64,000 nucleotides of DNA from assembly GCA_034435615.1 (NCBI GenBank), contig DAOTWZ010000042.1, forward strand, positions 1,936-65,935. The letters are read 5' to 3'. A model generated the notes under the pieces. It saw only the letters and a list, made by a program, of their open reading frames with translations. It searched no databases and was not told where the DNA came from. The DNA comes from Dehalococcoidia bacterium (lineage in GTDB: Bacteria > Chloroflexota > Dehalococcoidia > SM23-28-2 > HRBIN24). Of this stretch, positions 1 through 64,000 are shown one piece after another. Positions within the stretch are counted from its first letter, which is position 1. The number at the start of each line of letters is the position of its first letter. The translations under genes and the position numbers were made by a program.

Positions 1-1
1 C

Positions 2-1180
2 GATGGTGTCCTGCCCATGGTGGCCCTGGCGCGGGAGCGGGGCCTGCGCACCGTCTACGTGCCCGAGGCCGACGCCGCCGAGGCCGCCCTGGTGGAAGGC
101 GTGCAGGTGCTGCCGGTGCCCAGCCTGTCCGCTCTGGCCGCTCACCTACAGGGCGAAGCTCCCCTCCCCCCCTATGTACGAGCGCGGGAGCCGGAGGCCC
201 TCCCCGGCGCCTGGGACGGGGTGGACTTCGCCCACATCCGGGGCCAGGAGCACGCCAAGCGGGCCCTGGAGGTGGCGGCCGCCGGCGGCCACAACGTGCT
301 CATGGTGGGGCCGCCGGGCGCCGGCAAGACGCTGCTGGCCCGCGCCCTGCCCGGCATCCTGCCCGGCATGACGCCCGCGGAGGCGCTGGAGGTGACGAAG
401 ATCTACTCGGTGGCCGGGCTCCTTCCCCCGGGCCAGCCCCTCCTGCAGCAGCGGCCCTTCCGCTCGCCCCATCACACCATCTCCCACGCCGGGCTGGTGG
501 GCGGCGGCCGCCTCCCCCGCCCCGGCGAGGTGACGCTGAGCCACCGCGGCGTCCTCTTCCTGGACGAGCTGCCGGAGTTCCCGCACTCCGTCCTGGAGGC
601 CATCCGCCAGCCCCTGGAAGACAGGAAGGTGACGGTGAGCCGCGCCCACGGCAACGTCACCTTCCCCGCCAGCTTCATGCTGGTGGCAGCCATGAACCCC
701 TGCCCCTGCGGCTTCTACGGCGACGGTCGTCGTCCCTGCACCTGCACCGAGGCCATGGTCAGCCGTTACCAGCGCCGCATCTCCGGGCCGCTACTGGACC
801 GCATAGACATCTTCCTGACGGTGCCGCGGGTGGAGCATGAGAAGCTGCTGACGGAGGAAGCGGTGGCCGAGCCCTCGGCGGCGGTCAGGGGGCGCGTAGA
901 GGCGGCCCGCCAGCGACAGCGGGAGCGCTTCGCCGGCAGCGCCATCTCCTGCAACGCCGAGATGGGGCCGGTGGAGGTGCGGGAGCACTGCCAGCGGCTG
1001 CTGGAAGAGGACGCTCGTTCCCTGCTCTCCCTGGCCCTGGGGCGCCTCTCCCTCTCCGCCCGCTCCTTTCACCGCGTTCTCAAGGTAGCCCGCACCATAG
1101 CCGACCTGGCCGGCTCCCCTACCATCTCCGCCTCTCATCTGGCGGAGGCGTTGCAGTACCGGCAGCGGGGCCAGGGCTAG
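2..1180 (+). CDS. comM: YifB/ComM family Mg-chelatase-like AAA+ ATPase, 5' end outside the window
   Basis: HNVLMVGPPGAGKT Walker A, RSPHHT, GEVTLSHRGVLFLDE, AMNPCPCG and SARSFHRVLKVARTIADL motifs; the frame is open back to the window edge. Confidence 0.9.
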   Translation, partial: DGVLPMVALARERGLRTVYVPEADAAEAALVEGVQVLPVPSLSALAAHLQGEAPLPPYVRAREPEALPGAWDGVDFAHIRGQEHAKRALEVAAAGGHNVLMVGPPGAGKTLLARALPGILPGMTPAEALEVTKIYSVAGLLPPGQPLLQQRPFRSPHHTISHAGLVGGGRLPRPGEVTLSHRGVLFLDELPEFPHSVLEAIRQPLEDRKVTVSRAHGNVTFPASFMLVAAMNPCPCGFYGDGRRPCTCTEAMVSRYQRRISGPLLDRIDIFLTVPRVEHEKLLTEEAVAEPSAAVRGRVEAARQRQRERFAGSAISCNAEMGPVEVREHCQRLLEEDARSLLSLALGRLSLSARSFHRVLKVARTIADLAGSPTISASHLAEALQYRQRGQG

Positions 1181-1189
1181 GCCCGCCCC

Positions 1190-1705
1190 CTAGCGAGCGT
1201 TGATCTGTCCCCGTATCTCTCCGCCGAGGTAGCTCTCCGTGTGGACGTTCACGTAGGTGGCGCCAGCCCGCATGGCCCGCACCATCTCGTCGAACTCTTC
1301 GGGGGCGATGCCCTGGCCCGCCGGCCCCACCACGTTACCGGCGGTAATGGTGCCGCTCACCGTCCCGGACGTGGGGCAGTCCGGCTTGCCGCCGCCCCCG
1401 CACAGGAAGGCGATGACGCCGCCGTTGACCCCTGGCTGCCCCAGGTGGATATGGGCGAAGCGCACCGTTCCTCCCTCCAGGCCGGAGTAGCTGAGCTCGT
1501 AGTGCAGGGTGTCGTCGTCCACCAGCTTGGCCCGGAAGGTGCCTGTGCCAGTGGTAGAGAGGCTGGGCACCTCCTGGAAGCTCTCCAGGTTGGCCCGGAA
1601 GTCCACTGTCTGGGGATGGGCTGAAGTCGGCCGGCCCAGGAGCGCCCAGAGGAGCGTCGCTGCGGCGGCCATGGCTGCTGCTGCGATGAGCGCTGACCTG
1701 CGCAT
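1190..1705 (-). CDS. Secreted CHRD-domain protein
   Basis: Hydrophobic signal peptide; FQEVP, AHIH-G-PG-NG, YVNVHT and GEIRGQI CHRD motifs. Confidence 0.85.
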   Translation of the reverse strand: MRRSALIAAAAMAAAATLLWALLGRPTSAHPQTVDFRANLESFQEVPSLSTTGTGTFRAKLVDDDTLHYELSYSGLEGGTVRFAHIHLGQPGVNGGVIAFLCGGGGKPDCPTSGTVSGTITAGNVVGPAGQGIAPEEFDEMVRAMRAGATYVNVHTESYLGGEIRGQINAR

Positions 1706-1792
1706 ATTCCTTCCCCCCTCGATGGCGAGCTTTTATCACCTTATACGCCTGCGGCTGCCGAAGGGTTCTCCCCCTTTGTTACACTGGGGACG

Positions 1793-2626
1793 ATGGCTGT
1801 CCCTCTCGACTCGGTGGAGACGCTGCAGCCCCTGCTCCTGAGCAGCCCCCTCGGCCTCCTCTCGGACATCGACGGGACGCTGAGCCCCATCGCCCCCCGT
1901 CCAGAGGAGGCCCGGGTGCCGGAGGGGGTGCGCCGCCACCTGCTGCAGCTCATAGAGGCCGGGGTGAGGGTCGCCTTCGTCACCGGTCGGCGGGCGGAGG
2001 TGGCCCGCCGCTGGCTGGACCTGCCGGGGGCGGTCTATGTGGGGAACCACGGGCTGGAGGCTTGGGACCGGGGACGCCTGCGGTTCGCCCCTGGCGTGAG
2101 GCCCTTCGTGGCCCGGGCACGGGCGGCCCTGGAGGAGCTGTCGCCCCTGGGGAGGCTGCCGGGCGTCCTCCTGGAGGAGAAGGGGCCGGTGCTGGCCATC
2201 CACTATCGCCTGGCGTCCGACCCCGAGCGGGCGCGGGAGCTCATCCTGGAGGCCGTCCGACTGTCCCCGGCGGCCCGCGCCTTCCAGGTGCACGAAGGGA
2301 AGATGGTAGTGGAGCTACGCCCCCCTCTGGGGATCGACAAGGGGCGGGCGGCCCGTCTCCTGGCCCGGCGCTGGCGGGGCGTCCTGGCCCTGGGAGATGA
2401 CACCACTGACGCCGATATGTTCCGCGCCCTGCGGGGCCTGCGGGGGAAGCGGGTGGCCTGTGTGGCCGTCCTGGGCGAGGGAACGCCAACGGCACTGCTG
2501 GAGCTGGCGGACTACACGGTGCCTGGAGTGAGCGGGGTGGAGTGGCTCCTGGGGGAGATGGTCAGAGCCCTTCGCCTTTGGAGACGGCCCGCAGGTCCCG
2601 CAACTGACGCTCCAGCCAGGACATGA
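1793..2626 (+). CDS. otsB: Trehalose-6-phosphate phosphatase (HAD IIB)
   Basis: SDIDGTLSPI HAD motif, VTGR, GNHGLE, GKMVVELRP, LGDDTTDADMF; adjacent to otsA. Confidence 0.9.
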   Translation: MAVPLDSVETLQPLLLSSPLGLLSDIDGTLSPIAPRPEEARVPEGVRRHLLQLIEAGVRVAFVTGRRAEVARRWLDLPGAVYVGNHGLEAWDRGRLRFAPGVRPFVARARAALEELSPLGRLPGVLLEEKGPVLAIHYRLASDPERARELILEAVRLSPAARAFQVHEGKMVVELRPPLGIDKGRAARLLARRWRGVLALGDDTTDADMFRALRGLRGKRVACVAVLGEGTPTALLELADYTVPGVSGVEWLLGEMVRALRLWRRPAGPATDAPART

Positions 2627-4091
2627 GGTCTTCCTCCTGGATGAGCCGCTTGAGGGCGGCGGCCCGGCGCTGACGCTCCTCCAGCGGCATGGTGAGGGCC
2701 TGGTAGAGGGCCTGCACCGTGCCTTCCAGGTCGGTGGGGCAGATGGAGAGGGCATACTCGCCGAGCTGCTCGTGGGCGCCGGCCATCTCGGAGAGGATGA
2801 GGACGCCATCCCCCTTGTTGACCAGCGGCCCCTCCTTGGCCACCAGGTTCATGCCGTCGATGATGGGGTTGACGAAGAGGACGTCGTAGAGGCGCATGGC
2901 GGCCACCGCCTGGGCGTAGTTGTGCTCGTAGAAGGCGTGGACGGGCTGCCAGTCCTCCTCGCCGTAGCGGTCATTGATAGCGTCGATGAGCTGGAAGACC
3001 TCGTCGGTATAGGTCCGGTAGACGCCCAGCTCGCTGCGGGATGGCACCAGGAACTGGAGGAGGGTGACGCGGCGGCGGAACTGGGGATAGCGCTCCAGGA
3101 GCTCCTCCCAGGCCCGCAGGCCGCGCAGGATGTTCTTGCTGGGCTCCGCCCGGTCCACCCGCACCACCGTCTGCTCCCCCAGGTAGCGGCGCAGGCGGGC
3201 CTGGTAGCGCTTAACCTCGTCGCTCTGGGCGTATTCCAGGAGCCCCTCGGCGTCCACGGAGATGGGGTAGCTGGCCACGTAGACGGTGTGGCCACGATAG
3301 GTGATGACGCTGTGGGAGTAGTCTATGGTGACGCCCCGCAGCATGGACTCGCAGCAGTAGAGGAAGTTGCGGGCGTCGCTGTCCGTCTGCAGGCCGACGA
3401 TATCGGCGGCGCAGAGGCTCTCGTGTATGGCCTCTCGCATGGGTCGGGGGAGGATGCCCCAGTAGCGGGGCGCCGGCCACGGGATATGGGTGAAGTGAAG
3501 TATCGTAGCCTGGGGCAGGAGGCGCCGCACCTCGGCGGTGGCCAGGTAGAGGTGGTAATCGTGGAGCATGACGTAGGGGGGCTCGGGGCTGGAGGCGGCC
3601 TCCGCCGCCACCGCCTGGGCGAAGGCGCGGTTGACGGGGATGTAGCCGCCCTCCCAGGCCTCGTGGGCGGCTCGGCCCAGGTTGGGGCTGCGAGGGGTGT
3701 TCCACATGTAGTGCTGGAGGAACCAGAGGAGTGGGTTGGCGAAGACGTAGTAGAAACGCTGGTAGACGCTGCGGGGGACGCTGACGAAGCGGATGCGCAT
3801 GTCCTGGTCCGGAAGGTCGATGGCGCCGCCCGCTTCCTCGGTGGCGCGGCGGTCTCCCTCCGTCATGGCTGAGGCGACCCAGATGGGCGAGACGAAGCGG
3901 CTGACGGCGGAGAGAGCGGTCACCAAGCCGCCGCTGCCCCGCTGGGGCCGCAGGCTGCCGTCGGCCTCCACGTGGAACTCCACGGGGCCGCGGTTGCTGG
4001 CGATGATGAGTCGTCGGGAGGCCAGCATCTCGCGGCAGAGGGCCTCCAGGCGCTCCAGCTTGCGGGCGCGGTCCAGACTGCTCGTCTGCAT
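2562..4091 (-). CDS. otsA: Trehalose-6-phosphate synthase (GT20)
   Basis: SNRGP, GGLVTAL, HDYHLYL, HFTHIPWP, VDRAEPSK, DGMNLVAKE and LSEMAGA motifs; start taken at ATG 4091. Confidence 0.92.
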   Translation of the reverse strand: MQTSSLDRARKLERLEALCREMLASRRLIIASNRGPVEFHVEADGSLRPQRGSGGLVTALSAVSRFVSPIWVASAMTEGDRRATEEAGGAIDLPDQDMRIRFVSVPRSVYQRFYYVFANPLLWFLQHYMWNTPRSPNLGRAAHEAWEGGYIPVNRAFAQAVAAEAASSPEPPYVMLHDYHLYLATAEVRRLLPQATILHFTHIPWPAPRYWGILPRPMREAIHESLCAADIVGLQTDSDARNFLYCCESMLRGVTIDYSHSVITYRGHTVYVASYPISVDAEGLLEYAQSDEVKRYQARLRRYLGEQTVVRVDRAEPSKNILRGLRAWEELLERYPQFRRRVTLLQFLVPSRSELGVYRTYTDEVFQLIDAINDRYGEEDWQPVHAFYEHNYAQAVAAMRLYDVLFVNPIIDGMNLVAKEGPLVNKGDGVLILSEMAGAHEQLGEYALSICPTDLEGTVQALYQALTMPLEERQRRAAALKRLIQEEDLMSWLERQLRDLRAVSKGEGL

Positions 4092-4179
4092 CTTCTCTCC
4101 GGCAAGGATTGCCCAAGCCGCCATAGCCTGTCAACCGCGAGGGCCGGGAGGGCCCGGCAGAGGTCATCATCGCCTGGGC

Positions 4180-4208
4180 TTGAAGGGGGGAGGCGAGGTG
4201 GTTAAGAT
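4180..4208 (+). promoter_or_regulatory. Sigma70-type promoter for tRNA-Arg
   Basis: TTGAAG (4180-85), 17 bp spacer, TAAGAT (4203-08), 22 bp upstream of the tRNA. Confidence 0.6.
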
Positions 4209-4230
4209 TAGGCTTGGGAATGCATCCCGC

Positions 4231-4307
4231 GCCCCCGTAGCTCAGTCGGATAGAGCGCCGGCCTCCGGAGCCGGAGACCGTGGGTTCGAGTCCCACCGGG
4301 GGTACCA
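4231..4307 (+). tRNA. tRNA-Arg(CCG)
   Basis: GCCCCCG/CGGGGGT acceptor stem, D arm TAGCTCAGTCGGATAGAGC, anticodon loop CTCCGGA, GGTTCGAGTCC T arm, encoded CCA. Confidence 0.95.
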
Positions 4308-4514
4308 GCGAGGCGAGCTCCTCCAGCGACCCCCGAGGCCAGGGCTGCCTCGTCCCGACCACCGCTGCAGGGAGCGCCCCCACCACCTAGCCCATACCCT
4401 GGCGGCAAAGGGCATACGGACTACCCCCGGCATCGCCCGCGCGCCCGCCTGGGCAGCGTGTCCCCTCCGGACGGCCCGCCGCTACAGGGGGAAGACGGGT
4501 CAGGCGCCAGGACG

Positions 4515-4745
4515 CTAGACGCCCCGCAACTCCTCCTCTGTCATCACCCTGAAGCCCACCTTCATCTGCACCTGGAACTGCGTCACCCGGCCGTTCTGAA
4601 TGACGCCCCGGATCTGCGTCACCTCGATCCAGTCCAGCCCCTTCAGGGTCTGGGAGGCGCGCGCCACCGCGTTCTGGATGGCCTCCGATACGCTGTTCTC
4701 CGAGACCCCCACCAGCTCGATGAGCTTGTATGTCCTCTCGGGCAT
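4515..4745 (-). CDS. Dodecin (flavin-binding)
   Basis: YKLIELVGVSENSVSEAIQNAV...LDWIEV...FQVQMKVGF; 76 aa from ATG 4745. Confidence 0.92.
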   Translation of the reverse strand: MPERTYKLIELVGVSENSVSEAIQNAVARASQTLKGLDWIEVTQIRGVIQNGRVTQFQVQMKVGFRVMTEEELRGV

Positions 4746-4901
4746 AGCCACCGCCCCCTTCCGTCTGGAGAGTGGCCGCAGCATAGCAGGAGCCCTGTAC
4801 CCTGTCAACGGCACTTTCCACAGCGGAGGGCCCGGACAGAGACCATCACGAGGGGAGGCCTTATACTAGTGTTGGCCGTAGCCAGGCCAGGAGGTATCGT
4901 C

Positions 4902-5699
4902 CTGAGCAGACGCGAGCAGCGCCGACGCCCTCTGCCCCGCCGGAGGCGGGCGGGCCCTCCCTTCCCCCTCAACATCATCTTCAGCAGCAAGACCGTCTAT
5001 GTCATCTTCATCGTGGTCATCATCGCCAGCATGGCAGCGGTGGGGCTGGGCGGCATCACCGGGGGGCAGCAGACCACCGCCCGCCAGGAGCCAAGTCCCG
5101 TCCCCTCCCCCACCCCCGGGCAGACGCCCACCAACATCCCGCAGTTCAGCAACCCGGAGCAGGTCATCGAGCCGGGCAGGAGTTATGAGGCAGTGCTGGA
5201 GACGGAGAAGGGAAGGATACGCATTCAGCTATTCGCTGACCGGGCGCCCCAGGCGGTGAACAGCTTCGTCTTTCTGGCCCAGCGAGGCTTCTACAACGGC
5301 CTCGTCTTCCACATCGTGCGGCGGGACGCCGGCTTCGCCCAGGCCGGCGACCCTACCTGCCGGGCGGATGGCTCCCTGCCCTGCACCGGGGCGGCCGGCC
5401 CGGGCTATACGCTGCCGTTCGAGGACAGCGGCGTGGGGCACGTGCGGGGAGCGGTGGCTATGGCACCCATCGCCGGCGGGGGAGACATCAGCGGCAGCCA
5501 GTTCTACATAGTCCTGCGCGACCATCCCCTGTGGGACGGCCGGGACACCGTCTTCGGCCAGGTGGTGGAGGGGATGGAGGTGGTGGAGTCCCTGACGGAG
5601 CGCAACCCCTGTTTCGAGGAGCCCAGCCCCCAGAACCCCTGCCAGGAGGCCCCACCGAGGGGGGACGCCATCCTCAGCGTCCAGGTCCGGTCCAGCTAG
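4902..5699 (+). CDS. Membrane-anchored cyclophilin-type peptidyl-prolyl isomerase
   Basis: TEKGRIRIQLFADRAPQAVNSF, GFYNGLVFH, QAGDP, GAVAMA, SGSQFYI, TVFGQVVEGMEVV; N-terminal TM helix; start uncertain (CTG 4902 follows a GGAGGT SD). Confidence 0.85.
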   Translation: MSRREQRRRPLPRRRRAGPPFPLNIIFSSKTVYVIFIVVIIASMAAVGLGGITGGQQTTARQEPSPVPSPTPGQTPTNIPQFSNPEQVIEPGRSYEAVLETEKGRIRIQLFADRAPQAVNSFVFLAQRGFYNGLVFHIVRRDAGFAQAGDPTCRADGSLPCTGAAGPGYTLPFEDSGVGHVRGAVAMAPIAGGGDISGSQFYIVLRDHPLWDGRDTVFGQVVEGMEVVESLTERNPCFEEPSPQNPCQEAPPRGDAILSVQVRSS

Positions 5700-5705
5700 T
5701 CAAGG

Positions 5706-5942
5706 TCAGTGACGGAACTCCGGCCTGTCCCGGCCGGGCCCCTGTGCTGGCGGCTGGGGAGGCTGGCCCTGGCCCCTGCCCTCCCCCTCTGCGGGCTCGT
5801 TGGGCTCCCGCAGCTCGCGGCGGAACTCCCGGATAGCCCGTCCCAGGGCGCCGCCCACACCGGCCAGCCGCGTCGCTCCGAAGAGGAGGACGACGATGGC
5901 CAAAATTATCAGGAGTTCGGGGACGCCCAGGTTGAAAGGCAT
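5706..5942 (-). CDS. tatA: Twin-arginine translocase TatA/TatE
   Basis: LGVPELLIILAIVVLLFGATRL...GRAIREFR. Confidence 0.93.
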   Translation of the reverse strand: MPFNLGVPELLIILAIVVLLFGATRLAGVGGALGRAIREFRRELREPNEPAEGEGRGQGQPPQPPAQGPGRDRPEFRH

Positions 5943-6010
5943 ACTTCCGACGCCTCCTTACTGTCCCCGGCCAGCATAGCACCCCGGCCCTGGGGTGGCA
6001 AGGCGATGGC

Positions 6011-6202
6011 CTAGCGCTCGGCCAGGCGTTCTATGAAGAACATCAGGAAGATGAACAGCAGGGTGGCCGCCAGGAAGCCCAGCCCCAGGTGCCAGATGCC
6101 ACCGATGAGCAGGAAGACGCCGAGGGCGGCGCAGAAGCCCACGCCGGAGACGATGACGATGCGGGCGATGACCAGGGAGAGGGGCGGCGGTGGCTGCTGC
6201 AT
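6011..6202 (-). CDS. Small two-TM membrane protein of unknown function
   Basis: 63 aa with two hydrophobic helices, co-oriented upstream of tatA. Confidence 0.6.
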   Translation of the reverse strand: MQQPPPPLSLVIARIVIVSGVGFCAALGVFLLIGGIWHLGLGFLAATLLFIFLMFFIERLAER

Positions 6203-6302
6203 ACCCTTTGGATTATGGGCCGCCAGCGACGTTTAGCTCAAGGTGCCTTGCCCAAGCTGCCCTCTCTGGGAATAATGAAGGCGACATCGGACGGGGGGCG
6301 GC

Positions 6303-7766
6303 ATGGACTGGCGAGAGGAGTACAGGCGCAGGCTCGCCTCGGCCGACGAGGCGATGCGGCTGGTTCAGCCTGGCCAGCGGGTGGTCATGGCCATGGCCGG
6401 GCCTCGCGTCCTGCCGGAGGCCCTCTTTCGCCGCGGTCAGGAGCTGGGCGGCATCGACCTCCGGCTGTCCAACCCCATCAGGGACCCCGGCTGGTACCAG
6501 GTGGGGATGGAGCAGCTCTTTCGCATCGAGTTCGAGCTCTTCATCGGCGACTTCTCCCGTCCTGTCCACGACGAGCACCGGGCCACTTACCTTCCCAACC
6601 TCTTCAGCACCAACTTCAAGACGCTGGACGAGGGCCGGCCGGAGCGCAAGGAGATAGACGTCTACCTGGTGAACGTCACTCCTCCCGACGAGCAGGGGCG
6701 CGTCTACTTCGGCATCCACAACTGGAACAAGCGGGGCTACGTCCGCCGCGCTCGCACCGTCATCGCCGAGGTGGACCCCAGCCTGGTCCCCGTCTGCGGG
6801 GACAACTGGGTGCACGTATCGGAGATAGACGCTTTCGTGGAGGTGCCGCCCATCACCATCAACGAGGCCGTGGTCCAGGCCTGGCTGCGCCGTGTGCCGG
6901 ACGAGGGGCTGCGGGCCCAGTACCAGGCCATAGTGGACGAGCTGCCGGACCTGGAGCGGCTGCTCCTCCTGGGGCCCGCCTTCGTGCGGGTGCCGCCGGA
7001 GGCGGCCCGTCTGGTGCTGGGACTGGCGGAGCTGCCGCCGGCCTACAGGGCCATCGCCGGCTATCTCTCTGAGCTGGTGCCCAACGGCGCCACCATCCAG
7101 ATAGGCATCGGCGAGCCCAGCATGTACATGGTGCGGGCGGGCGCCTTCGACGGTAAAGAAGACCTGGGGATCCACACGGAGATGGCCTGCCCGGGGATGG
7201 CCAGCCTGGTGGCGCGGGGCATCGTCACTGGCCGCCGCAAGACCCTCCACTGGGGTAAGGCGGTGGCCGCCGCCTGGAGTGGCTCCGACGAGCAGGACAT
7301 ACGGCTGGTGGCCGGCAACCCCACCTTCCAGGTGTATGACCCCGAATATGTCTTGGACCTGCGCACCCTGGGCCAGATCGATAATTTCTACGCCATCAAC
7401 AACGCCATCTCCGTGGACCTCTTCGGGCAGATCAACTCGGAGAGCGTGTTCGGGCCGCGCATGGTGAACGGCACCGGGGGCCAGCCGGAGCTGCACCTGG
7501 GCGCCTTCATCTCGCGGGGCGGGCGGGCCATAACCCTCCTCCCCTCCACCGCCCTGGGGGGCGCCGTCTCCCGTATCGTCGGCACGCACGAGGCCGGCTC
7601 CCTGGTTACCATCCCCCGCTTCTTCGCCGATACGGTCATCACGGAGTACGGAGTGGCCCGCCTGGCGGGGAAGAACCACCGGGAGCGGGCGGAGGAGCTC
7701 ATAGCGGTGGCCCACCCCGACTTCCGGGCGGAGCTGCGACGGGAGGCCCAGCGCCTCTTCTGGTGA
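6303..7766 (+). CDS. Acetyl-CoA hydrolase / 4-hydroxybutyrate CoA-transferase family protein
   Basis: ATIQIGIG, LGIHTEM (catalytic Glu), INNAISVDLFGQ, GTGGQ, DTVITEYGVARL, LIAVAHPDFR. Confidence 0.88.
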   Translation: MDWREEYRRRLASADEAMRLVQPGQRVVMAMAGPRVLPEALFRRGQELGGIDLRLSNPIRDPGWYQVGMEQLFRIEFELFIGDFSRPVHDEHRATYLPNLFSTNFKTLDEGRPERKEIDVYLVNVTPPDEQGRVYFGIHNWNKRGYVRRARTVIAEVDPSLVPVCGDNWVHVSEIDAFVEVPPITINEAVVQAWLRRVPDEGLRAQYQAIVDELPDLERLLLLGPAFVRVPPEAARLVLGLAELPPAYRAIAGYLSELVPNGATIQIGIGEPSMYMVRAGAFDGKEDLGIHTEMACPGMASLVARGIVTGRRKTLHWGKAVAAAWSGSDEQDIRLVAGNPTFQVYDPEYVLDLRTLGQIDNFYAINNAISVDLFGQINSESVFGPRMVNGTGGQPELHLGAFISRGGRAITLLPSTALGGAVSRIVGTHEAGSLVTIPRFFADTVITEYGVARLAGKNHRERAEELIAVAHPDFRAELRREAQRLFW

Positions 7767-7837
7767 GGCTGGCCTGGCCAGGGCGGGGCGTAGACCGCTG
7801 CGCCCCTATAATGGAGACGGAGGCTATCAAGGCCACC

Positions 7838-8164
7838 ATGAAGACGATGCGCATCAAGTGGCGCAGAGTGCTCGTTTTGCCCCGCGCCCGCCTCCTCCGC
7901 GCCGAGCGAGGGGCGGAGGGGCAGACGGCGGAGCTGGCCATAGAGGGGCTGGTGTGCGACCTCTGCGCCGCCCGCGTGCAGCGGGCCCTGCTGGCCCTGC
8001 CGGGGGTGGAGGAGGCCCGGGTGGACCTGGAGTCCGGGCGGGCCATCGTGCGGGGGCGGGGCGCCCTGGAGGCGGAGCGCCTGAGAGAGGCCGTGCGCCT
8101 GCAGGTGCTGCTGTGGCCCCTCCGCCGGCTCCTGTCCCTGCTCTCCAGACCGCGCAGGAGGTAG
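7838..8164 (+). CDS. Heavy-metal-associated (HMA) domain protein
   Basis: IEGLVCDLCAARVQRALLALPGVEEARVDL; start uncertain, TATAAT at 7807-12. Confidence 0.8.
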   Translation: MKTMRIKWRRVLVLPRARLLRAERGAEGQTAELAIEGLVCDLCAARVQRALLALPGVEEARVDLESGRAIVRGRGALEAERLREAVRLQVLLWPLRRLLSLLSRPRRR

Positions 8165-8167
8165 GAA

Positions 8168-9022
8168 ATGAAGGTCGGTGCCCACGTATCGGCGGCTGGC
8201 GGCGTGGACAGGGCCATAGACCGCGCCCTGGAGATGGGCGCCGAGGCGGTGCAGATATTCGTGGCGGCGCCCCAGAGCTGGCGCCGTCGCACCCTCACCC
8301 CTGAGGAGATAGAGGCCTTCCGCGCCAAGGTGGCGGAGAGCGGCGTGGGGCCCAACTTCGCCCACGGCCCCTACCTGATCAACCTGGCCGCCGCCGATCC
8401 GGACCATCTTGCCAAGTCCGTGGACGCCCTGGTCAAGGACATGGAGGCCTGCCACGCCCTGGGCCTCAAGGGGGTCATCTTCCACCTGGGGAGCCATCGC
8501 GGGGCGGGGCTGGAGGCGGTGGAGCGGCAGATCGTGCAGGCGCTGGTGAAGGTGCTGGAGGCGACGCCGGAGGACACCTGGCTGGTGCTGGAGAACTCGG
8601 CCGGCATGGGCGGCTCCGTGGGCTCCCGCTTCCGGGAGCTGGGCCAGCTCCTGAAGGCGGCGGCCAGCCCCCGCCTCCGGGTCTGCCTGGACACGCAGCA
8701 CATGTTCGCTGCCGGCTACGACGTGACGACGCGCCAGGGACTGGAGGCCGCCATGGAAGAGTTCGACCGCGAGGTGGGGCTGGAGTGCCTGGTGGCCGTC
8801 CACGCCAACGATTCCAAGTGCCCCCTGGGCGGCGGCAAGGACCGCCACGAGAATATCGGCCAGGGGCACATAGGGCGCGAGGGCTTTCTGAACATCATCT
8901 CCCACCCTGCCTTCCGGGAGCTGGCCTTCTTCCTGGAGGTGCCGGGCTACGATGGCGAGGGCCCTGACAAGCCCAATGTGGACGCTCTGAAGGAGCTGCG
9001 GACCCTGGCCCTGGGTGGATGA
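8168..9022 (+). CDS. nfo: Endonuclease IV
   Basis: KVGAHVSAAGG, HGPYLINLA, FHLGS, LENSAG, CLDTQHMFAAG, HANDSK, DRHENIG. Confidence 0.95.
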   Translation: MKVGAHVSAAGGVDRAIDRALEMGAEAVQIFVAAPQSWRRRTLTPEEIEAFRAKVAESGVGPNFAHGPYLINLAAADPDHLAKSVDALVKDMEACHALGLKGVIFHLGSHRGAGLEAVERQIVQALVKVLEATPEDTWLVLENSAGMGGSVGSRFRELGQLLKAAASPRLRVCLDTQHMFAAGYDVTTRQGLEAAMEEFDREVGLECLVAVHANDSKCPLGGGKDRHENIGQGHIGREGFLNIISHPAFRELAFFLEVPGYDGEGPDKPNVDALKELRTLALGG

Positions 9023-9189
9023 CGGCGCTGCCCCTCTCCGGGATACGGTCCCGCTTTGACTGACGAGTCCGAGGGAAGATTCACGCTTCTTTTACGTCTT
9101 TGACGTCTTCTGATCTGTAATGATCGCTTTTATCGACTTAGAATGCCACAGAGAGGACGAAAGGCGCCCGGAAGGGGCGCCCGCCATCC
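9017..9189. ncRNA. Candidate rod-like structured RNA containing a hammerhead-like core
   Basis: Six nested helices found by eye; CTGACGA-GTCC...GGAC-GAAA; see findings. Confidence 0.3.
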
Positions 9190-9195
9190 GTACCT

Positions 9196-9696
9196 GTGGC
9201 TTCTCCCGAGCGCACCGCGGCCGCCTTCGCCAGGCTCTACGAGGAGTGCTACGGCCGGGTCTTCCACTACATCTACTCTCAGGTGCGGGACTTCGAGCTA
9301 GCCCGCGACCTGACGGCTGACGTCTTCGTCCGGGCCTTCGCCCGTTTCCACACGCTGCGCCAGTGGGACTCCCGCCTCCCCTGGCTGCTGGTAATCGCCC
9401 ATAACCTGCTGGCGGCCCACTACCGCCGCCGTCAGCGGGAGCAGGCCTTCGCTCGCTCTCTGCAGGGGTATGGAGAGGCCGAGGTCCAGGAGACGCCGGT
9501 GGCGGAAGACCTCGTCCTGCTGGAGAGCGAGATGGGGCTCCTGAGCCGCCGGGAGCGACAGGCCCTCTCCCTCCGCTTCGACGGCGGACTGACGACGGCC
9601 GAGATCGCCCGCCTCCTGGGAGTGCGAGAGGTAACGGTGCGGGTGCTCCTCTACCGCGCTCTGAAGAAGCTCCGCCGCGCCCTGGAGGGGAGCTAG
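9196..9696 (+). CDS. ECF sigma-70 factor
   Basis: FARLYEECYGRVFHY, DLTADVFVRAF, WLLVIAHN (region 2); RQALSLRF...TAEIARLLG...TVRVLLYRALKKL (region 4). Confidence 0.85.
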   Translation: MASPERTAAAFARLYEECYGRVFHYIYSQVRDFELARDLTADVFVRAFARFHTLRQWDSRLPWLLVIAHNLLAAHYRRRQREQAFARSLQGYGEAEVQETPVAEDLVLLESEMGLLSRRERQALSLRFDGGLTTAEIARLLGVREVTVRVLLYRALKKLRRALEGS

Positions 9697-10595
9697 GCGG
9701 AGGCGGGCTGGAAGCGGTAGATCTCGCCCAGCACCTCCAGGAAGGCGAGGACGGGCCGCGGCCGGCGCCGGTTGCGCCGGTATATGAGGGCGATGGTGCG
9801 GCTGAGGGGGGCGGCGTCCACTATGGGCACCTCCACCAGCACCCCCAGCTCCAGCTCCCGCTCGATGGTGACGCGGGGCACCATGGCGATGCCCAGCCCC
9901 TCCTCCACCATGCGCTTGGTGGCCTCCAGGGAGTCCAGCTCCATGGCCACGTGGGGGACCAACCCCGCCTGGCGGAAGTAGGAGTGAATGAGGCCGAAGT
10001 AGCTGGAGCCGCGGTCGAACAGGATGAGGGGCTGGGTAGCCACCTCCTCCAGACGGGCCTCCCCTCTCTGGGCGAAGGAGTGGTCACGGGGCACCGCCAA
10101 GACTATCTCGTCCTCGTAGAGGGGGACTGTCTCCACCTCCGGGTGCTGGAGGGAGCGCACCAGGCCGGCCTGGACCTCGTCGCTCAGGACCATGCCCAGG
10201 ACCTGCTCAGAGCGGCCGGTGCGCACGGAGACGTTGATCCCGGGGAAGCGGCGGCGGAAGGCGTGCAGGATCTTGGGGAGGACGTAGGTGCTTATGGTGA
10301 GGGCAGAGCCCAGCCGCAGATGGCCCAGCCCCAGGCTGCGCACCTCCTCCACGGCGTCCCGCCCTTCCTTCACCACCTGAAGGATCTTCAGGGCGTGAGG
10401 CAGGAAGGCCTCGCCGGCGTCCGTCAAGCGAACGCCGCGGCCGCCCCGCTCGAAGAGCTCCTCGCCCAGCTCCCGCTCCAGGGACTGGATGCGGGCCGTC
10501 ACGGAGGGCTGGGTGAGCTGCAGGGCCTGGGCGGCACGGCTGAAGCTGAGCTGCTGGGCTACCTGCACGAAGGCCTCGATCTGACTCAGGTCCAT
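9693..10595 (-). CDS. LysR family transcriptional regulator
   Basis: MDLSQIEAFVQVAQQLSFSRAAQALQLTQPSVTARIQSLERELG HTH plus substrate-binding domain. Confidence 0.95.
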   Translation of the reverse strand: MDLSQIEAFVQVAQQLSFSRAAQALQLTQPSVTARIQSLERELGEELFERGGRGVRLTDAGEAFLPHALKILQVVKEGRDAVEEVRSLGLGHLRLGSALTISTYVLPKILHAFRRRFPGINVSVRTGRSEQVLGMVLSDEVQAGLVRSLQHPEVETVPLYEDEIVLAVPRDHSFAQRGEARLEEVATQPLILFDRGSSYFGLIHSYFRQAGLVPHVAMELDSLEATKRMVEEGLGIAMVPRVTIERELELGVLVEVPIVDAAPLSRTIALIYRRNRRRPRPVLAFLEVLGEIYRFQPASA

Positions 10596-10661
10596 CTCCT
10601 GTCCCTCCACACCAGCCTCATGGCATCAGGACTAGTTATACCAGTGTGGGATATCCTGTGG

Positions 10662-10682
10662 CCGATTATATTCTTCTATCGG
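10662..10682. promoter_or_regulatory. LysR-type T-N11-A dyad operator
   Basis: CCGAT-tatattcttct-ATCGG in an AT-rich tract upstream of the LysR gene; minus-strand TATAAC -10 at 10635-40. Confidence 0.65.
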
Positions 10683-10739
10683 GGAAACCGACAACTTTTG
10701 GACGTCGTCCGGCGGCGCTGGCCGGCCCGCCGGGGCGGG

Positions 10740-11051
10740 CTAGGCGGGGCGCACGCCCCGCTTGCGCACGGTCACCTCTCCCCGTACCCGGGCCTGACAG
10801 GCCAGGCGGAGGCGCCCCGTCCGCACCTGCGCCTCGCCGAACTCGGCCGCCAGGGTGCGGCGTTCGCTCCGGCCCAGCGGGTCCAGATTGGCCTCTCCCT
10901 CCTCCACCAGACAGGCGCAACTGGTGCACAGCCCCTGCCCGCCGCAGGTGGTGGGCCAGTAGAGGCCGTGCGCCCAGGCCGCCTCCATGATGGTCTGCCC
11001 CTCCTGGGCCTCCAGGACGAGGCCGGCCGGCAGAACGATGACTCTGGGCAT
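10740..11051 (-). CDS. 2Fe-2S ferredoxin
   Basis: CGGQGLCTSC...RLACQ; ATG 11051 follows GGAGAGGG (alternative start 11069). Confidence 0.88.
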   Translation of the reverse strand: MPRVIVLPAGLVLEAQEGQTIMEAAWAHGLYWPTTCGGQGLCTSCACLVEEGEANLDPLGRSERRTLAAEFGEAQVRTGRLRLACQARVRGEVTVRKRGVRPA

Positions 11052-11137
11052 GACCCTCTCCGCCACCATACTACCACCGCTTGCCCGTGAGCGTTGACGT
11101 CCCCTTATACTGGGGAAAAGAAGCCAGGAAGGCCACC

Positions 11138-11530
11138 ATGAGGGAGCTACCAGCGGAGCTGGCGGGCGAGAGGAGCTTCGTCACCACGCCGGAGATGGGG
11201 ACGAGGCACCTGGGCGATATATCGGTCTACAGCAGCCCGGCCATGGTAGCCCAGTTCGAGGACCTGTGCACCGGCATGCTGGCCCCCTACCTGGACCCCG
11301 GCGAGGGCTCCGTGGGCTACCGGTTGGAGCTGCGCCACCTGGCGCCCACTCTCATCGGTCAGCGGGTGACGCTGCGGGCCCGCGTGCGGGAGGCAGAGGG
11401 CCGGCGCTTTCTCTTCGAGCTGGAGGCCTATAACGATAGCGGCACCAAGATAGGCGAGGGGCTGCACGAGCGACGGGTGGTGGACCTGGGCCGCTTCGCC
11501 GGCCGGCTCGCCCGGGGCGAGGGGAGCTAG
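11138..11530 (+). CDS. FlK-like hotdog thioesterase
   Basis: VYSSPAMVAQFEDLC, SVGYRLELRHLAPT, GEGLHERRVV. Confidence 0.8.
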   Translation: MRELPAELAGERSFVTTPEMGTRHLGDISVYSSPAMVAQFEDLCTGMLAPYLDPGEGSVGYRLELRHLAPTLIGQRVTLRARVREAEGRRFLFELEAYNDSGTKIGEGLHERRVVDLGRFAGRLARGEGS

Positions 11531-11533
11531 GAC

Positions 11534-11956
11534 GTGGACGAGGCGGGCCGCCCCTCCCTGGACGAGCTTCCCCGGGGCTACCGCTTCCCGCCCGTCACCT
11601 ACACCCTGGACCCTGACTGGGTGGCGGAATACCTGTCGGCGGTGGAGGACGCAGCCACCCCGGCCCTGGGGGCAGGGCTGGTGCCGGGGATGGCCCTGGC
11701 CACCCTGGCGGTGCGTGCCCTCCTGGAGCAGGTGCGGCTGCCGCCGGGCGCTGTCCACCTCTCCCAGGAGGTGCAGCTCCAGCGGGCCGTTCAGGCGGGG
11801 GAGAGGGTCACCGCCGAGGCCAGCATCGTCAGCCGGGGGGAGCGGCAGGGCTGGCTCCTCCTCACCATCGAGATGGCGGCCCGCGACGCCCGAGGAGAGC
11901 CCGTGATGACCGGCCGTGCCACCCTGGGGATGCCGGTGGAGGGCGCCACCCCATGA
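11534..11956 (+). CDS. MaoC/HadA-like hotdog protein without a catalytic motif
   Basis: Single hotdog fold (VHLSQEVQLQRAVQAGE); no D-x-N-P-x-H motif; overlaps the next gene by ATGA. Confidence 0.7.
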   Translation: MDEAGRPSLDELPRGYRFPPVTYTLDPDWVAEYLSAVEDAATPALGAGLVPGMALATLAVRALLEQVRLPPGAVHLSQEVQLQRAVQAGERVTAEASIVSRGERQGWLLLTIEMAARDARGEPVMTGRATLGMPVEGATP

Positions 11957-12375
11957 GGGAGAGGGACGCGCCGGCCCTGCGGACGGGAGCGGAGCTGCCC
12001 CGTCTGGAGAGGCGACTGGACCAGGCGAAGATAGACCGCTACGCCCGTGTGAGCGGCGACCATAACCCCCTGCACACGGACCCTGCCTTCGCCGCGGGCA
12101 CCCCCTTCGGGGGGACAGTGGCCCACGGGATGCTGCTGCTGGCCTATCTGTCGGAGCTGATGACCCTGGCCTTCGGGCGGCGCTGGCTGGAGGCGGGCCG
12201 GCTGCGGGCCCGCTTCCGGGCGCCCGCCCGCCCTGGCGATACCGTAGCCGTCGGTGGCCGGGTGACAGGGGCGCAGGGAGGACAGGTCACCTGCACCCTG
12301 GAGTGCCGCAACCAGCGGGGGGAGCTGCTGGTGAGCGCGGAGGCGCAGCTACCGGCCCCCGCCGAGGCGAGTTAG
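11953..12375 (+). CDS. MaoC/HadB-like (R)-hydroxyacyl dehydratase
   Basis: YARVSGDHNPLHTD hydratase-2 motif, AHGML. Confidence 0.88.
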   Translation: MRERDAPALRTGAELPRLERRLDQAKIDRYARVSGDHNPLHTDPAFAAGTPFGGTVAHGMLLLAYLSELMTLAFGRRWLEAGRLRARFRAPARPGDTVAVGGRVTGAQGGQVTCTLECRNQRGELLVSAEAQLPAPAEAS

Positions 12376-12381
12376 GAGGTG

Positions 12382-13644
12382 ATGGTCCTGACGAGAGCGG
12401 TGATTACCGGCCTGGGCTGTATAACGCCCATCGGCCTCAGCGTGGAGGAGTTCTGGAGCAACCTGGTGGCGGGGGTGTCCGGGGTGGGGCCCATAACCGC
12501 CTTTGATGCCAGCGGTCTGGGCTGCCGCATCGCCGCCGAGGTGAAGGGGTTCGACCCCACAGACTACATGGACGCCAAGACGGCCAGGCGCTGCGGCCGC
12601 TTCAGCCAGTTCGCCCTGGCGGCCGCCGCCCAGGCGGTGGAGGACGCCGCCCTGCCCCTGGAGCGGCTCGACCCCTGGTCGGTGGGGGTGGTGATGAACA
12701 CCGGGGGCGGCGACGTGCCGGACATCGCCGAAGGGGAGCGGACCTTCCTGGAGAAGGGGCCGGGGCGACTGAGCGCCTTCCTGGTGCCCCAGCTAGCCCC
12801 CAACATGCCGTCCTGTCAGATAGCCATGCGCTACGGCATACGGGGGCCGGTCATCACCTCGGTGGCGGCCTGCGCCGCCGGCGCCTACGCCTTCGTGGAG
12901 GCCAAGTGGCTGCTGGACCGGGGCGAGGCGGACGTGGTCATCGTGGGGGGAACGGAGGCGAGCCTCCATCCCCTGACCATCGCTGCCTTCGACAACATGC
13001 GCGCTCTCTCCCGCCGCAACGACGACCCGCCAGCGGCCTGCCGCCCCTTCGACAAGGACCGCGATGGCTTCGTCTTCGGCGAGGGGGCGGTGGCCATGGT
13101 GATGGAGCGGCTGGAGACGGCGCTGGCCCGCGGCGCCCGCATCTACGCCGAGGTGGCGGGGGGCGCTCTCACCAGCGACGCTTACCACATCACGGCGCCG
13201 GAGCCCTCGGGGGAGGCGGCCGCCGAGGCGATGCGCCGGGCGGTGCGGTCGGCTGGCCTCTCCCCGGATGAGGTGGACTACGTGGTGGCCCATGGCACCG
13301 GCACCCCCCTGAACGATGTGACGGAGACGCTGGCCATCAAGCGGGTCTTCGGCGAGCACGCCTACCGGCTGGCCATCAGCTCCCCCAAGTCCATGGTGGG
13401 ACACCTGCTGGGGGCGGCGGGCGCCCTCTCGGCCCTGGCCGGGGTGCTGGCCATCCGGGACGGCGTCATCCCTCCTACCATCAACCTGGACGAGCCGGAC
13501 CCCGAATGCGACCTGGACTACGTGCCCAAGACGGCCCGCCAGGCCCCGGTGCGGACCGTGCTGGTCAACGCCTTCGGGTTCGGGGGACAGAACGCCGCCG
13601 TCCTCCTCCGCCGCTATGAGGGAGATCAGGGAGCTCACCGATAG
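12382..13644 (+). CDS. fabF: Beta-ketoacyl-ACP synthase II
   Basis: TSVAACAAG (Cys), HGTGTPLND, KSMVGHLLGAAG, NAFGFGGQN. Confidence 0.93.
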   Translation: MVLTRAVITGLGCITPIGLSVEEFWSNLVAGVSGVGPITAFDASGLGCRIAAEVKGFDPTDYMDAKTARRCGRFSQFALAAAAQAVEDAALPLERLDPWSVGVVMNTGGGDVPDIAEGERTFLEKGPGRLSAFLVPQLAPNMPSCQIAMRYGIRGPVITSVAACAAGAYAFVEAKWLLDRGEADVVIVGGTEASLHPLTIAAFDNMRALSRRNDDPPAACRPFDKDRDGFVFGEGAVAMVMERLETALARGARIYAEVAGGALTSDAYHITAPEPSGEAAAEAMRRAVRSAGLSPDEVDYVVAHGTGTPLNDVTETLAIKRVFGEHAYRLAISSPKSMVGHLLGAAGALSALAGVLAIRDGVIPPTINLDEPDPECDLDYVPKTARQAPVRTVLVNAFGFGGQNAAVLLRRYEGDQGAHR

Positions 13645-14077
13645 CCCCCGCAACCTCTGCTTCGGCTGCGGACGCTCCAACCCGGAGGGGCTGCGCATCG
13701 CCCTGCGGCTGGAGGGGGAGGAGGTGGTGGGGGAGCTGGCCTTCCGGCGGGAGCACCAGGGCTTCCCGGGGCGGGCCCACGGCGGCCTGGCGGCGGCCGC
13801 CCTGGACGAGGCGATGGGCTGGGCCGTCTACGCCCGGGATGGCTGGGCCGTCACCCTGCGCATGGTGGTCCGCTTCCGCCGGCCCCTGCCGGTGGGAGAG
13901 ACGCTGACGGTGCGGGGGCGGGTAGTGGAGGGCCGGGGGCGGCGGCGCCTGGCCCGCGCCTGGCTGACCGACGCCGAGGGCCAGGTGCTGGCGGAGGCGG
14001 AGGGGCTCTTTCTCCTCCTCTCGGCCGAGGAGACGGAACGGCTGCGAGAGGCCTTCCTAACCCCGCCCGGGGCCTGA
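13616..14077 (+). CDS. PaaI family thioesterase
   Basis: CFGCGRSNPEGL, HQGFPGRAHGGLAAAALDEAMG. Confidence 0.85.
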   Translation: MREIRELTDSPRNLCFGCGRSNPEGLRIALRLEGEEVVGELAFRREHQGFPGRAHGGLAAAALDEAMGWAVYARDGWAVTLRMVVRFRRPLPVGETLTVRGRVVEGRGRRRLARAWLTDAEGQVLAEAEGLFLLLSAEETERLREAFLTPPGA

Positions 14078-14116
14078 GCCCGCGCCCCCTGGAGCATAAG
14101 GGGCCGCTGTCCTAGC

Positions 14117-15046
14117 ATGGGCACGATGGCCCTTTCCCAGACGTTGCGGCAGCCCGGGCCGGAGGAGCGGTTGGTCCCCGGCCTGCGCTGGCTCTTCCAG
14201 GCGGAACGGGCCCTGGCTGGCCTCGTCCCCCTGGAGCTGGGCTACCTGGTGGCCCGCCCGGTGGCCGATGCTGTCCACGCCCTCTGGCGGAGCAAGCGGG
14301 AGGCAGCCCGCCGCAACTACGCTCGCCTCCTCCATCGCCGCCCGGACGACCCGCAGGTGCGGCGGCTGGCCCGGGCGAGCTTCCGCCACTTCGCCATGTC
14401 CATAGCCGAGCTCCTGCTGGTGCACGGCTGGACGCCAGAGGACCTGCGGGACCGCGTCACCGTCCACGGGGAGGAGCACCTGTGGGAGGCGCAGGCCCAC
14501 GGCCGCGGGACCATCTTCGTCAGCGCCCACATGGGGAGCACGGAGGTGGCCAGCGCCCTCCTGCTCATCTACGGCCACCGAGTCACTTCCGTGATGAACT
14601 CCCTGCGCCCGTTATGGCTCCATCAGTGGGTCGTCCTCTCGCGGGCGCAGATGGGGGTGACCCTGCTGCCCCCGGAGGGGACGGGGCTGCGGCTGCTGCG
14701 GGAGCTGCGCCGCAACGGGCTGGTGGCCCTGGTACTGGACCTGGGGGTGCAGAACGGGGACGGCCGGCCGGTGAGCTTCTTCGGCCATCGAACCTTCTTC
14801 CCCACGGCGCCGGCGCGGCTGGCCCGCCTCAGCGGGGCGCCCATCGTCCTGGGGCTGGCGGTGCGCCAGCGGGGAGGGCGCTTCACCGCCTACATCTGCC
14901 CGCCCGTCCTGCCCGAGCGGGGCGGCGATCCGGAGGAGGACGCCTACCTCACCACCCAGCGGGTGGTGCAGGAGCTGGAGCGGTTCGTGGCCCGCTACCC
15001 GGCCCAGTGGTATCCCTTCCGGGACATGTTCCCGGCCGAGGACTAG
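14117..15046 (+). CDS. LpxL/PatA-like lipid acyltransferase
   Basis: SAHMGSTE (H-x4-E), LVLD, VSFFG, PARLARLSGAPI, YPAQWY. Confidence 0.82.
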   Translation: MGTMALSQTLRQPGPEERLVPGLRWLFQAERALAGLVPLELGYLVARPVADAVHALWRSKREAARRNYARLLHRRPDDPQVRRLARASFRHFAMSIAELLLVHGWTPEDLRDRVTVHGEEHLWEAQAHGRGTIFVSAHMGSTEVASALLLIYGHRVTSVMNSLRPLWLHQWVVLSRAQMGVTLLPPEGTGLRLLRELRRNGLVALVLDLGVQNGDGRPVSFFGHRTFFPTAPARLARLSGAPIVLGLAVRQRGGRFTAYICPPVLPERGGDPEEDAYLTTQRVVQELERFVARYPAQWYPFRDMFPAED

Positions 15047-15061
15047 CGAGGGCGACCGCGA

Positions 15062-15832
15062 CTACTCCCTGGGGACGACGCCCAGGGCCTGGAGCTCCCG
15101 TATCATCACCACCTGGCCGGTATACTGGGGCGGCTGGCCCAGCAGCCAGAGAATGCACCTGGCCGCCAGCTCCGGCTTCTCCCAGGTGGAGACGTCCACG
15201 TCCGGGTTGAGGAAGGTCCAGCCCTCGGACGCCAGGTCCATCTCGATGCGCAGGCAGTTGACGGCCACGCCGGTGCCCGCCAGCTCCCAGCCCAGCCCCT
15301 CCGTGAACTTCTCCACCGCCATCTTGGAGACGCTGTAGGCCAGCGCCCCCTTCACGCGGCCGATGGCCATGTAGGAGGAAAGGTTGATGATGTGGCCGTT
15401 GCCCTGACGCAGCATGTGGGGGAGGACCAGGTGGGTGCAGAGGACGGTGCCCCGAAGGTTCACGTTCATCACCAGGTCCCAGCGGCGCAGGGGCAGCTCG
15501 GCGAAGACGGAGGGGGAGTTGACGGCAGCGTTATTGACCAGGATGTCGATGCGGCCGAACTCCTGCAGGGTGCGCTCCACCAGGGACTGCACCTGCTCGT
15601 CCTTGGTGATGTCGGTGGGGATGGCCAGGGCTCGCCGGCCCAGCGCCTCCACCTGCCGGGCCGTGTCCTCGATGGTGCCGGGGAGACGGGACGGGCTCTC
15701 GCTGGTGCTGCGGGCAGCCACCACCACGTGAGCGCCCGCCCGCGCCAGGGCCAGGGCGGTGTCCCGCCCGATGCCCCTGGAGGCCCCGGTGACGATGGCG
15801 ACTTTACCGGTGAGGTCTATTTGCCGCTCCAT
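15062..15832 (-). CDS. SDR family oxidoreductase
   Basis: TGASRGIG, NNA, YSVSK. Confidence 0.92.
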   Translation of the reverse strand: MERQIDLTGKVAIVTGASRGIGRDTALALARAGAHVVVAARSTSESPSRLPGTIEDTARQVEALGRRALAIPTDITKDEQVQSLVERTLQEFGRIDILVNNAAVNSPSVFAELPLRRWDLVMNVNLRGTVLCTHLVLPHMLRQGNGHIINLSSYMAIGRVKGALAYSVSKMAVEKFTEGLGWELAGTGVAVNCLRIEMDLASEGWTFLNPDVDVSTWEKPELAARCILWLLGQPPQYTGQVVMIRELQALGVVPRE

Positions 15833-15944
15833 AGCAGCCCTATAATAGCAGCCTCTCGGCGCTAGGGCGAGAAGGCAGGTGTCCAGAAGGGCCAGCTATG
15901 CTATTATCCTGAACTGGAAGGGCAGGCTTCCTGAGGGAGCTGAT

Positions 15945-16163
15945 ATGGCCAAACGGGAATTCCGCTTCGCTGCCGATGAGAGAGGGCTCAGGGTGATAGC
16001 CCAGAAGCTCGTCGGTCAGGTCATCAAGTACTGGGAGGAGGACGGCGTCCTGCGGGAGGGGCGCGTGACCGCCGCCGAGATCAAGCGGGACCGTTACGGC
16101 AATCCCTTCATCGAGGTGGACGTGGAGGAGGTCCCCACGGACGGCAGCGGAGCTACCGCCTGA
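15945..16163 (+). CDS. Small beta-rich hypothetical protein
   Basis: 72 aa with SD GAGGGAG; normal codon usage. Confidence 0.6.
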   Translation: MAKREFRFAADERGLRVIAQKLVGQVIKYWEEDGVLREGRVTAAEIKRDRYGNPFIEVDVEEVPTDGSGATA

Positions 16164-16201
16164 GATGTTCGATCCGCCACATCCCTCCCGAGCGATGTTC
16201 G

Positions 16202-17485
16202 ATGGCTGAGGTACGCCCCTTTCGCGCTCTCCGATTCTCCGCCGGCATCGGCCTAGGCAGCGTCATCTGCCCCCCCTTCGATGTCATATCGACCGAGGAG
16301 CAGGACGCCCTGTACGAGCGCAGCCCCTACAACGCCGTCCGCCTGGAGCTGCCCCGCGGCAACGGCGACCGCTATCAGCGGGCGGCCACCACCCTGCGGA
16401 GCTGGGTAGCCCAGGGGGTGCTGAAGCAGGAGCCCTCGCCGGCCTTCTATCTGCTGGAGCAGGGGTTCACGCACCGGGGCCGGCAGTACCGCCGGCGGGC
16501 CCTCTTCGGGCGGGTGGGCCTGGAGCCCTGGGAGACCGGCGTCGTCCGCCCCCACGAGCGGACGCTGGGCCCCCCCAAGGAGGACCGGCTCAATCTGCTG
16601 CGGGCGGTGCGGGCCAACATCAGCCCCATCTTCGGCCTCTACGATGACCCGGATGGGGAGATAGATGCCATCCTGCAACGGACGACGGAGCGCATCCCTC
16701 CTCTGGCCCGCTTCCAGGACCCGGAGGGCCAGGAGTACGTCCTGTGGCGGCTGGACGAGCTGGGGTTCATCAGGGTGATTCAGGAGAAGCTGGCGGGACG
16801 CACCATATACATCGCCGATGGCCATCACCGCTACGAGACGGCGCTGCTGTACCGCGACGAGCGCCACCGGCAGGCCAAGGAGTGGACAGGCGAGGAGCCG
16901 GAGAACTTCGTCCTGATGGGGCTGGTGGCGGCCACCGACCCCGGCCTGGTCCTGTTGCCCCTCCACCGCCTGGTGCGGTCGTCGGTGCCCCTGGACCGGG
17001 CCCTAGAGGCCCTGATGCCCGTCTTCGACATCGAGCTGGTCAGCTCCCTGCCCCGCCTGCTGGAACTGCTGGAGGAGCGGGGGAAGGCCATCACCACCTT
17101 GGGGATGGCGGCCGCCAGCTCACCGGACCTCTATCTGCTATCGGCGCTGGACGTGGAGGCCATCGCCCGCCTGCTGCCGCCCGATGCCCCCCGCCAGTGG
17201 GCCCACATAGACACGGCGGTGCTCCAGGTGGCCGTCCTCTCGCCGGCCCTGGGGATCGACGAGGCGCAGGTGCAGAGGGGCGAGGCCGTCCAGTACACGG
17301 AGGACGCGGAGGAGGCGCTGGCGCTGGTGCGGCAGGGCCACTTCGATTACGCCTTCTTCGTGAACCCGGCCCGGCCCCGCCAGATCATGAAGGTGGCCGA
17401 TGCCGGACAGCGCATGCCTCCCAAGTCCACTTACTTCTACCCCAAGCTGCCGGCGGGGCTCCTAATCAACCCCCTGGACGCCTGA
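16202..17485 (+). CDS. DUF1015 family protein (ParB/Srx-like fold)
   Basis: PPFDVI, PHERT, YIADGHHRYETA, MPPKSTYFYPKL. Confidence 0.92.
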   Translation: MAEVRPFRALRFSAGIGLGSVICPPFDVISTEEQDALYERSPYNAVRLELPRGNGDRYQRAATTLRSWVAQGVLKQEPSPAFYLLEQGFTHRGRQYRRRALFGRVGLEPWETGVVRPHERTLGPPKEDRLNLLRAVRANISPIFGLYDDPDGEIDAILQRTTERIPPLARFQDPEGQEYVLWRLDELGFIRVIQEKLAGRTIYIADGHHRYETALLYRDERHRQAKEWTGEEPENFVLMGLVAATDPGLVLLPLHRLVRSSVPLDRALEALMPVFDIELVSSLPRLLELLEERGKAITTLGMAAASSPDLYLLSALDVEAIARLLPPDAPRQWAHIDTAVLQVAVLSPALGIDEAQVQRGEAVQYTEDAEEALALVRQGHFDYAFFVNPARPRQIMKVADAGQRMPPKSTYFYPKLPAGLLINPLDA

Positions 17486-17495
17486 GGCGGCGGCC

Positions 17496-19091
17496 CTACA
17501 GCCTGGCCTGGCGGGCGGAGTAGATGTTCGGTATCTGGCGGACGGCGTTGAGCTGCTCCGGGGTGAGGGGCTCGTCCAGGGTGAGGACCATGAGGGCGCG
17601 GCCTCTCTTCTCGTGGCGCCCCACATTCATGAAGCTGATGTTGACGTCGAAGCTGCCCAGGAGGGTGCCCACGGCGCCGATCATGCCCGGCCGGTCCTGG
17701 TTCTCGCAGACCAGGAGGTAGCCCTCCGCCGGCGGTATGTCCACCGGGAACTCGTTGATGGCGACGATGTGGGGGCCATCGTGGGCCAGGGTGCCGGAGA
17801 CGGTGGTGCGCTGGCCGTCCGGCCCGCGGATGGTGACGCTGATGAGGTTGGCGTAGGTCTCGTGGGAGGGGCCGCGCCGCTCGGTGACCCGCAGCCCCCG
17901 CCGCTGGACGACGATGTCCACGTTGACGATGTTGACGTGCTCCTCGCTGATGGGGGCCAGGAGCCCCCGCACGGCCGCCGCCCGCAAGGGCGTGGTATCG
18001 TGGGCGGCTACCTCGCCGGCGTAGTCTATCTCCACCTCGCCCAGGTGGCACTCGCATAGCTGGACGGCCAGTGAGGCGGTGCGCATGGCCACGGGCAGGT
18101 AGGGGGCCAGGAAGGAGTAGGTCTCGGGCGGTATGAGGGGAGCATTGACGGCGTAGCGGGCGGGCTCTCCCCGCAGGACAGCCAGCACCTGCTCCACCAC
18201 GTCCAGGGCCACCCGCTCCTGGGCCTCGGCGGTGGAGGCGCCCAGGTGGGGCGTCACCACGGTATTGTCGAGCTGGAAGAGGGGATGCCGGGTGAGGGGC
18301 TCCTGGGCGAAGACGTCTACGGCAGCGCCGGCGATCCAGCCCTCCGTCAGGGCGCGGCAGAGGGCCTCTTCGTCGACGATGCCGCCGCGGGCGGTGTTGA
18401 TGAGGCGGGCGGACGGCTTCATCAGGCGCAGCTCGTCCTCGCCGATGAGGCCGCGCGTCGCCTCGGTGAGGGGGGTGTGGATGGAGATGAAGTCGGACTG
18501 GCGGAGGAGGGCCTCCAGACCCACCAGCTCCACGCCGATGACGCGGGCCCGCTCCGGGGGGACGTAGGGGTCGTAGGCGAGGACGCGCATCTCCAGGCCG
18601 CGGGCCCGCCGGGCCACCTCCGAGCCCACCTGTCCCAGGCCGACGAGGCCCAGGGTCTTGCCTCGCACCTCCACGCCCAGGAAGCGCTCCCGCTCCCACT
18701 GGCCGCGGCGCAGGCTGGCATCGGCCTGGGGGATGTTGCGAGCCAGCGCCAGCATGAGGGCGATGGTGTGCTCGGCGGCGGAGATGGTGTTGCCGGTGGG
18801 GGCGTTGACCACCAGGACGCCACGCTCCGTGGCCCGCCCCAGATCCACGTTGTCCACTCCCGTCCCCGCCCGGCCGATGACCTGGAGGTTGGCGGCAGCG
18901 TCTATGACCTCGGCCGTCACCTTGGTCTGGCTGCGGACGATGAGGGCGTGGTAGGGGGGCACCACCCGGGCCAGCTCCTGGGGGGAGAGGCCGGTCTTGA
19001 CCTCCACCTCCACGCCCGACTGGCGGAGGAGCTCGATGCCGTCCTGGGCGATGGGGTCGCAGACGAGGACGCGGGCGTTGAGGTCAGGCAT
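17496..19091 (-). CDS. serA: D-3-phosphoglycerate dehydrogenase with ASB and ACT domains
   Basis: [33 protein letters not shown]-terminal [11 protein letters not shown] domain. Confidence 0.95.
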
Positions 19092-20184
19092 GGGTGGGAA
19101 GGTCATAGCCCACGCGGGGCAGGGCCTGGGCGAGGGCGTCCAGGACGCCCTGGATGTCCTCCTCCCGGGCATAGCCCATGTGGCCGATGCGAAAGATCTT
19201 GCCGGAGAGCTTCCCCTGACCGCCCGCCACCACCACGCCGTACTCGTCCTCCAGGAGGCGGCGCAGCGCCCGCACCTCTACCCCTTCCGGCACCTTGACG
19301 GCGGTGACGGTGTTGGAGGCGTAGCGCTCGTCGGCCGCCAGAAGCTCCAGCCCCAGCGCTTTCACCCCCTGGCGGGCCATCTCTCCCAGGCGGGCATGGC
19401 GGGCGTATATGGCCTCCAGCCCCTCTTCCCGCAGGAGACGCAGGGCCTCCCGCAGGGCGAACAGGACGGAGACGGCCGGCGTCCAGGGGGTCTGGCCCTT
19501 CTCCAGCATCTCCTTATGGCGCCCCAGGTCGAAGTAGAAGCGGGGCATGCGGGCCTCCCGGTAGGCCTGCCAGGCGCGCTCGCTCACGGCCAGGAAGGCG
19601 AGGCCCGGGGGCGTCATCCAGCCCTTCTGGGAGCCGCTCACCACCACGTCCAGGCCCCAGTCGTCGGTGCGGATGGGGAGGGAGCTGACGCTGCTGACGC
19701 CGTCCACCAGGAGGAGGCGCTCCTGCTCCCGCACCACGCGGGCCAGCTCCTCCAACGGATTGGTGACGCCGGTGGAGGTCTCGTTATGGGTGAGGAGGAC
19801 GGCCTTGATGGAGGGATCAGCGGCCAGGGCACGGCGGAGGTCGTCCGGGTCAGCAGCCTGGCCCCACTCGTACTCTAGGCGGACCACGTCGGCCCCGTAG
19901 GTGCGGGCTATGCTGGCGAAGCGGTCGCCGAAGGCGCCGATGCTTACGGCCAGCACCCTGTCGCCGGGCGAGAGGGTGTTGACGATGGCAGCCTCCATCC
20001 CTCCGGTGCCGGAGCAGGTGAGGACGAGGACATCGCCCCTGGTCTGGAAGAAAGGCTTGAGCCCCTCCACCACCTCCTGGGCCAGCTCGGCGAACTGACG
20101 GCCGCGGTGGTCGATCATGGGCTGGGCGGAGGCCGCCAGCACCTGCGGGGGGCAGGGGGTAGGGCCGGGGATACGAAGGTTCAC
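19084..20184 (-). CDS. Class V PLP aminotransferase (SerC-like / alanine-glyoxylate type)
   Basis: IPGPT, SGTGGMEAA, THNETSTG, SGSQKGWMTPPG, FRIGHMG; overlaps serA. Confidence 0.9.
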   Translation of the reverse strand: MNLRIPGPTPCPPQVLAASAQPMIDHRGRQFAELAQEVVEGLKPFFQTRGDVLVLTCSGTGGMEAAIVNTLSPGDRVLAVSIGAFGDRFASIARTYGADVVRLEYEWGQAADPDDLRRALAADPSIKAVLLTHNETSTGVTNPLEELARVVREQERLLLVDGVSSVSSLPIRTDDWGLDVVVSGSQKGWMTPPGLAFLAVSERAWQAYREARMPRFYFDLGRHKEMLEKGQTPWTPAVSVLFALREALRLLREEGLEAIYARHARLGEMARQGVKALGLELLAADERYASNTVTAVKVPEGVEVRALRRLLEDEYGVVVAGGQGKLSGKIFRIGHMGYAREEDIQGVLDALAQALPRVGYDLPTHA

Positions 20185-20217
20185 CGGACGTCCTCCTAGT
20201 GATGGGGCTCACATGCT

Positions 20218-20270
20218 ATGGTAGGGCGTCGTCCTCGGGGGGTCAAGGCAGGGGGCGGCGGTGCTACAAT
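20218..20270. promoter_or_regulatory. Back-to-back promoters for the serC-serA and selA operons
   Basis: Minus strand: TTGACC (20246-41), 17 bp, TACCAT (20223-18). Plus strand: extended -10 TGCTACAAT (20262-70). Confidence 0.6.
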
Positions 20271-20286
20271 ACCTTCGGCCCTGGCT

Positions 20287-21669
20287 ATGACCGCGGACAG
20301 GCCCTTCCGCAGCTTGCCCTCGGTGGACCGGCTCCTGGGGGACCAGCGCCTCCGCCCGCTGGCCGATGGCGCCTCCCTCCTGCGGGAGCTGGTCCGGGAA
20401 GTGCTGGCCGAGGCGCGGGCGGCCATAGCTCGCGGTGGGGCGCCCCCCAGCTACGAGCAACTGGTGGAGGCGGTGCTCCACCGCGCCGGAGCGCTGCTGC
20501 GGCCCTCCCTGCGGCCCGTCATCAACGCCGCCGGCGTCATCGTTCACACCAATCTGGGCCGGGCACCCCTCTCGCAGGAGGCCATCGCCGCCATGGAAAC
20601 GGTCTGCCGCGGCTACTCCAACCTGGAGTTCGAGCTGGAGGCGGGGGAGAGGGGCTCCCGCCATGTCCATCTGGAGGGGCTCCTCTGCCGCCTGACAGGG
20701 GCGGAGGCGGCCCTGGCCGTCAACAACAACGCCTCGGCGGTGCTGCTGACGCTGACAGCCCTGGCCCAGGGGCGGGAGGTGGTGGTATCACGAGGGCAGG
20801 CAGTGGAGATCGGCGGCGGCTTCCGCATACCCGACATCCTGCGCCAGTCCGGGGCGCGCCTGGTGGAGGTGGGCACCACCAACCGCACCTACCGTGAGGA
20901 CTACGAGGCTGCCATCGGGCCCGATACGGCGGCCATCCTGCGGGTGCATACCAGCAACTTCCGCATCGTCGGCTTCACATACTCGCCCTCCCTGGCGGAG
21001 CTGGCCGGGCTGGCCCACGAGCGGGGTCTTCTGCTCATCGACGACCTGGGCTCGGGCTGTCTGCTGGACACCACTCGCTTCGGTCTGGCCTACGAGCCGC
21101 GGCCCCAGGACTCGCTGCGGGACGGGGCCGACATCGTCTGCTTCTCGGGCGACAAGCTTCTGGGGGGGCCGCAGGCGGGGATCGTTCTGGGGCGGCGCCA
21201 CCTGATCGAGCGGCTGCGGCGTCATCCTCTGGCCAGGGCGGTCAGGCTGGACAAGGCCAGCATCGCCGGGCTGCAGGCCACCCTCCTGCACTATCTGCGG
21301 GGCGAGGCGCTGGAGAAGGTGCCCGTCTGGCGCATGATAGCCGCGCCCCTCCAGGAGGTGGAGCGACGGGCGCGGCGGTGGGCCCGGGCCATCGGCCCGC
21401 CGGCGCGGGTGGTGGCCGGACGCTCCATGGTGGGCGGTGGGAGCCTACCCGAGGAGGGACTGCCGACGCGCCTCCTGGCCCTCCCCGGGCCGGGGGCGTG
21501 GGTCACGGAGCTGGCCCGGCGGCTGCGGCTGGGCCAGCCGGCGGTGGTGGGACGCATCGAGGCCGACGCCCTGCTCCTGGACCCGCGCACCGTCCTGCCT
21601 GAGGAAGAGCGGGAGCTTCTGCGGGCGTTGCGGGCGGCCCTGCAGGGGCTGGGGCAGCCCCCCTACTGA
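20287..21669 (+). CDS. selA: L-seryl-tRNA(Sec) selenium transferase
   Basis: VINAAGVIVHTNLGRAPL, VNNNASAVLL, SRGQAVEIGGGFRIPDI, EVGTTNRT, FSGDKLLGGPQAG. Confidence 0.95.
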   Translation: MTADRPFRSLPSVDRLLGDQRLRPLADGASLLRELVREVLAEARAAIARGGAPPSYEQLVEAVLHRAGALLRPSLRPVINAAGVIVHTNLGRAPLSQEAIAAMETVCRGYSNLEFELEAGERGSRHVHLEGLLCRLTGAEAALAVNNNASAVLLTLTALAQGREVVVSRGQAVEIGGGFRIPDILRQSGARLVEVGTTNRTYREDYEAAIGPDTAAILRVHTSNFRIVGFTYSPSLAELAGLAHERGLLLIDDLGSGCLLDTTRFGLAYEPRPQDSLRDGADIVCFSGDKLLGGPQAGIVLGRRHLIERLRRHPLARAVRLDKASIAGLQATLLHYLRGEALEKVPVWRMIAAPLQEVERRARRWARAIGPPARVVAGRSMVGGGSLPEEGLPTRLLALPGPGAWVTELARRLRLGQPAVVGRIEADALLLDPRTVLPEEERELLRALRAALQGLGQPPY

Positions 21670-21755
21670 CGGGCCGGGCGTCCGGCGAGAGGGGCGGGAT
21701 GGAGCGCTTTATAGAACTGGACAGCGCCCGACTATAATATTGCTCAGAGCTGGGC

Positions 21756-23126
21756 ATGACTGTCATCCGCTACGGCTGTGTATCGCCGCATCCGCCCATC
21801 ATCGTGCCGGAGGTAGGCCGCGGCCGGGAGCGGGAGGTCCAGCGAACGCTGGACGCTCTCGCCCAGGTGGCACGAGAGATGGCCGGGCACCGGCCGCAGG
21901 TGGCGGCGCTGGTGGCCTGTCACGGGCCCCTCCAGTACGATAGCTTCGTCCTGCTGGAGGCGGCCTGGGCGGAGGGCGACTTCGCCCAGTGGGGGGCACC
22001 CCAGGTGCAGCTCCGCTTCCCGGTGGACGAGGAGGCGGTGGCCGCCGTCCGGGAGGAGGCGGGGCGAGCGGGGCTGCCCGTGCGACCGGTCAGGCGCTGG
22101 GACCTGGACTGGTCCTGCACGGTGCCCCTCTACTACCTGCGTCCCGGCCTGGAAGGGGCGCGGCTGGTGGTGCTGAACGTCTCCTTCCTCCCGCCACGGG
22201 AGCATTTCGCTCTGGGGCAGGCGGTGCGGCGGGCACTGGAGAGGCTGGGACGACCGGCCGTCATCATCGCCAGCGCCGACCTCTCCCACCGGCTGTCCCC
22301 CGAGGGTCCCTACGGATTCGATCCCGCCGGGCCGGAGCTGGACCAGCGGCTGGAGGAGGCGGTCTCCCGCTGGGACGTGGAGGCGGTGCTCTCCATGCCC
22401 CTGGAGTTCCGCGAGCGAGCGGGAGACGATGCCGTCCCCTCCCTGAGCTTCCTGATGGGAGCGCTGGACGGCCTGCGGGTGCGGCCCCGCGTCCTCTCCC
22501 ACGAGGGCCCCTGGGGGGTGGGCTACATGGTGGTGGCTGTGGACGTCCTGGGCGAGGCGGAGGCGCCGGAGGCGCAGGCCGCCACGGCCAGAGCGAAGGG
22601 AGAGGAGACGCCCCATCCCCTGGTCAAGCTCGCCCGCCAGGCGGTGGAAGGCTGGGTGCTCCGGGGCGAGGTGGTCCGGCCGGAGCTGCCGCCGGGGGCG
22701 CTGGAGGGGCTGCCTCAGCGAGCAGGGGTCTTCGTCTGCATCAAGACGCGGGACGGCCTGCTGCGGGGCTGCATCGGCTCCATCCAGCCGACACAGCCCA
22801 CCCTGGCGGAGGAGGTGGTCTTCTACGCCATCCAGAGCGCCAGCCGGGACCCCCGCTTCCCGCCCGTCTCGGCCGAGGAGCTGCCTGACCTGGTCTACTC
22901 GGTGGACGTGCTCTCGCCTCCGGAGCGGGTGAGGGGGCTGGAGGAGCTGGACCCCAGGCGCTACGGAGTGATAGTGGCCAACGGGTACCGCCGGGGCGTC
23001 CTGCTACCGGACCTGGAGGGCGTGGACACGGTGGAGCTGCAACTGGCCATCGCCAAGGCCAAGGCCGGCATCCCCCTGGAGGAGCCGGTGGAGATACAGC
23101 GCTTCCAAGTGATAAGGTTGACCTAG
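21756..23126 (+). CDS. AmmeMemoRadiSam protein: LigB/Memo-like N-domain fused to an AMMECR1 domain
   Basis: SPHPPII, ASADLSHRL, GVGY; GVFVCIK, LRGCIG, DPRFPPV, GVLLPDL. Confidence 0.88.
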   Translation: MTVIRYGCVSPHPPIIVPEVGRGREREVQRTLDALAQVAREMAGHRPQVAALVACHGPLQYDSFVLLEAAWAEGDFAQWGAPQVQLRFPVDEEAVAAVREEAGRAGLPVRPVRRWDLDWSCTVPLYYLRPGLEGARLVVLNVSFLPPREHFALGQAVRRALERLGRPAVIIASADLSHRLSPEGPYGFDPAGPELDQRLEEAVSRWDVEAVLSMPLEFRERAGDDAVPSLSFLMGALDGLRVRPRVLSHEGPWGVGYMVVAVDVLGEAEAPEAQAATARAKGEETPHPLVKLARQAVEGWVLRGEVVRPELPPGALEGLPQRAGVFVCIKTRDGLLRGCIGSIQPTQPTLAEEVVFYAIQSASRDPRFPPVSAEELPDLVYSVDVLSPPERVRGLEELDPRRYGVIVANGYRRGVLLPDLEGVDTVELQLAIAKAKAGIPLEEPVEIQRFQVIRLT

Positions 23127-23127
23127 C

Positions 23128-25499
<2,372 letters not shown>

Positions 25500-25503
<4 letters not shown>

Positions 25504-26432
25504 TCACCGTTCTGGCCGGTGGCACCGGCGCCGCCCGCTTCCTCCAGGGGCTGGTGCAGGTAGTCCCCCCGCGGGAGGTGACCATCGTCTCCAACGTGGG
25601 GGACGACGCCGAGATGTACGGCCTCCACGTCTCGCCGGACATCGACAACGTCGTCTACCACCTGGCGGGAATAGCCGACGAGCCCCAGGGCTGGGGTATC
25701 CGGGGCGACACCTTCCAGGTGGTAGACTCGCTGGCCCGCTTCGGCTACGAGACCTGGTTCCGCCTGGGCGACCGTGACCTGGCCACCTGCCTGCATCGCA
25801 CCCGACTGCTGCGGGAGGGACTGCCCCTGAGCCGCATCACCGCCCAGATAGCGGCGGCCTTCGGGCTGGAGTGCCAGATAATCCCCGTCACCGATGACCC
25901 GGTGCGCACCAAGCTCCAGACATCGGAGGGGCTGCTGGACTTCCAGGAGTACTTCGCCCGCTACCGGGCGGAGGTGCCACTGCAGGGTGTCCTCTACCAG
26001 GGAGCGGAGGCCTCCCGTCCGGCGCCCCGCGTGCTGGAGGCCATCGCCCGGGCGCGGGCCATCATCGTCGCCCCCTCCAACCCGGTGCTGAGCATCGGCC
26101 CCATTCTGGCGGTGCGGGGCATACGGCAGGCGCTACGGGACACGCCGGCGAAGGTGGCGGCAGTGAGTCCCATCGTGGGCGGCGGCACTCTCAAGGGCCC
26201 GGCCGACCGCGTCCTGCGGGAGCTGGGGCACGAGGTGAGCCCGGTGGGAGTGGCCCGCCTCTACGCCGACTTCCTGGACGTCATGGTGCTGGACGAGCGG
26301 GACGCCGGGCTGCGTCCCCAGGTGGAGGCCCTGGGGCTGGAAGCGGTGGTGACGGACACCATTATGTCCAGCCCGGAGCGAAAGGCAGCCCTGGCCCGCC
26401 GCGTCCTAGAGGCGCTGGGGGTGAGCTCGTGA
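25500..26432 (+). CDS. cofD: 2-phospho-L-lactate/PEP transferase (F420 biosynthesis)
   Basis: LAGGTGAARF, NVGDD, SPDID, LGDRD, FQEYF, PSNPVLSI. Confidence 0.93.
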
Positions 26433-27094
26433 TCGCCGCCCTCGTCCCCGTGAAGGGGCTGGCCGAGGCGAAGGGTCGGCTGGCGGCTGTCCTCTCGGCG
26501 GAGGAGCGACGGCGCCTCACCCTGGCCATGCTGGCCGATGTCCTGACGGCGCTCCTGGGGGCGGCCTCCATTGCCTGTGTGGCGGTGGTCAGCCCAGACC
26601 CGGCCGTGCTGGCAGAGGCGGCCCGCCTGGGGGCCCTGGGCGTCCAGGAGCCGCCGGGGACGCGAGGGATGAATGCCGCCCTGGCCCACGGCTCGTCCTT
26701 GCTGGTCAGGGAGGGGGCGGAGGCGCTGCTGGTGGTGCCGGCCGACCTGCCCGCCCTCACGGTGGCCGCGGTGGAGGAGGCAGTGCGGGCCCTGCCCTCG
26801 CCTCGGGGGGTGGTCATCGTCCCCTCGCTGGCCGGGGGCACCAGCCTGCTGGCCATGCGGCCGCCCGGGGCGATACCCTTCCGCTTCGGCCCCCGTAGCT
26901 TCACCGCCCACAAACGGGAGGCGGCGGCCCGCGGCCTGCCCCTGAGGGTGCTGCGCCTGGAGCCCCTGGCCATGGACATCGATGGCCCGGGGGAGTTGCT
27001 CCGCCTGGCCCATCACGAGGGAGCGGAGCGGACGCGTGGCCTCCTGCGAGAGCTGGACCTGGTGGGCCGCCTGGGCCAGAGGGAGGAGACATGA
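26429..27094 (+). CDS. cofC: 2-phospho-L-lactate/PEP guanylyltransferase (F420 biosynthesis)
   Basis: VPVKGLAEAKGRL, MLADVL, PADLP, GGT, FRFGPRSF, DIDGP. Confidence 0.92.
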   Translation: MIAALVPVKGLAEAKGRLAAVLSAEERRRLTLAMLADVLTALLGAASIACVAVVSPDPAVLAEAARLGALGVQEPPGTRGMNAALAHGSSLLVREGAEALLVVPADLPALTVAAVEEAVRALPSPRGVVIVPSLAGGTSLLAMRPPGAIPFRFGPRSFTAHKREAAARGLPLRVLRLEPLAMDIDGPGELLRLAHHEGAERTRGLLRELDLVGRLGQREET

Positions 27095-27705
27095 TGCCGG
27101 AGGCGGGCCTCCTGGAGACGCTGCGGGGCCGCCGCTCCGTGCGGCGCTTCGACGGGCGTCCCGTCCCGCGGGAGGCCATTGAAGAGCTGGTGGCGGTAGC
27201 CTGCCTCGCCCCGGCGCCCCATCACAGCCGGCCCTGGCGCTTCCTCCTGGTCTCGCCTCCGACGCGGGCCCGCCTGGCGGAGGCGATGACGACGGCCTGG
27301 CGCCGCGACCTGGAGGCCGATGGAGCGCCGCCGGAGGAACGGGAGCGCCTCCTGACGGAGGCCCGCCGGCGCCTGGCGTCCGCTCCTGCCCTCCTGCTGG
27401 CCTGCCTCGATCTCTCGGCCGCCCGCCCCTGGCCGGACGAGCGCCGGCGGCGGGCGGAGCGGGACATGTTCGTCCAGAGCCTGGGGGCAGCCCTCCAGAA
27501 CCTGATGCTGCTGGCCCACGCCCGAGGGCTGGCCTCCTGCCTGATGGGGGCGCCCCTCTTCTGCCAGGAGGCGATACGCCAGGCCCTCACCCTACCCGGG
27601 GACTGGGAGCCCCTCTTCCTGGTGGAGCTGGGCTACCCGGACCCCTCCTACCGGCCCCGCCCGCGGCCGGAGCCCCGGCCGGGCGAGTTCCTCCAGGAGG
27701 CCTGA
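27091..27705 (+). CDS. Stand-alone nitroreductase resembling the FbiB C-terminal domain (candidate dehydro-F420-0 reductase)
   Basis: RRSVRRF, APAPHHSRPWRF, LASAP, GAALQNLML, LFCQE; coupled to cofC. Confidence 0.8.
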   Translation: MMPEAGLLETLRGRRSVRRFDGRPVPREAIEELVAVACLAPAPHHSRPWRFLLVSPPTRARLAEAMTTAWRRDLEADGAPPEERERLLTEARRRLASAPALLLACLDLSAARPWPDERRRRAERDMFVQSLGAALQNLMLLAHARGLASCLMGAPLFCQEAIRQALTLPGDWEPLFLVELGYPDPSYRPRPRPEPRPGEFLQEA

Positions 27706-27754
27706 CGAGCTAGAGGAACGTCTCTCTCCCGGGAACCCCAAGAGGAGGTGAAGG

Positions 27755-28384
27755 ATGGACGTCTTCGAGGCCATGAGCACCATGCGGGCCATACGGCGCT
27801 TCAAGCCGGACCCGGTGCCGGAGGAGCTGCTGTGGCGCGTCCTGGAGGCGGCCACCAAGGCCCCCAGCGGCGGTAACCGCCAGCCCTGGCGCTTCCTCGT
27901 CGTCCGGGACGCCGAGACGAAGCGACGCCTGGCCGAGATCTACCGGGACGGCTGGCAGCGGGTCTACGGCGGCCTGCGGGAGCAGGTGATGGCCAACCCG
28001 GACTCGGCCCGCATCTACCGGGCAGCCGATTACCTGGCCAATCACCTGGAGGAGGTGCCGGTGCTCATCCTGGCCGTCCTCCGCACCGCCGACTGGCCGG
28101 CCCCGGCCTCGCCCTACGGCTCCTACATCTACCCGGCGGTCCAGAACCTGATGCTAGCCGCCCGCGCCCTGGGCCTGGGCACCGTCCTCACCACCGTCTA
28201 CCGCATGCGGGAGCCAGAGGTGCGGGAGCTGCTGGGCATCCCCGATGGCTGGGAGACCATGGGGCTCATCCCCCTGGGCTGGCCGGACGAGCGCTACGCG
28301 GCGGGGCGCTTCGGCCCGCTACGGCGGCAGCCGGTGGAGGAGGTGACCTACTGGGAGCGGTGGGGGGAGACCCGCTCCCGATAG
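27755..28384 (+). CDS. Nitroreductase family protein
   Basis: RAIRRFKPDPVP, APSGGNRQPWRF, PAVQNLMLAARALGLG. Confidence 0.9.
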   Translation: MDVFEAMSTMRAIRRFKPDPVPEELLWRVLEAATKAPSGGNRQPWRFLVVRDAETKRRLAEIYRDGWQRVYGGLREQVMANPDSARIYRAADYLANHLEEVPVLILAVLRTADWPAPASPYGSYIYPAVQNLMLAARALGLGTVLTTVYRMREPEVRELLGIPDGWETMGLIPLGWPDERYAAGRFGPLRRQPVEEVTYWERWGETRSR

Positions 28385-28397
28385 GCCAGGAGCGGCC

Positions 28398-29258
28398 GTG
28401 CCCTACGTCTACACCAACGATATCGTCACCTTCTACGAGGACGCCCGCCCCCGGGGGCGGGTGGATGTCCCCACGGTGGTGCTGGTCCACGGCGCCAGCG
28501 TGGACCTGCGCCTCTGGGACCTGCAACTGCCCGCCCTCTTGGAGGCCGGATTCCGCGTCGTCCGTTACGATGTGCGGGGCCACGGTCGCTCTCTGGTGCC
28601 GCCCGGGGGCTACGACTGGCCCACCTACGCCGCCGACCTGGCCGACCTGCTGGACCGCCTCAATGTGGACCGTCCCATCACCGAGAGCCTGGCCGTGGAG
28701 GCCGTCCACCTGGTGGGGCTCTCCATGGGGGGCGGCATCGCCCTGCAGTATGCCCTGACGCACCCGGAGCGGGTGCGCTCCCTGGTGTTGGTGGACTCGG
28801 CCCTGCCGGGCTTCGGCTACTCGGAGGAGTTCAGCCAACAGGTGCAGGAGCTGGTGGCGGTGGCCCGCCGGGAGGGGCCGCGGGCGGCCCTGGAGCGGGT
28901 GTGGCTCTCGCACCCCATCTTCGACGGCATCCGCCGCTTCCCGGAGCGCTTCGCCAGGCTGCGAGAGATGGTGCTGGCCCACGCCGGGGCGGACCTGCTG
29001 GTGGAGCCAGCCGCCCCGGAGGGGCCGCAGGTGGTGGACCGTCTGGGGGAGATAGGGGCCCCCGCCCTGGTGGTGGTGGGAGAGCTGGATCTGCCGGACT
29101 TTCAGCTCATCGCCCAGGTGCTGGCAGCCAACCTGCCCCGTGCCCGCCTCCTGGTGATGACGGACTGCGGCCACGTGCCGCCCCTGGAACGGCCGGAGGA
29201 GTTCAACCGCGCCCTGGTGGAGTTCCTGCAGGAGGTGGAGACGGCCGCCCCTGGCTAA
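28398..29258 (+). CDS. Alpha/beta hydrolase
   Basis: VLVHG, YDVRGHG, GLSMGG nucleophile elbow, GELD, CGH. Confidence 0.9.
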   Translation: MPYVYTNDIVTFYEDARPRGRVDVPTVVLVHGASVDLRLWDLQLPALLEAGFRVVRYDVRGHGRSLVPPGGYDWPTYAADLADLLDRLNVDRPITESLAVEAVHLVGLSMGGGIALQYALTHPERVRSLVLVDSALPGFGYSEEFSQQVQELVAVARREGPRAALERVWLSHPIFDGIRRFPERFARLREMVLAHAGADLLVEPAAPEGPQVVDRLGEIGAPALVVVGELDLPDFQLIAQVLAANLPRARLLVMTDCGHVPPLERPEEFNRALVEFLQEVETAAPG

Positions 29259-29326
29259 GCCCCGCTTTTCTGGGCGATAATGACGGCGCGATGCCGGGAC
29301 GGGGGGCACGACGCCGCGATGAGGAC

Positions 29327-30670
29327 ATGTTCCGTCGGGCGGGGGCGGAGCGAGCGGCCCGCGAGGCGCCCCTGGCCGCCCGTATGCGTCCCCGCACCCT
29401 GGACGAGTTCGTGGGGCAGGAGCACCTGCTGGGGCCGGGCCGGGCGCTGCGGCGGGCCATCGAGGCGGACCAGGTGCCGTCCATGGTGCTGTGGGGGCCG
29501 CCAGGCTGCGGCAAGACCACCCTGGCCAGGCTCATCGCCGGGCTGACCCGCTCCCACTTCGAGCCCATCTCCGCCGTGGCCGCCGGCGTGGCCGACCTGC
29601 GCCGCATCGTGGAGGAGGCGCAGGAGCGACGCGCCCTCTACGGCCAGCGCACCATCCTCTTCATCGACGAGATCCACCGCTTCAACAAGGCGCAGCAGGA
29701 CGTCGTCCTGCCTTATGTCGAGGAAGGGATCGTGACCCTCATCGGCGCCACCACCGAGAACCCCTCTTTCGAGGTGGTGGCGCCGCTCCTCTCCCGCTGC
29801 CGCGTCTATGTGCTGGAGCCGCTGACGCCCGAGCAGGTGGAGGTCATCGTCCGGCGGGCCCTGCAGGACGAGGAACGAGGCCTGGGGGCGCTTAAGGTGG
29901 AGCTGACAGAGGAGGCGCTGTCCTTCCTCTGCCGGGCAGCGGCGGGGGACGCTCGAGTGGCCCTGAACGCCCTAGAGCTGGCGGCCGCTACCGTCCCGCC
30001 GGACGCCCAGGGGCGGCGCCTCCTCACCCGGGAGGCCATCGCCGAGGCGCTGCAACGGCCCGCCCCCCGCTACGACAAGGCGGGCGACCTCCACTACGAC
30101 ACCATCTCCGCCTTCATCAAGTCCGTCCGCGGCTCCGACCCGGACGCCGCCCTCTACTGGCTGGCCCGCATGCTGGAGGCGGGTGAAGACCCCCTCTTCA
30201 TCTGCCGCCGTCTGGTGATCCTGGCGGCGGAGGACATCGGTCTGGCCGACCCCCAGGCCCTGGTGCTGGCGGTGGCCTGCCAGCAGGCCGTCCACTTCAT
30301 CGGCATGCCGGAGGGGTACCTGCCCCTGGCGGAGACGACCATCTACCTGGCGACCGCCCCCAAGAGCAACTCCGCCCTGGAGGCCTACGGCCGGGCGGCC
30401 GCCGACGCCCGCGCCACCCAGGGGGAGCCGGTGCCCCTCTTCCTGCGCAACCCGGAGACGCGGCTCATGGAGTCGCTGGGCTACGGCAAGGGCTACAGGT
30501 ACGACCACGCCTACCCCGACCACTACGCCGGTCAGGAGCACCTGCCGGAGCGGCTGCGGGGGCGCCGCTACTATCAGCCCGGCTCCCTGGGTTACGAGTC
30601 CAGGATCAGGGAGTGGCTGGAGCACCTGCATCGCCGCCCGCGGCCAGAGGGCGAAGGCCCGGCCGGGTAG
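29327..30670 (+). CDS. rarA: Replication-associated recombination protein A (MgsA)
   Basis: PLAARMRP, GPPGCGKTT, IDEIHRFNKAQQD, ATTENP, SAFIKSVRGSD, YAGQEHLP. Confidence 0.95.
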   Translation: MFRRAGAERAAREAPLAARMRPRTLDEFVGQEHLLGPGRALRRAIEADQVPSMVLWGPPGCGKTTLARLIAGLTRSHFEPISAVAAGVADLRRIVEEAQERRALYGQRTILFIDEIHRFNKAQQDVVLPYVEEGIVTLIGATTENPSFEVVAPLLSRCRVYVLEPLTPEQVEVIVRRALQDEERGLGALKVELTEEALSFLCRAAAGDARVALNALELAAATVPPDAQGRRLLTREAIAEALQRPAPRYDKAGDLHYDTISAFIKSVRGSDPDAALYWLARMLEAGEDPLFICRRLVILAAEDIGLADPQALVLAVACQQAVHFIGMPEGYLPLAETTIYLATAPKSNSALEAYGRAAADARATQGEPVPLFLRNPETRLMESLGYGKGYRYDHAYPDHYAGQEHLPERLRGRRYYQPGSLGYESRIREWLEHLHRRPRPEGEGPAG

Positions 30671-30723
30671 GGCGCTTCCCGTAGCGGCGGGCGACGTCTA
30701 TCCTCTCTAGCGGAGGGCTAAAG

Positions 30724-31041
30724 ATGGCGGCGATGCCCACGCTGGTGCCCTGGCAGGGAGCGGACGCCCCCAGCGAGGCGGCGGTGGAGGAGGCCTTCCG
30801 CCGGGAGGGGCTGGCCCCCCGCTGGTGGGGCAACGCTCCCGGCTACGTCTACGGCGTCCACAGCCATCCCTATCACAAGGTCCTCTACTGTGTGCGGGGC
30901 TCCATCCGCTTCACGGTAGAGCCCGCCGGCCCCAGCTTCCACCTGCGCCCGGGCGACCGCCTGGAGCTGCCGGCGGGCACTCCCCATTCGGCCGTGGTGG
31001 GACCGGAGGGGGTGACCTGCGCGGAGGCGGCCAGAGGCTAG
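30724..31041 (+). CDS. Cupin-domain protein
   Basis: HSHPYHKVLYCVRGSIRF, LRPGDRLELPAGTPHSA. Confidence 0.85.
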   Translation: MAAMPTLVPWQGADAPSEAAVEEAFRREGLAPRWWGNAPGYVYGVHSHPYHKVLYCVRGSIRFTVEPAGPSFHLRPGDRLELPAGTPHSAVVGPEGVTCAEAARG

Positions 31042-31044
31042 GGG

Positions 31045-31404
31045 ATGCGCCTGTCCGATCCCGGAGCGGTGGAGGCCATAGGGGAACTGCTGGGGGCCAC
31101 CGTGCGGCAGGCCCCCTTCGGCGTGCCGCGGCCCACCCCGGGCCGGCCTCCACGCTCGGAGGAGGGGCCGCGGGAGCCCGTCTACCAGCTGACCATGCCC
31201 AGCGAGGGAGGCGAGGGCACCCTCCTCATTACCCTCTGGCCCACCCTGGCGAGGGTGGACGTCCGCCTGGGCAACCACTACTGGGTCCTGCGAGACGTGG
31301 ACGTGGTGGACCTCTATCCGGGGGTGGAGGTGCTGTTCCGCCGCAACCAGCCGCCGGCCTATCTCTTCGTCTCGGTGAAGGGGCGGGTAGCCCTGGTGGC
31401 CTAG
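31045..31404 (+). CDS. Hypothetical protein
   Basis: 119 aa, packed 3 bp after the cupin gene. Confidence 0.6.
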   Translation: MRLSDPGAVEAIGELLGATVRQAPFGVPRPTPGRPPRSEEGPREPVYQLTMPSEGGEGTLLITLWPTLARVDVRLGNHYWVLRDVDVVDLYPGVEVLFRRNQPPAYLFVSVKGRVALVA

Positions 31405-31640
31405 AGGCGGACGCGGCGGCCGCAGGAGAGGCAGGTCCAGAGCTCGGCCTCTCGAGACGGCCAGCCCGGGGACTCGTCGCCGAAGAGGAGGACCTCCGGG
31501 GTGGCGATGGCCATCTCCAGCAGCCAGCGGAGCCGCCCCTTGGGCCGTCGCTCCACCTGCCAGCGCCGGCCACCACAGCGACGGCAGGTGGGGCCGCCCT
31601 CCCCCTCTACGAGCCGCTCCGGTGCCGCCCCCGTGGTCAT
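31401..31640 (-). CDS. Small zinc-ribbon-like protein
   Basis: CRRC...CLSC; ATGA overlap with the Nudix gene. Confidence 0.6.
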   Translation of the reverse strand: MTTGAAPERLVEGEGGPTCRRCGGRRWQVERRPKGRLRWLLEMAIATPEVLLFGDESPGWPSREAELWTCLSCGRRVRL

Positions 31641-32215
31641 CCCCTCACCAGGTCCAGGAACTGCTTTAGGATGCGGGCCGTGGCCCCCCAGATGCGGTAG
31701 CCGTTCCAGTTGAAGGCGGGCACCAGCACCACCTCGCCCCGCCGCTGCCTCAGCTCCAGCTCCATGTTACGGTCGTCCAGGAGATGGGAGAGGGGGACCT
31801 CCAGGATAGTGGCCACCTCGTGCGGATGGGGGGCGAAGGGGTAGTCCTCATCGGTGGTCACCAGCCCCACAAAGGGCGTCACCTTGAAATTGGTGATGGT
31901 GATTATCTCGTCGAGCTGGCCCAGCACCTGGACGTCCTGAGGCCGGATACCTATCTCCTCCTGGGCCTCTCGCAGAGCGGTGGTCATGAGGTCCGGATCC
32001 TGGGGCTCGTAGGCGCCGCCGGGGAAGGAGATCTGCCCCTTGTGGTGCTCCACATACTGAGTGCGCTCGGTGAAGAGGACGTAGGTGGCGCCCCGCTTCA
32101 GGTAGAGGGGTACCAGCACCGCCGCGGGTATGGCCCCGGGCTCCTCCAGAAGCCTGGGGGTGTAGGTGGCCAGCACCTGGCGGATGTGCTGGACGAGCTC
32201 CTGCTCCATAGGCAT
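31637..32215 (-). CDS. Nudix CoA pyrophosphatase
   Basis: AAVLVP, HKGQISFPGG, TALREAQEEIG, IWGATARIL; the ORF-track start at 32386 lies inside the att repeat. Confidence 0.9.
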   Translation of the reverse strand: MPMEQELVQHIRQVLATYTPRLLEEPGAIPAAVLVPLYLKRGATYVLFTERTQYVEHHKGQISFPGGAYEPQDPDLMTTALREAQEEIGIRPQDVQVLGQLDEIITITNFKVTPFVGLVTTDEDYPFAPHPHEVATILEVPLSHLLDDRNMELELRQRRGEVVLVPAFNWNGYRIWGATARILKQFLDLVRG

Positions 32216-32355
32216 CCGAGGACCGGTCAGGCGACCAGCCCCATCGACAGTATAAGTCACCGCTGGCCCTGGATGGACGGGCCGTTGGGCACCTGCGCTC
32301 CGGGAAAGGCCCGGGAGCCGCGGCCTTCCTCGAGAGAGAGCGAGTAGGGGTTGGG

Positions 32356-32428
32356 CTGGTGGGCCCGGGAGGATTCGAACCTCCAACCAACCGGTTATGA
32401 GCCGGCCGCTCTGCCGTTGAGCTACGGG
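32356..32428 (-). repeat. att copy: duplicated tRNA-Ile2 lacking its first 3 nt
   Basis: Identical to 39810-39882; the 5' end reads TCC instead of GGG, breaking the acceptor stem. Confidence 0.93.
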
Positions 32429-32499
32429 GGAACCCTGTCCACCTTGCCCTTCCCAATCCGGAACTCGCCCCTTCCCACCCCATAACGGGAGGTGTCAAG

Positions 32500-33390
32500 T
32501 TGGCCAGGGATGCCAACCGAGCGTCCGGTTGCCCGGCCCTCCTCAGGGGCTTCGCCCTCCACCTGGAGGCCCAGCGCCTCAGCCCCCGAACCCGCCAGCA
32601 CTACCTCCAGAGCGCCCGCCGCCTGCTGGCCTGGCTGGGGGAGGACCGTCACCCTGGGCGGCTCCGGCCAGGGGAGATGGCCGCCTTCCTCCAGGAAGCC
32701 TACCCCCAGAGGAGCGCCAAGACCCTCAGGGAGCACCTGCTGGCCCTCCGCCGCTTCTACCGCTGGCTCCAGGCCGAGGGCGAGGCCAGGAGCGACCCCA
32801 CCAGCTCCCTGAAGCTGCCCACCTTCCGGACGCCCCCCATGCCCGCCTACACCCCCGCCGAGGTGAAGCGCCTGCTGCTGGCCTGTGACCGTAGGAGCCG
32901 CCAGGGCCTCAGGGACTACGCCGCCCTCCTGGTCCTCTACGACACCGGCCTCCGGGCGGGCGAGCTGGTCTCCATGACCTGTGAGGGGCTGGACTGGGAG
33001 CGGGGAGCGGCCCAGGTGAGGGGGAAGACGGGAGCCAGAGAGGTGCCCCTGGGGGCGGTTGCCCTCCAGGCCCTGGAGCGCTACCTGAGGCGCTGGGGCA
33101 TCGAGTCTGGCCCCGTCTGGCGGGGGGAGCGAGGCCCCCTCAGCGAGAGCGGCCTCCTGCAAATGGTGAGGCGGCTCTCGGCGAGGGCGGGCGTCCCCCA
33201 CAAGGGGGTCCATGCCTTCCGTAGGGCGGCGGCCATCGAGATGAAGCGGGCGGGGATGAACGACTCCGACATCCTCCAGGTGCTGGGCTGGAAGTCCATC
33301 GCCATGCTCCGACGCTACACCCAGCAGGAGGCCCAGGCGCTGGCCTTCCAGGCCCACCGCCGCTTCTCCCCCGCCGACCGCCTGGGCTAG
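32500..33390 (+). CDS. Tyrosine recombinase/integrase
   Basis: LYDTGLRAGEL (R), GKTG (K), HAFRR (HxxR), VLGW, MLRRY (Y); SD GGGAGGTG, TTG start. Confidence 0.93.
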   Translation: MARDANRASGCPALLRGFALHLEAQRLSPRTRQHYLQSARRLLAWLGEDRHPGRLRPGEMAAFLQEAYPQRSAKTLREHLLALRRFYRWLQAEGEARSDPTSSLKLPTFRTPPMPAYTPAEVKRLLLACDRRSRQGLRDYAALLVLYDTGLRAGELVSMTCEGLDWERGAAQVRGKTGAREVPLGAVALQALERYLRRWGIESGPVWRGERGPLSESGLLQMVRRLSARAGVPHKGVHAFRRAAAIEMKRAGMNDSDILQVLGWKSIAMLRRYTQQEAQALAFQAHRRFSPADRLG

Positions 33391-33418
33391 AGGCCCCGTC
33401 CTGGCCAGCCCCCTGCTG

Positions 33419-33547
33419 GGAGACCGATGGGGACTCCGGAGACCGATGGGCCGTTCTTTCGGCCAATTCCCCCTGGACCTGGTGGGTCGCCGGGCAATTC
33501 CCCCTACAGTTCGGTCCATCGGTCTCCAGGGCTCCGAACGGTCTCCC
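33419..33547. repeat. Cluster of short direct and inverted repeats
   Basis: GGAGACCGATGGG at 33419 and 33438, inverted CCATCGGTCTCC at 33516, CAATTCCCCCT at 33464 and 33495. Confidence 0.75.
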
Positions 33548-33661
33548 TGGGGCAGGGTCTGGGGGCAAAGAATGTGATTCTCTGCCCTGGTCTCCCGAAG
33601 GATGAGGCTTCCCCCTGAGGGCTGGAGTGGGCTACCATCGGGGCCGTAGGGGGTAAGGGAG

Positions 33662-33760
33662 ATGCCCATCGCCTTCCTCGCCCTCGTCTCCCTCGTCGGC
33701 CTGGCCTTCCTGGGCCTGGTCCTCCTGGCCTGGGACAGTTGGAGGCGCTGGCTGAAGTGA
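33662..33760 (+). CDS. 32-aa single-TM peptide MPIAFLALVSLVGLAFLGLVLLAWDSWRRWLK
   Basis: Translated by hand, below the ORF-track cutoff; purine-rich SD (GGTAAGGGAG) directly upstream. Confidence 0.6.
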   Translation: MPIAFLALVSLVGLAFLGLVLLAWDSWRRWLK

Positions 33761-33830
33761 GGGGGACAGCCCAGAGGGAAGCCCTCTCCCCTTCGGGCTG
33801 CCCCCCAGCGCCTAGGCCCACTGCCGGCCC

Positions 33831-34001
33831 TCACCTCCCCAACACCCGCCGGGCCAAGGCCGTCGTCCGGAAGTCCAGCTCCTCCCTCAGCTCCTCGACC
33901 TCCTTCTGGAGCCGCTCCACCTCCTCCTCCAGGGAGGCGACCCGCTCTTGCAGCTCGGTCACCATGTCGGCAAGCTCTCGAAGGCCCCGCTCGATGCTCA
34001 T
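33831..34001 (-). CDS. 56-aa coiled-coil protein MSIERGLRELADMVTELQERVASLEEEVERLQKEVEELREELDFRTTALARRVLGR
   Basis: Translated by hand; AAGGAGG SD; clear heptad pattern. Confidence 0.7.
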   Translation of the reverse strand: MSIERGLRELADMVTELQERVASLEEEVERLQKEVEELREELDFRTTALARRVLGR

Positions 34002-34130
34002 CTCCTTCGCCTCCTTCCCTGGCTCGATGGTCTGGCCCGATGGTCTGGGCTGAGAGAGGGGAGCGAGGGCCAGAGGGTCAGAGGGTGCCCCACCTGGCTC
34101 CTGCCCCCCTCTCAGCCTCGTGGGCTCGGC

Positions 34131-34406
34131 CTAGGTGGCCGAGGCGGGCTCGCCCCGTAGGACCTCGTCGAAGAGGCTCCTGGCCCGCTGCCGCTCCTTC
34201 TCGGAGAGCAGGGGCCAGAAGGCGGCCACTAAGTGCCACGCCTGGATGGGGGTGGGCACTTCCGCCCTGTGGAAGCACTCGCTGGCGTAGCGGTAGCAGT
34301 GGCCACACTCCAGGGTGCAGCCCGCCTCGATGGCTGCCTCACCGCTCTCCAGGACGACGACCTCGAACCCGCCGGGTAGCGAGACCCGTAGCGCTACGTG
34401 GCTCAT
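34131..34406 (-). CDS. Element hypothetical protein with Cys/His cluster
   Basis: SD AAGGAGG; C-x3-CGHC...C-x-H. Confidence 0.7.
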   Translation of the reverse strand: MSHVALRVSLPGGFEVVVLESGEAAIEAGCTLECGHCYRYASECFHRAEVPTPIQAWHLVAAFWPLLSEKERQRARSLFDEVLRGEPASAT

Positions 34407-34547
34407 GGCTCGACCTCCTTTCGCTGTTGGGCTTCACCGGTCCAGGGGCGACGGCAGAGCCGTCGCCCGTCTGGCCTTCTCGGCAGGCAGGTGGGGGCAG
34501 AGGCGGCGGTGGGGCCTGGCCGCCGCCCCGCCCCCGTAGGGCATTGG

Positions 34548-34886
34548 CTAGGACCTGGTCTTGAGGACCTCGGCCAGAAGGCCGATGAACTCCGCCAGGG
34601 CCTGAGGGTCGAAGCTGACCACCAGGTGGACGGTGACGGCCCGCTCGCCCTCGCCCTCGGCCTGGGCGGGCTCGCTCCCGTTCACGCTGGCCACGGGGCG
34701 GGCTGCCTTCACCTTGGGGAACCTGCCCGACGTGTCGATGTCCAGCTCCCACAGGCCAGGCACGAGGGCCCGCCCCACCTTCGGGTCGAAGGCGTAGATG
34801 GGCTTCTCCTCGCCCTCGACGTGGACGACCCAGAAGGGGGCCTTCTGACCCGCCTTCTCCTCGACCTTGACAACCGTCGCCAGCAT
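34548..34886 (-). CDS. Element protein, putative OB-fold ssDNA-binding protein
   Basis: SD AAGGAGGT; alternating beta strands with exposed aromatics, then an acidic linker; fold assignment is inference. Confidence 0.55.
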   Translation of the reverse strand: MLATVVKVEEKAGQKAPFWVVHVEGEEKPIYAFDPKVGRALVPGLWELDIDTSGRFPKVKAARPVASVNGSEPAQAEGEGERAVTVHLVVSFDPQALAEFIGLLAEVLKTRS

Positions 34887-34959
34887 GCTCTAACCTCCTT
34901 CTCGCTCCTGGACTTCTGCCCTGGCCGATGGCCCCATACCCGGCCAGGGCCAATGAGAT

Positions 34960-34986
34960 GGGGGGTGCTCCCTGGGAGCACCCCCC
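34960..34986. repeat. Perfect 12-bp hairpin
   Basis: GGGGGGTGCTCC-CTG-GGAGCACCCCCC, no U-tract. Confidence 0.85.
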
Positions 34987-35005
34987 AAAGCCTTGAGATA
35001 AGACC

Positions 35006-35344
35006 CTAGCCTAGCTGGGTGATGCCCTTGCACCGCCGACACAGCCAGCCGTGCCGCCCGTCGGGGTAGGCCCAGTAGGCCACCTCAGTGGGCGCCTGGC
35101 ACAGGCACCACCGCCCCGTCAGGAAGATGCTGTTGGCGAACCCCAAGGCCAGGGTGAAGGCGTCGGTGTCGCCCGCCAGGGGTGTCGGCTCTCCGTGACG
35201 GGCCACCACCGCCAGGGCCAGCGGCAGTAGCTCCCTCGCCCGCCTCACCACCTGCTCCCGCTCGGCCAGGTGCTGCATCAGCCAGCACCGCTGCCCACAG
35301 GCCGAGAGGTCGGGGCACCACTCACATCCCGGGCCGTCGCCCAT
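35006..35344 (-). CDS. Element Cys-rich protein
   Basis: ATG 35344 after GGGAGG; CEWC-x5-C-x3-C and CLC...CRRC. Confidence 0.65.
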   Translation of the reverse strand: MGDGPGCEWCPDLSACGQRCWLMQHLAEREQVVRRARELLPLALAVVARHGEPTPLAGDTDAFTLALGFANSIFLTGRWCLCQAPTEVAYWAYPDGRHGWLCRRCKGITQLG

Positions 35345-35587
35345 GCTGCATCGCCTCCCTTCAGCTAGACTTCGAGAACCAGAGGGCGAGCGCCCGGGCG
35401 CTCGCCCTGATGCCGATGGAGACCTCTCAAGCCTTGGGGACGATGAGGGTAAGGGCGTGGCCAGGAGGGGTGAACCACGACGGGGGCCTGGAGGGCACAT
35501 TTGGGAACTCTCGACACCCTGAACTGGGAAATGTGACTCCTGCTCCTAAAAGACCTCCTATCCTCGTTCGCCGTCCCGTCATGGGCT

Positions 35588-35857
35588 ATGCTGAAGACGA
35601 TGATGCAATGGCGAAGGGCCGAGAGGCCCCGCCCTGCCGCCTTGTGGCAGACGGAAGCCCTCCGTCGTCTGGCCAGGCGATGGGAGCGAGAGCGGCCCTG
35701 GAGACCCTGCCCCTGCCCCCTTTGCTCGCCTCCGCCACCGCCCCCGCCGCCGTCCAGGTGCCCTCGCTGTGGCGGCGGCATCTACCAGGAGCGAATAGAC
35801 GGCGGCGTGGACCTCTACTGCATCGCCTGTGGCTGGCGACTGGCCCTATGGAGCTAG
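35588..35857 (+). CDS. Element zinc-ribbon protein with a polyproline tract
   Basis: CPCPLC-S-P8-RCPRCGG...CIACG; possible leaderless start at ATG 35600 after TATGCT. Confidence 0.6.
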   Translation: MLKTMMQWRRAERPRPAALWQTEALRRLARRWERERPWRPCPCPLCSPPPPPPPPSRCPRCGGGIYQERIDGGVDLYCIACGWRLALWS

Positions 35858-35931
35858 GCCACAGCCATGATGTAGTCCTGCTCCCCCAGACCCCAGTAAC
35901 CAGGTGGGCAAAGAATCACGAATCCGTATTT

Positions 35932-36417
35932 TCAAGAATTATGGACTGGTATTCTTTGGATGGCCTCGGCTAGAGTCGTCGCCCTGGTCCGGCACGCCCA
36001 CCTGACATCGGAGCCTTTGACGCCTCCGCCCCCTGTCCTCTGGACCAGCCTCTCCCGCTCAAGCCTCTGGAGGGCAGCTCGTAGCTGGTGGGCAGGGACA
36101 TCTATGCCCGCCAGTCGCTTCAGCCACTGGCGTAGGCCCCGGATGGTGGTGGGCTTGCCCCCCAGTCGCCTCAGCCCCGCCAGCAGCAGCAAGTCCAAGG
36201 CTGGCAAGGCGAGGATGGAGGGTCCCCTGGCCAGCACTTCGGCGATGCTCTCGGCTATGAAGCTGCCCCTGGACGAGCGGCGGAGGTGGAGCAGCCTTCG
36301 GCACTCAGAGCAGGCGGTGACGACTACCGCCTCGATGCCGACGCCAGGGAGCCCACAGCACGGGCAGAGGGCGGGCAGGACCTCCTCGTGGTCGTCACTC
36401 CTCTGGCAGTCCATCAT
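35932..36417 (-). CDS. Element zinc-ribbon plus winged-HTH protein
   Basis: CPCC...CSEC then PTTIRGLRQWL...LRAALQRLERERLVQR...RW; ATGA overlap with the upstream gene. Confidence 0.65.
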   Translation of the reverse strand: MMDCQRSDDHEEVLPALCPCCGLPGVGIEAVVVTACSECRRLLHLRRSSRGSFIAESIAEVLARGPSILALPALDLLLLAGLRRLGGKPTTIRGLRQWLKRLAGIDVPAHQLRAALQRLERERLVQRTGGGGVKGSDVRWACRTRATTLAEAIQRIPVHNS

Positions 36418-36914
36418 GGCTTCTCCTCCTGGGGCAGGAAGGGCTTCAGCTCAGGCAGCCGGTGGACCAGCTCCTCCTTCGGCACCCGTAGCGTGAGGGC
36501 ACCGTCCCGCTCCTCGGCCAGCAAGTAGACGAGGGCCTCGCCCATGTCCAGGAGGCTGCCCGTCACGGGGACGCCCCATCTCTCCGCCGCCTCCTGGCAG
36601 AGTTCTCGGGCCAGCCCCTGGACCGCTCGCCAGGTCCATCGCCTGCCATCCCACCCGACCAGCACAGCCAGGACCATGCAGGCGTGGCGGGTCGCCTCGG
36701 CGAGGTGGCGTAGCTCCAGGAGGAAGCTCTCGAACTCGCCCTTGGAGCGCCTGGCCTGGGCAGCCAGAGTCCGAAGCCTCGCCTCTACCCAGCGGGCGGG
36801 AGACTCCTCGGCCTCCTCCTCCTCGCCATAGAGACCGGGACAGCCCTCGGCTACGGCGGTCAGGAGCCCCCGCCCTGCCGCCTCTAGGCTACGGACCAGG
36901 GCGAGGGCAGCCAC
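36414..36914 (-). CDS. Element helical protein, possibly the C-terminal part of Rep
   Basis: GTG start without SD; the frame is open a further 108 codons upstream, to 37238. Confidence 0.6.
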   Translation of the reverse strand: MAALALVRSLEAAGRGLLTAVAEGCPGLYGEEEEAEESPARWVEARLRTLAAQARRSKGEFESFLLELRHLAEATRHACMVLAVLVGWDGRRWTWRAVQGLARELCQEAAERWGVPVTGSLLDMGEALVYLLAEERDGALTLRVPKEELVHRLPELKPFLPQEEKP

Positions 36915-37099
36915 CAGCAGGCGAGAGGAGAGGTCACACCGGGCGGGATAGGACTCGGGCGCCCCATCCCCTACCTCCCCCAGCGCCGCCTCCAGTCGCC
37001 CCAGGGGTCCAGCCAGGGCGGGGCGGGTATATCCTCTCTCCGTAGTCCTCGACTCTCCGCCCAGAGGGGCAGAGGACGGTGCTCCCCCTTGGTCGGGGT

Positions 37100-37155
37100 G
37101 CAGGGGCTCCGCCCCTGCAGTCGTCGGGGGGTCAGAGGGGGGCAGAGCCCCCCTC
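37100..37155. repeat. Tandem GC-rich triloop hairpins
   Basis: GCAGGGGC-TCC-GCCCCTGC (37100-18) and GAGGGGGGC-AGA-GCCCCCCTC (37135-55). Confidence 0.8.
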
Positions 37156-37197
37156 GGCTCAGGATGAGATGTCGGTGCTGCCGGGTGCTCTGGAACA

Positions 37198-37719
37198 TCA
37201 TCTCTGGATAGGACATCTGGATATGGGTGAACTCTGCTTCACCGGGGTGGTGAACTCTGCTTCACCGGGGTGGTGAACTGGAGTGCACCGGGGTGGTGAA
37301 GTGTGCTTCACCGGTGAACTCTGCTTCACCCCCTGGTAGACCTCGGTCCTGATGCCTCGCTGGGGCGTCTGGCGGTCGGGGCTCCGGTAGGTGGCGAGGT
37401 AGCCCAGCTCGGCGAGCCGTCGGAGGCTGTCCTTGGCCTGGCGGGGGGAGATGCCTGCCGCCCGGGCGAGGGTGGTGCTGGAGGCGAAGGTGGTCCTGGA
37501 GCGGCGGTCGGAGTAGGCGAGGATGAGGCCCAAGAGGCGGAGGTCCGAGAGGCGAAGCCGTCCGTCCAGGAGGGCGGCCACAGGGAAGCGGACCCACTTC
37601 CGTCCCGGTGCCCTGGGCTGCCTCCTGCCGCCCTTCTCTTGGCTCCCGGCCTCGGCGATGGGCCGGGTCTGGGCCAGCTCCTCTTTCGGTCGGCTTCCGT
37701 TTGTGTTAACCTTCTGCAT
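37198..37719 (-). CDS. Putative replication initiator (N-terminal winged HTH) with internal iterons
   Basis: LRLSDLRLLGLILAY...TFASSTTLARAAGISPRQAKDSLRRLAELGYL; SD AAAGGAGG; repeats in the 3' part of the gene. Confidence 0.8.
   Translation of the reverse strand: MQKVNTNGSRPKEELAQTRPIAEAGSQEKGGRRQPRAPGRKWVRFPVAALLDGRLRLSDLRLLGLILAYSDRRSRTTFASSTTLARAAGISPRQAKDSLRRLAELGYLATYRSPDRQTPQRGIRTEVYQGVKQSSPVKHTSPPRCTPVHHPGEAEFTTPVKQSSPISRCPIQR
37226..37330. repeat. Five palindromic 18-bp iterons GGTGAA-N6-TTCACC (putative origin)
   Basis: Units at 37226, 37249, 37272, 37295 (23-bp period) and 37313. Confidence 0.88.
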
Positions 37720-37795
37720 AGGGCAATCGCCTCCTTTCCGTGTGGTGTGGTGCCGTCCAGGGGAGGGCTAGAGCCAGCCCTCCCCTGGGGCTTCC

Positions 37796-38221
37796 TCAGC
37801 CAATCCGGACCACTCGCTCGGGCGGCACCCATGCCCACGGCCAGCCTGGGGCATCGGGCTGCCTGTCGAAGTCCCGGAGCCTGAACCACGCCTCAGGCTG
37901 CCCGTCGAAGGTGCCTGGGACGCCCACCTCTCGGGCCCTGGAAAGGGCCAGGCTGTAGTGCTCGACGAGGCCAGGCACCACCTGGACGCCCACCTCCAGC
38001 CGGCGGGCACCAGCCCGCTGGGCTATGTCGAGGGCCTCGGCCGGGATGCTGAAGGCGTCGCCCTTGAGCCTCGGTCTGCCGCCAAGGGCGTAGGCCAGCA
38101 CAACGGCTTCGTCCTCCAGGGAGAAGGTCACCTTGGCCACGACCACCTCCCTGCCTCCCAGGAAGGAGCGGCGGACAGTGATGACGAAGGGCGGCTTGGG
38201 GATGGACCTGGCGGTGGTCAT
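37796..38221 (-). CDS. Element hypothetical protein
   Basis: 141 aa; ATGA overlap with the upstream ORF. Confidence 0.7.
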   Translation of the reverse strand: MTTARSIPKPPFVITVRRSFLGGREVVVAKVTFSLEDEAVVLAYALGGRPRLKGDAFSIPAEALDIAQRAGARRLEVGVQVVPGLVEHYSLALSRAREVGVPGTFDGQPEAWFRLRDFDRQPDAPGWPWAWVPPERVVRIG

Positions 38222-38430
38222 GCCCTGGTCACCCCCTCATCGGCGTCGGCCTGGGCCTGGCGGCGGGACATCATCCGCCAGGTCCTTAGGGAGGTCTCCA
38301 GGGCGGCCAAGCTGGGGGCTATGAAGGCCTGGAAGGCCAGAAGCTCCTGGAGGTCGGCGGCACCCCTGAACCTCTCCCTCTGGCTGTAGGTGCCCCGGGC
38401 GGTATCGAGCTTGATGGTGATGGTCGCCAT
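38218..38430 (-). CDS. Element hypothetical protein
   Basis: 70 aa from ATG 38430 after GAGGAGGTG. Confidence 0.65.
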   Translation of the reverse strand: MATITIKLDTARGTYSQRERFRGAADLQELLAFQAFIAPSLAALETSLRTWRMMSRRQAQADADEGVTRA

Positions 38431-38543
38431 TGGCTGCTGCACCTCCTCGATGGGTCTCCATCAGGAGAAGGGGTAGCAGCGAGGCGATTCTATTCAGCCT
38501 GGCAGCCAGGGGTTAGGGGGCAGGGGGGCGAGCCTCGCTCTAC

Positions 38544-39533
38544 CTAGCGGCTTAGACGCTGCCGTAGGAGCCTCAAGGCTTCCTGGAGGCGGCGGGAGAC
38601 GGTGGGCTGGGAGAGTCGGAGGCGGCGGGCGACCTCCTGCTGGGAGAGCCCCTCCACGAGCGCCAGCCTGACGATGGCCCTCATCTCTTCGCTCAGAGTG
38701 GCCAGGGCCTCCTGAAGGTCCACCTTCAGCAGCACGACGTCCTCCTCCTGGACCGCCAGGGCGGGGGCCGAGGGCTGGGGATGCCCTTCTTCCTGGCCCT
38801 CCTCATGCAGGGGGGCTATCTGCCTCTTGGAGCGGGCGCTGTGGATGCCCCTGCCTAGCTCTTGTCTGAGCAGGCCCCTCACTCGCTCCAGGACGTGGGC
38901 TTCCGGCCCCAGGGCGGGCAGGGGCTGCCCCTCGACGACCAGGAAGCGGCGGGGGATGCCGGACCGGTCACGTCTAGCCTCAAGCTGGCTCAGGCCCCAG
39001 GCAGACTGGACGAGGGCGGTGGCGTCTTCGCCTCGCCTGACCAGTTGCTCCAGGAGAGGCCCAGTCCGGGGATGGCGATGGATGGCCTGCCGTAGGTCCT
39101 GGCCGGCGATGTGGTCCCAGCCTGCTTCGGCGGCCAGGGCTCGCTCCATCGTCCAGAAGATGAGGGCAGGCAGTCGAAGGGCCAGGGCGGTGCCGTTGCC
39201 CAGGGGGGCTATCGCCAGCCGCTCGGCCAGGTCCACATAGCAGGCGATGAAGGGAGGCGGGGCCTCGATGTCCCCAGCCTGCACCTGGCCCAGGGCTACT
39301 TGCCGTTGCAGCCCCAGGGCGTCCACCTCGCCTTCGCCCTTCAGCAGGACCCTCACCTGGTCATCGAACCTTGGCTCCAGGTCGCCCTCCTGGTGGACCA
39401 GAAGGGCGTAGGCCCAGCACCCCATCACCTGGCGGTGGAGGGCTTCCGCCTCGGCCCGTAGGGCAGGGGGGTAGTAGGCGGGGTTGCCCCGGCTCTCCTC
39501 GACGAAGGCGACGATGTTCTGCCACACGTCCAC
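38544..39533 (-). CDS. Element protein with a C-terminal sigma-70 region-4 HTH
   Basis: LQEALATLSEEMRAIVRLALVEGLSQQEVARRLRLSQPTVSRRLQEALRLLR; GTG 39533 after GGAGGG. Confidence 0.75.
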   Translation of the reverse strand: MDVWQNIVAFVEESRGNPAYYPPALRAEAEALHRQVMGCWAYALLVHQEGDLEPRFDDQVRVLLKGEGEVDALGLQRQVALGQVQAGDIEAPPPFIACYVDLAERLAIAPLGNGTALALRLPALIFWTMERALAAEAGWDHIAGQDLRQAIHRHPRTGPLLEQLVRRGEDATALVQSAWGLSQLEARRDRSGIPRRFLVVEGQPLPALGPEAHVLERVRGLLRQELGRGIHSARSKRQIAPLHEEGQEEGHPQPSAPALAVQEEDVVLLKVDLQEALATLSEEMRAIVRLALVEGLSQQEVARRLRLSQPTVSRRLQEALRLLRQRLSR

Positions 39534-39810
39534 GCTGGCCCCTCCGTGGGCGGGAGGGCTGGGGCTGCCACACCGGGAGGCCAGAGATGCCGGCGGGGCG
39601 CCCCGGTCCCTCTCGCCCACCAGGGTAGCCCATCCCCTGGGCCTGGAGCAAGTGGCGGCTTCGAACGTATGTTGCCTGGACGGGGGCACGAGGGGCCTGG
39701 CATCATGGGGGCTGTCCTGGGGCGAGGGACTGAGCGGCATTGTGGGCAGGGGGCCTGACTGAGCGCCCGGCTTGCCGGTGCTGGGGCAGGAAGCCGCTCT
39801 CGGTCTGCTC

Positions 39811-39885
39811 TGGTGGGCCCGGGAGGATTCGAACCTCCAACCAACCGGTTATGAGCCGGCCGCTCTGCCGTTGAGCTACGGGCCC
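39811..39885 (-). tRNA. tRNA-Ile2 (CAT anticodon, lysidine type), intact copy
   Basis: GGGCCCG/CGGGCCC acceptor stem with C4 and C5, loop CTCATAA, A73, CCA; paired G1-C72 excludes initiator tRNA; elongator Met is not formally excluded. Confidence 0.85.
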
Positions 39886-39939
39886 GCAGGCCCAAGACGA
39901 TTGTATAACTCCGCCGGGCGGGGGCACAAGGTCGCCCCC

Positions 39940-40472
39940 TCACAGGAGGGCAGGGTAGAGGACGCCCGCCTCCGTGACGCGGGCAGAGGGGCTGAGGGTG
40001 TGGGGCTCCCAGCGCCCCCTGTCCAGGATATGGCGCACCCCCACGCCCCGGGAGGTCAGGTAGTCGGCCAGGAGGAGGCGGTGGCAGCGAGCGTAGTGGG
40101 CCTCAGCGCACATGACAGCTGTGGTCCTGGCACCGGCCAGGACCAGGAGACGGTCCACCGCCTCCCGGAATTCGGGGGTGAGCATGTGGTCGGCGTAGGC
40201 GCGAAGGCCGGGGCTGCGCAGGCCGCCGTTGGGGGAGTGGGGCCCCAGGCCGCGGCGGCGTCCTCCCAGGGCCTCCAGGTGAAGGTAGTCCAGGCCCCGC
40301 CGGGCCAGCGCCGCGGCCAGGGCCTCCCCCCGGAAGTGGGGATGCCGCCGCGAGCTCGGGAAGCGCCTTATGTCCACCAGAAGGGCGATACTGTGGCCCT
40401 CCAGGAGCTCCAGGAACTCCTCCAGCCGACGGTTGGAGTGGCCGACGGTGTAGAGGACTACGCCCTCCCCAT
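39940..40472 (-). CDS. DUF488 family protein with an apparent 1-nt frameshift just after the ATG
   Basis: VVLYTVGHSNRRLEEF, VDIRRFPSSRR, ALGGRR, MCAE...CHR; ATG 40472 is out of frame. Confidence 0.75.
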
Positions 40473-40503
40473 GGGGCCCTCACCCCTTCCCGTGGAGCGG
40501 CGT

Positions 40504-41313
40504 CTAGCTGCCCTGGGCCGAGGGGTAGCGGGGCTGACGCTTCTCCTGGAGGGCGCGCAGCCCCTCTCGCACGTCCACATCGAAGAAGCCCAGCATCTCC
40601 AGGGCCAGCGACAGGTCGAAGGAGACGAGGCCGCCCAGACGCAGCCACTGGTTGAGGGCCCGCTTCGTCCAGCGGATGGCCCGCTGGGGCCCGTTGGCCA
40701 GCCGCCGCGCCACCTCCATGGCCCGGTCCATCAGCTCCTCATGGGGCACCACCATGCTCACCAGCCCTATCCGCTCCGCCTCCCGGGCGTCCAGCATCTC
40801 CCCTGTGAGCAGGTAGTACTTGGCCTTGGCCATGCCACAGAGGAGGGGCCAGATCATGCAGGCGTGGTCGCCAGCGGCTACGCCCAGGCGCACATGACCG
40901 TCGCCGAAGCGGGCCCGCTCCGAGGCGATGGTGATGTCGGCCACCAGGGCGGCCGCCAGCCCCGCCCCCACGGCCACCCCGTTGATGGCGGAGACGATGG
41001 GCTTGCTGCAGTTCACCATGTTGTAGACCAGGTCGTGGGCCTCCTTCATGACGGTGCGGAGGATCAGCTCCGGGTCCTGCAACTGGGACTCGATGAGGGT
41101 GAAGTCGCCGCCAGCGGAGAAGGCCTGCCCGGCGCCCGTTATCAGGGCCACTCGCACCTCGTCGTCCTGGTCGATGTCCAGCCAGATGCGGGTCAGCTCG
41201 TTGTGGAGGCGGGCGTCGGTGGCGTTGAACTTCTCGGGCCGGTTCAGGGTGATGAGGGCGATGCCGTCCCTCTTCTCGATGATCATGTCGTGGTAAGAGC
41301 TGTAGTCTACCAT
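40504..41313 (-). CDS. Crotonase-family protein, paralog 1
   Basis: [42 protein letters not shown]. Confidence 0.9.
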
Positions 41314-41441
41314 CTCTTGCCCCCTTCGGACGTGAATTGCGGGTCTGGACTTCTCAGGCAACACCGAGTGCGGGCCAGGGCGGGTGGCCCCACGGGCGGG
41401 GCGGTCAGGGGCTCTCTGGCTGGCGGGCCCTCGGTCAACTC

Positions 41442-42272
41442 TCACCCTTTGCGCTCTGGCCCGCTGCCGCCCAGGGAGGGCCACCGTGGCTCCCGGCGCT
41501 CGCGTATGGCGCGGTAGCCCTCCTGGGCATCGGCGTCCAGGAAGCCCAGCATCTCCAGGGCCACGGAAAGGTCGAAGGAGACGAGGCCGCCCAGGCGCAG
41601 CCACTGGTTGAGGGCCCGCTTCGTCCAGCGGATGGCCCGCTGGGGCCCGCTGGCCAGCCGCCGCGCCACCTCCATGGCCCGGTCCATCAGCTCCTCATGG
41701 GGCACCACCATGGTGATGAGGCCAATGCGCTCCGCCTCCCGGGCGTCGATCCAGTCGGCGGTGAGAAGGTAGTATTTGGCCTTGGCCATGCCGCAGAGGA
41801 GGGGCCAGATCATGCAGGCGTGGTCGCCGGCGGCCACTCCCAGACGCATGTGTCCGTCGCTCAGGCGGGCCCGCTCCGAGGCGATGCTGATGTCGGAGAC
41901 CAGGGCGGCGGCGAGGCCGGCACCCATGGCCAGACCGTTGATGGCGGAGATGACGGGCTTGTCGCAGTTGACGATGTTGTAGACCAGGTCGCGGGCCTCT
42001 GGCAGGAGGAAGCTGCAGACGGCCTCCGGGTTGCCCAGGCTCTCCTCCAGGAGGCTGTAATCACCGCCGATGGAGAAGGAGTCGCCGGCGCCGGTGAGGA
42101 CGGCCACCCGCACCTCGTCGTCTCGGGCGATGTCCAGCCAGACGCGGCTCAGCTCGTTGTGCATGCGGCTGGTGGTGGCGTTGAAGCGGTCGGGGCGGTT
42201 CATGGTGATGAGGGCGATGCCCTCTCGCTTCTCGATGACCAAGTCCTGGTAGGAGCCGTAGTCCACAGCCAC
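41442..42272 (-). CDS. Crotonase-family protein, paralog 2
   Basis: [41 protein letters not shown]. Confidence 0.9.
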
Positions 42273-42397
42273 GTCGCTCCCTCCTCTCGTCTAGCCCGCC
42301 CCGGAGCGGGGCGGGCCAGCGGCGCGCCGTCCTGCGGGCCCGGCGTCGTAGCCGGCCGGGCGGGAGTCGGGGCCAGTGTAGCACGGGCGAGGGGGGC

Positions 42398-42886
42398 TTA
42401 CAAGCCAGGGGGCTCCAGGGAGCGGAGGCGGCGGAGGAGGCTGCCCATCTCTATGGCGTTGACGGCCACCTCGTAGCCCTTGTTGCCACGGGGGCCGCCC
42501 GCCCGGTCGCGGGCCTGCTCCAGGGTGTAGCAAGCGAGGACGCCATGGAGGACGGGGACGCCGGTGTCCAGGGCCGCCTGCACCAGCCCTTGGGTGGCGC
42601 CCTGACAGACCAGGTCAAAGTGGCGGGTCTCGTGGCGTATGACGCAGCCCAGGGCGACGATGGCGTCGTAGCGGCCGGTCTGGGCGAGCCGCTTGGCCAC
42701 CACCGGCAGCTCCAGAGAGCCGGGGACCCAGACGACGTCCAGTCGTTCCCGGTCGACGCCGTGCTGGGCGAAGGCCTCCAGGGCGCCGCTCAGGAGGCAC
42801 TCCGTGACCTCACGGTTGAAGCGGGCAACGACGATGGCGAAGGTGAGGCCATCGCCCTGGACATCGCCCTGGAAGAAGGCGCCCAC
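42398..42886 (-). CDS. ribH: 6,7-dimethyl-8-ribityllumazine synthase
   Basis: VARFN, VPGSLELP, LGCVIRHETRHFD, NKGYEVA. Confidence 0.93.
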   Translation of the reverse strand: MGAFFQGDVQGDGLTFAIVVARFNREVTECLLSGALEAFAQHGVDRERLDVVWVPGSLELPVVAKRLAQTGRYDAIVALGCVIRHETRHFDLVCQGATQGLVQAALDTGVPVLHGVLACYTLEQARDRAGGPRGNKGYEVAVNAIEMGSLLRRLRSLEPPGL

Positions 42887-42899
42887 GCCCGCCGCCCCC

Positions 42900-44108
42900 T
42901 CAGTAGGGCATTTCGATGAGGTGACCCAGCTTGTCCCGCTTGGTCTCCAGGTAGCGCCAGTTGTAGGGGTTGGGGGTGGCCATGATGGGCACCCGCTCCA
43001 CGATCTCCAGGCCGTAGCCCTCCAGCCCGGCCCGCTTGGCGGGGTTGTTGGTGAGGAGGCGCATTTTGCGCACGCCCAAGTCAAGGAGGATCTGCATGCC
43101 GATGCCATAGTCGCGACGGTCGGCGGGGAAACCGAGGGCCTCGTTGGCCTCCACGGTGTCCAGGCCGTGGGCGTCCTGCAGGGAGTAGGCGCGTATCTTG
43201 TTGTGGAGGCCGATGCCCCGCCCCTCCTGCCGCATGTAGAGGAGGACGCCCCTTCCCTCTTCAGCGATGCGCTGGAGGGCCAACTGGATCTGGTCGCCGC
43301 AGTCGCAGCGGAGGCTGCCGAAGACGTCGCCGGTGACACACTGGCTGTGGACGCGCACCAGCACCGGCTCCTCGGGAACGATCTCGCCCATGACCAGGGC
43401 CAGGTGCTCGTTGGGGTCGACGGCGCTGCGGTAGGCGATGGCCCGGAAGTCGCCGTAGCGGGTAGGCAGCCGAGCCTCTGCCACCCGCTCCACCAGTCGT
43501 TCCCGCTGGATGCGGTAGCGTATGAGCTGGTTGACGGTGATGACCTTGATGCCGTGGCGCTGGGCGAAGCGGCGGATCTTGGGCCAGCGCATCATGGTGC
43601 CGTCCTGGTTCATGAGCTCACACAGGACGCCGGCGGGGTAGAGGCCGGCCAGGCGGCAGAGGTCCACCACCGCCTCGGTGTGGCCGGCCCGCACCAGGAC
43701 GCCGCCCTCCCGGGCCCGCAGGGGGTAGACGTGGCCGGGCATGACGAGATCCGCCGGTTTGGTGGCGGGGTCTATGAGGACGCGTATGGTCTGGGCACGG
43801 TCGTGGGCGGAGACGCCGGTGGTGGTGTTGTAGCGGGCGTCCACGGAGACGGTGAAGGCGGTGCCGTGCCGGGAGGTGTTGTGTCCGGTCATCATGGGTA
43901 TGCCCAGGTAGTCAAGCCGTTCCCCCGTCATGGGGACGCAGATGATGCCGCTGGTGTAGCGGAGCATGAAGGCGATGTGCTCCGGGGTAACGAACTCGGC
44001 CGGGATGGTCAGGTCACCCTCGTTCTCGCGGGTCTCGTCGTCCAGGATGATGACGAAGCGTCCCTGGCGGTACTCCTCGATGGCCTCTTCGATGGTTGCC
44101 AGGGCCAC
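42900..44108 (-). CDS. ribBA: Bifunctional DHBP synthase / GTP cyclohydrolase II
   Basis: [45 protein letters not shown]. Confidence 0.96.
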
Positions 44109-44241
44109 GGACAGCTCACCTCCGCGCCAGGGGAGGGACGGGGCTGGTGTGTCGTCCTGGTTCGTCAGGGCTCACGCTCCCGCAGCAAGCTCTGGCTATA
44201 GTATACCGCACGCGTGAGAGTAGGGGATGCCAGGGGCGGCC

Positions 44242-44847
44242 TCATCGCCGCCTCTCCAGATAGGGCCCCTCGGCCAGTAGTTGCTCTATGTAACGGGCGA
44301 AGATGTCGGTCTCCAGGTTGACCCGCTCGCCGGGGCGCCGCCGCACCAGGTTGGTGTGCTCCTGGGTGTAGAGGACCAGGGAGACGGCGAAGCTGGTAGC
44401 GTCCCGGTCTATGACGGTGAGGCTGACGCCGTCCACGGCTACGGGCCCCTTGACGACGATGTAACGCAGGAGATGGGAGGGCGCCTGGTAGCGGGCGATG
44501 ACGGCGTCCTCCTCCGGTTTGAGGGAGAGGAGGACGCCCGTCCCCTCCACCACCCCCCGCACCAGGTGGCCGGAGAAGCGCGAGGAGGGAGTCATGGCCC
44601 GCTCCAGGTTGACGGGGTCGCCCGGGCGGAGGTCCTCCAGGTTGGAGCGACGGTAGGTCTCCGGCATCAGATGGAAATGGAGGGACCGGTCGTCCAGGTG
44701 GGAGACGGTGAGGTCGACGCCGTTGACGGCCACGGAGTCTCCCAGGCGGGTGCCCTCCAGGCAGAGGCGACAGCCTATGCGCAGACGCCCCCGTTCCACC
44801 TCCAGGACGGTGCCCACCTCTTCGATGATGCCGGTGAAGATGCCCAT
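44242..44847 (-). CDS. ribE: Riboflavin synthase alpha chain
   Basis: (MGI)FTGIIEEVG, GDSVAVNGVDLTV, VNLERA, VDGVSLT, VNLETD. Confidence 0.93.
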   Translation of the reverse strand: MGIFTGIIEEVGTVLEVERGRLRIGCRLCLEGTRLGDSVAVNGVDLTVSHLDDRSLHFHLMPETYRRSNLEDLRPGDPVNLERAMTPSSRFSGHLVRGVVEGTGVLLSLKPEEDAVIARYQAPSHLLRYIVVKGPVAVDGVSLTVIDRDATSFAVSLVLYTQEHTNLVRRRPGERVNLETDIFARYIEQLLAEGPYLERRR

Positions 44848-45488
44848 CAGGACTGCTCCCAGAGGACGTCGCCGCAGAGGTCGGGAGGGTGGGGGCGGGA
44901 GGCGAAGACGGCGTACTCCCGCTTGGACTGGCCGATGGTCGTCCCCTCGCCGTGGCCGGGGAGGACGATGGTCTCGTCCGGCAGGAGGTAGAGCTTCCCG
45001 GTAATGGAGGCTATCTCCTGCTGCAGGTCGGCCGGGGTGCGGGAGTGACCGGGGCCGCCAGGGAAGAGGGTGTCCCCGGACATCAGGTAGCGGCCGATGT
45101 AGAAGCAGCAGCTACCGGGCGTGTGGCCGGGCGTGTGGAGGACGCGCAGCCTGAGGCGGCCCACCGCTATCTCCTGGCCGTCCGCCAGGGGGACATCTAT
45201 CTGGCTGCGGGGCATCCCCTCCTCCGCCGGGTGGCAGTATACGGGAGCGCCGGTGGCCGCTTTCACCTGCCGGTAGCTGGCCCAGTGGTCCGGATGGGTG
45301 TGGGTCAGGAGGATGGCCACCACCCGCAACCCCTCGACGGCGGCCAGGAGCTTCTCTCCCTCCGCCGGCATGTCCACGATGGCCGCCTCGCCGCTGGCCT
45401 CGTCCGCCACTACGTAGGCGTTGTTGGCGAAGGCGCCCAGGGGGCCGACCCGCACCAGCCGCAAGGTGCCGTCCCGGTAGACCTGCAT
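44847..45488 (-). CDS. MBL-fold metallo-hydrolase (glyoxalase II-like)
   Basis: THTHPDH, HTPGH, SGDTLF, PGHG; TGATG overlap with ribE. Confidence 0.9.
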   Translation of the reverse strand: MQVYRDGTLRLVRVGPLGAFANNAYVVADEASGEAAIVDMPAEGEKLLAAVEGLRVVAILLTHTHPDHWASYRQVKAATGAPVYCHPAEEGMPRSQIDVPLADGQEIAVGRLRLRVLHTPGHTPGSCCFYIGRYLMSGDTLFPGGPGHSRTPADLQQEIASITGKLYLLPDETIVLPGHGEGTTIGQSKREYAVFASRPHPPDLCGDVLWEQS

Positions 45489-45558
45489 AGCCGTTCCTCC
45501 CCAACGAGGAGCCTACTATGATAACATTTGCCCTGATGCCAGGGCGAGGAGGGCCAGG

Positions 45559-46485
45559 TTGGAGGTAAGAGAGGTCACCCCCCGCATCCGCGCGCTCGTT
45601 ACCCGGCCCCCTTTCTATATAGGGCCGCTGCCGCCCAACGTCTACCTGGTGGCCGACGGCGACGAGGGCGCCCTCATCGACAGTGGCTTCAGCGACGATG
45701 ACTCGGTGCAGAGCCGGCTGGAGTACCTGAAGGGCCTCCCTGGCCTCCGCATCCGCTACATCGTCCTCACCCACCACCACTTCGACCACTCCAGCGGCGC
45801 CTACCGCCTCCAGGAGGCGACGGGTGCCGAGGTGGTGCTGCACCCCCAGGAGGAGCAGTTCCTGCGGGACTGGCGCTCCGAGGCCCCCCAGGACGTGGAC
45901 GTGCCCGAGGGACAGGAGGAGTGGGCCCGCCGGGTGGAACAGTTCCGTCGGGACGCCGCCCGGATCAGCGCCGCCCGCTACCTGTCCGACGGCGAGACGC
46001 TGCAGGTGGGCGGCCTCACCATCCAGGCGGTGCACACGCCGGGGCACACCATGGGCTCCCTCTGTCTCTACCTGCGAGAGGAGGGAGCCCTCTTCACCGG
46101 GGATACGGTGCTGGGGCTGGGGACGGTGGCGGTCTCGCCCCCGCCCTACGGCGACATGGCCCTCTACCTGGCCTCTCTGGAGCGGCTGAAGGGGCTGGAG
46201 GCGGCGGTGATGCTGCCCGGCCACGGGCCGCCCGTCCAGGACGTGAACCGCAAGCTGCAGGAGCTGATAGACCACCGCCATGAGCGCGAGACCCAGGTGC
46301 TGCAGCTCCTGGGCCAGGGACGCAACACGGTGCGCCAGCTGCTCGGCTACATCTATCCCGAGCTCGACCGGCGTATCGTCCCCATGGCGCGGCGCCAGAT
46401 ACTGGCCCACCTGCACAAGCTGCAGGCGGAGGGGCGGGTGCGACGCAGCCAGGAGGGGGACGAAGAGCGCTGGACGCTGGTCTAG
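45559..46485 (+). CDS. MBL-fold hydrolase with C-terminal winged helix (LACTB2-like)
   Basis: THHHFDH, HTPGHT, TGDTVLG, PGHGP. Confidence 0.88.
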   Translation: MEVREVTPRIRALVTRPPFYIGPLPPNVYLVADGDEGALIDSGFSDDDSVQSRLEYLKGLPGLRIRYIVLTHHHFDHSSGAYRLQEATGAEVVLHPQEEQFLRDWRSEAPQDVDVPEGQEEWARRVEQFRRDAARISAARYLSDGETLQVGGLTIQAVHTPGHTMGSLCLYLREEGALFTGDTVLGLGTVAVSPPPYGDMALYLASLERLKGLEAAVMLPGHGPPVQDVNRKLQELIDHRHERETQVLQLLGQGRNTVRQLLGYIYPELDRRIVPMARRQILAHLHKLQAEGRVRRSQEGDEERWTLV

Positions 46486-46517
46486 CCGTCCCCGATTCCA
46501 CGAAAGGGTGGAAGGAA

Positions 46518-47849
46518 TTGGACGCTGTGCAGCGACTGTCCGGCATACTGCCCGTCACAGCCGGGGTCAACGAGGCGGGACACCTGACCCTGGGCGGTTG
46601 CGATGCTGTCGAGCTGGCCCGCACCTTCGGCACCCCCCTGTACGTCTTCGACGAGGAGACGCTGCGCCTCATGTGCCGCTCCTTCCGGGAGGAGTTCGCC
46701 GCCCGCCACCCCGATAGCCTGGTGATCTACGCCTGCAAGGCCTACATAGGGCGAGCGCTGGCCGCCCTGCTGATGGAGGAGGAGCTGGGAGCGGACGTGG
46801 TGAGCGGGGGAGAGCTGGCCTTCCTGCGCTCCGTGGGCTTCCCGCCGGAGGGCATCTATTTCCACGGCAACAACAAGTCGCCCCAGGAGTTGCGGGAGGC
46901 GCTGGCCTACGGCGTGGGGCGCATCGTAGTGGACAATTTCTATGAGCTGGAGACCCTCTCGGCGCTGGCGGCGGAGGCGGGCCGGAGGCAGGCCGTCCTC
47001 CTGCGCGTCTCCCCCGGCGTCGACCCCCACACTCACGCCAAGACCACCACCGGGGTCCTGGACAGCAAGTTCGGCTTCCCGCTGGCCACCGGGCAGGCGG
47101 AGGAGGCGGTGCGACGAGCGCTGGCCTCGCCCTCGCTGGAGCTGGTGGGGCTTCACTTTCACCTGGGCTCGCCCATCTTCGAGCTGGCGCCCTTCCAGGA
47201 GGCGCTGGGGCTGGTGCTGGCCTTCGCGGCGGAGATGGGGGAGCACCACGGCCTGGAGCTGCGGGAGCTGAGCCCGGGGGGCGGCTTCGCTGTCCAGTAT
47301 GTGCCGGAGGAGCCGCCCCCCGCGGTGGCGGCCTACGCCGAGGCCATCGTCGCCTCGCTGCGAGAGGGATGCCAGCGTCACGGCCTGCCGCTGCCGCGGC
47401 TGGTGGTGGAGCCGGGCCGGGCCATCGTGGCCCGGGCCGGGGTGGCCCTCTATACGGTGGGAGCCAGCAAGGAGGTACCGGGGGTGCGGCGCTACGTGGC
47501 CGTGGACGGCGGCATGGCCGACAATATCCGCCCTGCCCTCTACGGCTCCCGCTACTCAGCCCTGGTGGCCAACAAGGCCCGGGACGAGCGCCGGGAGCGG
47601 GTGACGGTGGCCGGGAAGTACTGCGAGTCCGGGGACGTCCTGCTGTGGGACGTGGAGCTGCCGCCCTTGGAGCCGGGCGACGTCCTGGCCATGCCGGCGG
47701 CCGGCGCCTACGCCCCCGCTATGGCCAGCAACTACAACGCCTCTCTGCGACCGGCGATAGTGATGGTGCGGGACGGGCAGGCGCGTCCCGTGCGCCGCCG
47801 CGAGAGCTACGAAGACCTGATGCGCTGCGAGCTGTGGCCGGAGGGCTGA
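46518..47849 (+). CDS. lysA: Diaminopimelate decarboxylase
   Basis: YACKA, HGNNK, SKFG, HLGSPI, EPGRAIV, GKYCESGD. Confidence 0.95.
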   Translation: MDAVQRLSGILPVTAGVNEAGHLTLGGCDAVELARTFGTPLYVFDEETLRLMCRSFREEFAARHPDSLVIYACKAYIGRALAALLMEEELGADVVSGGELAFLRSVGFPPEGIYFHGNNKSPQELREALAYGVGRIVVDNFYELETLSALAAEAGRRQAVLLRVSPGVDPHTHAKTTTGVLDSKFGFPLATGQAEEAVRRALASPSLELVGLHFHLGSPIFELAPFQEALGLVLAFAAEMGEHHGLELRELSPGGGFAVQYVPEEPPPAVAAYAEAIVASLREGCQRHGLPLPRLVVEPGRAIVARAGVALYTVGASKEVPGVRRYVAVDGGMADNIRPALYGSRYSALVANKARDERRERVTVAGKYCESGDVLLWDVELPPLEPGDVLAMPAAGAYAPAMASNYNASLRPAIVMVRDGQARPVRRRESYEDLMRCELWPEG

Positions 47850-47875
47850 CAGCGCTCGGGCCCCTGGCGGGAGCT

Positions 47876-48916
47876 ATGTGGGGCATCATCGGGCAGGAGC
47901 GGGCGGTGATGGCCCTGGCCGCGGCGGTCAGGCTGGGGCAGACCTCCCACGCCTATCTCTTCGTCGGCCCCAGAGGAGTGGGGAAGCACACCCTGGCCAA
48001 GCGGCTGGCCCAGGCGCTGAACTGCCTGGCTCCGCCGGAGGGCCGGCCCTGCCGGGAGTGTCGCCAGTGCCGACGCATCGAGGAGGGCATCCACGCCGAC
48101 GTCCAGGAGGTGACCGTAGAGGCGGGGCGGCGGGAGGTGCGCATCGGCCAGGTCAGGGAGCTGGAGCGGGCCCTCGCCCTGAAGCCCTACGAGAGCCGCG
48201 TGCGGGTGGCCATCATCGACCCGGCCGATGCCATGAATCAGGAGGCGCAGAACGCCTTCCTGAAGACGCTGGAGGAGCCGCCGCCGGACGTGGTGCTGGC
48301 CCTGGTGACGGCCCGGGAGGAGGCGCTCCTCCCCACCATCCGCTCCCGCTGTCAGCGGCTGGCCCTGGGCCGCGTCCCCCTCTCCGCCCTGGTCGAGGCG
48401 CTGACGGAGCTAGGAGTCCCCCCGGAGACGGCCCGCTACCTGGCCCGCCTCGCCCAGGGGCGTCCGGGCGTCGCCATCGCCCTGGCCCGGGACGAGGCCC
48501 TGCGGGAGCGCTGGGAGCGGGAGCTGGAGCGGGCGGCCAGCCTGCCGGGCCTGGACTTGCGGGAGCGGCTGGCGCTGGCGGAGGAGCTGGCCCAGTCCTA
48601 CTCCCTGCGCCAGGGGCCGGCCGGGGAGGAGAACGGCCAGGGGAGTAGCCCGGGAGCGGACGAGGTCTCGCTGGCCCTGGAGATGTGGCAGGCCTGGTGG
48701 CGGGACGTGCTGCTGGTCCAGCAGGGGGCGCCGGAGGCTGTCCTCCACAGCCACCGCCGCCAGGAGCTGGAGAGGCTGGCGCGGTCGGTGCCGCCGGAGG
48801 AGGTGGTGCGCTTCCTCTCCGCCCTGGGGACGACCCGTCGCTACCTGGAGGAGAACGTCAACGCCCGGCTGGCCCTGGAGGTGCTCCTCCTGGAGGCGCC
48901 GGGAGAGCCCCGCTGA
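47876..48916 (+). CDS. holB: DNA polymerase III delta-prime subunit
   Basis: HAYLFVGPRGVGK, PCRECRQC, AQNAFLKTLEEPP, LPTIRSRC. Confidence 0.92.
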   Translation: MWGIIGQERAVMALAAAVRLGQTSHAYLFVGPRGVGKHTLAKRLAQALNCLAPPEGRPCRECRQCRRIEEGIHADVQEVTVEAGRREVRIGQVRELERALALKPYESRVRVAIIDPADAMNQEAQNAFLKTLEEPPPDVVLALVTAREEALLPTIRSRCQRLALGRVPLSALVEALTELGVPPETARYLARLAQGRPGVAIALARDEALRERWERELERAASLPGLDLRERLALAEELAQSYSLRQGPAGEENGQGSSPGADEVSLALEMWQAWWRDVLLVQQGAPEAVLHSHRRQELERLARSVPPEEVVRFLSALGTTRRYLEENVNARLALEVLLLEAPGEPR

Positions 48917-48982
48917 GACCGGCCCGCGCCCCCGGCCAGGCCGGCGCCAGGCCCAGACGGAGGCAGGGGGCCAGTGAGCCCA

Positions 48983-49086
48983 TTGTCAATAGCCCCCCTG
49001 CATGCTAACCTGAGGGGGTCAGACGAATACGAGACCGAGATGGCCACCGTCAGCCGCGTCGGGACGCGGGGGGCGGGGGCCATCGG
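48983..49086 (+). promoter_or_regulatory. speD promoter and structured 5' leader
   Basis: TTGTCA, 17 bp, TG-n-TAACCT; leader helices GATGGCC/GGCCATC and CCGCGT/ACGCGG. Confidence 0.6.
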
Positions 49087-49103
49087 AGTGTAAGGGGGGG
49101 CAG

Positions 49104-49502
49104 ATGCACCTGGTGGTGGACGGCTACGGGGGCGACCCTCAGGCCCTGGCGGACCAGAGCCTGGTGCGGGAGCTGCTGGACGAGTACCCAGAGCGGCTGG
49201 GCATGACCAAGATCAGCCAGCCGGTGGTCGTTCGCTATGTGGGGCCCAAGCCCCAGGACTGGGGCATCTCCGGCTTCGTCATGATCGCCGAAAGCCACAT
49301 CGCCGTCCACACCTTCCCGGAGCGGGGCATGGTGTGGATGGACATCTTCTCCTGCCGCGGCTTCGACGAGGCGCCCATTCTGGAAGACCTGAGGGAGCGC
49401 TTCGGCCTGACGGAGCTGCGCCTGCAGCGGCTGGAGCGGGGCCTGGAGTACCTGGAGACGGCGGAGGCCGGCCCCCCTCAGCGGCAGACGATGTCCGGAT
49501 AG
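49104..49502 (+). CDS. speD: S-adenosylmethionine decarboxylase proenzyme
   Basis: GISGFVMIAESHIAVHTFPE (E/SH self-cleavage site), DIFSC. Confidence 0.9.
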   Translation: MHLVVDGYGGDPQALADQSLVRELLDEYPERLGMTKISQPVVVRYVGPKPQDWGISGFVMIAESHIAVHTFPERGMVWMDIFSCRGFDEAPILEDLRERFGLTELRLQRLERGLEYLETAEAGPPQRQTMSG

Positions 49503-50326
49503 GCCCGCAGCCGCTCCTCCACCTGGGAGCGAGAGGGGGCGCCGTCCACCCCCTCTTTTTCTATGACCAGGGAGGCGGCGGCAGCGGCGAAGCGGGCCGC
49601 CGCCCAGGCGTCGGCGCTCTCGTAGAAGCGCACCAGGAAGGCGACGGCGAAGACGTCCCCCGCCCCCGTGGGGTCCACCACCCGGGCAGGGAAGGCGTCT
49701 ATGTGACGCCACTCCCCGCGGTGGCAGACCTCAGCTCCCCTCTCCCCCCGCGTGAAGGCGACGATGGGGACGCGCTCTGCCCACCGCTCCAGGACGGATG
49801 GGGCCTGGGCCGGGTCCAGGTCTTCGTCCGAGAGGAAGAGGGCATCGGCGCGGTCCAGGACGGCGTCGGCCCCCCAGCGGTCGGGGGGGAGAGGGCGCAC
49901 CAGCCCCCTCTCGTCCACCTGACGGAGCCACCCCTGGAGGCAGGCGCCCAGGAGGGAGCGGGGGAAGAGGGTGGCCAGGGCAGGATCCACGTCCCCGGCC
50001 ACGGGCCCCAGGAGCACCATCTCCGCCTCCCGCAGGTGGTCGGGCACGTCCGGGGGGCCGATGGCGGGCGCCCGGGCCAGCACCTGCTGGCGACGATGGC
50101 CGCTGGCGTCGTACTCGTTGCGGAACCGGGTGGTGACGGGGCTGGGGACGCGGTGGAGGGTCAGGCCGGGCAGGGTGGGCATCTCTATGGCCGCCGCCGT
50201 CAGGACGATGGTCTCCACTCCGAGACGGGCGGCGGTGAGGCCAGCGTAGGCGGCAGTGCCCCCCAGTCGCCAGCCACCGGGCACCAGGTCCTGGGCCAGA
50301 TGGCCCACTACCAGGAGGCGGGGCAT
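49478..50326 (-). CDS. PfkB family carbohydrate kinase
   Basis: GGTAAYA, TRGERGA, DPTGAGDVF. Confidence 0.88.
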   Translation of the reverse strand: MPRLLVVGHLAQDLVPGGWRLGGTAAYAGLTAARLGVETIVLTAAAIEMPTLPGLTLHRVPSPVTTRFRNEYDASGHRRQQVLARAPAIGPPDVPDHLREAEMVLLGPVAGDVDPALATLFPRSLLGACLQGWLRQVDERGLVRPLPPDRWGADAVLDRADALFLSDEDLDPAQAPSVLERWAERVPIVAFTRGERGAEVCHRGEWRHIDAFPARVVDPTGAGDVFAVAFLVRFYESADAWAAARFAAAAASLVIEKEGVDGAPSRSQVEERLRAYPDIVCR

Positions 50327-50331
50327 CCCCC

Positions 50332-51075
50332 TCAGATACGACGGCCCTGGTTGCGGTTGCGCCGCCGGGGCGAGATCATCACCTTGCGGGCCTCGCCGTT
50401 GCCGATGCTGGAGGTGACGACGTCGGGGTCGTTCACCAGGGCCAGGTGGACGATGCGGCGCTCGGCGGCCGGCATCGGCTCCAGGGTGACGGGGCGACCG
50501 GTCTGCTTGACTCGCTGGGCCATGCGCTGGGCCAGCCCCCGCAGGGCCTCCTCCCGCCGCCGCTTGTAGCCCTCCACGTCCACGGAGACGACGACCTTGC
50601 TCTGGAACTGGCGGTTGATCATGACGTTCACCAGATACTGGAGGGCGGCGAGGGTGGCCCCCCGGCGGCCGATGAGGATGCCCAGGTCTTCCCCCGTGAC
50701 GTCCAAGACGGCGCTGGCGCGGCCGGCGCCGTCGCCCGGGGTCTGGGGGGCGCGCACGGAGACCTGGACGCTGAGGCCCATGAGGCGCAGCATCTCCTTC
50801 AGGTACTCGGCGGCACGGGCCACCTCCGGGGCGTCCGTCCCCTTGACGATGACGGTCCCCTCTTCCTCCTCTTCCACCTCCACGTCCATGACGGGCGAGG
50901 GCTCCAGGGGGACGACCCGCACCCGCGCCTCCTCGCCGCCCAGGCCGAACAGGCCGGGCCGACCGGCGCTGAGTATCTCTACGCTCACCTGCTCTCGGGT
51001 AAGGCCCAGACTGCGCAGGGCCTTTTCGATGGCCTCTTCGACGGTCCTACCGCTTGCCTCGACGCCTTCGCGCAT
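50332..51075 (-). CDS. jag: Jag/EloR/KhpB RNA-binding protein
   Basis: GRTVEEAIEKAL Jag domain, LIGRRGATLAALQ KH domain, ERRIVH R3H domain. Confidence 0.93.
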   Translation of the reverse strand: MREGVEASGRTVEEAIEKALRSLGLTREQVSVEILSAGRPGLFGLGGEEARVRVVPLEPSPVMDVEVEEEEEGTVIVKGTDAPEVARAAEYLKEMLRLMGLSVQVSVRAPQTPGDGAGRASAVLDVTGEDLGILIGRRGATLAALQYLVNVMINRQFQSKVVVSVDVEGYKRRREEALRGLAQRMAQRVKQTGRPVTLEPMPAAERRIVHLALVNDPDVVTSSIGNGEARKVMISPRRRNRNQGRRI

Positions 51076-52021
51076 GGCTCTCCCTCTTGCGTGGCGGTGA
51101 TGTCCTGACGTCCTCCTGAGGCGCCTCTCTGGACGCCGTCGGCTTGGGCGGCGTCGCTGCCGGGGTAGGCATCGGCAGCAACACCTGACGCCAGTTTATA
51201 CCACGAGCGCCGTAAACGAAGTAGCTTATGAATACTGAGATGACATTGCTCACCAACCAGTAGAGGCCAAGGCCGCTGGGCACCAACAGGGTGAACCAGA
51301 CGAACATCAGGGGCATCATCCAGGTGAGCATCTGGTTCATCTGCTGCTGTTCGCGGCTGGTGACCGTGGTGGGGGCGGTGCTCACCCGCTGCTGCAGGTA
51401 GGTGGTGACGCCCACCAATATGGGCAGAATGAAGGTGGCGTCCGGCTGGCCCAGGTGCAGCCACAGAAACCGCTGCTCCAGGGGCAGGGAATCGTAGAGG
51501 TACCGCCAGGGATAGAGCCGCTGGGAGAGGCCGACGATGGCCTCCGGCACGTCCCGCACCATGAGGTTGAGAGCGTGGTAGAGGGCGATCCATACCGGAA
51601 ACTGTACCAACATGGGGAGCAGGCAGCCCAGAGGGTTAACCCCAGCCTCGCGGTAGAGCTTGAGGGTCTCTTCCTGCCGCCGTTTGGGGTCTTTGTATTT
51701 CCTCTGGATCTCCTGCAGGCGAGGCTGCAGGGCGGTCATGGCCCGGGTGGACTGGAACTGGCGTATGGTGAGGGGGAGGGTGACCAGCCTCATGAAGACG
51801 GTGAAGACGATGATGGCCACCCCGAAGGCCCCCAGGAAGGCGTTGTTGAAGAGGATGAGCAGGTTTATCAGGGGGTTGACGAAGAAGGCGTCCCAGGGGT
51901 TGTAGCCCAGGGAGCCGGCGATGAATATCGCCCCGGTGATGAGGGCCATGAGGATGACGGGCAGGCGCTGGCCCAGGGTGGGACGCAGGCCCCCGGCGGA
52001 AGGCTCTCTCTGAGCGCTCAT
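51047..52021 (-). CDS. yidC: Short YidC/Oxa1 membrane insertase
   Basis: IIVFTVFMRLVTLPL, LQPRLQEIQRKYK, NPLGCLLPMLVQFP, PSGLGLYW. Confidence 0.93.
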   Translation of the reverse strand: MSAQREPSAGGLRPTLGQRLPVILMALITGAIFIAGSLGYNPWDAFFVNPLINLLILFNNAFLGAFGVAIIVFTVFMRLVTLPLTIRQFQSTRAMTALQPRLQEIQRKYKDPKRRQEETLKLYREAGVNPLGCLLPMLVQFPVWIALYHALNLMVRDVPEAIVGLSQRLYPWRYLYDSLPLEQRFLWLHLGQPDATFILPILVGVTTYLQQRVSTAPTTVTSREQQQMNQMLTWMMPLMFVWFTLLVPSGLGLYWLVSNVISVFISYFVYGARGINWRQVLLPMPTPAATPPKPTASREAPQEDVRTSPPRKRESHARRRRGKR

Positions 52022-53187
52022 GATGGCTGCACCACGCGGCTGAGAGCGCCGCTGGCCGGGTCCAGCCGGTAGAGGCCGCCGGGCTGGGTGTTGACGAGGG
52101 CCGCGCCATCGATAGGGGCGGGGGAGGCGAGGACGGTGGCCCCTATCTCCACCGGCCCCCATCTGGGAGAGCCAGAGGCGGGGTCCAGGCCGTAGGCCTG
52201 GCCGTCCCGGTTGATGGCGATCAGGACGCCCGGGCCGCTGGCCAGGAGCGGTCGGGCGCGCACTGGCTGCTGGACGTCCTGGGTCCAGAGGAGCTGTCCA
52301 TCCGTCAGCCGCAGGGCATAGAGGCGGCCGTCCAGGTTGGCGGCGTAGACGGTGCCCCCGGCCACCACGGGGGCGGCCCAGAACCAGTTGTCGGCGCGGA
52401 AGGGCTCGGCCCAGGCGGGAGCGCGCGTCCTCACATCAATAGCGTAAAGCCTGCGGTCGAATCCGCCAACCAAGAGGAGGCCATCGGCCAGGACGGGGTC
52501 GGAGATGAGGCCCCCTCTGGCCTCGTAACGCCAGAGCTCCCGCCCCGTGGCCAGGTCCACGGCGTAGAGGTGGCGGTCCAGGGAGACGATGTAGGCCACG
52601 CCCTGGTCGATGAGGGGCCGTGCCCAGACGCCCTTGCCGGTCTGGAAGGGCCAGCCCGGCCTGGGGCGACCGGTGGCCGGGTCCAGGCCGTAGACGCGGC
52701 CATCGTCCGAGGGGACGAGGAGGATGCCGGCCGTCTCGTCCAGGGCCAGGCCGCCGATGATGGGGCCGCCGGTATCGAAGGTCCAGAGGCAATCGCCTGT
52801 CTGGCGGTCCAGGGCGTAGACGCGGCTGTCATAGGCGCCCAGGTAGACGGTGCTGGCGGTGACCACGGGGGCGCCGTATATGGCCTGGAGGCGCAGGTCG
52901 CCCACCTCCTCGCCCGTCTCGGCGTCCGGGCAGCGGCTGTCGGACTCGGGGAAGCGCCAGAGCTGTCGCCAGCTTCCGGCCTCCAGAGCACTGAGGCGTC
53001 CCGCCTCCAGGCTGACGATGACCTGCTGCTGGGCGGGCACCGGGGGCGCCCAGCCCACGGGGCTGGCCACCTGGGCGCAGCCGCTGGCTACTGCCCCCAG
53101 GGCGATGGCAGCCAGGGCCGCCAGGACGCCCGTGCGGCGGCCGGCGCGCGGTCCTCTTCGGTGGCTAGGGGACAGGGTCGTATCCAC
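52018..53187 (-). CDS. PQQ-like beta-propeller lipoprotein (BamB-like)
   Basis: Lipobox VASGC; repeated YA(L/V/I)D...W blades; start uncertain (GTG 53187). Confidence 0.85.
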
Positions 53188-53374
53188 CGGGGTGCCAGGG
53201 ATGACAGCGGAGGAGCCGCCAGAGCGTGAGAAGCCCTCCCTTAAGGACACCGTGCCGCTCCACCGCCTCCCGGCCGTACTGGGAGCAGGTGGGCAAGAAG
53301 CGGCAGGAGGGGGGCCTCAGGGGGGAGACCCACCGCTGGTAGAAGGTGATACCCGTCAGGACTATCCGTTTCAT
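53165..53374 (-). CDS. yidD: Membrane protein insertion efficiency factor
   Basis: [34 protein letters not shown]. Confidence 0.95.
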
Positions 53375-53715
53375 CGTTCGCTGCCCGCCTCACCCGGAGG
53401 CGGGGCTACCCCCGCCCTCGAGAGGAGGCGCAGGGCCGAGCGCTTCAGGGTGTGGTAATCGGCAGCGGCGGCGGCCGGGCGGGCGATGACGACTATGTCC
53501 CAGCCGGGGCGCAACTCCAGAAGGCGTATCCCCTCCCGCAGACGACGCTTCACCTTGTTGCGCACCACAGCCTTGCCGACCCGCTTGCCAGCGACGAAGC
53601 CGAACCGGTTGTAGGGCAGGCCGTTGGGCAGGACTCGTACCACCAGAAGGTCATCGCTGTAGGCGCGGCCCCGTCGGAAGACCTCATCGAAGGCGCGGCG
53701 TCCGCGGAGCCGCAT
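53371..53715 (-). CDS. rnpA: Ribonuclease P protein component
   Basis: [25 protein letters not shown]. Confidence 0.93.
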
Positions 53716-53734
53716 CAGCCCGGCCACGGCCCCC

Positions 53735-53872
53735 TCAGACGGCGAGCCGCCACCTCCCCTTGAGGCGTCGCCGCTTGAGGACGGCCCGTCCGCCCCTGGT
53801 CCGGTTGCGGGCCAGGAAGCCATGCCGCCGCTGGCGACGCCGGTTCTTGGGCTGATAGGTACGCTTGGGCAA
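53735..53872 (-). CDS. rpmH: 50S ribosomal protein L34 (absent from the ORF track)
   Basis: Hand translation from TTG: [45 protein letters not shown]; SD AAGGAGG. Confidence 0.95.
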
Positions 53873-53922
53873 GAGTGCCTCCTTACGCCACCAGGAACGT
53901 CCCTACAGGCGAGGCATGGCCC

Positions 53923-53991
53923 ATTATAAGTCCCGCTGTCGGGAGGGTCAAACCGGCCCTCGTTGACAGCCCCCGTAGCCAGTGTTACCCT
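53923..53991. promoter_or_regulatory. Divergent sigma70 promoters
   Basis: Minus strand TTGACC, 17 bp, TATAAT (53951-53923); plus strand TTGACA, 17 bp, TG-n-TACCCT (53963-91). Confidence 0.8.
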
Positions 53992-54027
53992 GTAGCCGGA
54001 CCGCCCGGCCCCCGGGGTGAGCCTCCC

Positions 54028-54510
54028 ATGGACGTCATCCGCTGCACCGTAATAGACGAGAAGGGGGCCGTCAGCTTCATCGCCCACGCCGATGTCCTGC
54101 CAGCCCTGGTGGCCGCCTGCGCCAACAACCCCTCCTCTGTGGAGGAGCTCCTGGACGGGGCGGAGAACTACTACCGCAACCTCAAGGACTACGTTCTCTC
54201 CGGCCTGGCCGTCTTCGACGAGCAGAACACGCCGGAGAGCCGCGAGGCCATCCGGGCCGCCCTGCGCAGCCTGCCCCCCCACCAGCAGCCCGTCTTCCGG
54301 GTAGTGGACGAGGACACGCAGGAGGCTAGCCTGCGGCCGGTGAAGGCGGGCGCGGTGGTTTTCAACCTGCGGGCCAAGCGCATCATCCAGATCGTCAACA
54401 CCTACCGGGAGATAAAGCGCTCCGGCTACGCACGGGTCTTCGACGGCGAGGGCTTCACGCGGCGGGTCTTCCGCTACCGCCTCCCCGAGGAATGGGCGCT
54501 GGTGCCCTAG
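54028..54510 (+). CDS. Hypothetical globular protein
   Basis: 160 aa, host-like codons, own promoter. Confidence 0.75.
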   Translation: MDVIRCTVIDEKGAVSFIAHADVLPALVAACANNPSSVEELLDGAENYYRNLKDYVLSGLAVFDEQNTPESREAIRAALRSLPPHQQPVFRVVDEDTQEASLRPVKAGAVVFNLRAKRIIQIVNTYREIKRSGYARVFDGEGFTRRVFRYRLPEEWALVP

Positions 54511-54632
54511 GGGAGGCCGCCCGACGGCTGTCGGGCAGGAAGCGCCGCGAGGGCGAAGGGCCTCTCTCCTCACGGCCACGAAAGGAACCTCGCGCCTACC
54601 GGAGGCGTTAACTCTAGGGTAGAGGTGAGTCA

Positions 54633-55850
54633 GTGGCTTACGAGTCGGAAGCCCTTCCCTGGCCGGGACGTCCCCTGTGGGCGGAGATAGACCTGGACGC
54701 TCTCGCCAGCAACGTCCAGGCCCTGAAGCGACGGGTGCAGGGGGCCCAGCTCCTGGCGGTGGTGAAGGCCAACGCCTACGGCCACGGCGCCGTTGGGGTG
54801 GCCCGGGCCGCTCTGCAGGCGGGGGCCGATGGCCTGGCCGTCATCTGCCTGGAGGAGGCGGAGGAGCTGCGCCGGGCTGGTGTGGAGGCCCCCATCCTGG
54901 TGATGGGAGCCAGTCACCCCGGGCAGGCGCGCCGGCTGGTGGAGCTGAGGGTGACCCCCACCGTGGCCGACCGTGAGATGGCGCTGGCCCTGGCCCGGGC
55001 CGCCCACGAGGTGGGAACGGTGCAGCCCGTCCACATCAAGGTGGACACGGGGCTGAACCGCTACGGCCTGCGACCGCAGGAGGCCATCGCCCTGGCGGAG
55101 TCCCTGCGGGAGGTGGGCGCTCTGAAGGTGGAGGGGCTCTTCACCCACTTCGCCAGCGCTGAGGAGGGGGACAAGACCTTCACCCTAGCACAGTACCGCG
55201 CCTTCCTGACGGTGGCCCGGCGGCTGGACTGGGTGCCGGTGCGCCACGTCTCCAACACGGCCACCATTCTGGACATGCCCGAGATGAGCCTGGAGATGGT
55301 GCGGCCGGGCATCGGCCTCTACGGGTATTCGCCGCGAGGCATCGGCGACAGCGCCGGGCTGCGGCCGGTGCTGAGCCTCAAGAGCCGCCTCCTCCGCCTG
55401 ACCCGTCTCAAGCCCGGCGAATCGGTGAGCTACGGTCGCACCTGGCGGGCGCAACGGCCCAGCACCATCGGCCTGGTGGCCTGTGGCTACGCCGACGGCC
55501 TGCCGCGTCTCCTGTCCAATCGGGGCTGGGTGCTGGTGCGAGGGCGACGGGTGCCCATCGTCGGACGTATCTGCATGGACATGTGCATGGTGGACGTCAC
55601 CGAGGTCCCTGGTGTACAGATAGGAGATGAAGTAGTGATCATTGGGAAACAGGGGATGGAGCAGATAACAGCAGACGAGATCGCCGAGGCGTGCGGCACC
55701 ATCAGCTATGAGATCCTGTGCGGCATCGGCCTGCGCGTCCCCCGCATCTTCCTTCGTCAGGGCCAGGTGGTAGAGGTGGAGGCGCGGCTGGGAGCGTCCC
55801 CAGCGGGGACGCCCGTACCGGGCGGCGTGGGGAGCCTCTCCCAGACATGA
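54633..55850 (+). CDS. alr: Alanine racemase
   Basis: AVVKANAYGHG, VDTGLNRYG, CGYADGL, VGRICMD. Confidence 0.96.
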   Translation: MAYESEALPWPGRPLWAEIDLDALASNVQALKRRVQGAQLLAVVKANAYGHGAVGVARAALQAGADGLAVICLEEAEELRRAGVEAPILVMGASHPGQARRLVELRVTPTVADREMALALARAAHEVGTVQPVHIKVDTGLNRYGLRPQEAIALAESLREVGALKVEGLFTHFASAEEGDKTFTLAQYRAFLTVARRLDWVPVRHVSNTATILDMPEMSLEMVRPGIGLYGYSPRGIGDSAGLRPVLSLKSRLLRLTRLKPGESVSYGRTWRAQRPSTIGLVACGYADGLPRLLSNRGWVLVRGRRVPIVGRICMDMCMVDVTEVPGVQIGDEVVIIGKQGMEQITADEIAEACGTISYEILCGIGLRVPRIFLRQGQVVEVEARLGASPAGTPVPGGVGSLSQT

Positions 55851-57235
55851 GCACGTCAGCGCCGCGCCGACCAGCCAGCAGGAACAGCGCCGGGGAGGGC
55901 AGCCGTTACAGCCCTCTGGTGGTCTTCGGCATCGCCCTCTTCGCCATGCTGACCTTCTACGGGGTGCTGGCCGTGGCCTCCCGCCTGGACGACTACTTCC
56001 TCCCCGGCAATCAGCTCAAGCTGGGGCCGCTGGGCATGCTGCCGGGGGTGGACGCCGGCGACGAGCCGGAGGCGGCCACCATCGAACAGCGCATCAACGT
56101 CCTCCTGCTGGGGCTGGACCGCCGGCCCGATGACCCGCCCAACGCTGCCACCCGCACCGACACGGTGGCCATAGTCTCCATCGACCCCTACAGCAACACG
56201 GCGGGGGTGCTGAGCATACCCCGCGACCTCTGGGTGGAGATACCGGACGGACGCGGCGGCTTCTTCCCTCAGCGCATCAACGTGGCCTACGAGTTCGGCG
56301 AGGCCGGGGTGGTGAACTACCCGGGCGGGGGCATCGCCCTCATCAAGGACACCATCAAACACAACTTCGGCATCAACATAGACCACTATGTGATTCTGGA
56401 CTTTCAGAACTTCGTGGAGATCGTGGACACCCTGGGCGGCATAGAGGTGGATGTGCCGGAGTACGTGTACGACCCGGCCTACAACGATTGCAACCGCTGT
56501 CCCTATCAGTTCGTGGAGTTCGAGCCGGGCCCCCAGCAAATGGACGGCTGGCACGCCCTGGCCTACGCCCGCATCCGTTACGGCTCCGACGACCTGCGCC
56601 GCATCGAGCGGCAGCAACAGGTGATGCTGGCCATCTTCCAGAAGGCGACGAGCCTGGGCATCCTCACCAACCCCAGCCGCGTCAAGTCCCTGTACGACCA
56701 GTTCAACAACTCGGTGAAGACGGACGTGAGCGCCGCCCGGGCGCTGGGGCTGGCCCTGAAGGCGAGGGAGATCCCTCTGGAGCGGGTGCGCATGCTCTCT
56801 CTGAGGGACGCCGTCTACAGCTTCGTCACCGACGACGGCGCCTCGGTGTTGGGCTGGGACGAGGAGAAGGTGCAGCAGATAGTGGCTCGCCTCTTCCTGG
56901 ACGGCCAGGTGGAGGCGGAGGCGGCCCGCATCGAGGTGCAGAACGGGGCGGGCATACCGGGTCTGGCCACCCAGGTGTCAGGGCTGCTGATGGGGAAGGG
57001 GCTGCCCGAGGACTGGGTCTCCACGGCCCTCAGCCCCAACAGCGGCGTGGCGCGGACGGTCATCTACAACCTGGGAGGCAAGCAGTATACGGCCCGCAAG
57101 CTGGCGGAATGGCTCGGCCTCCCCGGCGACCGTGTGGTGAGCGACCCCGCGCAGGCGCCAGCGCCGGTGAACGGTCCGGCCGACATCATCGTCCTGCTGG
57201 GGACGGACGCCCGCACCCTGGCCAGCGGCGGCTAG
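55847..57235 (+). CDS. LCP family protein with C-terminal LytR domain
   Basis: TM helix, NVLLLGLD, RTDT, SIPRDL, LAYARIR, RIERQQ, IEVQNG. Confidence 0.92.
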   Translation: MSTSAPRRPASRNSAGEGSRYSPLVVFGIALFAMLTFYGVLAVASRLDDYFLPGNQLKLGPLGMLPGVDAGDEPEAATIEQRINVLLLGLDRRPDDPPNAATRTDTVAIVSIDPYSNTAGVLSIPRDLWVEIPDGRGGFFPQRINVAYEFGEAGVVNYPGGGIALIKDTIKHNFGINIDHYVILDFQNFVEIVDTLGGIEVDVPEYVYDPAYNDCNRCPYQFVEFEPGPQQMDGWHALAYARIRYGSDDLRRIERQQQVMLAIFQKATSLGILTNPSRVKSLYDQFNNSVKTDVSAARALGLALKAREIPLERVRMLSLRDAVYSFVTDDGASVLGWDEEKVQQIVARLFLDGQVEAEAARIEVQNGAGIPGLATQVSGLLMGKGLPEDWVSTALSPNSGVARTVIYNLGGKQYTARKLAEWLGLPGDRVVSDPAQAPAPVNGPADIIVLLGTDARTLASGG

Positions 57236-57245
57236 ACGGAACCCC

Positions 57246-57584
57246 CTAGCCGAACCAGTCCTGCAGCCGCATCAGGACGTTCAGGTCGCCGCTGAAGGTG
57301 AGCTGGCCGCTCATGAAGGCCGAGGCGCCGTCCATCTCTCGCCGCACGATCTTCAGCCAGACCTCGGAAGGGGTATAGATGGTGACCTGGGGATTGTCCG
57401 CCGTCCCTTCCTGGACACGGCACTGGCCCTGGTCTATGGTGACAGTCCAGTTGCCGGGCTCGGCCCCCGTGAAGTTGAACTGGATGACGGCGGTCACCCC
57501 CTGCGCACGCTCGGCATGGAAGGCCTCCGGCATACGCTCCATAGCCTCACGGACGGAGGTGGGAAGAGGCCGTTCCTGGGCCAT
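57246..57584 (-). CDS. SCP2 sterol/lipid-binding domain protein
   Basis: AVIQFNFTG, AFMSGQLTFSGD. Confidence 0.88.
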   Translation of the reverse strand: MAQERPLPTSVREAMERMPEAFHAERAQGVTAVIQFNFTGAEPGNWTVTIDQGQCRVQEGTADNPQVTIYTPSEVWLKIVRREMDGASAFMSGQLTFSGDLNVLMRLQDWFG

Positions 57585-57664
57585 GACGTCCCTCCGTAGC
57601 TTAGCGGTTGCTCGTCTAGGATGCGCTTAGAATAGCACCCGGCGGGCGCCCCCGTCCATATGCC

Positions 57665-58894
57665 CTAGAGCTCGGACATCGCCTCCCGCTCCGGGGAGGA
57701 GGCCGATGAGGGGAGGCCAGTGTGGACCAGCTCCTCCACCAGGACGGCCGCCCTCTCCACCTCCTCCTCCGTGTTGAAGGCGTGGAGGGAGAGTCGGACG
57801 CCGTCCACCACGGGGAGGGTGCGGGCCACCACCCGCCCCCTCTCCCACAGGGCGGCCGTGAGGCCCCAGGCGTCCATCCCGTCCACGCGGAAGGAGACGA
57901 GGCCGGACTGCACCGCTCCCGGGGCCGGGCTCAGGAGCTGGAGACGGGGTATCCCCGCCAGCAGCCGGGAGGCCAGGTCGGCCAGACGGCGGCAGCGCTC
58001 CGCCACCGCCTCTGGCCCCAGACCCAGGTAAAGCTCAATGGCCTTCACCAGCCCCGCCAGGAGGGGGACGCTGCGGGTGGTGAGCTCGAACTTGGCGACG
58101 TCGTCCCGGCAGGGGTCGAGGCGGCCAGCGACGACGTCGTAGTCCTGGGCGGCGCGGTGGGAGACCAGGGGCGGCTCCAGCGAGGGGACGAGGTCCCGCC
58201 GTATGTAGAGGGCGCCGGTGCCGGCGGGGCCCAGCAACCACTTGTGGCCGGGGAAGGAGAAGAAGTCACAGTCCAGAGAGCGGACGTCCACCGGCATCTG
58301 CCCTACCGACTGGGCGGCATCCACCAGGATGAGGGCGCCGGCGGCGTGGGCCATCCGGGCCAGCTCGGCGATGGGCAGGAGCTGGCCGGTGCGGTAGCTG
58401 ACGTGGCTGAGGGCCAGAAGACGGGTGCGGGGACCCATCTGGGCGGCGAAACGCTCCAGCACCTCCTGCGGCGAGAGGGAGGCGTCCAGGACGACCGTCC
58501 TGACGACGATGCCGCGGCGTCGCTGGGCGTAGAGGACGGGGACGGCCACGGAGGGGTGCTCCACCGAGGTGGTGACCACCTCGTCCCCGGGGCGCAGGTC
58601 TAGCCCCCAGAGGACCAGGTTGATGCCGGCGGTGGTGTTCTCCTGGAGGGAGACCTCCTCCGGGGCGGCGCCTATGAGGGCGGCCACCGCCTCCCGCGCC
58701 CGGGCGACGAGGGCGAGGCGACTCTCCATGACGGGGGGCGCCGTGGGGGCCGCTGCCTCTTCCGCCAGGGCCTCCGCCACCGCCTGGAGGACGGGCTGCG
58801 GGGTGGGGCCCTGCCAGCCGGTGTTCATATAGACCAGCCCCTCCAGGCCGGGGAGCTGGGCCCGCAGGGCTGTCACGTCCAGGGGCTGGGCCAC
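57665..58894 (-). CDS. Class V PLP enzyme (lyase/epimerase-like)
   Basis: YMNTG, DAAQSVG, FPGHKWLLGP, RLSLHAFN; no desulfurase Cys loop seen. Confidence 0.85.
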   Translation of the reverse strand: MAQPLDVTALRAQLPGLEGLVYMNTGWQGPTPQPVLQAVAEALAEEAAAPTAPPVMESRLALVARAREAVAALIGAAPEEVSLQENTTAGINLVLWGLDLRPGDEVVTTSVEHPSVAVPVLYAQRRRGIVVRTVVLDASLSPQEVLERFAAQMGPRTRLLALSHVSYRTGQLLPIAELARMAHAAGALILVDAAQSVGQMPVDVRSLDCDFFSFPGHKWLLGPAGTGALYIRRDLVPSLEPPLVSHRAAQDYDVVAGRLDPCRDDVAKFELTTRSVPLLAGLVKAIELYLGLGPEAVAERCRRLADLASRLLAGIPRLQLLSPAPGAVQSGLVSFRVDGMDAWGLTAALWERGRVVARTLPVVDGVRLSLHAFNTEEEVERAAVLVEELVHTGLPSSASSPEREAMSEL

Positions 58895-58925
58895 GGACAG
58901 CCTCGACAGGCTGGCATCCGCAGGG

Positions 58926-59207
58926 CTAGGCGCCGCCGGCGCGGGCCCCCGTCAGGGCATTGAGGCGGGAGGCCAGCCGGGACTTGTGGCGGGCGACGTT
59001 GTTGGGGTGGAGGACGCCTTTCTTGGCGGCCCTGTCCAGGGCGCTGATGGCCGCCCGGACCGCCTCCTGGGCGGCCTGGGCATCGCCAGAGGCGAGCGCC
59101 TCCTCCGCCTTCTTGAGCATCGTCTTGGTGAAGCTCTTGACGGCGCGGTTGCGCTGGCGCCGTTTTATGGACTGACGGTGCGCCTTGGCTGCGGAGTCGA
59201 CGGCCAA
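58926..59207 (-). CDS. rpsT: 30S ribosomal protein S20
   Basis: SAAKAHRQSIKRRQRN, DRAAKKGVLHPNNVARHKSRL. Confidence 0.95.
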   Translation of the reverse strand: MAVDSAAKAHRQSIKRRQRNRAVKSFTKTMLKKAEEALASGDAQAAQEAVRAAISALDRAAKKGVLHPNNVARHKSRLASRLNALTGARAGGA

Positions 59208-59267
59208 GTGTATCCCCCTCTCTTTCCTAAGAGGCTATCATACGGTCTGGGACCCTGAGTGTCTACC

Positions 59268-59579
59268 ATGGCGATGCAGGAAGAGGCGATGGCCCAGCTG
59301 GCGCGGCTCCTGGGACGGTGGGAGCTGGCGGAGGAGCTGGCAGGCCCTGACCAGGGCGAGGCAGCCAGAGAGCGGCTGCGCCGCCTCGTCCGGGGAGAGC
59401 TGTCCCGCCTGGCGGAGGGCCTGCTGCGGGAGGCGGCCGCCTGCGACGATGTGACGGACCGGGCCTCCGCCCTGGCCTACCTGGAGGAGCGGCTCGCCTT
59501 CTTCGGCGATCTGCTGGACGAGGAACAGAGAGCGGAGCTACGGGCCCGCTTCCGCGAGGCGATCCACCGATGGCGCTGA
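59268..59579 (+). CDS. Helical hypothetical protein
   Basis: About 103 aa, divergent from rpsT. Confidence 0.6.
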   Translation: MAMQEEAMAQLARLLGRWELAEELAGPDQGEAARERLRRLVRGELSRLAEGLLREAAACDDVTDRASALAYLEERLAFFGDLLDEEQRAELRARFREAIHRWR

Positions 59580-59586
59580 CGGCCGT

Positions 59587-59714
59587 TTGACGCTTCGGAC
59601 GGGTGATGGCTACACTGGGGAGTGACGGTCTCGTTCTTCCCTGCCGGACAGGAGGCCCGTCCTCTACCGGGACGGGCCTTACGGCGTAAGAGGCGGGGAT
59701 GCTCCACTTGGAGG
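59587..59714 (+). promoter_or_regulatory. ileS promoter and hairpin-rich leader
   Basis: TTGACG, 18 bp, TACACT; 10-bp stem AGGCCCGTCC/GGACGGGCCT (59653-79). Confidence 0.55.
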
Positions 59715-59715
59715 G

Positions 59716-62700
59716 TTGAGGGCCGTGTTCCAGCCAGTCTCCAGCCGGATCCGTTTCCCTGAGCTAGAGCAGGAAATCCTTCGCTTCTGGCGGGAGCGGG
59801 ACATCTTCCGCAAGAGCATAGAGCAGCGGCCGGAAGAGCGCCAGTTCACCTTCTACGAGGGGCCGCCCTATGCCAATGCCAGCCCCGGCATCCATCACGT
59901 TCTGGCCCGCGTCTTCAAGGACGTCATCGTCCGCTACAAGACGATGCAGGGCTACCGCGTGCCCAGGCGCGCCGGCTGGGACACCCACGGCCTGCCGGCG
60001 GAGCTGGAGGTGGAGAAGCAGCTCGGCATCACCAGCAAGGCAGAGATCGAGAGGATCGGCATCGCCGAGTTCAACCGACGTTGCCGGGAGAACGTGATGC
60101 GCTACCTGCGGGAGTGGGAGGCACTGACGGAGCGCATCGCCTTCTGGCTGGACATGGAGAACGCCTACGTCACCTACCGCAACGAGTATATCGAGAGCTG
60201 CTGGTGGATAGTGAAGACGCTGTGGGAACGGGGACTGGTCTACCAGGACTACCGCTCCGTGCCTCACTGCCCTCGCTGCGGCACCGCCCTCTCGGACCAT
60301 GAGGTGGCCCAGGGCTACCGGGAGGACACGCCCGACCCCTCCATCTGGGTGAAGTTCCGGCTGCGGGAGGAGTCTCGCCGGCGGTTGGGACATCTGGCCG
60401 GGGAGCGGCCGGTCTTCCTGCTGGCCTGGACCACCACACCCTGGACACTGCCCGGGAACACGGCCCTGGCCGTCCATCCGGAGGCAGAGTACGCCGTGGT
60501 GGAGCACCAGGGGGAGGCGCTGGTCCTGGCCAGCGCCCTGCTGGGGGCCGTCCTGGACGACTACCGGCTACTGGGCACGCTGAGCGGCCGGGATCTGGTG
60601 GGCCTCCGCTACGAGCCGCTGTACGATGCCCCCTCCTGGGGGACGCTACCCCTGTGGTTCGACCAGGGGCAGGAGGGGAGGCTGGCCCCGGCGCCCTCGG
60701 TGGAGGGAGTGGCGAAGGCCTTCACGGTGGTGGCGGCGGACTTCGTCTCCCTTACGGACGGGACGGGGATCGTCCACATCGCCCCCGCCTTCGGTGGGGA
60801 GGACTTCCAGTTGGGGAAGGAGGAGGGGCTCCTCTTCCTGCAGCCGGTGGACACGCGGGGCGAGTTCACGGGCGGGCCCTTCGCCGGCCTCTTCGTGAAG
60901 GAGGCCGACGAGCGCATCATGGAGGAACTGGCCCAGCGAGGCCTCCTGCTGAGGCGGGAGGTGCTGCGCCACACCTACCCCTTCTGCTGGCGTTGCGGCA
61001 CCCCGCTCCTCTACTACGCCAAGCCCACCTGGTACATCAAGACGACGGCCCGCAAGGAGCGACTGGTGGCCCTGAACGCCGAGATCCAGTGGTATCCAGA
61101 GCACATCAAGTGGGGACGCTTCGGCAACTGGCTCCAAAACAACGTGGACTGGGCTGTCTCCCGCGAGCGCTACTGGGGCATCCCTCTGCCCATCTGGGAG
61201 TGCCAGGGCTGCGGCGAGCGGCGGTGCATAGGCTCGGTGGCGGAGCTGCGGGAGGAGGCCATCGACCGGGAGGCGGTGGAGCGCCTCGATGACCTGCACC
61301 GCCCCTACGTGGACGAGGTGCTACTGCGCTGCCGCCGCTGCCAGGGGACGATGCGCCGGGTTCCCGAGGTGATGGACGTCTGGTTCGACTCCGGCGCCAT
61401 GCCCTACGGCCAGTGGCACTATCCCTTCGAGAACCAGGAGCAGTTCCAGCGCTCCTTCCCCGCCGACTACATCTGCGAGGCGGTGGACCAGACGCGGGGC
61501 TGGTTCTACACCCTGCACGCCCTCTCCACCCTGCTCTTCGATTCCATCAGCTACCGCAATTGCCTCTGCCTGGAGCTGATCCTGGACGAGAAGGGCGAGA
61601 AGATGAGCAAGTCGCGGGGCAACGTAGTGGAGCCCTGGCCGGTCATCGAGGCGCACGGTGCGGATGCCGTGCGCTGGTACATGTTCACCGCCTCGCCACC
61701 CTGGGTGCCCCGCCGCTTCTCGGCCAACCTGGTGGGGGAATCGCTGCGGCGCTTCCTGCTGACCCTCTGGAACACCTACGCCTTCTTCGTCACCTACGCC
61801 AACCTGGACGGGTTCGACCCCACCACGGCCGGGCCCGGCGAGCCCAGCCTCCTGGACCGATGGGTGCTCTCGGAGCTGCAGCGGCTGGTAGACAAGGTGA
61901 CGCGCGACCTGGAGCGCTACAACCCCACCGACGCCGGCCGCGCCATTCAGGACTTCGTGGACGACCTCTCCAACTGGTATGTGCGGCGGAGCCGTCGCCG
62001 CTTCTGGAAGTCGGAGAGCGACGCTGACAAGGTGGCCGCCCACCGCACCCTCTACACATGCCTGGTCACGCTGGCCAAGCTGCTGGCCCCCTTCACGCCC
62101 TTCGTGGCGGAGGCGATATACCGCAACCTGGTCTGCTCTGTGGACGCGGCAGCGCCGGAGAGCGTCCACCTGGCGGACTGGCCGCAGCCTGACCCTGCCC
62201 TGCTGGACGAGGGCCTCATGGCCGATATGCGCCTGGCCATGCGGGTGACCAGCCTGGGGCGGGCGGCCCGCAGCCAGGCCGGCATCAAGGTGCGGCAGCC
62301 CCTCTCCCGCATCGTCGTCAAGACGCGCTACCCGGTGGAGGGGCCAGCCCTGGAGCGGCTGGCCGGCCTGGTGCTGGACGAGCTGAACGTGCGGGAGCTG
62401 CGGGTGGCCGCCACGGAGGAGGAGCTGGCGGGGCTGGCGGTGGCCCGGGACGATGCCGGCTACGCGGTGGGGCTGGACACCACCATCACGCCGGAGCTGG
62501 CGGAGGAGGGACTGGCCCGGGAGCTGGTGCACCGCATCCAGAACCTGCGCAAGGCGGCGGGATTCGATATCTCAGACCGTATCGTCCTCTACTACAGCGG
62601 CTGGGAAGGGCTGCGGCAGGTGCTGGCCCGCCACGGGGACTACGTCCGCCAGGAGACGCTCTCCCTGGAGGTCCGAGAGGACGAGCCGCCGCCGGACGCC

Positions 62701-62763
62701 TACGTTGAGGAGCAGCGGCTGGACGGTCACCCGGTGCGGCTGGCGGTGCGGCGCAGCGGCTGA
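59716..62763 (+). CDS. ileS: Isoleucyl-tRNA synthetase, type 2
   Basis: GPPYANASPGIHH, GWDTHGLP, SRERYWG, KMSKS; C-terminal EGLARELVHRIQNLRK and no C-terminal zinc finger. Confidence 0.96.
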   Translation: MRAVFQPVSSRIRFPELEQEILRFWRERDIFRKSIEQRPEERQFTFYEGPPYANASPGIHHVLARVFKDVIVRYKTMQGYRVPRRAGWDTHGLPAELEVEKQLGITSKAEIERIGIAEFNRRCRENVMRYLREWEALTERIAFWLDMENAYVTYRNEYIESCWWIVKTLWERGLVYQDYRSVPHCPRCGTALSDHEVAQGYREDTPDPSIWVKFRLREESRRRLGHLAGERPVFLLAWTTTPWTLPGNTALAVHPEAEYAVVEHQGEALVLASALLGAVLDDYRLLGTLSGRDLVGLRYEPLYDAPSWGTLPLWFDQGQEGRLAPAPSVEGVAKAFTVVAADFVSLTDGTGIVHIAPAFGGEDFQLGKEEGLLFLQPVDTRGEFTGGPFAGLFVKEADERIMEELAQRGLLLRREVLRHTYPFCWRCGTPLLYYAKPTWYIKTTARKERLVALNAEIQWYPEHIKWGRFGNWLQNNVDWAVSRERYWGIPLPIWECQGCGERRCIGSVAELREEAIDREAVERLDDLHRPYVDEVLLRCRRCQGTMRRVPEVMDVWFDSGAMPYGQWHYPFENQEQFQRSFPADYICEAVDQTRGWFYTLHALSTLLFDSISYRNCLCLELILDEKGEKMSKSRGNVVEPWPVIEAHGADAVRWYMFTASPPWVPRRFSANLVGESLRRFLLTLWNTYAFFVTYANLDGFDPTTAGPGEPSLLDRWVLSELQRLVDKVTRDLERYNPTDAGRAIQDFVDDLSNWYVRRSRRRFWKSESDADKVAAHRTLYTCLVTLAKLLAPFTPFVAEAIYRNLVCSVDAAAPESVHLADWPQPDPALLDEGLMADMRLAMRVTSLGRAARSQAGIKVRQPLSRIVVKTRYPVEGPALERLAGLVLDELNVRELRVAATEEELAGLAVARDDAGYAVGLDTTITPELAEEGLARELVHRIQNLRKAAGFDISDRIVLYYSGWEGLRQVLARHGDYVRQETLSLEVREDEPPPDAYVEEQRLDGHPVRLAVRRSG

Positions 62764-62772
62764 GAGGGCGCT

Positions 62773-63750
62773 TCAGGCGTCGCCGGCCGAGGCGGCCGCG
62801 GGCTGTCTGCCCCGGAGGCGGATGTAGGTGGACGCCACCTCCGCCCCGAAGAGGAAGAGGAGAGCGCTGACGTAGAGCCAGAAGAGGAAGGCGACCACGG
62901 CACCGATGGGGCCGAAGACGGCGCCGAAGTTGGCGAAGTTGCGCAGATAGAAGGCGAAGCCGTGGTCCACCGCCACCAGCAGTAGCGAGCCCACCAGCGC
63001 CCCCGGCCAGACATCGGCAGGGCGCAGCCTGGCCGCCGGCACCACCGAGTAGGCGAAGAGGAAGGCGGCGAAGGTCACCAGGGCGGAGACCAGGACGCTC
63101 ACCGCCACCCAGGCGGGGCCCAGGGACTCGGCCAGGGGGCCGATGACCGGGAGCCGCTCGCTGAACTGCCTGGCCAGGGCCATCAGGAGGGTCACGGCGT
63201 AGGAGCCGCCCAGGAGGAGGGTCAGGACCGTCATGCTGGCCAGGTCCACCAGCTTGCCCAGGAGGAGCGACCTTCCCTTCTCCACGCCGAAGACGATGTT
63301 CAGGGAGCGGCGGAGGGCGCCGAAGACGTTGCTGGCAGACCAGGCGAAGGAGAGCAGGCCGAAGATGCCCAGCCCGGCCGCCGCTCCCTCCAGGTGCCGG
63401 AGGACATCCCTGACACTGCTCTGGCCCTCGGTCTCGCTGAGGGGCACGGCTTCCAGGGCCGCTTCCACCAGCCGCTCCCGGACGCCGGCGTCCTGGACGA
63501 AGAAGCCCAGGAGGGCCAGGGCCAGGATGGCCAGAGGGAAGAGGGAGAAGAGACCGTAGTAGGCGAGGGCGGCCGCCATCATGGAGGCGTTATCGTCCAG
63601 GAAGCGTCGCACCGCCTGAACGATGAGGGCGGGGACGGCCAGGGGAAGGCGCAGGGGCGGTTCGGCGGCCCGCTCCAGGCGCTCCCGGGCGTAGGCCGGC
63701 CAGCGGGCCAGAAAGCCGAGTCCTGGCATGAATTTCGCCTCGTGTTCCAT
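62773..63750 (-). CDS. YihY/BrkB family membrane protein
   Basis: AAALAYYGLFSLFP, FGPIGAVVAFLFWLY, FGAEV. Confidence 0.9.
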   Translation of the reverse strand: MEHEAKFMPGLGFLARWPAYARERLERAAEPPLRLPLAVPALIVQAVRRFLDDNASMMAAALAYYGLFSLFPLAILALALLGFFVQDAGVRERLVEAALEAVPLSETEGQSSVRDVLRHLEGAAAGLGIFGLLSFAWSASNVFGALRRSLNIVFGVEKGRSLLLGKLVDLASMTVLTLLLGGSYAVTLLMALARQFSERLPVIGPLAESLGPAWVAVSVLVSALVTFAAFLFAYSVVPAARLRPADVWPGALVGSLLLVAVDHGFAFYLRNFANFGAVFGPIGAVVAFLFWLYVSALLFLFGAEVASTYIRLRGRQPAAASAGDA

Positions 63751-63781
63751 GATACCGCGTCGGCGCCGGGGGCGTTCCAGC

Positions 63782-63811
63782 TTGACGGAAGGTTTACCAG
63801 GTGGCCATACT
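63782..63811 (+). promoter_or_regulatory. Sigma70-type promoter
   Basis: TTGACG, 18 bp, CATACT. Confidence 0.55.
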
Positions 63812-63834
63812 CGAGAAGTCGGAGGGGCCCGGCG

Positions 63835-64000
63835 ATGACCCGCCTCGGCGAGACGCTACGGGAGGCCCGGCGCCAGCGAGGGCTCAGCCTCGAGGAGGCG
63901 GAGCGGGCCACCCGTATACCCCGCCAGTACCTCCTGGCCCTGGAGGACGAGCGGTTCTCGCAGTTGCCGCCCCCGGTCTACGCGCGGGGCTTCCTGCGCT
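63835..64000 (+). CDS. RodZ-like HTH protein, truncated by the window end
   Basis: LGETLREARRQRGLSLEEAERATRIPRQYLLALED...YARGFLR. Confidence 0.85.
   Translation, partial: MTRLGETLREARRQRGLSLEEAERATRIPRQYLLALEDERFSQLPPPVYARGFLR

Follow-up and report, generated by a model that had tools for sequence, protein, structure and literature searches.

A 7.45-kb tRNA-integrated element of a Dehalococcoidia bacterium carries a lambda-O-type initiator module and resembles known cryptic integrative elements

The window (the whole stretch of 64,000 nucleotides analysed here) contains a compact mobile element of 7.45 kb at a tRNA gene, and the question arises of what kind of element this is and how it might replicate and spread. 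It is bracketed by two perfect direct repeats of 73 bp (32356-32428 and 39810-39882, 100% identical, spacing 7454 bp), exactly as a preliminary description of this DNA had reported. The right repeat (attR) lies inside an intact tRNA (feature 39810-39885, minus strand), which has 75 nt and the anticodon CAT (39811-39885, minus strand; Rfam 73 bits). The left repeat (attL, 32356-32428, minus strand) is a displaced copy that comprises nt 4-75 of the tRNA and one flanking base and lacks the 5' GGG. This copy matched the Rfam tRNA model over positions 4-67 (54.5 bits) and was not called by ARAGORN. The target had been named as tRNA-Ile2. An initiator tRNA was rejected since G1-C72 is present, and the acceptor-stem pairs G3:C70, C4:G69 and C5:G68 are those used by TilS (PMC11947777), so that the Ile2 identity of this tRNA(CAU) is plausible. 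That the element is inserted into the tRNA gene can be seen from the unoccupied site of two distant relatives (L004 and L021, RarA identity of only 72-73%), in which the homologous tRNA directly adjoins the same Nudix gene and is followed by ordinary genes. The best RarA matches (72-73% identity, several others 66-67%) come from Dehalococcoidia and Chloroflexia MAGs, in line with the Chloroflexota host assumed before.

Next to attL we found an intact gene for a XerC/D-like tyrosine integrase (296 aa, 32500-33390, plus strand), as expected from the preliminary description. The protein matched PF00589 (3.9e-28) together with SAM-like N-terminal domains, the phrog_1 integrase (1.4e-41) and the XerD structure 1a0p (9e-15), and the catalytic motifs R...K...HxxR...W...Y are readable in its translation. 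Its score of 119 bits was far from the 330 bits demanded of a XerD equivalog. At 33419-33527, an imperfect inverted repeat of 45 nt contains GGAGACCGATGG three times without mismatch, twice in direct and once in inverted orientation. The rest of the 64 kb has one further copy, with one mismatch, and the cluster is probably a protein-binding site. The sole candidate membrane protein of the element is a hydrophobic 32-aa peptide (MPIAFLALVSLVGLAFLGLVLLAWDSWRRWLK; 33662-33760, plus strand; Kyte-Doolittle maximum 2.79, GC3 0.97), for which a gene was also called on Logan contig L137.

The replication module consists of an initiator gene and of iterons located within it, both of which had been noticed earlier. 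Rep173 (173 aa, 37198-37719, minus strand) is an HTH_36/lambda-O-like N-terminal origin-binding protein according to its matches to PF13730 (7e-8) and to PHROG 'replication initiation' families (7.5e-6 to 6e-4). By blastp (1e-6) it aligned with the N-terminal halves of iteron-bearing phage O-like proteins; a word-based search yielded no Rep173 homologue. The origin-like region (37197-37332) starts with a GC-poor patch (0.45 vs about 0.70), which contains two TATCCAGA motifs (37202-37223), and continues with five palindromic iterons GGTGAA-N6-TTCACC of 23-bp period (37226-37332). Four matches within 3 mismatches were counted, and none is expected by chance. The iterons form the last 45 codons of the Rep173 gene, and the stop follows 8 codons past the last one.

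When we searched IMG/VR, iterons of the same type and spacing were present in at least 50 phage contigs, and in 50 out of 50 they lay within an ORF, mostly in its middle (about aa 80-190 of 220-470; contig ends truncate several of these ORFs). All ten sampled ORFs of this kind matched O-like or replication-initiation PHROGs (1e-11 to 1e-63). Judged by sequence, the module is homologous to phage O-like modules, and since this iteron type resides inside phage O-like initiator ORFs, the replicon is a known phage-type (lambda-O-type, origin-in-gene) module without the O C-terminal domain. The suggestion of a type possibly not yet described does not hold for this replicon. The C-terminal half missing from Rep173 is present in phage homologues with complete ORFs, and neither a remnant of this domain nor a P/DnaC/DnaB-like partner gene was detected in the element. 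Because Rep173 lacks this half, the module may not sustain replication; thus, the element does have the initiator and iterons of a replicon of its own, but the autonomous replication ascribed to it is not assured.

At the opposite end, adjoining the intact tRNA, a leading module of two genes was identified. Its first gene, g329 (38544-39533, minus strand), encodes a novel N-terminal domain followed by a C-terminal sigma-70 region 4 HTH (Pfam 2e-10), and region 4 was also the only part recognised by AF2/Foldseek. The sigma-region-4 protein was thereby recovered, although not at a length of 398 aa: the real start is a GTG at 39533, which gives 329 aa (gene call P0008). Among 1.84e9 representatives, four full-length homologues of g329 were found. 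The second gene (74 aa, 38218-38442, minus strand) has homologues, 62-76 aa long, behind the g329 homologues of other loci (tblastn 4e-5, alignment A2). This gene pair is rare but conserved in sequence across loci, occurring at five others (L081-L085) with 30-46% identity to the two genes of the element; in three of the five it lies beside degenerate tRNA copies. Behind the small protein, four of the five loci carry a Prim-Pol primase/helicase (Prim-Pol/PriCT/D5_N or AAA_25 helicase), a class of gene that the preliminary description had missed in the element, and in the fifth (L082) the contig is too short to show what follows. One of the relatives also has an HTH_17 Xis/AlpA-like gene. The syntenic relatives that the preliminary description had asked for therefore exist for the two leading genes, which are the only part held in common.

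The remaining gene content is largely made up of ORFans. About ten, several of them Cys-rich, had been announced; we count nine ORFs of 56-166 aa without any Pfam, PHROG, NCBIfam or PADLOC family, four of which contain CxxC pairs when the translations are read directly. From left to right, these small ORFs include a 56-aa coiled-coil protein (33831-34001, minus strand, generic coiled-coil matches only), a Cys-containing ORFan of 91 aa (34131-34406, minus strand, GC3 0.90, singleton 90% cluster) and one of 112 aa (34548-34886, minus strand, GC3 0.95, singleton). A second 112-aa ORFan (35006-35344, minus strand) is Cys-rich with CxxC pairs at both ends, its start being set at an ATG with GGGAGG upstream. 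The putatively coding 89-aa ORF (35588-35857, plus strand), which was absent from the protein collection, ends in a zinc-ribbon-like CxxC...CxxC arrangement. N-terminal CxxC pairs are also seen in a 161-aa singleton (35932-36417, minus strand), whose weak winged-helix match (GntR wHTH, 4.5e-4) stayed under the cut-off. Directly downstream of the origin follows a helical 166-aa ORFan (36414-36914, minus strand; AF2 pLDDT 57.5, no fold match), and the start of a 141-aa singleton (g141, 37796-38221, minus strand) overlaps the stop of the 74-aa gene. A GC3 of 0.80-0.95, as in the host, served as a coding signal for the ORFs of the element. Seven ORFans were searched by 90%-cluster look-up, family libraries and phage/plasmid tblastn, and a structural or packaging gene among them could have been missed. 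The perfect GC hairpins mentioned before were located at several sites: two of 9 bp (I18, I19) downstream of the initiator gene (37099-37119 and 37135-37155), one of 13 bp (I6) between g141 and Rep173 (37757-37788), and others, among them those at 34959-34987 and 35383-35408. Family libraries and a motif scan revealed no NTPase, relaxase, T4SS, capsid or terminase family in the element, and its only P-loop is a chance match inside the integrase. This agrees with the earlier impression that virion, packaging and transfer genes are lacking.

Taken together, we favour with moderate confidence a small integrative element, best described as a 'cryptic' or plasmid-like replicon in its integrated state, which relies on other elements to spread. 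We infer that the integrase recombined the host tRNA(CAU) gene with attP, in which 72 of its 75 nt are repeated; the right end would thereby have regained a complete tRNA, and the copy on the left would have remained truncated at its 5' end. The winged-helix protein Rep173 would bind, as dimers, to the five palindromic iterons with which its own gene ends. After excision, the module would fire the origin with host factors, because the half of O-like initiators that binds the helicase loader, the C-terminal one, is missing from Rep173. The leading pair, the sigma-region-4 HTH protein and the 74-aa protein, probably controls the transcription of the one long operon that runs leftward. Since genes for transfer or for a virion are lacking, the element would be inherited vertically and would move between cells only with outside help from a phage, a vesicle or a conjugative helper.

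Alternatively, the element might be a minimal phage satellite, which stays integrated until a helper phage infects or is induced and is then excised, replicated from its O-type origin and packaged, possibly as a concatemer, in helper capsids. The preliminary description held that satellites normally carry capsid-hijacking or primase/helicase genes, but minimal satellites without capsid genes have already been described (PICMI; PMC10803314), and the element would resemble them in being limited to genes for integration, regulation and replication. In favour of this are a size and a gene set similar to those of PICMI, the phage-type replication module and the leading HTH module, which could act as a sensor of the helper. 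Relatives also carry the Prim-Pol/helicase and in one case the Xis/AlpA-like gene, as satellites do. However, no AlpA, primase, terS, capsid or interference gene was found in the element, the sampled flanks contain no prophage or phage genes, and no helper is known. In addition, neither the element nor its relatives were found in IMG/VR or in sequenced phages. We regard the satellite interpretation as possible but doubtful. An element that integrated once and now persists only in the chromosome, with a truncated and non-functional replication module, appears unlikely as well, even if a maintenance gene such as that of the small hydrophobic peptide might preserve it. The missing half of Rep173, the absence of the Prim-Pol/helicase usual in the leading-module family, a coding density of 75% with many hairpin-filled gaps and the fully host-like codon usage (GC3 0.80-0.95) are consistent with such decay. 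On the other hand, the 73-bp repeats are still identical, the integrase and all other ORFs are intact without frameshifted remnants, the five iterons are well conserved, and over the 4.9 kb compared two assemblies differ by one 31-bp indel only.

Two further explanations have a very low probability in our judgement. A tiny temperate virus of a novel type, for instance a membrane-enveloped or pleomorphic one, might hide its virion proteins among the ORFans and the 32-aa peptide. For integrated Chloroflexota elements that used to be classed as IMEs, a nature as budding or filamentous viruses has now been proposed (IME1; bioRxiv 10.64898/2026.09.15.751708), and the present element encodes one small transmembrane peptide as well as several Zn-ribbon proteins. 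Against this speak the lack of a pI/Zot-like or other ATPase, the single candidate membrane protein, the absence of PHROG structural matches and of any ORF above 166 aa besides the integrase and g329, and the fact that none of the 14 conserved groups of IME1 (21-28 kb) was recognised. It is similarly improbable that the assembler joined a free circular plasmid with a tRNA-like attP to the chromosome because both contain the 73-bp sequence. The 76-kb contig comes from a draft genome or MAG, and Logan contigs built with short k terminate right inside the repeat and within the iterons, which puts the repeat at the limit of short-read resolution. Yet the left copy is truncated exactly as predicted for a recombination product, and the element sequence would be the same either way, only its present integration being affected.

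Comparison with known systems places the cryptic integrated replicon, our preferred reading, more precisely. With lambda O/ori-lambda modules (PHROG 391, 270, 678, 8540 and 1032, 'replication initiation O-like') it shares the N-terminal winged-helix initiator, the array of 18-bp palindromic iterons phased at about 23 bp inside the initiator's own gene, and the GC-poor patch and palindrome adjoining them; the exact half-sites GGTGAA/TTCACC and their spacing are common to the Rep173 gene and the phage contigs. In contrast to those modules, Rep173 ends just past the iterons (173 aa vs 220-470 aa in phage O-like proteins) without a C-terminal domain, no P/DnaC/DnaB-type gene follows, and the module resides in a 7.45-kb non-phage element. 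The L081-L085 family resembles the element in its homologous leading genes, a GC content of 67-71% and an edge beside tRNA-derived att copies; however, g141 and Rep173 with its iterons stand where four of these relatives have the Prim-Pol/helicase, and the leading module abuts the intact tRNA instead of a displaced copy. IME1 of Dehalococcoidia, which encodes a pI-like ATPase and many small membrane proteins, is likewise an integrated/episomal Chloroflexota element without tailed-phage hallmarks, whereas the present element is far smaller, lacks an ATPase and has one candidate membrane peptide. PICMI of Vibrionaceae (6.1 kb; int, alpA, primase, three unknowns) are defined by int, AlpA and a DUF3987/DUF5906 primase next to fis, and their helper dependence has been shown (PMC10803314). 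They have in common with our element a size of 6-7 kb, an integrase, a regulator, a replication gene and few unknown genes without capsid-remodelling functions, but AlpA, this primase and the location next to fis are not shared. Cryptic tRNA-integrating replicons are a known class that includes the tycheposons and 'cryptic elements' of marine bacteria (bioRxiv 10.1101/2020.12.28.424599). Like these and the cryptic integrated elements of Thaumarchaeota (PMC6563490), our element has a site-specific tyrosine recombinase for a tRNA gene, an incomplete tRNA copy at its other end and a replication module; it lacks virion and conjugation genes, and its gene content is mostly unique. It differs from both by its phylum, by an O-type initiator in place of primase, helicase or polymerase and by the absence of recognisable cargo. 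It is a sequence-novel example of already familiar cryptic integrative elements.

The element is bounded by 73-bp direct repeats of perfect identity (32356-32428 and 39810-39882), as the preliminary description had reported. The right repeat is part of an intact tRNA gene of 75 nt with the anticodon CAT (39811-39885, minus strand), which was detected by ARAGORN and scored 73 bits with Rfam. For the left repeat, Rfam matched tRNA positions 4-67 only (54.5 bits), and the first three acceptor-stem bases are missing, so that this repeat represents a displaced, non-functional tRNA copy. The tRNA(CAT) carries a G1-C72 pair and is therefore not an initiator. Its acceptor stem involves the pairs G3:C70, C4:G69, and C5:G68. 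In Burkholderia cenocepacia, TilS separates tRNA-Ile2 from tRNA-Met by the pairs 3:70 and 4:69, and the E. coli enzyme employs 4:69 and 5:68 for this discrimination (PMC11947777). The pairs present at these TilS positions make the earlier assignment to tRNA-Ile2 plausible, and we retain it as a putative isotype.

The host belongs to the Chloroflexota, and the best relatives of its RarA protein were found in MAGs of Dehalococcoidia and Chloroflexia, which share 72-73% identity at best. Several further relatives reached 66-67%, and no genome closer to the host than 73% RarA identity was present in the species-representative collection. The unoccupied site was compared in two distant relatives (72-73% RarA identity), L004 and L021. 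In both of them, a tRNA homologue (92-96% identical) directly adjoins the orthologous Nudix gene, and a GGDEF sensor gene or a trehalose-phosphatase gene follows the tRNA. The same position beside the Nudix gene is taken in the window by the truncated tRNA copy. The genes next to the element are of an ordinary chromosomal kind, with cupin and Nudix genes to its left and DUF488 and enoyl-CoA hydratase genes to its right. Taken together with the unoccupied tRNA-Nudix arrangement of the relatives, these data indicate that 7.45 kb were inserted into a tRNA gene. The copy of tRNA nucleotides 4-75 that was brought in by the element now completes the functional tRNA gene. When we searched for attP and attB junctions, the Logan contigs ended inside the 73-bp repeat and a look-up of the DUF488 flank gene yielded no match. 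In the right flank, two tandem enoyl-CoA hydratase-like genes (40504-41604 and 41442-42272) share a 300-nt stretch that is 84% identical (repeat D1, 956 bp apart); this pair is a local gene duplication unrelated to the element.

A tyrosine recombinase of 296 aa is encoded on the plus strand (32500-33390). It matches PF00589 (3.9e-28) and SAM-like N-terminal domains, and all catalytic motifs (R, K, HxxR, W, Y) can be read in the translation, which confirms the integrase described before. Comparison with XerD and XerA structures gave 9e-15, with XerD as the best solved relative; the enzyme is XerC/D-like, yet its score falls well short of the XerD equivalog cut-off. The minus-strand genes are arranged in a long leftward operon, which starts with g329 (the numbers of such names give the protein length in aa) and continues with a 74-aa gene, an overlapping 141-aa gene, the 173-aa HTH_36 protein (Rep173), and genes for proteins of 166, 161, 112, 112, 91, and 56 aa. 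For the last six proteins no family was found in Pfam, PHROG, NCBIfam, or PADLOC, and PADLOC did not detect any defence genes in the element. The plus strand carries an 89-aa zinc-ribbon-like ORF, and CxxC pairs are present in four element proteins. The short ORFans, several of them Cys-rich, were thus recovered as previously described, and so were the perfect GC hairpins, which occupy most intergenic gaps of the element. Third-position GC of the element ORFs is host-like (0.80-0.95) and the coding density is 75%. The sole Walker A match in any frame of the element is a chance one inside the integrase, and scans for promoter and terminator consensus sequences found no site in the element. Structure prediction of the 166-aa protein from its single sequence (AF2, pLDDT 57.5) yielded a low-confidence helical model with no meaningful fold match.

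The region that closely follows the integrase gene (33419-33527) contains GGAGACCGATGG in three exact copies, of which two are direct and 19 bp apart and one is inverted, within a 45-nt imperfect inverted repeat. A Logan contig from run SRR9001935 (L137) lacks 31 bp of the window (33465-33495) between two CAATTCCCCCT copies; besides these 31 bp, one base differs over about 2.4 kb. Within the element, this difference amounts to a minor indel polymorphism. The same run also matches the element with 100% identity over 2.6 kb. Farther along the plus strand, an ORF (33662-33760, GC3 0.97, supported by an independent gene call) encodes a strongly hydrophobic 32-aa peptide with a basic C-terminus. 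Upstream of this ORF, about 270 bp are non-coding and structured, and the ORF is convergent with the main operon. It may represent a maintenance gene resembling type I toxins, or encode a membrane protein for the element.

The replication functions centre on Rep173 (37198-37719, minus strand). This protein matches HTH_36 (7e-8) and shows remote similarity to phrog_8102, 270, and 391, which are annotated as 'replication initiation' or 'O-like' (7.5e-6 to 6e-4). The 3' end of its gene is made up of five units spaced by 23 bp (37226-37332), each of them an 18-bp palindrome of the type GGTGAA-N6-TTCACC. Four iteron matches were obtained within three mismatches and shuffled sequences gave none, so that the winged-helix initiator with iterons of the preliminary description is present, with the palindromic array located inside the initiator gene. 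IMG/VR was searched for pairs of these palindromes with identical spacing, and at least 50 phage contigs were retrieved (GC 0.46-0.67). In all 50 contigs listed the array is contained in an ORF, mostly at a central position (residues ~80-190 of 220-470, with several ORFs cut by contig ends), and translation of the repeats gives a repeated peptide in the central part of the protein. Ten of ten sampled phage ORFs matched the PHROG families 'replication initiation O-like' or 'replication initiation protein' (1e-11 to 1e-63), and Rep173 could be aligned to the N-terminal halves of the phage O-like proteins (28-32% identity over residues 43-168, blastp 1e-6). The occurrence of one iteron type in at least 50 phage contigs of such different GC content and in a Chloroflexota element suggests a very widely conserved mode of DNA recognition in this initiator family.

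In ori-lambda, palindromic iterons inside gene O are bound by dimers of the N-terminal domain of O, and a stretch rich in AT and a palindrome come after the iterons. Right beside the iterons of the element, the GC content is 0.45 over 40 bp against a background near 0.70. This patch contains two TATCCAGA motifs, which loosely resemble DnaA boxes (a weak signal, with three in the window vs. 0.36 expected), and two perfect 9-bp hairpins follow. As judged from sequence, the element carries a recognisable and well-conserved origin together with an origin-binding protein of a known phage type. However, the stop codon of Rep173 is located eight codons past the last iteron, whereas the phage proteins run on for 100-200 residues, and in lambda O this C-terminal part is responsible for recruitment of the helicase loader. 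A tblastn search with 47 phage O-like proteins found no trace of this domain elsewhere in the element, and no partner gene of the P, DnaC, or DnaB type was detectable anywhere in it. The 166-aa protein and the DNA downstream of the iterons were considered as the missing domain and were dropped because neither showed similarity. We infer that the element may replicate self-sufficiently, but the lack of the O C-terminal domain casts real doubt on this. The replicon claimed in the preliminary description thus holds as an origin and initiator module, but not as a new type, since it represents a known phage type in reduced form.

The operon is led by g329, which starts with GTG at 39533 on the minus strand (gene call P0008, 329 aa rather than the 398-aa ORF). 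Its last 60 residues constitute a sigma-70 region 4 HTH, in agreement with the sigma-region-4 protein reported before. Region 4 alone was matched and region 2 is lacking; we therefore rejected g329 as a full sigma factor and consider it a candidate DNA-binding regulator. In contrast, a host ECF-type sigma factor encoded in the window (9196-9693, plus strand) involves both regions. The N-terminal part of g329 is predicted to be beta-rich, but the AF2 model obtained from a five-sequence alignment was mediocre (pLDDT 59.7), and Foldseek searches against PDB and viral models (BFVD) recognised region 4 only.

When g329 was run exhaustively against 1.84 billion representatives with HMMER, four full-length homologues (33-46% identity) and one fragment were obtained, and a metagenome scan added a fifth locus. 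The five loci (L081-L085) are short high-GC contigs (0.67-0.71), and in each of them the g329 homologue is followed by a gene of 62-76 aa that is homologous to g74. It is this pair of genes, at the element edge, that the window element has in common with them. In four of the five loci, the next gene encodes a large Prim-Pol/PriCT_1 protein that includes a D5_N or AAA_25 helicase part (L081, L083, and L084, with L085 matching L083 over the shared genes), while the contig of L082 ends before this position. The Prim-Pol/helicase is absent from the window, where g141 and Rep173 take its place. One locus contains an HTH_17 Xis/AlpA-like gene and one a PD-(D/E)XK nuclease. In three loci, a tRNA-like sequence is located 210-230 bp upstream of the g329 homologue; with 41-42 bits, these sequences fall far short of the 72 bits of a real tRNA, and their 5' halves are degenerate, so that they represent displaced att copies. 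Homology of the leading two-gene module, and of this module only, places the window element in a rare family of tRNA-integrating elements. Syntenic relatives therefore exist, but synteny does not extend beyond these two genes.

Two observations were made on the relatives themselves. In L082 (9629-9773), crcB is preceded by a fluoride riboswitch, and this riboswitch is immediately adjacent to the degenerate tRNA-Val-like att copy next to the g329 homologue. L082 (9810-9850) and L083 (3480-3520) share, between att copy and g329 homologue, the motif GCCGAGGGGGA..GTCGGCAAA..GTCGGCA, which is followed by a -10-like TACAAT or TATACT. This motif, which is not present in the window, is probably an operator or promoter of the L082/L083 sub-family.

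Remote homology in large databases was explored exhaustively and by word-based searches for g329 and by word-based searches for Rep173; for the other ORFans, the search covered four family libraries, 90% clusters, and collections of phages and plasmids. The word-based searches with Rep173 and g329 retrieved only the window's own proteins, and a profile search with the alignment of g329 homologues was swamped by candidates. In an exact look-up among ~15 billion proteins, all seven recorded element proteins were singleton 90% clusters. No relative of the integrase was found in species-representative genomes or IMG/VR, and none of Rep173 or g329 in IMG/VR. Against sequenced plasmids and phages, neither the whole element (blastn) nor Rep173 and nine concatenated ORFans (tblastn) gave a match.

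What kind of element is this? The explanation we favour, with slightly better than even confidence, is a small integrative, plasmid-like cryptic replicon. Integrase and attP would provide for chromosomal residence, the O-type origin and its initiator would allow amplification after excision, and the leading HTH module is a probable switch; the element would have no transfer machinery of its own. Circularisation would place the integrase gene and the g329 operon on either side of attP, facing away from each other, and integration would part them, which may couple int expression to the integration state. Separation of this kind is a common way to achieve such coupling. A minimal satellite resembling PICMI (PMC10803314) would share the small size and the phage-type origin, but since nothing beyond these two features points in that direction, we regard it as rather unlikely. 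The truncated initiator and the coding density of 75% would also fit a decaying remnant, but the repeats are perfect, the genes intact, and the iterons conserved, so that decay appears still less probable.

Two other scenarios are very improbable. A tiny new virus would have to manage with one candidate membrane peptide and no ATPase of any sort, whereas IME1 of Dehalococcoidia measures 21-28 kb and encodes a pI-like ATPase (bioRxiv 10.64898/2026.09.15.751708). Hardly more credible is that a free plasmid was threaded into the draft assembly through the 73-bp repeat; this would alter only the statement that the element is integrated now. A more far-reaching reading, which we consider unlikely as a whole, would unite the element and the five related loci in a so far undescribed lineage of high-GC Chloroflexota elements, all of them minimal and dependent on a helper, be they satellites or replicons carried by vesicles. 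The leading pair, a novel domain with a sigma-region-4 HTH plus a small protein, may then act as helper-sensing switch, and the Prim-Pol/helicase and a stripped O-type initiator without C-terminal domain may be freely interchangeable.

If the favoured cryptic replicon is considered in terms of novelty, the element, the type of which the preliminary description had called possibly undescribed, is new in its sequences, its phylum, the presence of an O-type origin on an integrative backbone that is not of phage kind, and the small family defined by g329 and g74; its class and its replicon type are known. Since cryptic or hitcher integrative replicons are an established class, current concepts remain unchanged. 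Little is known about mobile elements in Chloroflexota, for which this clean and complete element of 7.45 kb, with its ends defined, can be used as a reference. Origin-in-gene modules of the lambda type, with the phage GGTGAA-N6-TTCACC iterons, are used not only by phages but also by small integrative elements of a non-phage kind, and this in a distant phylum; a rare two-gene leading module, the partners of which swap replicases, has also been delimited. If the truncated initiator is active, the N-terminal domain of O and the iterons can suffice for origin firing with host factors.

Compared with known systems, the element shares the winged-helix N-terminal domain and the in-gene iterons with the lambda-O-type module, but lacks its C-terminal domain and the P/DnaC/DnaB partner. 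Searches of Pfam, PHROG, and NCBIfam for PICI features found no primase/helicase-type replicase and no terS, ppi, cpm, or similar genes. PICMIs consist of int, AlpA, and a DUF3987/DUF5906 primase next to fis (PMC10803314), but here only int is present and the flanks are Nudix and DUF488 instead of fis. Protein searches for ICE, IME, and AICE functions found no relaxase, T4SS/T4CP, or FtsK-like Tra family (an oriT is possible), and there was neither a pI/Zot-like ATPase nor a PHROG match of the inovirus/IME1 kind. These family searches and the Walker A scan bear out the earlier statement that primase/helicase, capsid-redirection, relaxase/T4SS, and Zot-like genes are not recognisable in the element, which thus falls outside the definitions of PICI, PICMI, ICE/IME/AICE, and inoviruses. 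Four of the five related loci carry replicases of the primase/helicase kind, as is typical of satellites and cryptic integrated elements, whereas the window element employs g141 and the O-type module. Well-described integrative elements with a tRNA target, a replication module, and otherwise unique genes include the tycheposons and cryptic elements of marine bacteria (bioRxiv 10.1101/2020.12.28.424599), the cryptic integrated elements of Thaumarchaeota (PMC6563490), and the PICI, PICMI, and P4-type satellites, and it is this generic class that the window element fits.

Follow-up and report, generated by a model that had tools for sequence, protein, structure and literature searches.

The 64-kb stretch of DNA analysed here (the window) contains an integrated genetic element whose replication initiator (Rep) gene appears to lie in two different reading frames. 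Does this locus hold one gene or two, and if it holds one, is the change of frame programmed? An earlier reading, made from the letters of the window alone (the sequence-only reading), had suggested that Rep is extended by a +1 frameshift at CCC-AUA, and that the output of full-length Rep could respond to tRNA-Ile2, taken to be the tRNA into whose gene the element had integrated.

The element and its target tRNA gene

The element is 7,454 bp long and is bounded by two perfect 73-nt direct repeats. Its ends are marked by the following features:

39811..39885, minus strand: tRNA gene with anticodon CAT, the integration target (tRNA call)
39810..39882, no strand: 73-nt attachment repeat that overlaps the tRNA (perfect direct repeat)
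32356..32428, no strand: second 73-nt copy of the attachment repeat, a partial tRNA duplicate (perfect direct repeat)
32500..33390, plus strand: tyrosine recombinase (integrase) of 296 aa with HxxR and Y motifs present (Phage_integrase, E=4e-28)

The combination of an integrase with direct repeats that duplicate tRNA sequence is that of a tRNA-integrating tyrosine-recombinase element. The CAT-anticodon tRNA has a paired G1-C72 and hence is not an initiator. It also has C4-G69 and C5-G68, which we take to match the E. coli TilS determinants; on BLAST comparison with annotated E. coli genomes and phages, it could be either tRNA-Ile2 or elongator tRNA-Met. Since 73 of the 75 tRNA bases were duplicated perfectly on integration, the tRNA gene stays intact, and nothing links the state of the element to tRNA supply. 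Downstream of Rep, a 161-aa protein gave only weak matches to zinc-ribbon and wHTH domains, and we found no P-like partner gene.

The N-terminal half of the initiator and a candidate origin within it

The first half of the initiator, and the repeats that lie inside its coding sequence, are as follows:

37198..37719, minus strand: ORF1, N-terminal half of the Rep initiator, 173 aa (Pfam, PHROG, identity to the Rep of locus L135)
37396..37560, minus strand: HTH_36 DNA-binding domain of the winged-helix type, ORF1 residues 54-108 (Pfam)
37226..37330, no strand: five 18-bp dyad iterons, GGTGAA-N6-TTCACC (motif count; relatives with the same half-sites and period)
37313-37330, 37295-37312, 37272-37289 (degenerate), 37249-37266 and 37226-37243, no strand: the individual iterons, spaced by 18, 23, 23 and 23 bp
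37272..37289, minus strand: the degenerate third iteron, GGTGCACTCCAGTTCACC, in which the consensus TGA becomes TGC in the reading phase of ORF1
37187..37224, no strand: AT-rich stretch, CATATCCAGATGTCCTATCCAGAGATGATGTTCCAGAG, with three TCCAGA repeats, a candidate DNA-unwinding element that adjoins the iterons on their 3' side

ORF1 (frame f0) has a strong Shine-Dalgarno (SD) sequence (GGAGG, dG -14.8) and ends at a TGA stop (37200-37198). Its match to Pfam HTH_36 exceeds the gathering score (E=7e-8), it matched PHROG families of replication-initiation and O-like proteins, and it is 41% identical over 108 aa to the L135 Rep (E=2e-14). ORF1 thus has the N-terminal helix-turn-helix origin-binding domain of a λ O-type initiator. 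Close homologues were not recovered: a homologue search with ORF1 matched only ORF1 itself, a profile search with ORF1 and the L135 Rep recovered only P0001 and P0003, and the HTH part, back-translated and scanned against genome and viral contigs, gave no match.

The tandem dyad iterons fall within ORF1 codons 130-165, at the 3' end of the ORF. We counted five sites, against 0.03 expected, with no further copy within 64 kb; a literature search on the motif returned nothing relevant. In f0 the iterons are translated as VKQSSP, VKHTSP, PRCTPVH, GEAEFT and VKQSSP, and because the third carries TGC for TGA in this phase, f0 is the only frame that is open across all five. Directly 3' of them, the AT-rich stretch includes the ATA codon and the f0 stop; the 40-nt interval from 37194 has a GC content of 42.5%, compared to a mean of 70%, which places it in the lowest 0.28% of the window. 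In the relatives, an AT-rich repeat tract occupies the equivalent position. In the λ O gene, an array of dyad iterons followed by an AT-rich tract lies mid-gene, where its translation forms a linker between domains (PMC7466680). We infer that ORF1 binds the iterons, and that the putative replication origin sits inside the initiator gene, as in phage λ O.

A second open frame begins at the last iteron

The frame changes at the edge of the last iteron, and the rest of the coding sequence lies in the +1 frame (f1):

37222..37230, minus strand: frame-break site TCA CCC ATA, with f0 and f1 both open over 37238-37201
37023..37221, minus strand: f1 stretch of ~67 codons, rich in Pro, Ser, Asp and Glu, predicted to be disordered (no start codon; weak, ambiguous codon statistics)
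36414..37022, minus strand: all-helical f1 C-terminal domain of ~200 aa, without a detectable homologue (predicted helices, homology searches)

On the minus strand, TCA (37230-37228) and CCC (37227-37225) are followed by ATA (37224-37222) and then, in f0, by seven codons (TCC AGA TGT CCT ATC CAG AGA) and the TGA stop. Frame f1 has a TGA at 37241-37239 and is then open from 37238 to the TGA at 36416-36414, for 274 sense codons; its translation, HPYPDVLSRDDVPEHPAAPTSHPEP, runs into a 166-aa ORF (GTG 36914) that forms the 3' part of the f1 C-terminal domain. We computed that a slip from CCC to CCA would give a product of 165 + 269 = 434 aa. Thus, both the two-frame layout and the size of ~434 aa given by the sequence-only reading are correct. 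An independently built Logan contig (L001, run SRR9001935) is identical to the window over 37255..35898 (1,358 bp), CCCATA included, and may share its reads with the deposited assembly.

The same reading had cautioned that long open frames are common at high GC content, and this caution is justified. For the 108 stop-free codons that lie 5' of the first f1 start, P is ~0.07 with the stop frequency of one host off-frame and 0.5 with that of the other; our own estimate from base composition is ~0.13. The open f1 frame alone is within chance, and it is the comparative and structural evidence that lifts it above chance.

That evidence begins with the 166-aa ORF. Frame f1 contains no ATG, GTG or TTG between 37238 and GTG 36914, and at this GTG there is no SD pairing (duplex dG +1.4 kcal/mol, compared to -10 to -15 for most neighbouring genes), which bears out the earlier remark that the ORF has no SD of its own. 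The 274-aa translation of f1 is predicted to form helices at residues 73-89 and 97-132, and the GTG is residue 109; in an AF2 model, a helix with pLDDT 81-85 spans the GTG and another lies upstream of it. The f1 coding signal begins ~39 codons 5' of the GTG. We scanned the region for promoters and terminators and found none, nor any promoter-like site between the two halves.

The f1 linker resembles those of the relatives described below: 78% of its residues are polar, small or Pro (69% in the relatives), and it is acidic and without Cys or Trp. Its codon use is atypical. Over the first 49 codons past the break, codon statistics trained on the host score f1 at -0.92 and f2 at +0.44. This is expected if the wobble positions of f1 carry the AT-richness of an unwinding element, and A or T occupies 9 of 14 f1 wobble positions; a plot of GC3 alone is misleading in a linker rich in Pro, Gly and Ala. 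An 81-aa f2 ORF (37216..36971) was rejected as a real gene; it lacks an SD, and its product is basic, with Cys and Trp.

Homology searches with the C-terminal half returned no relative. Among 1.84 billion representatives, the 274-aa f1 translation matched only itself; the fused 434-aa product gave no match in a protein search, and none by tblastn against plasmids and phages. A PDB sequence search returned chance matches only, and Foldseek, given a low-confidence model of the C-terminal domain (pLDDT 58), returned nothing at E<=0.001.

Relatives with intragenic iterons encode Rep in one frame

Since homologue searches gave no match, a search for the iteron DNA pattern replaced the comparison of continuous with split frames in close homologues. 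The resulting count covers 50 phage, prophage and metagenome loci in which the Rep frame is uncut by a contig end; these represent 10 protein clusters at 50% identity plus L134, or about 11 lineages. Around 75 pattern matches from Streptomyces were set aside as a different, two-site class of GGTGAAT-N4-ATTCACC pairs.

In all 50 loci the frame of the HTH_36 Rep is continuous, and none needs a shift. Past the last perfect iteron the frame runs for 85-191 codons (median 167.5), compared to 8 in f0 of the window. The relatives, which are found on viral contigs, in Bifidobacterium prophages and on metagenome contigs, have one ORF of 220-470 aa, with an HTH_36 N-terminus in 9 of the 9 scanned. Their iterons have identical half-sites and a 23-bp period, and in most of them lie at approximately aa 90-180. 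Their C-terminal domains are modular, mutually unrelated and unlike that of the window; L113 has DnaB_2. One relative, L129, has decayed, with a nonsense codon inside its iteron array.

Of the relatives, the L135 Rep (P0003; metagenome contig Ga0190363_1001549) is the closest; its 41% identity to ORF1 covers the HTH and iteron part, and its first iteron spacing is also 18 bp. It leaves the last iteron as ..FTxPVKQSSP, as the window does, and continues in frame for 85 further residues. Nearly all lineages leave the last iteron in the phase VKxxSP, and several then continue with x-P-S where f1 of the window has Y-P-D; the peptide over the break site is thus S-P-x-P-S/D in the relatives and S-P-Y-P-D in the window. 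A single continuous frame from DNA-binding domain through origin to C-terminal domain is absent from the window, and its copy is a member of the λ O-type initiators with an intragenic origin only in disrupted form.

A probable single initiator gene, broken by one base

On architectural grounds, rather than by alignment to a full-length relative, it is very probable that a single Rep of ~434 aa is encoded in two halves, ORF1 and the 166-aa ORF. The part of the sequence-only reading that stands is hence the extension of Rep into the +1 frame, with the change falling between SSP and YPD; the programmed shift is unsupported, the relatives being continuous in 50 of 50 loci. That reading had also noted that a 1-nt insertion would look identical, and we judge an insertion to be the better explanation. 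On balance, we think it probable that the region is the replication module of the 7.45-kb tRNA-integrated element, with a single λ O-type initiator gene that has an internal origin and has been broken by a non-programmed 1-nt insertion.

Judging from the relatives, the N-terminal HTH_36 domain would bind the iterons, and the five GGTGAA-N6-TTCACC iterons would serve also as coding sequence (VKxxSP or GExxFT). The AT-rich unwinding tract would likewise be the start of the acidic, proline-rich linker, and the C-terminal helical domain would presumably recruit host replication proteins. The frame would be broken by an additional base where the last iteron meets the AT-rich tract (...TCA CCC A, followed in the new frame by TAT CCA GAT...), such that ordinary translation would give only the 173-aa DNA-binding fragment and leave the C-terminal domain without a start of its own. 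Spontaneous CCC-A slippage, at most ~1%, may leak a trace of full-length Rep; we see no sign of selection or regulation.

The likelier cause of the break, to which we would give close to an even chance, is a real mutation in the integrated element; an assembly error is less likely, and indeed doubtful. Two observations run counter to a mutation. The element looks young, with perfect att repeats, an intact integrase and neighbouring genes with good SDs, so a disabling mutation would have to be recent; and the break falls on a CCC-A context, which is shift-prone in vitro (PMC4519876). Two others weigh against a single gene, namely the lack of a close homologue for either half and the host-trained codon statistics, which do not favour f1 directly past the break.

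Other explanations for the two frames

The halves could instead be two genuine genes, with a 173-aa origin-binding initiator, a separate protein that starts at GTG 36914 or at an upstream CTG (e.g. 36983), and an overlap of open frames that arose by chance. A 108-codon stop-free extension is unremarkable at 70% GC (P ~0.07-0.5), the codon signal from 37224 to 37030 is weak or ambiguous, and CTG 36983 has GGAGG 5 nt upstream, with SD-like pairing (dG -10.4). The modular, unrelated C-terminal domains of the relatives make a split conceivable, and no homologue of the C-terminal ORF is there to reveal a fusion. However, CTG starts are very rare in bacteria, and the downstream ORF lacks a canonical start preceded by an SD. 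One predicted helix precedes the GTG and another runs across it, no promoter-like site lies between the halves, and the f1 linker is like the relatives' linkers, with the S-P-x-P-S/D pattern continuing exactly at the break. The two-gene layout is also absent from all relatives assessed. We consider it unlikely that the halves are separate genes.

It is similarly unlikely that the break is an assembly or sequencing artefact, such that the true sequence is one base shorter (e.g. CC for CCC, or AT for ATAT) and the gene intact. Indels of 1 nt beside short runs of C are well known as consensus errors, the downstream linker is rich in G6 and C6 runs, the rest of the element appears intact, and the assembly is a draft in which the longest contig with the protein is 76 kb. 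However, the Logan contig, with the proviso on shared reads given above, has the same sequence across the site, and a short-read consensus seldom contains a miscall in a 3-base run whose context is non-repetitive. We detected no other obviously split gene in the window, by a screen for coding signal upstream of starts that is noisy because antisense frames score too.

A programmed, selected +1 shift would have peptidyl-tRNA-Pro re-pair from CCC to CCA while the ribosome awaits tRNA-Ile2, and would set the ratio of 173-aa to 434-aa Rep, possibly in a tRNA-Ile2- or lysidine-sensitive manner. Regulation by a DNA-binding fragment together with a fusion protein is known from IS1 and IS3 transposases. 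The overlap of f0 with f1 is limited to 37238-37201, and within this shared open zone CCC-A (37227-37224) is the only good site for +1 re-pairing. CCC-N codons are slippery, and on stalled ribosomes in vitro the +1 shift with native tRNA-Pro(UGG) is fastest at CCC-A (PMC4519876). The element is otherwise intact, and the Logan contig agrees with the sequence.

Nevertheless, most of the evidence argues against a programmed shift. No such shift is needed in any of the 50 related loci (about 11 lineages), and the shift site and two-frame layout are not conserved, the L135 Rep being continuous. After the last repeat, many relatives have TCA CCC followed by AAA, AAT, GAT or GAA; thus, a CCC-purine context was already present in the ancestral iteron flank, and was inherited from there rather than evolved for slippage. 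Nor is the A site occupied by a stop or a rare "hungry" codon: ATA, with 67 occurrences in 8886 host codons (7.5 per 1000), supplies 19% of Ile codons, is five times commoner than ATT (13), and is used 8 times in the element's own genes, codon usage being only a proxy for decoding speed. An ordinary host gene likewise contains CCC-ATA in frame, at 9827. Stimulatory elements are likewise lacking. No SD-like element is found ~3 nt upstream, where the sequence is GCAGAGTTCA; the nearest GGTGA, in the last iteron, is 11 nt away, a spacing that goes with -1 rather than +1 shifting. Downstream, the RNA folds no more stably than shuffled sequences do (z = -0.77). Moreover, programmed +1 sites are very rare in bacteria, and the tRNA gene was left intact by integration. 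We regard a programmed shift as improbable. The proposed response of Rep output to tRNA-Ile2 is unsupported on the same points: ATA is not rare, the tRNA gene is intact and there is no stimulatory element. Transcriptional slippage was rejected as a candidate, the site being without an A or T run.

A related proposal, which we hold to be equally improbable, is that the break is functional: the iteron-binding fragment would keep the origin silent or exclude related elements, and a low, condition-dependent +1 slip at CCC-AUA, sensitive to decoding by tRNA-Pro or tRNA-Ile2, would supply the full-length initiator. If true, it would be the first example of recoding in a replication initiator of such a kind.

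Lastly, a doubly shifted pseudogene, moving from f0 to f2 at the last iteron and from f2 to f1 near 37075 by two separate 1-nt deletions, would fit the log-odds per codon over 37224-37075 (+0.44 for f2, -0.92 for f1) and the openness of f2 from about 37273 to 36971, but is very improbable, given that it needs two events rather than one, that the f2 peptide is basic with Cys and Trp, unlike any relative's linker, and does not continue the S-P-x-P-S/D pattern, and that a preference for f2 is an expected side effect if f1 wobbles carry the AT-richness.

Implications and comparison with known systems

For annotation, the ORFs of 173 and 166 aa are better treated as a single disrupted rep gene that contains the origin than as two genes. 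GGTGAA-N6-TTCACC iterons at a 23-bp period are common to HTH_36 initiators from many phage lineages and hosts of 46% to 70% GC, and this iteron class is hence a quick DNA signature for locating such origins. The truncated origin-binding fragment, in an otherwise intact element, is a candidate for replication silencing or exclusion.

Among frameshift sites, that of prfB has CUU-UGA with an upstream SD; in the window, the A-site codon is neither a stop nor rare, and no SD lies 3 nt upstream. The window also differs from bacterial +1 sites in that its arrangement is not conserved in relatives. It shares with non-programmed slippage of tRNA-Pro on CCC-N a P-site CCC that can re-pair to CCA; reported rates of such slippage are ~1% or less, a figure for the second codon position.

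The nearest counterparts are the HTH_36 Reps of L135 (P0003), the IMG/VR contigs L084-L133 and the Bifidobacterium prophages L014 and L031. They share with the window the half-sites, the 23-bp period, the placement of iterons past HTH_36, the GExxFT and VKxxSP motifs and an AT-rich repeat tract that follows; unlike the window, they are continuous ORFs, and they have other C-terminal domains. The "HTH domain-containing protein" of Bifidobacterium phage PMBT6 is a related Rep with a related layout but a different dyad, GGTGACA..TGTCACC, with intragenic repeats ~22-23 bp apart by our reading of the repeat table. A Klebsiella phage "DNA replication protein O", whose gene is followed by P, is 27.6% identical to relatives with the same iteron class, and its gene contains intragenic dyad repeats 22-24 bp apart.

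As in λ O and ori-λ, the initiator of the window has an N-terminal DNA-binding domain, with iterons and an AT-rich tract inside the gene. Unlike in λ, the frame is broken past the last iteron, the five iterons are of another sequence, no known domain is related to the C-terminal one, and no P-like gene comes next. The carrier differs too, being a 7.45-kb element integrated in a tRNA gene of a 70% GC host, with no virion genes recognised in it. The evidence points to a known design, a λ O-style initiator with the origin inside its gene, that has suffered a simple frame break, and not to recoding wired to a tRNA.

The rep frame breaks at the end of an intragenic repeat array

On the minus strand the break reads ...GTG AAG CAG AGT TCA CCC ATA TCC AGA TGT CCT ATC CAG AGA TGA, the TGA closing ORF1, the N-terminal Rep half, in its own frame (f0). 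The +1 frame (f1), after a TGA at 37241-37239, stays stop-free to 36414 (274 codons) and encloses the annotated 166-aa ORF with its start at GTG 36914. Both frames are open over 38 nt, and a slip from CCC to CCA would give a predicted product of 434 aa. The sequence-only reading described these frames, stops and slip product accurately, and rightly cautioned that long open frames are common at this GC content: f1 openness is unremarkable at 70% GC (P ~0.07-0.5, a value set by the off-frame stop frequency chosen). An independently built Logan contig (L001, run SRR9001935) equals the window over 37255..35898, site included.

Features of the rep region and the surrounding element
32356-32428 and 39810-39882: perfect direct repeats, 73 nt, bounding a 7,454-bp element
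32500..33390: tyrosine integrase, within the element
35932-36417, minus: 161-aa ORF; start ATG and the C-terminal Rep frame's stop overlap as ATGA; the start has a GGAGGAG of its own
37719..37198, minus: ORF1, 173 aa
37200-37198, minus: f0 stop TGA, read from the sequence
37230-37222, minus: TCA-CCC-ATA break site, read from the sequence
37226-37330: five dyads GGTGAA-N6-TTCACC, 18 bp each, at spacings of 18, 23, 23 and 23 bp
38544-39740, minus: 398-aa protein with a sigma-70 region-4 C-terminus, adjoining the tRNA

ORF1 contains an HTH_36 domain (PF13730, E=7e-8) and hits PHROG replication-initiator families, 'O-like' ones among them. Rather than ordinary coding sequence, its final 35 codons are the five dyads, which occur nowhere else in the 64 kb (0.03 sites expected). 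A 23-bp step changes the reading phase from one repeat to the next, 23 not being divisible by 3, and f0 reads VKQSSP, PRCTPVH, GEAEFT and VKQSSP. The consensus dyad has TGA in one phase; the repeat at 37272-37289, which f0 reads in that phase, has TGC instead, so f0 is the only frame open across all five repeats. Adjoining the last repeat on its 3' side is an AT-rich stretch, CATATCCAGATGTCCTATCCAGAGATGATGTTCCAGAG (42.5% GC, in the bottom 0.28% of 40-nt windows of the 64 kb), and within it fall the ATA codon and the f0 stop. The region is best explained as a λ-O-type Rep gene with a putative intragenic origin.

Relatives carry the array within one continuous gene

Searches with the fused product gave no matches, those with ORF1 and with the f1 translation (against 1.84 billion representatives) returned only the query itself, and no homologues came from locus scans or from tblastn against plasmids and phages; close relatives thus appear to be lacking for either Rep half. 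A search of public contigs for pairs of dyads matching the window in half-sites and spacing yielded 50 viral contigs, Bifidobacterium prophages and other genomes; a stricter dyad pattern added L134 and L135, both metagenome contigs. At these loci a single continuous ORF of ~220-470 aa holds the array, mostly at ~aa 90-180, and HTH_36 is N-terminal in all nine of the relatives' proteins scanned. ORF1 matched the iteron-locus proteins weakly (E 1e-5 to 1e-3, database of 46) but gave a clear match to the L135 Rep (41% identity over 108 aa, E=2e-14), in an alignment spanning the HTH and the repeats up to ...FTxPVKQSSP. The repeat-encoded motifs GExxFT and VKxxSP are the same in relatives and window. 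In the 50 loci that no contig end truncates, grouped as 10 clusters at 50% identity and L134, the array-crossing frame runs 85-191 codons (median 167.5) beyond the last perfect repeat; in the window, f0 runs 8.

This iteron class, with its 23-bp period, is common to HTH_36 initiators of at least 11 lineages on contigs of 46% to 70% GC (window 37226-37330; L014, L031, L076, L084-L135). It is always intragenic, always encodes GExxFT / VKxxSP, and its half-sites are far better conserved than the proteins (<50% identity between clusters). A literature search for the GGTGAA-N6-TTCACC class found no description, and this conserved signature of HTH_36 initiators in many phage lineages is a by-product worth keeping. 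Matches in ~75 Streptomyces species (L002-L083) were rejected as relatives since they form another class with just two sites: GGTGAAT-N4-ATTCACC dyads, paired at 23 bp and with centres often reverse-complementary, which resemble a conserved operator belonging to some other system. In L135 (~4200-4385, plus strand, opposite the Rep coding strand), six iterons are followed by four AGCAACTCA repeats in an AT-rich tract and then by an inverted pair, CGACCGGTTGCATTTTGCGACCGGTCGCAAAATGCGACCGGTT, absent from the window, which may be a second origin element.

The frame probably continues in f1

In nearly all relative lineages the frame leaves the last repeat as VKxxSP, and the window does likewise (VKQSSP). 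The relatives continue as S-P-x-P-S... (KPSQEPSIEPS, NPSFNHH, DPSLEPPIDPS, EPSYRTITEPS) across an AT-rich repeat tract; the window reads ISRCPIQR-stop in f0 and Y-P-D-VLSRDDVPEHP in f1. The f1 linker is acidic, 78% Pro/Ser/Thr/Asp/Glu-rich and free of Cys and Trp, similar to the relatives' linkers (69%); the peptide of the third frame (f2) is basic, with Cys and Trp. Moreover, f1 lacks any ATG, GTG or TTG over 108 codons, and GTG 36914 has no SD (dG +1.4, against -10 to -15 in most neighbours). In a single-sequence AlphaFold model of f1, of low overall confidence (pLDDT 58), the best-predicted helix (residues 97-132, pLDDT 81-85) spans this GTG (residue 109) and another (73-89) lies upstream of it; the f1 codon signal starts ~39 codons upstream. 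Together, exit pattern, linker composition, lack of start and SD, helices and codon signal indicate that ORF1 and f1 are one ~434-aa gene with a one-base break, at the position already named from sequence, where f1 takes up the S-P-x-P pattern.

One result counts against f1: over the first 49 codons after the break, a codon log-odds model built on 31 host genes scores f1 at -0.92 and f2 at +0.44. We give it less weight because few codons are covered and because a route through f2 would need a second shift. In addition, A or T occupies 9 of the first 14 f1 wobble bases, as expected if a coding unwinding element is AT-rich, which lowers the f1 score and raises that of a neighbouring frame. The linker DNA at 37080-37160 (minus) is dense in G6, C6, C6, G4, C4 and G5 runs, which are indel-prone and so bear on reading-frame claims there; a 7-bp hairpin could form from AGGGGGGCTCTGCCCCCCT.

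The integrated element

Besides the rep module, the element carries several small ORFs without family matches. The repeat at 39810-39882 overlaps a tRNA gene with anticodon CAT, which is regenerated on integration. BLAST against annotated E. coli genomes and phages did not distinguish Ile2 from elongator Met; pairs G1-C72, C4-G69 and C5-G68 are present, which we take, from E. coli determinants, to fit tRNA-Ile2. The attachment repeat is unusually long (73/75 tRNA bases, 100% identical), leaving a nearly whole second tRNA copy at the element's far end, where ARAGORN called no gene. The 398-aa protein has a sigma-70 region-4 / ECF-like match only at residues ~333-394, no family match in its first 330 residues, and an ATG without SD (dG -2.5). 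The 161-aa ORF has weak zinc-ribbon and GntR-like winged-helix matches.

Cause of the break

We think it probable that a non-programmed 1-nt insertion has disrupted a λ-O-type Rep gene with an intragenic origin, at the point where the last iteron meets the AT-rich tract. An insertion mimicking a shift, at first raised as a caveat, is now the best explanation. A real mutation is the more likely cause than an artefact. In L129 (~11758-11900, minus), a Bifidobacterium-type Rep otherwise near-identical to intact copies has GAA>TAA among the iterons (TP*TG for TPETG), so such genes do decay in integrated copies.

Two genuine genes are unlikely; as a weak alternative, a C-terminal protein of its own could start at CTG 36983, which has GGAGG 5 nt upstream. 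An assembly error as sole cause is similarly unlikely. The proteins were recorded from NCBI on a 76-kb draft contig, the 166-aa ORF also from Logan, and base-for-base agreement with the Logan contig makes an assembler-specific error unlikely; an error in shared reads is still compatible.

We regard a programmed +1 shift at CCC-ATA, which the sequence-only reading had proposed as possibly tRNA-Ile2-responsive, as quite improbable, since no relative needs a shift, ATA is not rare, no stimulator was found and the tRNA gene is regenerated by integration. CCC-N is slippery, and within the 38 nt open in both frames no site other than CCC-A allows good +1 re-pairing. With native tRNA-Pro(UGG) and stalled ribosomes in vitro, CCC-A shifts fastest; for the most shift-prone position, ~1% shifting is reported (PMC4519876). 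However, none of the relatives (50 loci; 10 clusters plus L134) requires a shift, and many have TCA CCC followed by AAA, AAT, GAT or GAA. The CCC-purine context is thus a legacy of the repeat flank, and an apparent slippery site like this one would arise from any 1-nt insertion within the dozen codons that follow. ATA makes up 7.5 per 1000 codons and 19% of Ile codons, five times ATT, and is used 8 times in the element's genes; a host gene has an in-frame CCC-ATA at 9827 (2.4 expected). The site lacks an SD-like sequence 3 nt upstream, and downstream RNA structure does not exceed that of shuffles (z = -0.77); a scan for promoter-like and terminator-like sites found none. Across 31 host genes, Ile codons are ATC 268, ATA 67 and ATT 13; with third-position GC of ~90%, ATA is still the second Ile codon, so its tRNA must be well supplied in this host.

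A doubly shifted pseudogene is the least probable: its f2 route, despite the codon score, stops at 36971 and would need a second shift.

Comparison with known initiators

In ori-λ, iterons followed by an AT-rich tract lie within the initiator's own gene, O (PMC7466680), a layout that the window rep shares. The 161-aa ORF occupies the position equivalent to λ gene P, but without helicase-loader similarity. Bifidobacterium phage PMBT6 has the same plan with another repeat sequence, as do Klebsiella phages with other repeats, in a gene annotated 'DNA replication protein O' and followed by P. The window rep is thus a disrupted, newly found example of an already known initiator design, and of modest interest as such.

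What the first reader, a model, noticed from the sequence alone, without database searches (positions are those of the whole stretch)
37226..37330. Iteron array inside the Rep gene whose degenerate arm removes an in-frame stop
Seen: five 18-bp palindromes GGTGAA-N6-TTCACC, four of them at a 23-bp period. That period is not a multiple of 3, so these are DNA-level repeats. Each unit would put a TGA on the coding strand. Units 1, 2, 4 and 5 place it out of frame. Unit 3, the only one where it would be in frame (37287-85), reads TGC (Cys) instead. Established: lambda-O-type initiators bind iterons inside their own gene. Inference: simultaneous selection for a binding site and an open frame, marking a functional theta-type origin bound by a dimeric wHTH.
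Basis: partly seen in the sequence, partly recalled or inferred. Interest (0 to 1): 0.7.

Follow-up and report, generated by a model that had tools for sequence, protein, structure and literature searches.

The report
Lambda-style replication origin inside initiator gene
The five palindromic repeats are real and are very probably the initiator-binding sites of a phage-lambda-style replication origin, carried by a 7.5-kb mobile element inserted in a tRNA gene; it is a clear new example of a known design, not a new kind of system.

Summary
Five 18-bp palindromes GGTGAA-N6-TTCACC lie at 37226-37330, spaced 23, 23, 23 and 18 bp, and occur nowhere else in the window. They form codons 130-165 of a 173-aa minus-strand ORF (37198-37719) whose residues 46-129 are a winged-helix domain (Pfam HTH_36; weak PHROG 'replication initiation' hits). 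Only unit 3 would place TGA in frame, and it reads TGC.

Remote homologues carry the same half-sites, mostly at about 23-bp spacing, directly after the winged-helix coding region, followed by a GC-poor stretch. They come from phage replication modules, Bifidobacterium genomes and planctomycete integrative elements. Lambda O and ori-lambda have the same layout. In these relatives the in-frame unit is also altered, usually to TGC, or the spacing avoids that frame.

- The ORF stops 8 codons after the array, so there is no C-terminal domain.
- Unit 3 also differs at four spacer positions.
- The locus sits in a 7,454-bp element flanked by 73-nt repeats of tRNA-Met, with a tyrosine integrase.

Protein binding and origin firing are untested. 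Verdict: new member of a known kind, moderate interest.

The parts
37226..37330 (.). Iteron array: five 18-bp palindromes GGTGAA-N6-TTCACC starting at 37226, 37249, 37272, 37295 and 37313. They encode codons 130-165 of the minus-strand ORF.
37272..37289 (.). Unit 3, the only unit whose TGA would be in frame. It reads GGTGCACTCCAGTTCACC on the coding strand (TGC = Cys145 at 37287-37285). Its spacer CTCCAG is identical to the spacer of one unit in each of the relatives L123 and L152.
37198..37719 (-). 173-aa ORF for the putative initiator, short form. Residues 1-45 are predicted disordered, residues 46-129 form the winged helix, and residues 130-173 are a tail encoded by the iterons and the GC-poor stretch. 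A Shine-Dalgarno-like AAGGAGG lies at 37736-37730.
   Evidence: Shine-Dalgarno-like sequence read (repeat family D13)
37333..37584 (-). Coding region of the winged-helix DNA-binding domain. Pfam HTH_36 matches residues 54-108. The AlphaFold2 core covers residues 46-112 at pLDDT 70-90, with a wing strand at 125-129.
37195..37225 (.). GC-poor stretch directly after the last iteron in the coding direction, the putative DNA-unwinding element. It is about 40% GC in a 70% GC window. It carries an exact direct repeat TATCCAGA x2 on the coding strand, 13 nt apart, and contains the ORF's stop codon.
37099..37119 (.). Perfect 9-bp GC-rich hairpin TGCAGGGGC-TCC-GCCCCTGCA downstream of the stop codon. Its role is unknown; it could be a terminator or part of the origin.
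37135..37155 (.). Second perfect 9-bp GC-rich hairpin, GAGGGGGGC-AGA-GCCCCCCTC.
36414..36914 (-). Next gene downstream, 166 aa, with good codon-position GC signal. It has no relatives in the databases searched and no detectable similarity to the C-terminal domains of long-form initiators.
32356..32428 (.). Left copy of the 73-nt perfect direct repeat (attL). It is a partial tRNA-Met copy that lacks the 5' end of the acceptor stem.
39810..39882 (.). Right copy of the 73-nt direct repeat (attR), lying within the intact tRNA-Met gene (39811-39885, minus strand). The two copies are 7,454 bp apart.
32500..33390 (+). Tyrosine integrase of the element, 296 aa. Pfam Phage_integrase E=3.9e-28 with a SAM-like N-terminal domain; PHROG integrase E=1.4e-41.

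Best explanation
The array is the initiator-binding (iteron) part of a lambda-type replication origin. The origin belongs to a 7.45-kb integrative element inserted in tRNA-Met.

Proposed mechanism. The 173-aa winged-helix protein is encoded by the same DNA. Dimers of it bind each 18-bp palindrome. Four or five bound dimers, phased about two helical turns apart, bend or wrap the DNA. This opens the adjacent GC-poor stretch (37195-37225, with its TATCCAGA x2 repeats), where host replication proteins are loaded. After excision the circular element could then replicate.

Why unit 3 is altered. The origin descends from a lineage of O-like genes in which the iterons form the linker between the N-terminal DNA-binding domain and a C-terminal domain. 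In that setting the DNA must serve both as binding site and as open reading frame. A 23-bp period cycles through all three frames, so one unit in three would place its TGA in frame. That unit carries TGC here, as in several relatives. Position 5 of the half-site (A to C) therefore appears to be tolerated by the protein.

In this element the gene is a short form. It reads through the array and stops in the GC-poor stretch.

Shown: the anatomy, the frames, the domain assignment, the homologous arrays and their frame behaviour, and the integrated-element context. Inferred: protein binding, dimer stoichiometry, unwinding, use of the host replisome, and present-day activity.
For: - The array is real and unique in the window.
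- The ORF's only folded part is a winged helix. Pfam HTH_36 scores 32.6 bits against a cutoff of 25. The best PHROG hits are all replication initiators, including 'replication initiation O-like'. The AlphaFold2 core covers residues 46-129, and the iteron-encoded tail is predicted disordered.
- The same half-sites occur at the same place in remote homologues.
  - L122 and L125 lie in phage replication modules with YqaJ, AAA_24, SSB and RusA genes. Their unit GGTGAAGCACAGTTCACC differs by 1 nt from the window consensus GGTGAAGCAGAGTTCACC.
  - L123 has four GTGCA-N6-TGCAC units at exactly 23 bp.
  - Bifidobacterium L041 and L107 have seven units with the same mix of 23-bp and 18-bp spacings as the window.
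  - Twenty-two metagenome loci carry such arrays.
  - Planctomycete integrative elements L083, L118 and L022 have winged-helix proteins related by profile comparison, hhalign 89.6% probability, E=1.9e-6.
- Where the N-terminal domain changes, the iteron changes with it while the 23-bp period is kept: L126 and L127 compared with P0006.
- The in-frame unit is TGC or CGA, or that phase is avoided, in all ORF-embedded arrays. Alteration of that triplet in out-of-frame units is rare.
- The 40 nt after the last iteron are GC-poor relative to the locus in all 14 arrays examined, lambda included. Eight of them, the window included, carry an exact 8-11-nt direct repeat at 12-15-nt spacing. The window stretch is in the lowest 0.12% of 30-nt windows for GC.
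- Lambda has the same geometry (PMC7466680).
- Context: perfect 73-nt att repeats, a tRNA target and an integrase. There is precedent for an integrated island that replicates from iterons immediately downstream of its rep gene, namely SGI1 (PMC7433901).
Against: - There is no C-terminal domain, and no helicase, primase or loader gene was recognised in the element. How a helicase would be recruited is therefore unexplained.
- The protein has no close relative anywhere. Conservation of this particular array cannot be tested.
- The GC-poor stretch is short, about 30 nt.
- The fold match is to generic MarR-like winged helices, which are typical of transcription factors.
- No direct similarity to lambda O was found.
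- Binding and replication are untested, and sequencing-run evidence for an excised or amplified form could not be obtained.
Confidence: 0.75

Rival explanations
1. Fossil origin. The array and the winged-helix ORF descend from a lambda-type O gene and origin, but the gene lost its C-terminal domain and the origin no longer fires. The element is maintained only by integration. The TGC in unit 3 is a leftover from the long-form ancestor and is under no selection today.
For: - The ORF stops 8 codons after the array.
- No helicase or loader gene is present.
- The third-codon-position GC content of the tail is 0.58, against 0.89 in the winged-helix part, so the tail is not shaped as coding sequence.
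- TGC units occur in long-form relatives.
Against: - Three of the five units are identical and four are perfect palindromes, which is not the decay expected of a dead site.
- The winged-helix part has strong coding signal (third-position GC 0.89) and a Shine-Dalgarno-like sequence.
- Short forms recur independently in otherwise intact-looking replication modules. L125 is a 47-kb phage contig. L083 and L118 carry a primase-like gene and a DnaB-type helicase gene next to the short winged-helix gene.
- The att repeats are perfect.
Confidence: 0.17
2. Operator array. The winged-helix protein is a transcriptional regulator. The palindromes are its operators and control the downstream genes (36414-36914 onward) or copy-number and incompatibility functions, not initiation.
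For: - The fold search returns MarR-type repressors that bind 16-20-bp palindromes as dimers.
- The protein is small and consists only of a DNA-binding domain.
- The array lies upstream of the next minus-strand genes.
Against: - No sigma-70-like promoter was found anywhere in 34000-40200.
- Five phased sites followed by a GC-poor repeat-bearing stretch is origin architecture.
- Homologous arrays sit inside long-form initiator genes within phage replication modules.
- All family-level hits are to replication initiators.
Confidence: 0.06
3. Partition site. The repeats form a centromere-like site bound by a segregation adaptor protein.
For: Tandem phased repeats are typical of plasmid centromeres (general knowledge).
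Against: - No ParA- or ParM-type ATPase gene is present in the element.
- Homologous arrays lie in phage replication modules inside initiator genes.
- A GC-poor stretch sits directly adjacent to the array.
Confidence: 0.02

Closest known systems
Bacteriophage lambda ori-lambda and O protein, and the lambdoid Stx phages P27 and 933W
   Same: - The iterons are 18-bp inverted repeats. Lambda has four, spaced 20, 24 and 23 bp; the Stx phages have six.
- They lie inside the initiator gene, starting right after the N-terminal DNA-binding domain (lambda codon 117, window codon 130).
- An AT-rich stretch follows the last iteron.
- The iterons contribute residues to the protein, and O binds as dimers (PMC7466680).
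   Different: - Lambda O continues for about 150 more codons into a C-terminal domain, which recruits P-DnaB (general knowledge). The window ORF stops 8 codons after the array.
- The Pfam family differs: Phage_rep_O in lambda, HTH_36 here. There is no pairwise similarity.
- The lambda iteron has no stop-codon problem of this kind.
- The element here is a 7.45-kb integrated element without recognisable phage structural genes.
HTH_36 (PF13730) phage initiators: 'RepA-like replication initiator' of actinophages, and 'replication protein O' or 'primosomal protein I' of Klebsiella and Stx phages
   Same: - Same Pfam domain.
- Relatives of the window protein (P0030 and the L041 protein) hit these annotated genes.
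- An origin within or next to repA has been suggested for mycobacteriophage RepA phages (PMC7157519).
   Different: - The window protein itself gives no tblastn hit in the annotated phage or plasmid collections.
- Most of these proteins are long forms.
Salmonella genomic island 1 (SGI1) rep and oriV
   Same: It is an integrated element with int and rep genes and an iteron origin immediately downstream of rep. The origin has AT-rich regions and fires after excision (PMC7433901).
   Different: - SGI1 iterons are 17-bp direct repeats, not palindromes, and lie outside the gene.
- The Rep belongs to another family (RepA_C).
- Replication depends on a helper plasmid.
Iteron plasmids such as P1 RepA, R6K pi, F RepE and pPS10 RepA
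   Same: Winged-helix initiators bind phased repeats about 22 bp apart next to an AT-rich unwinding element (general knowledge; PMC4081077, abstract as listed).
   Different: - Those iterons are direct repeats bound by monomers that have two winged-helix domains.
- Here the sites are palindromes, which implies dimers of a single winged helix.
- No Rep_3 match was found.

Membership tests
Lambda-type origin (origin inside the initiator gene) | Three or more tandem inverted-repeat iterons of about 18-19 bp, phased roughly two helical turns apart | tested here: met
   Five 18-bp palindromes spaced 23, 23, 23 and 18 bp. Lambda: 18 bp, spaced 20, 24 and 23 bp.
Lambda-type origin (origin inside the initiator gene) | The iterons lie within the initiator ORF, directly after the N-terminal DNA-binding domain | tested here: met
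   The winged helix ends at about residue 129 and the array covers codons 130-165. Lambda: domain residues 22-115, first iteron at codon 117.
Lambda-type origin (origin inside the initiator gene) | An AT-rich unwinding stretch adjoins the last iteron | tested here: met
   37195-37225 is about 40% GC against a window mean of 70%, in the lowest 0.12% of 30-nt windows. The same feature follows all 14 related arrays examined. The stretch is short, so this is a weak pass.
Lambda-type origin (origin inside the initiator gene) | The initiator has a C-terminal domain downstream of the iterons that recruits a helicase loader | tested here: not met
   The ORF stops 8 codons after the array. A frameshift fusion with the next ORF was rejected: third-codon-position GC of 36915-37238 is 0.63 against 0.85 in the real ORF. 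The downstream ORF has no similarity to known C-terminal domains.
Lambda-type origin (origin inside the initiator gene) | The initiator binds the iterons as dimers and the origin fires | not testable with these tools
   Needs gel-shift or footprinting assays and a replication assay.
Pfam Phage_rep_O (PF04492) | Profile match above the gathering score | tested here: not met
   No Phage_rep_O hit at E<=0.1. Lambda O itself scores 123 bits. BLASTP against lambda O gives E=7.9.
Pfam HTH_36 (PF13730) winged-helix proteins | Profile match above the gathering score (25 bits) | tested here: met
   32.6 bits, E=7.2e-8, residues 54-108. The precomputed PF13730 assignment agrees.
GGTGAA-type iteron subfamily of HTH_36 initiators (defined in this analysis) | Half-sites GGTG(A/C)A and T(T/G)CACC separated by 6 nt, at 22-24-bp period, directly 3' of the winged-helix coding region | tested here: met
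   Found in the window, L122, L125, L123, L041, L107, L134-L154, L139, L148, and L083, L118 and L022.
Iteron-plasmid Rep proteins (Rep_3 and RepA types with two winged-helix domains) | Two winged-helix domains, with monomers binding direct repeats | tested here: not met
   A single winged helix, palindromic sites and no Rep_3 hit.
tRNA-integrating mobile element | Direct repeats derived from the tRNA flank the insert, and a tyrosine integrase lies inside it | tested here: met
   A 73-nt perfect repeat 7,454 bp apart that covers tRNA-Met. Integrase at 32500-33390. Excision was not tested.

The most novel reading that the evidence does not exclude
The most novel reading not excluded has two parts.

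First, the recurrent A to C change (TGA to TGC) in the in-frame unit acts as a natural mutational scan. It would show that position 5 of the half-site is the one base the initiator tolerates losing. This initiator-iteron pair (GGTGAA-N6-TTCACC with an HTH_36 winged helix) would then have been conserved across phages and integrative elements of several bacterial groups.

Second, a stand-alone N-domain 'short O', as in this element, would be a working minimal initiator. It would fire an origin with host factors only, with no helicase-recruiting domain and no element-encoded loader.
Probability: 0.3. Interest if true: 0.55.

Novelty: new member of a known kind. Interest (0 to 1): 0.38.

Why it matters
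- The finding gives a probable origin and initiator for a small integrated element whose proteins, wherever tested (the initiator-like protein and the gene after it), have no close database relatives. Both parts are directly testable.
- It also shows, with sequence evidence from several lineages, how one stretch of DNA can satisfy a protein-binding code and a reading frame at once. The palindrome contains TGA and the 23-bp period cycles through all frames. The in-frame copy is therefore repeatedly 'repaired' to TGC or CGA, or the spacing is shifted.
- This identifies a half-site position that binding appears to tolerate losing. It also gives a simple signature for locating origins in unannotated phage and mobile-element sequence: peptide repeats such as GExxFT, PVKxSSP and RCxPVH directly after an HTH_36 domain.
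- The design itself, an origin inside the initiator gene, has been known from lambda for decades.

Tried and rejected
- **Close relatives.** None exist in the collections searched. The word-indexed protein search found only the protein itself. The exhaustive HMMER search gave a best E-value of 3e-7, limited to the winged helix. There was no exact-protein contig on record, no tblastn hit in annotated phages or plasmids, and no metagenome contig with the window-specific two-unit pattern. Conservation of this particular array therefore could not be tested.
- **Sequencing reads.** The tool for looking at an excised circle, an empty site or copy number was not available for this window.
- **First genome-wide pattern.** Two units with a 0-12-nt gap was too loose. 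Five useful loci were recovered from it.
- **Split long-form gene.** I considered that Rep and the next ORF (36414-36914) are one gene split by a frameshift, because that frame is open from 37238 to 36417. I rejected this. Third-codon-position GC of 36915-37238 is 0.63 against 0.85 in the real ORF, and 31% of all 108-codon windows in this GC-rich DNA are free of stops.
- **DnaA boxes.** Only two 7-of-9 matches lie next to the array, among 46 in the window. They are better read as the family-typical short direct repeats of the GC-poor stretch.
- **Promoters and terminators.** The sigma-70 promoter and intrinsic terminator scan found nothing in 34000-40200.
- **Downstream region structure.** Folding 36915-37230 as single-stranded DNA gave no unusual overall stability (z = -0.67), although two perfect 9-bp hairpins stand out.
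- **Structure search.** It returned only generic MarR-like winged helices. The best sequence hit to a solved structure was the DnaD N-terminal domain at E=0.11.
- **Other element proteins.** The downstream ORF and the 398-aa ORF have no relatives in viral contigs.

Full report
**1. The observation**

The region reads GGTGAACTCTGCTTCACC-GGGGT-GGTGAACTCTGCTTCACC-GGGGT-GGTGAACTGGAGTGCACC-GGGGT-GGTGAAGTGTGCTTCACC-GGTGAACTCTGCTTCACC. The units start at 37226, 37249, 37272, 37295 and 37313. A search for GGTGAA-N6-TTCACC with up to two mismatches finds these five sites plus two poor 2-mismatch hits elsewhere in the 64 kb. The expected number is 1.1, and none of 100 shuffles reaches 7. Tandem Repeats Finder reports the 23-bp period (3.9 copies, score 129) and the 18-bp step.

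The array lies in a minus-strand ORF, 37198-37719, of 173 aa. A script confirms that the TGA present in each unit on the coding strand falls in phases 1, 1, 0, 2, 1. The phase-0 unit (plus 37272-37289) reads GGTGCA, giving Cys145 at 37287-37285.

Two points need adding. Unit 3 also differs from the other units at four spacer positions. The ORF ends 8 codons after the array.

**2. The protein**

- Third-codon-position GC is 0.89 in the first 129 codons and 0.58 in the repeat-encoded tail. The tail sequence is therefore dictated by the DNA repeats, not by codon usage.
- Pfam gives HTH_36 (E=7.2e-8, 32.6 bits against a cutoff of 25, residues 54-108). Weaker hits are RepC N-terminal, DnaD_N and Replic_Relax.
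- All meaningful PHROG hits are replication initiators, including 'replication initiation O-like'.
- AlphaFold2 folds residues 46-112, plus a wing strand at 125-129, as a winged helix at pLDDT 70-90. Residues 1-45 and 130-173 are left disordered.
- Foldseek finds only generic MarR-type winged helices.
- The protein has no close relative. It is alone in the 5.8-billion-protein search. In the exhaustive search of 1.8 billion representatives the best hit is E=3e-7, confined to the winged helix.

**3. Context**

A 73-nt perfect direct repeat (32356-32428 and 39810-39882) covers almost the whole tRNA-Met gene at 39811-39885. The 7,454 bp between the repeat starts carry a tyrosine integrase at 32500-33390 (Phage_integrase E=3.9e-28). 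Apart from the integrase, the credible genes are read on the minus strand:

- a 398-aa protein whose only recognisable part is a sigma-70 region-4 HTH;
- several small ORFs without family matches;
- the winged-helix gene;
- a 166-aa ORF with no database relatives;
- a protein with weak zinc-ribbon and winged-helix matches.

The flanks are ordinary chromosomal genes: MutS2, RarA, CoA pyrophosphatase, enoyl-CoA hydratase and lumazine synthase. The array therefore belongs to a small integrated mobile element.

**4. Comparative evidence**

The key lead came from the remote homologues. Several have, right after the winged helix, peptide repeats that are the three reading frames of the same palindrome: GExxFT, PVKxSSP and RCxPVH. 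DNA was then recovered for several lineages.

| Lineage | Array and setting |
|---|---|
| L122, L125 | Phage replication modules with YqaJ, AAA_24, SSB, RusA, dUTPase and ThyX genes. Four units of GGTGAAGCACAGTTCACC, 1 nt different from the window's coding-strand consensus GGTGAAGCAGAGTTCACC. Spacing 22, 24, 23 bp, so no unit falls in phase 0. |
| L123 | Four units at exactly 23 bp in which every arm is GTGCA/TGCAC, so no frame contains TGA. One unit shares the spacer CTCCAG with window unit 3. |
| L041, L107 (Bifidobacterium) | Seven units inside an HTH_36 gene (the open frame spans 405 and 433 codons stop-to-stop), with the same mix of 23-bp and 18-bp spacings. The phase-0 unit reads GGCGAA. 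|
| 22 metagenome loci | Every HTH_36 ORF that reaches a phase-0 unit of the array has GGTGCA there. This includes at least three separate lineages: a Bifidobacterium-type gut cluster, L139 and L148. Only about 1 of 70 out-of-frame units is altered at that triplet. |
| L126, L127 | Relatives of P0006 with a near-identical C-terminal domain but a diverged winged helix. They carry a different palindrome (ATGACAC-N4-GTCAT type) at the same place and the same 23-bp period. Again the phase-0 unit reads CGA. |
| L083, L118, L022 (Planctomycetes) | Small integrated elements. L083, the one whose genes were read, has primase-like and DnaB-type helicase genes, then a 145-aa winged-helix gene, iterons GGTGAAGC..ACTTCACC, an integrase and a tRNA-like stretch (not confirmed with the tRNA tool). 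The winged-helix ORF is terminated by the TGA of the first iteron in L083 and L118, and just after the first iteron in L022. These proteins are remote homologues of the window family (hhalign 89.6% probability, E=1.9e-6) and hit the same O-like PHROGs. |

L126 and L127 show that the N-terminal domain and the iteron co-vary. That is the modular behaviour known from lambdoid O genes.

**5. After the iterons**

In all 14 arrays examined, lambda included, the 40 nt following the last unit are GC-poor relative to the locus. The window has 0.45 against 0.70, and lambda 0.23 against 0.51. Eight arrays carry an exact 8-11-nt direct repeat at 12-15-nt spacing, which in the window is TATCCAGA x2. The window stretch is in the lowest 0.12% of 30-nt windows for GC. 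I first read the two repeats as 7-of-9 DnaA boxes. The family pattern explains them better. Two perfect 9-bp GC hairpins follow at 37099-37119 and 37135-37155.

**6. Comparison with lambda**

In NC_001416 the O gene (38686-39585) carries four annotated 18-bp iterons at 39034, 39054, 39078 and 39101, which is codons 117-145. They come immediately after the Phage_rep_O domain (residues 22-115) and are followed by an AT-rich stretch. PMC7466680 states that the lambdoid origin lies in the middle of O, that O proteins are dimers, and that the extra iterons in Stx phages add residues to O.

The window matches this layout feature by feature, with two exceptions. The ORF has no C-terminal domain. The protein belongs to HTH_36, not to Phage_rep_O, and shows no pairwise similarity to lambda O.

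**7. Interpretation**

The array is best explained as the iteron part of a lambda-type origin bound by the protein whose gene contains it.

A palindrome containing TGA, repeated at a period that is not a multiple of three, must be altered in one frame. The family solves this repeatedly, mostly with the same A to C change. This implies that this half-site position is the one binding can best afford to lose.

For this particular element the selective reading is less secure, because only 29 more codons follow the rescued position and no folded domain is among them. Two facts argue mildly for continued constraint:

- Units 1, 2 and 5 are identical, while unit 3 stays divergent in its spacer too. 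This would be expected if homogenising unit 3 were harmful.
- The other read-through short form found, L125, also reads through its array and stops in the GC-poor stretch.

The alternative is that the TGC is simply inherited from a long-form ancestor. This cannot be excluded.

A frameshift fusion with the downstream ORF was considered and rejected.

**8. What is not shown**

The following remain untested:

- binding of the protein to the repeats;
- dimer stoichiometry;
- DNA unwinding;
- the mode of replication;
- whether the element excises;
- how a helicase would be loaded without a C-terminal domain or an element-encoded loader.

SGI1 gives a precedent for an integrated island that replicates after excision from iterons placed just downstream of its rep gene (PMC7433901).

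**9. Verdict**

It is a new member of a known kind: a lambda-style in-gene origin with an HTH_36 initiator, in short form. Interest is moderate. It rests mainly on the recurrent solution to the stop-codon problem, on the conservation of the half-sites across very distant hosts, and on the fact that the proteins of this element that were searched have no close database relatives.

Noticed in passing
window 32356-39882: A 7,454-bp integrated element is bounded by perfect 73-nt direct repeats that duplicate nearly all of tRNA-Met. It has a tyrosine integrase at 32500-33390, and all other credible genes are on the minus strand. The two proteins searched against the large protein databases (the winged-helix protein and the 166-aa ORF) have no close relatives, and the remaining genes give no or only weak family matches.
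   Followed up: partly
window 35500-35960: The most AT-rich 30-40 nt of the whole 64-kb window lies at 35914-35957 (GC 0.27-0.33), inside the element. It sits beside about 400 bp with no clear coding signal. It could be a promoter region or a second unwinding site.
   Followed up: no
window 38544-39740 (-): A 398-aa ORF lies next to the intact tRNA end of the element. Its only recognisable part is a C-terminal sigma-70 region-4 HTH (residues about 333-397). The first 330 residues match nothing.
   Followed up: partly
window 35932-36417 (-): A 161-aa ORF has weak zinc-ribbon (Top1-type) and winged-helix (GntR-like) matches. It is a second possible DNA-binding protein of the element.
   Followed up: no
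window 37099-37119 and 37135-37155: Two perfect 9-bp GC-rich hairpins with 3-nt loops lie just downstream of the winged-helix ORF. No T-run follows them. They could be terminators or structural parts of the origin.
   Followed up: partly
L083:2005-2530 and L118:4438-4965 (Schlesneria MAGs): In these small integrated elements the stop codon of the winged-helix ORF is the TGA of the first iteron. The repeat that is rescued in the window is used as the terminator here. In L083 the neighbouring genes are a primase-like gene and a DnaB-type helicase gene upstream, and a tyrosine integrase and a tRNA-like stretch downstream.
   Followed up: partly
L152:2340-3324: The winged-helix ORF (2340-2687) stops 16 nt before a four-unit array. 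An overlapping ORF (2647-3324) crosses the array and continues for about 180 codons. This may be a frameshifted long-form gene or a sequencing error. One of its units shares the spacer CTCCAG with window unit 3.
   Followed up: no
L001-L119 (for example L001:1567-1608): Many of the Streptomyces loci recovered by the genome-wide pattern scan, and possibly some of the Rhodococcus ones, carry a conserved pair GGTGAAT-N4-ATTCACC / GGTGAAT-N4-ATTCACC in which the second spacer is the reverse complement of the first. This looks like a conserved operator unrelated to the present finding.
   Followed up: no
L003:3796-3963 (Saprospirales MAG): Six perfect copies of GGTGAAATATTTTTCACC occur at an exact 30-bp period. 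The half-sites are the same but the period differs. The context was not examined.
   Followed up: no
L041:640-745, L134 and relatives: In the Bifidobacterium-type arrays the stretch after the iterons carries three copies of GAACCGTCA at a 12-nt period. Within this one lineage the in-frame unit is CGA in two genomes and TGC in the gut-metagenome cluster, which suggests repeated independent fixes.
   Followed up: partly
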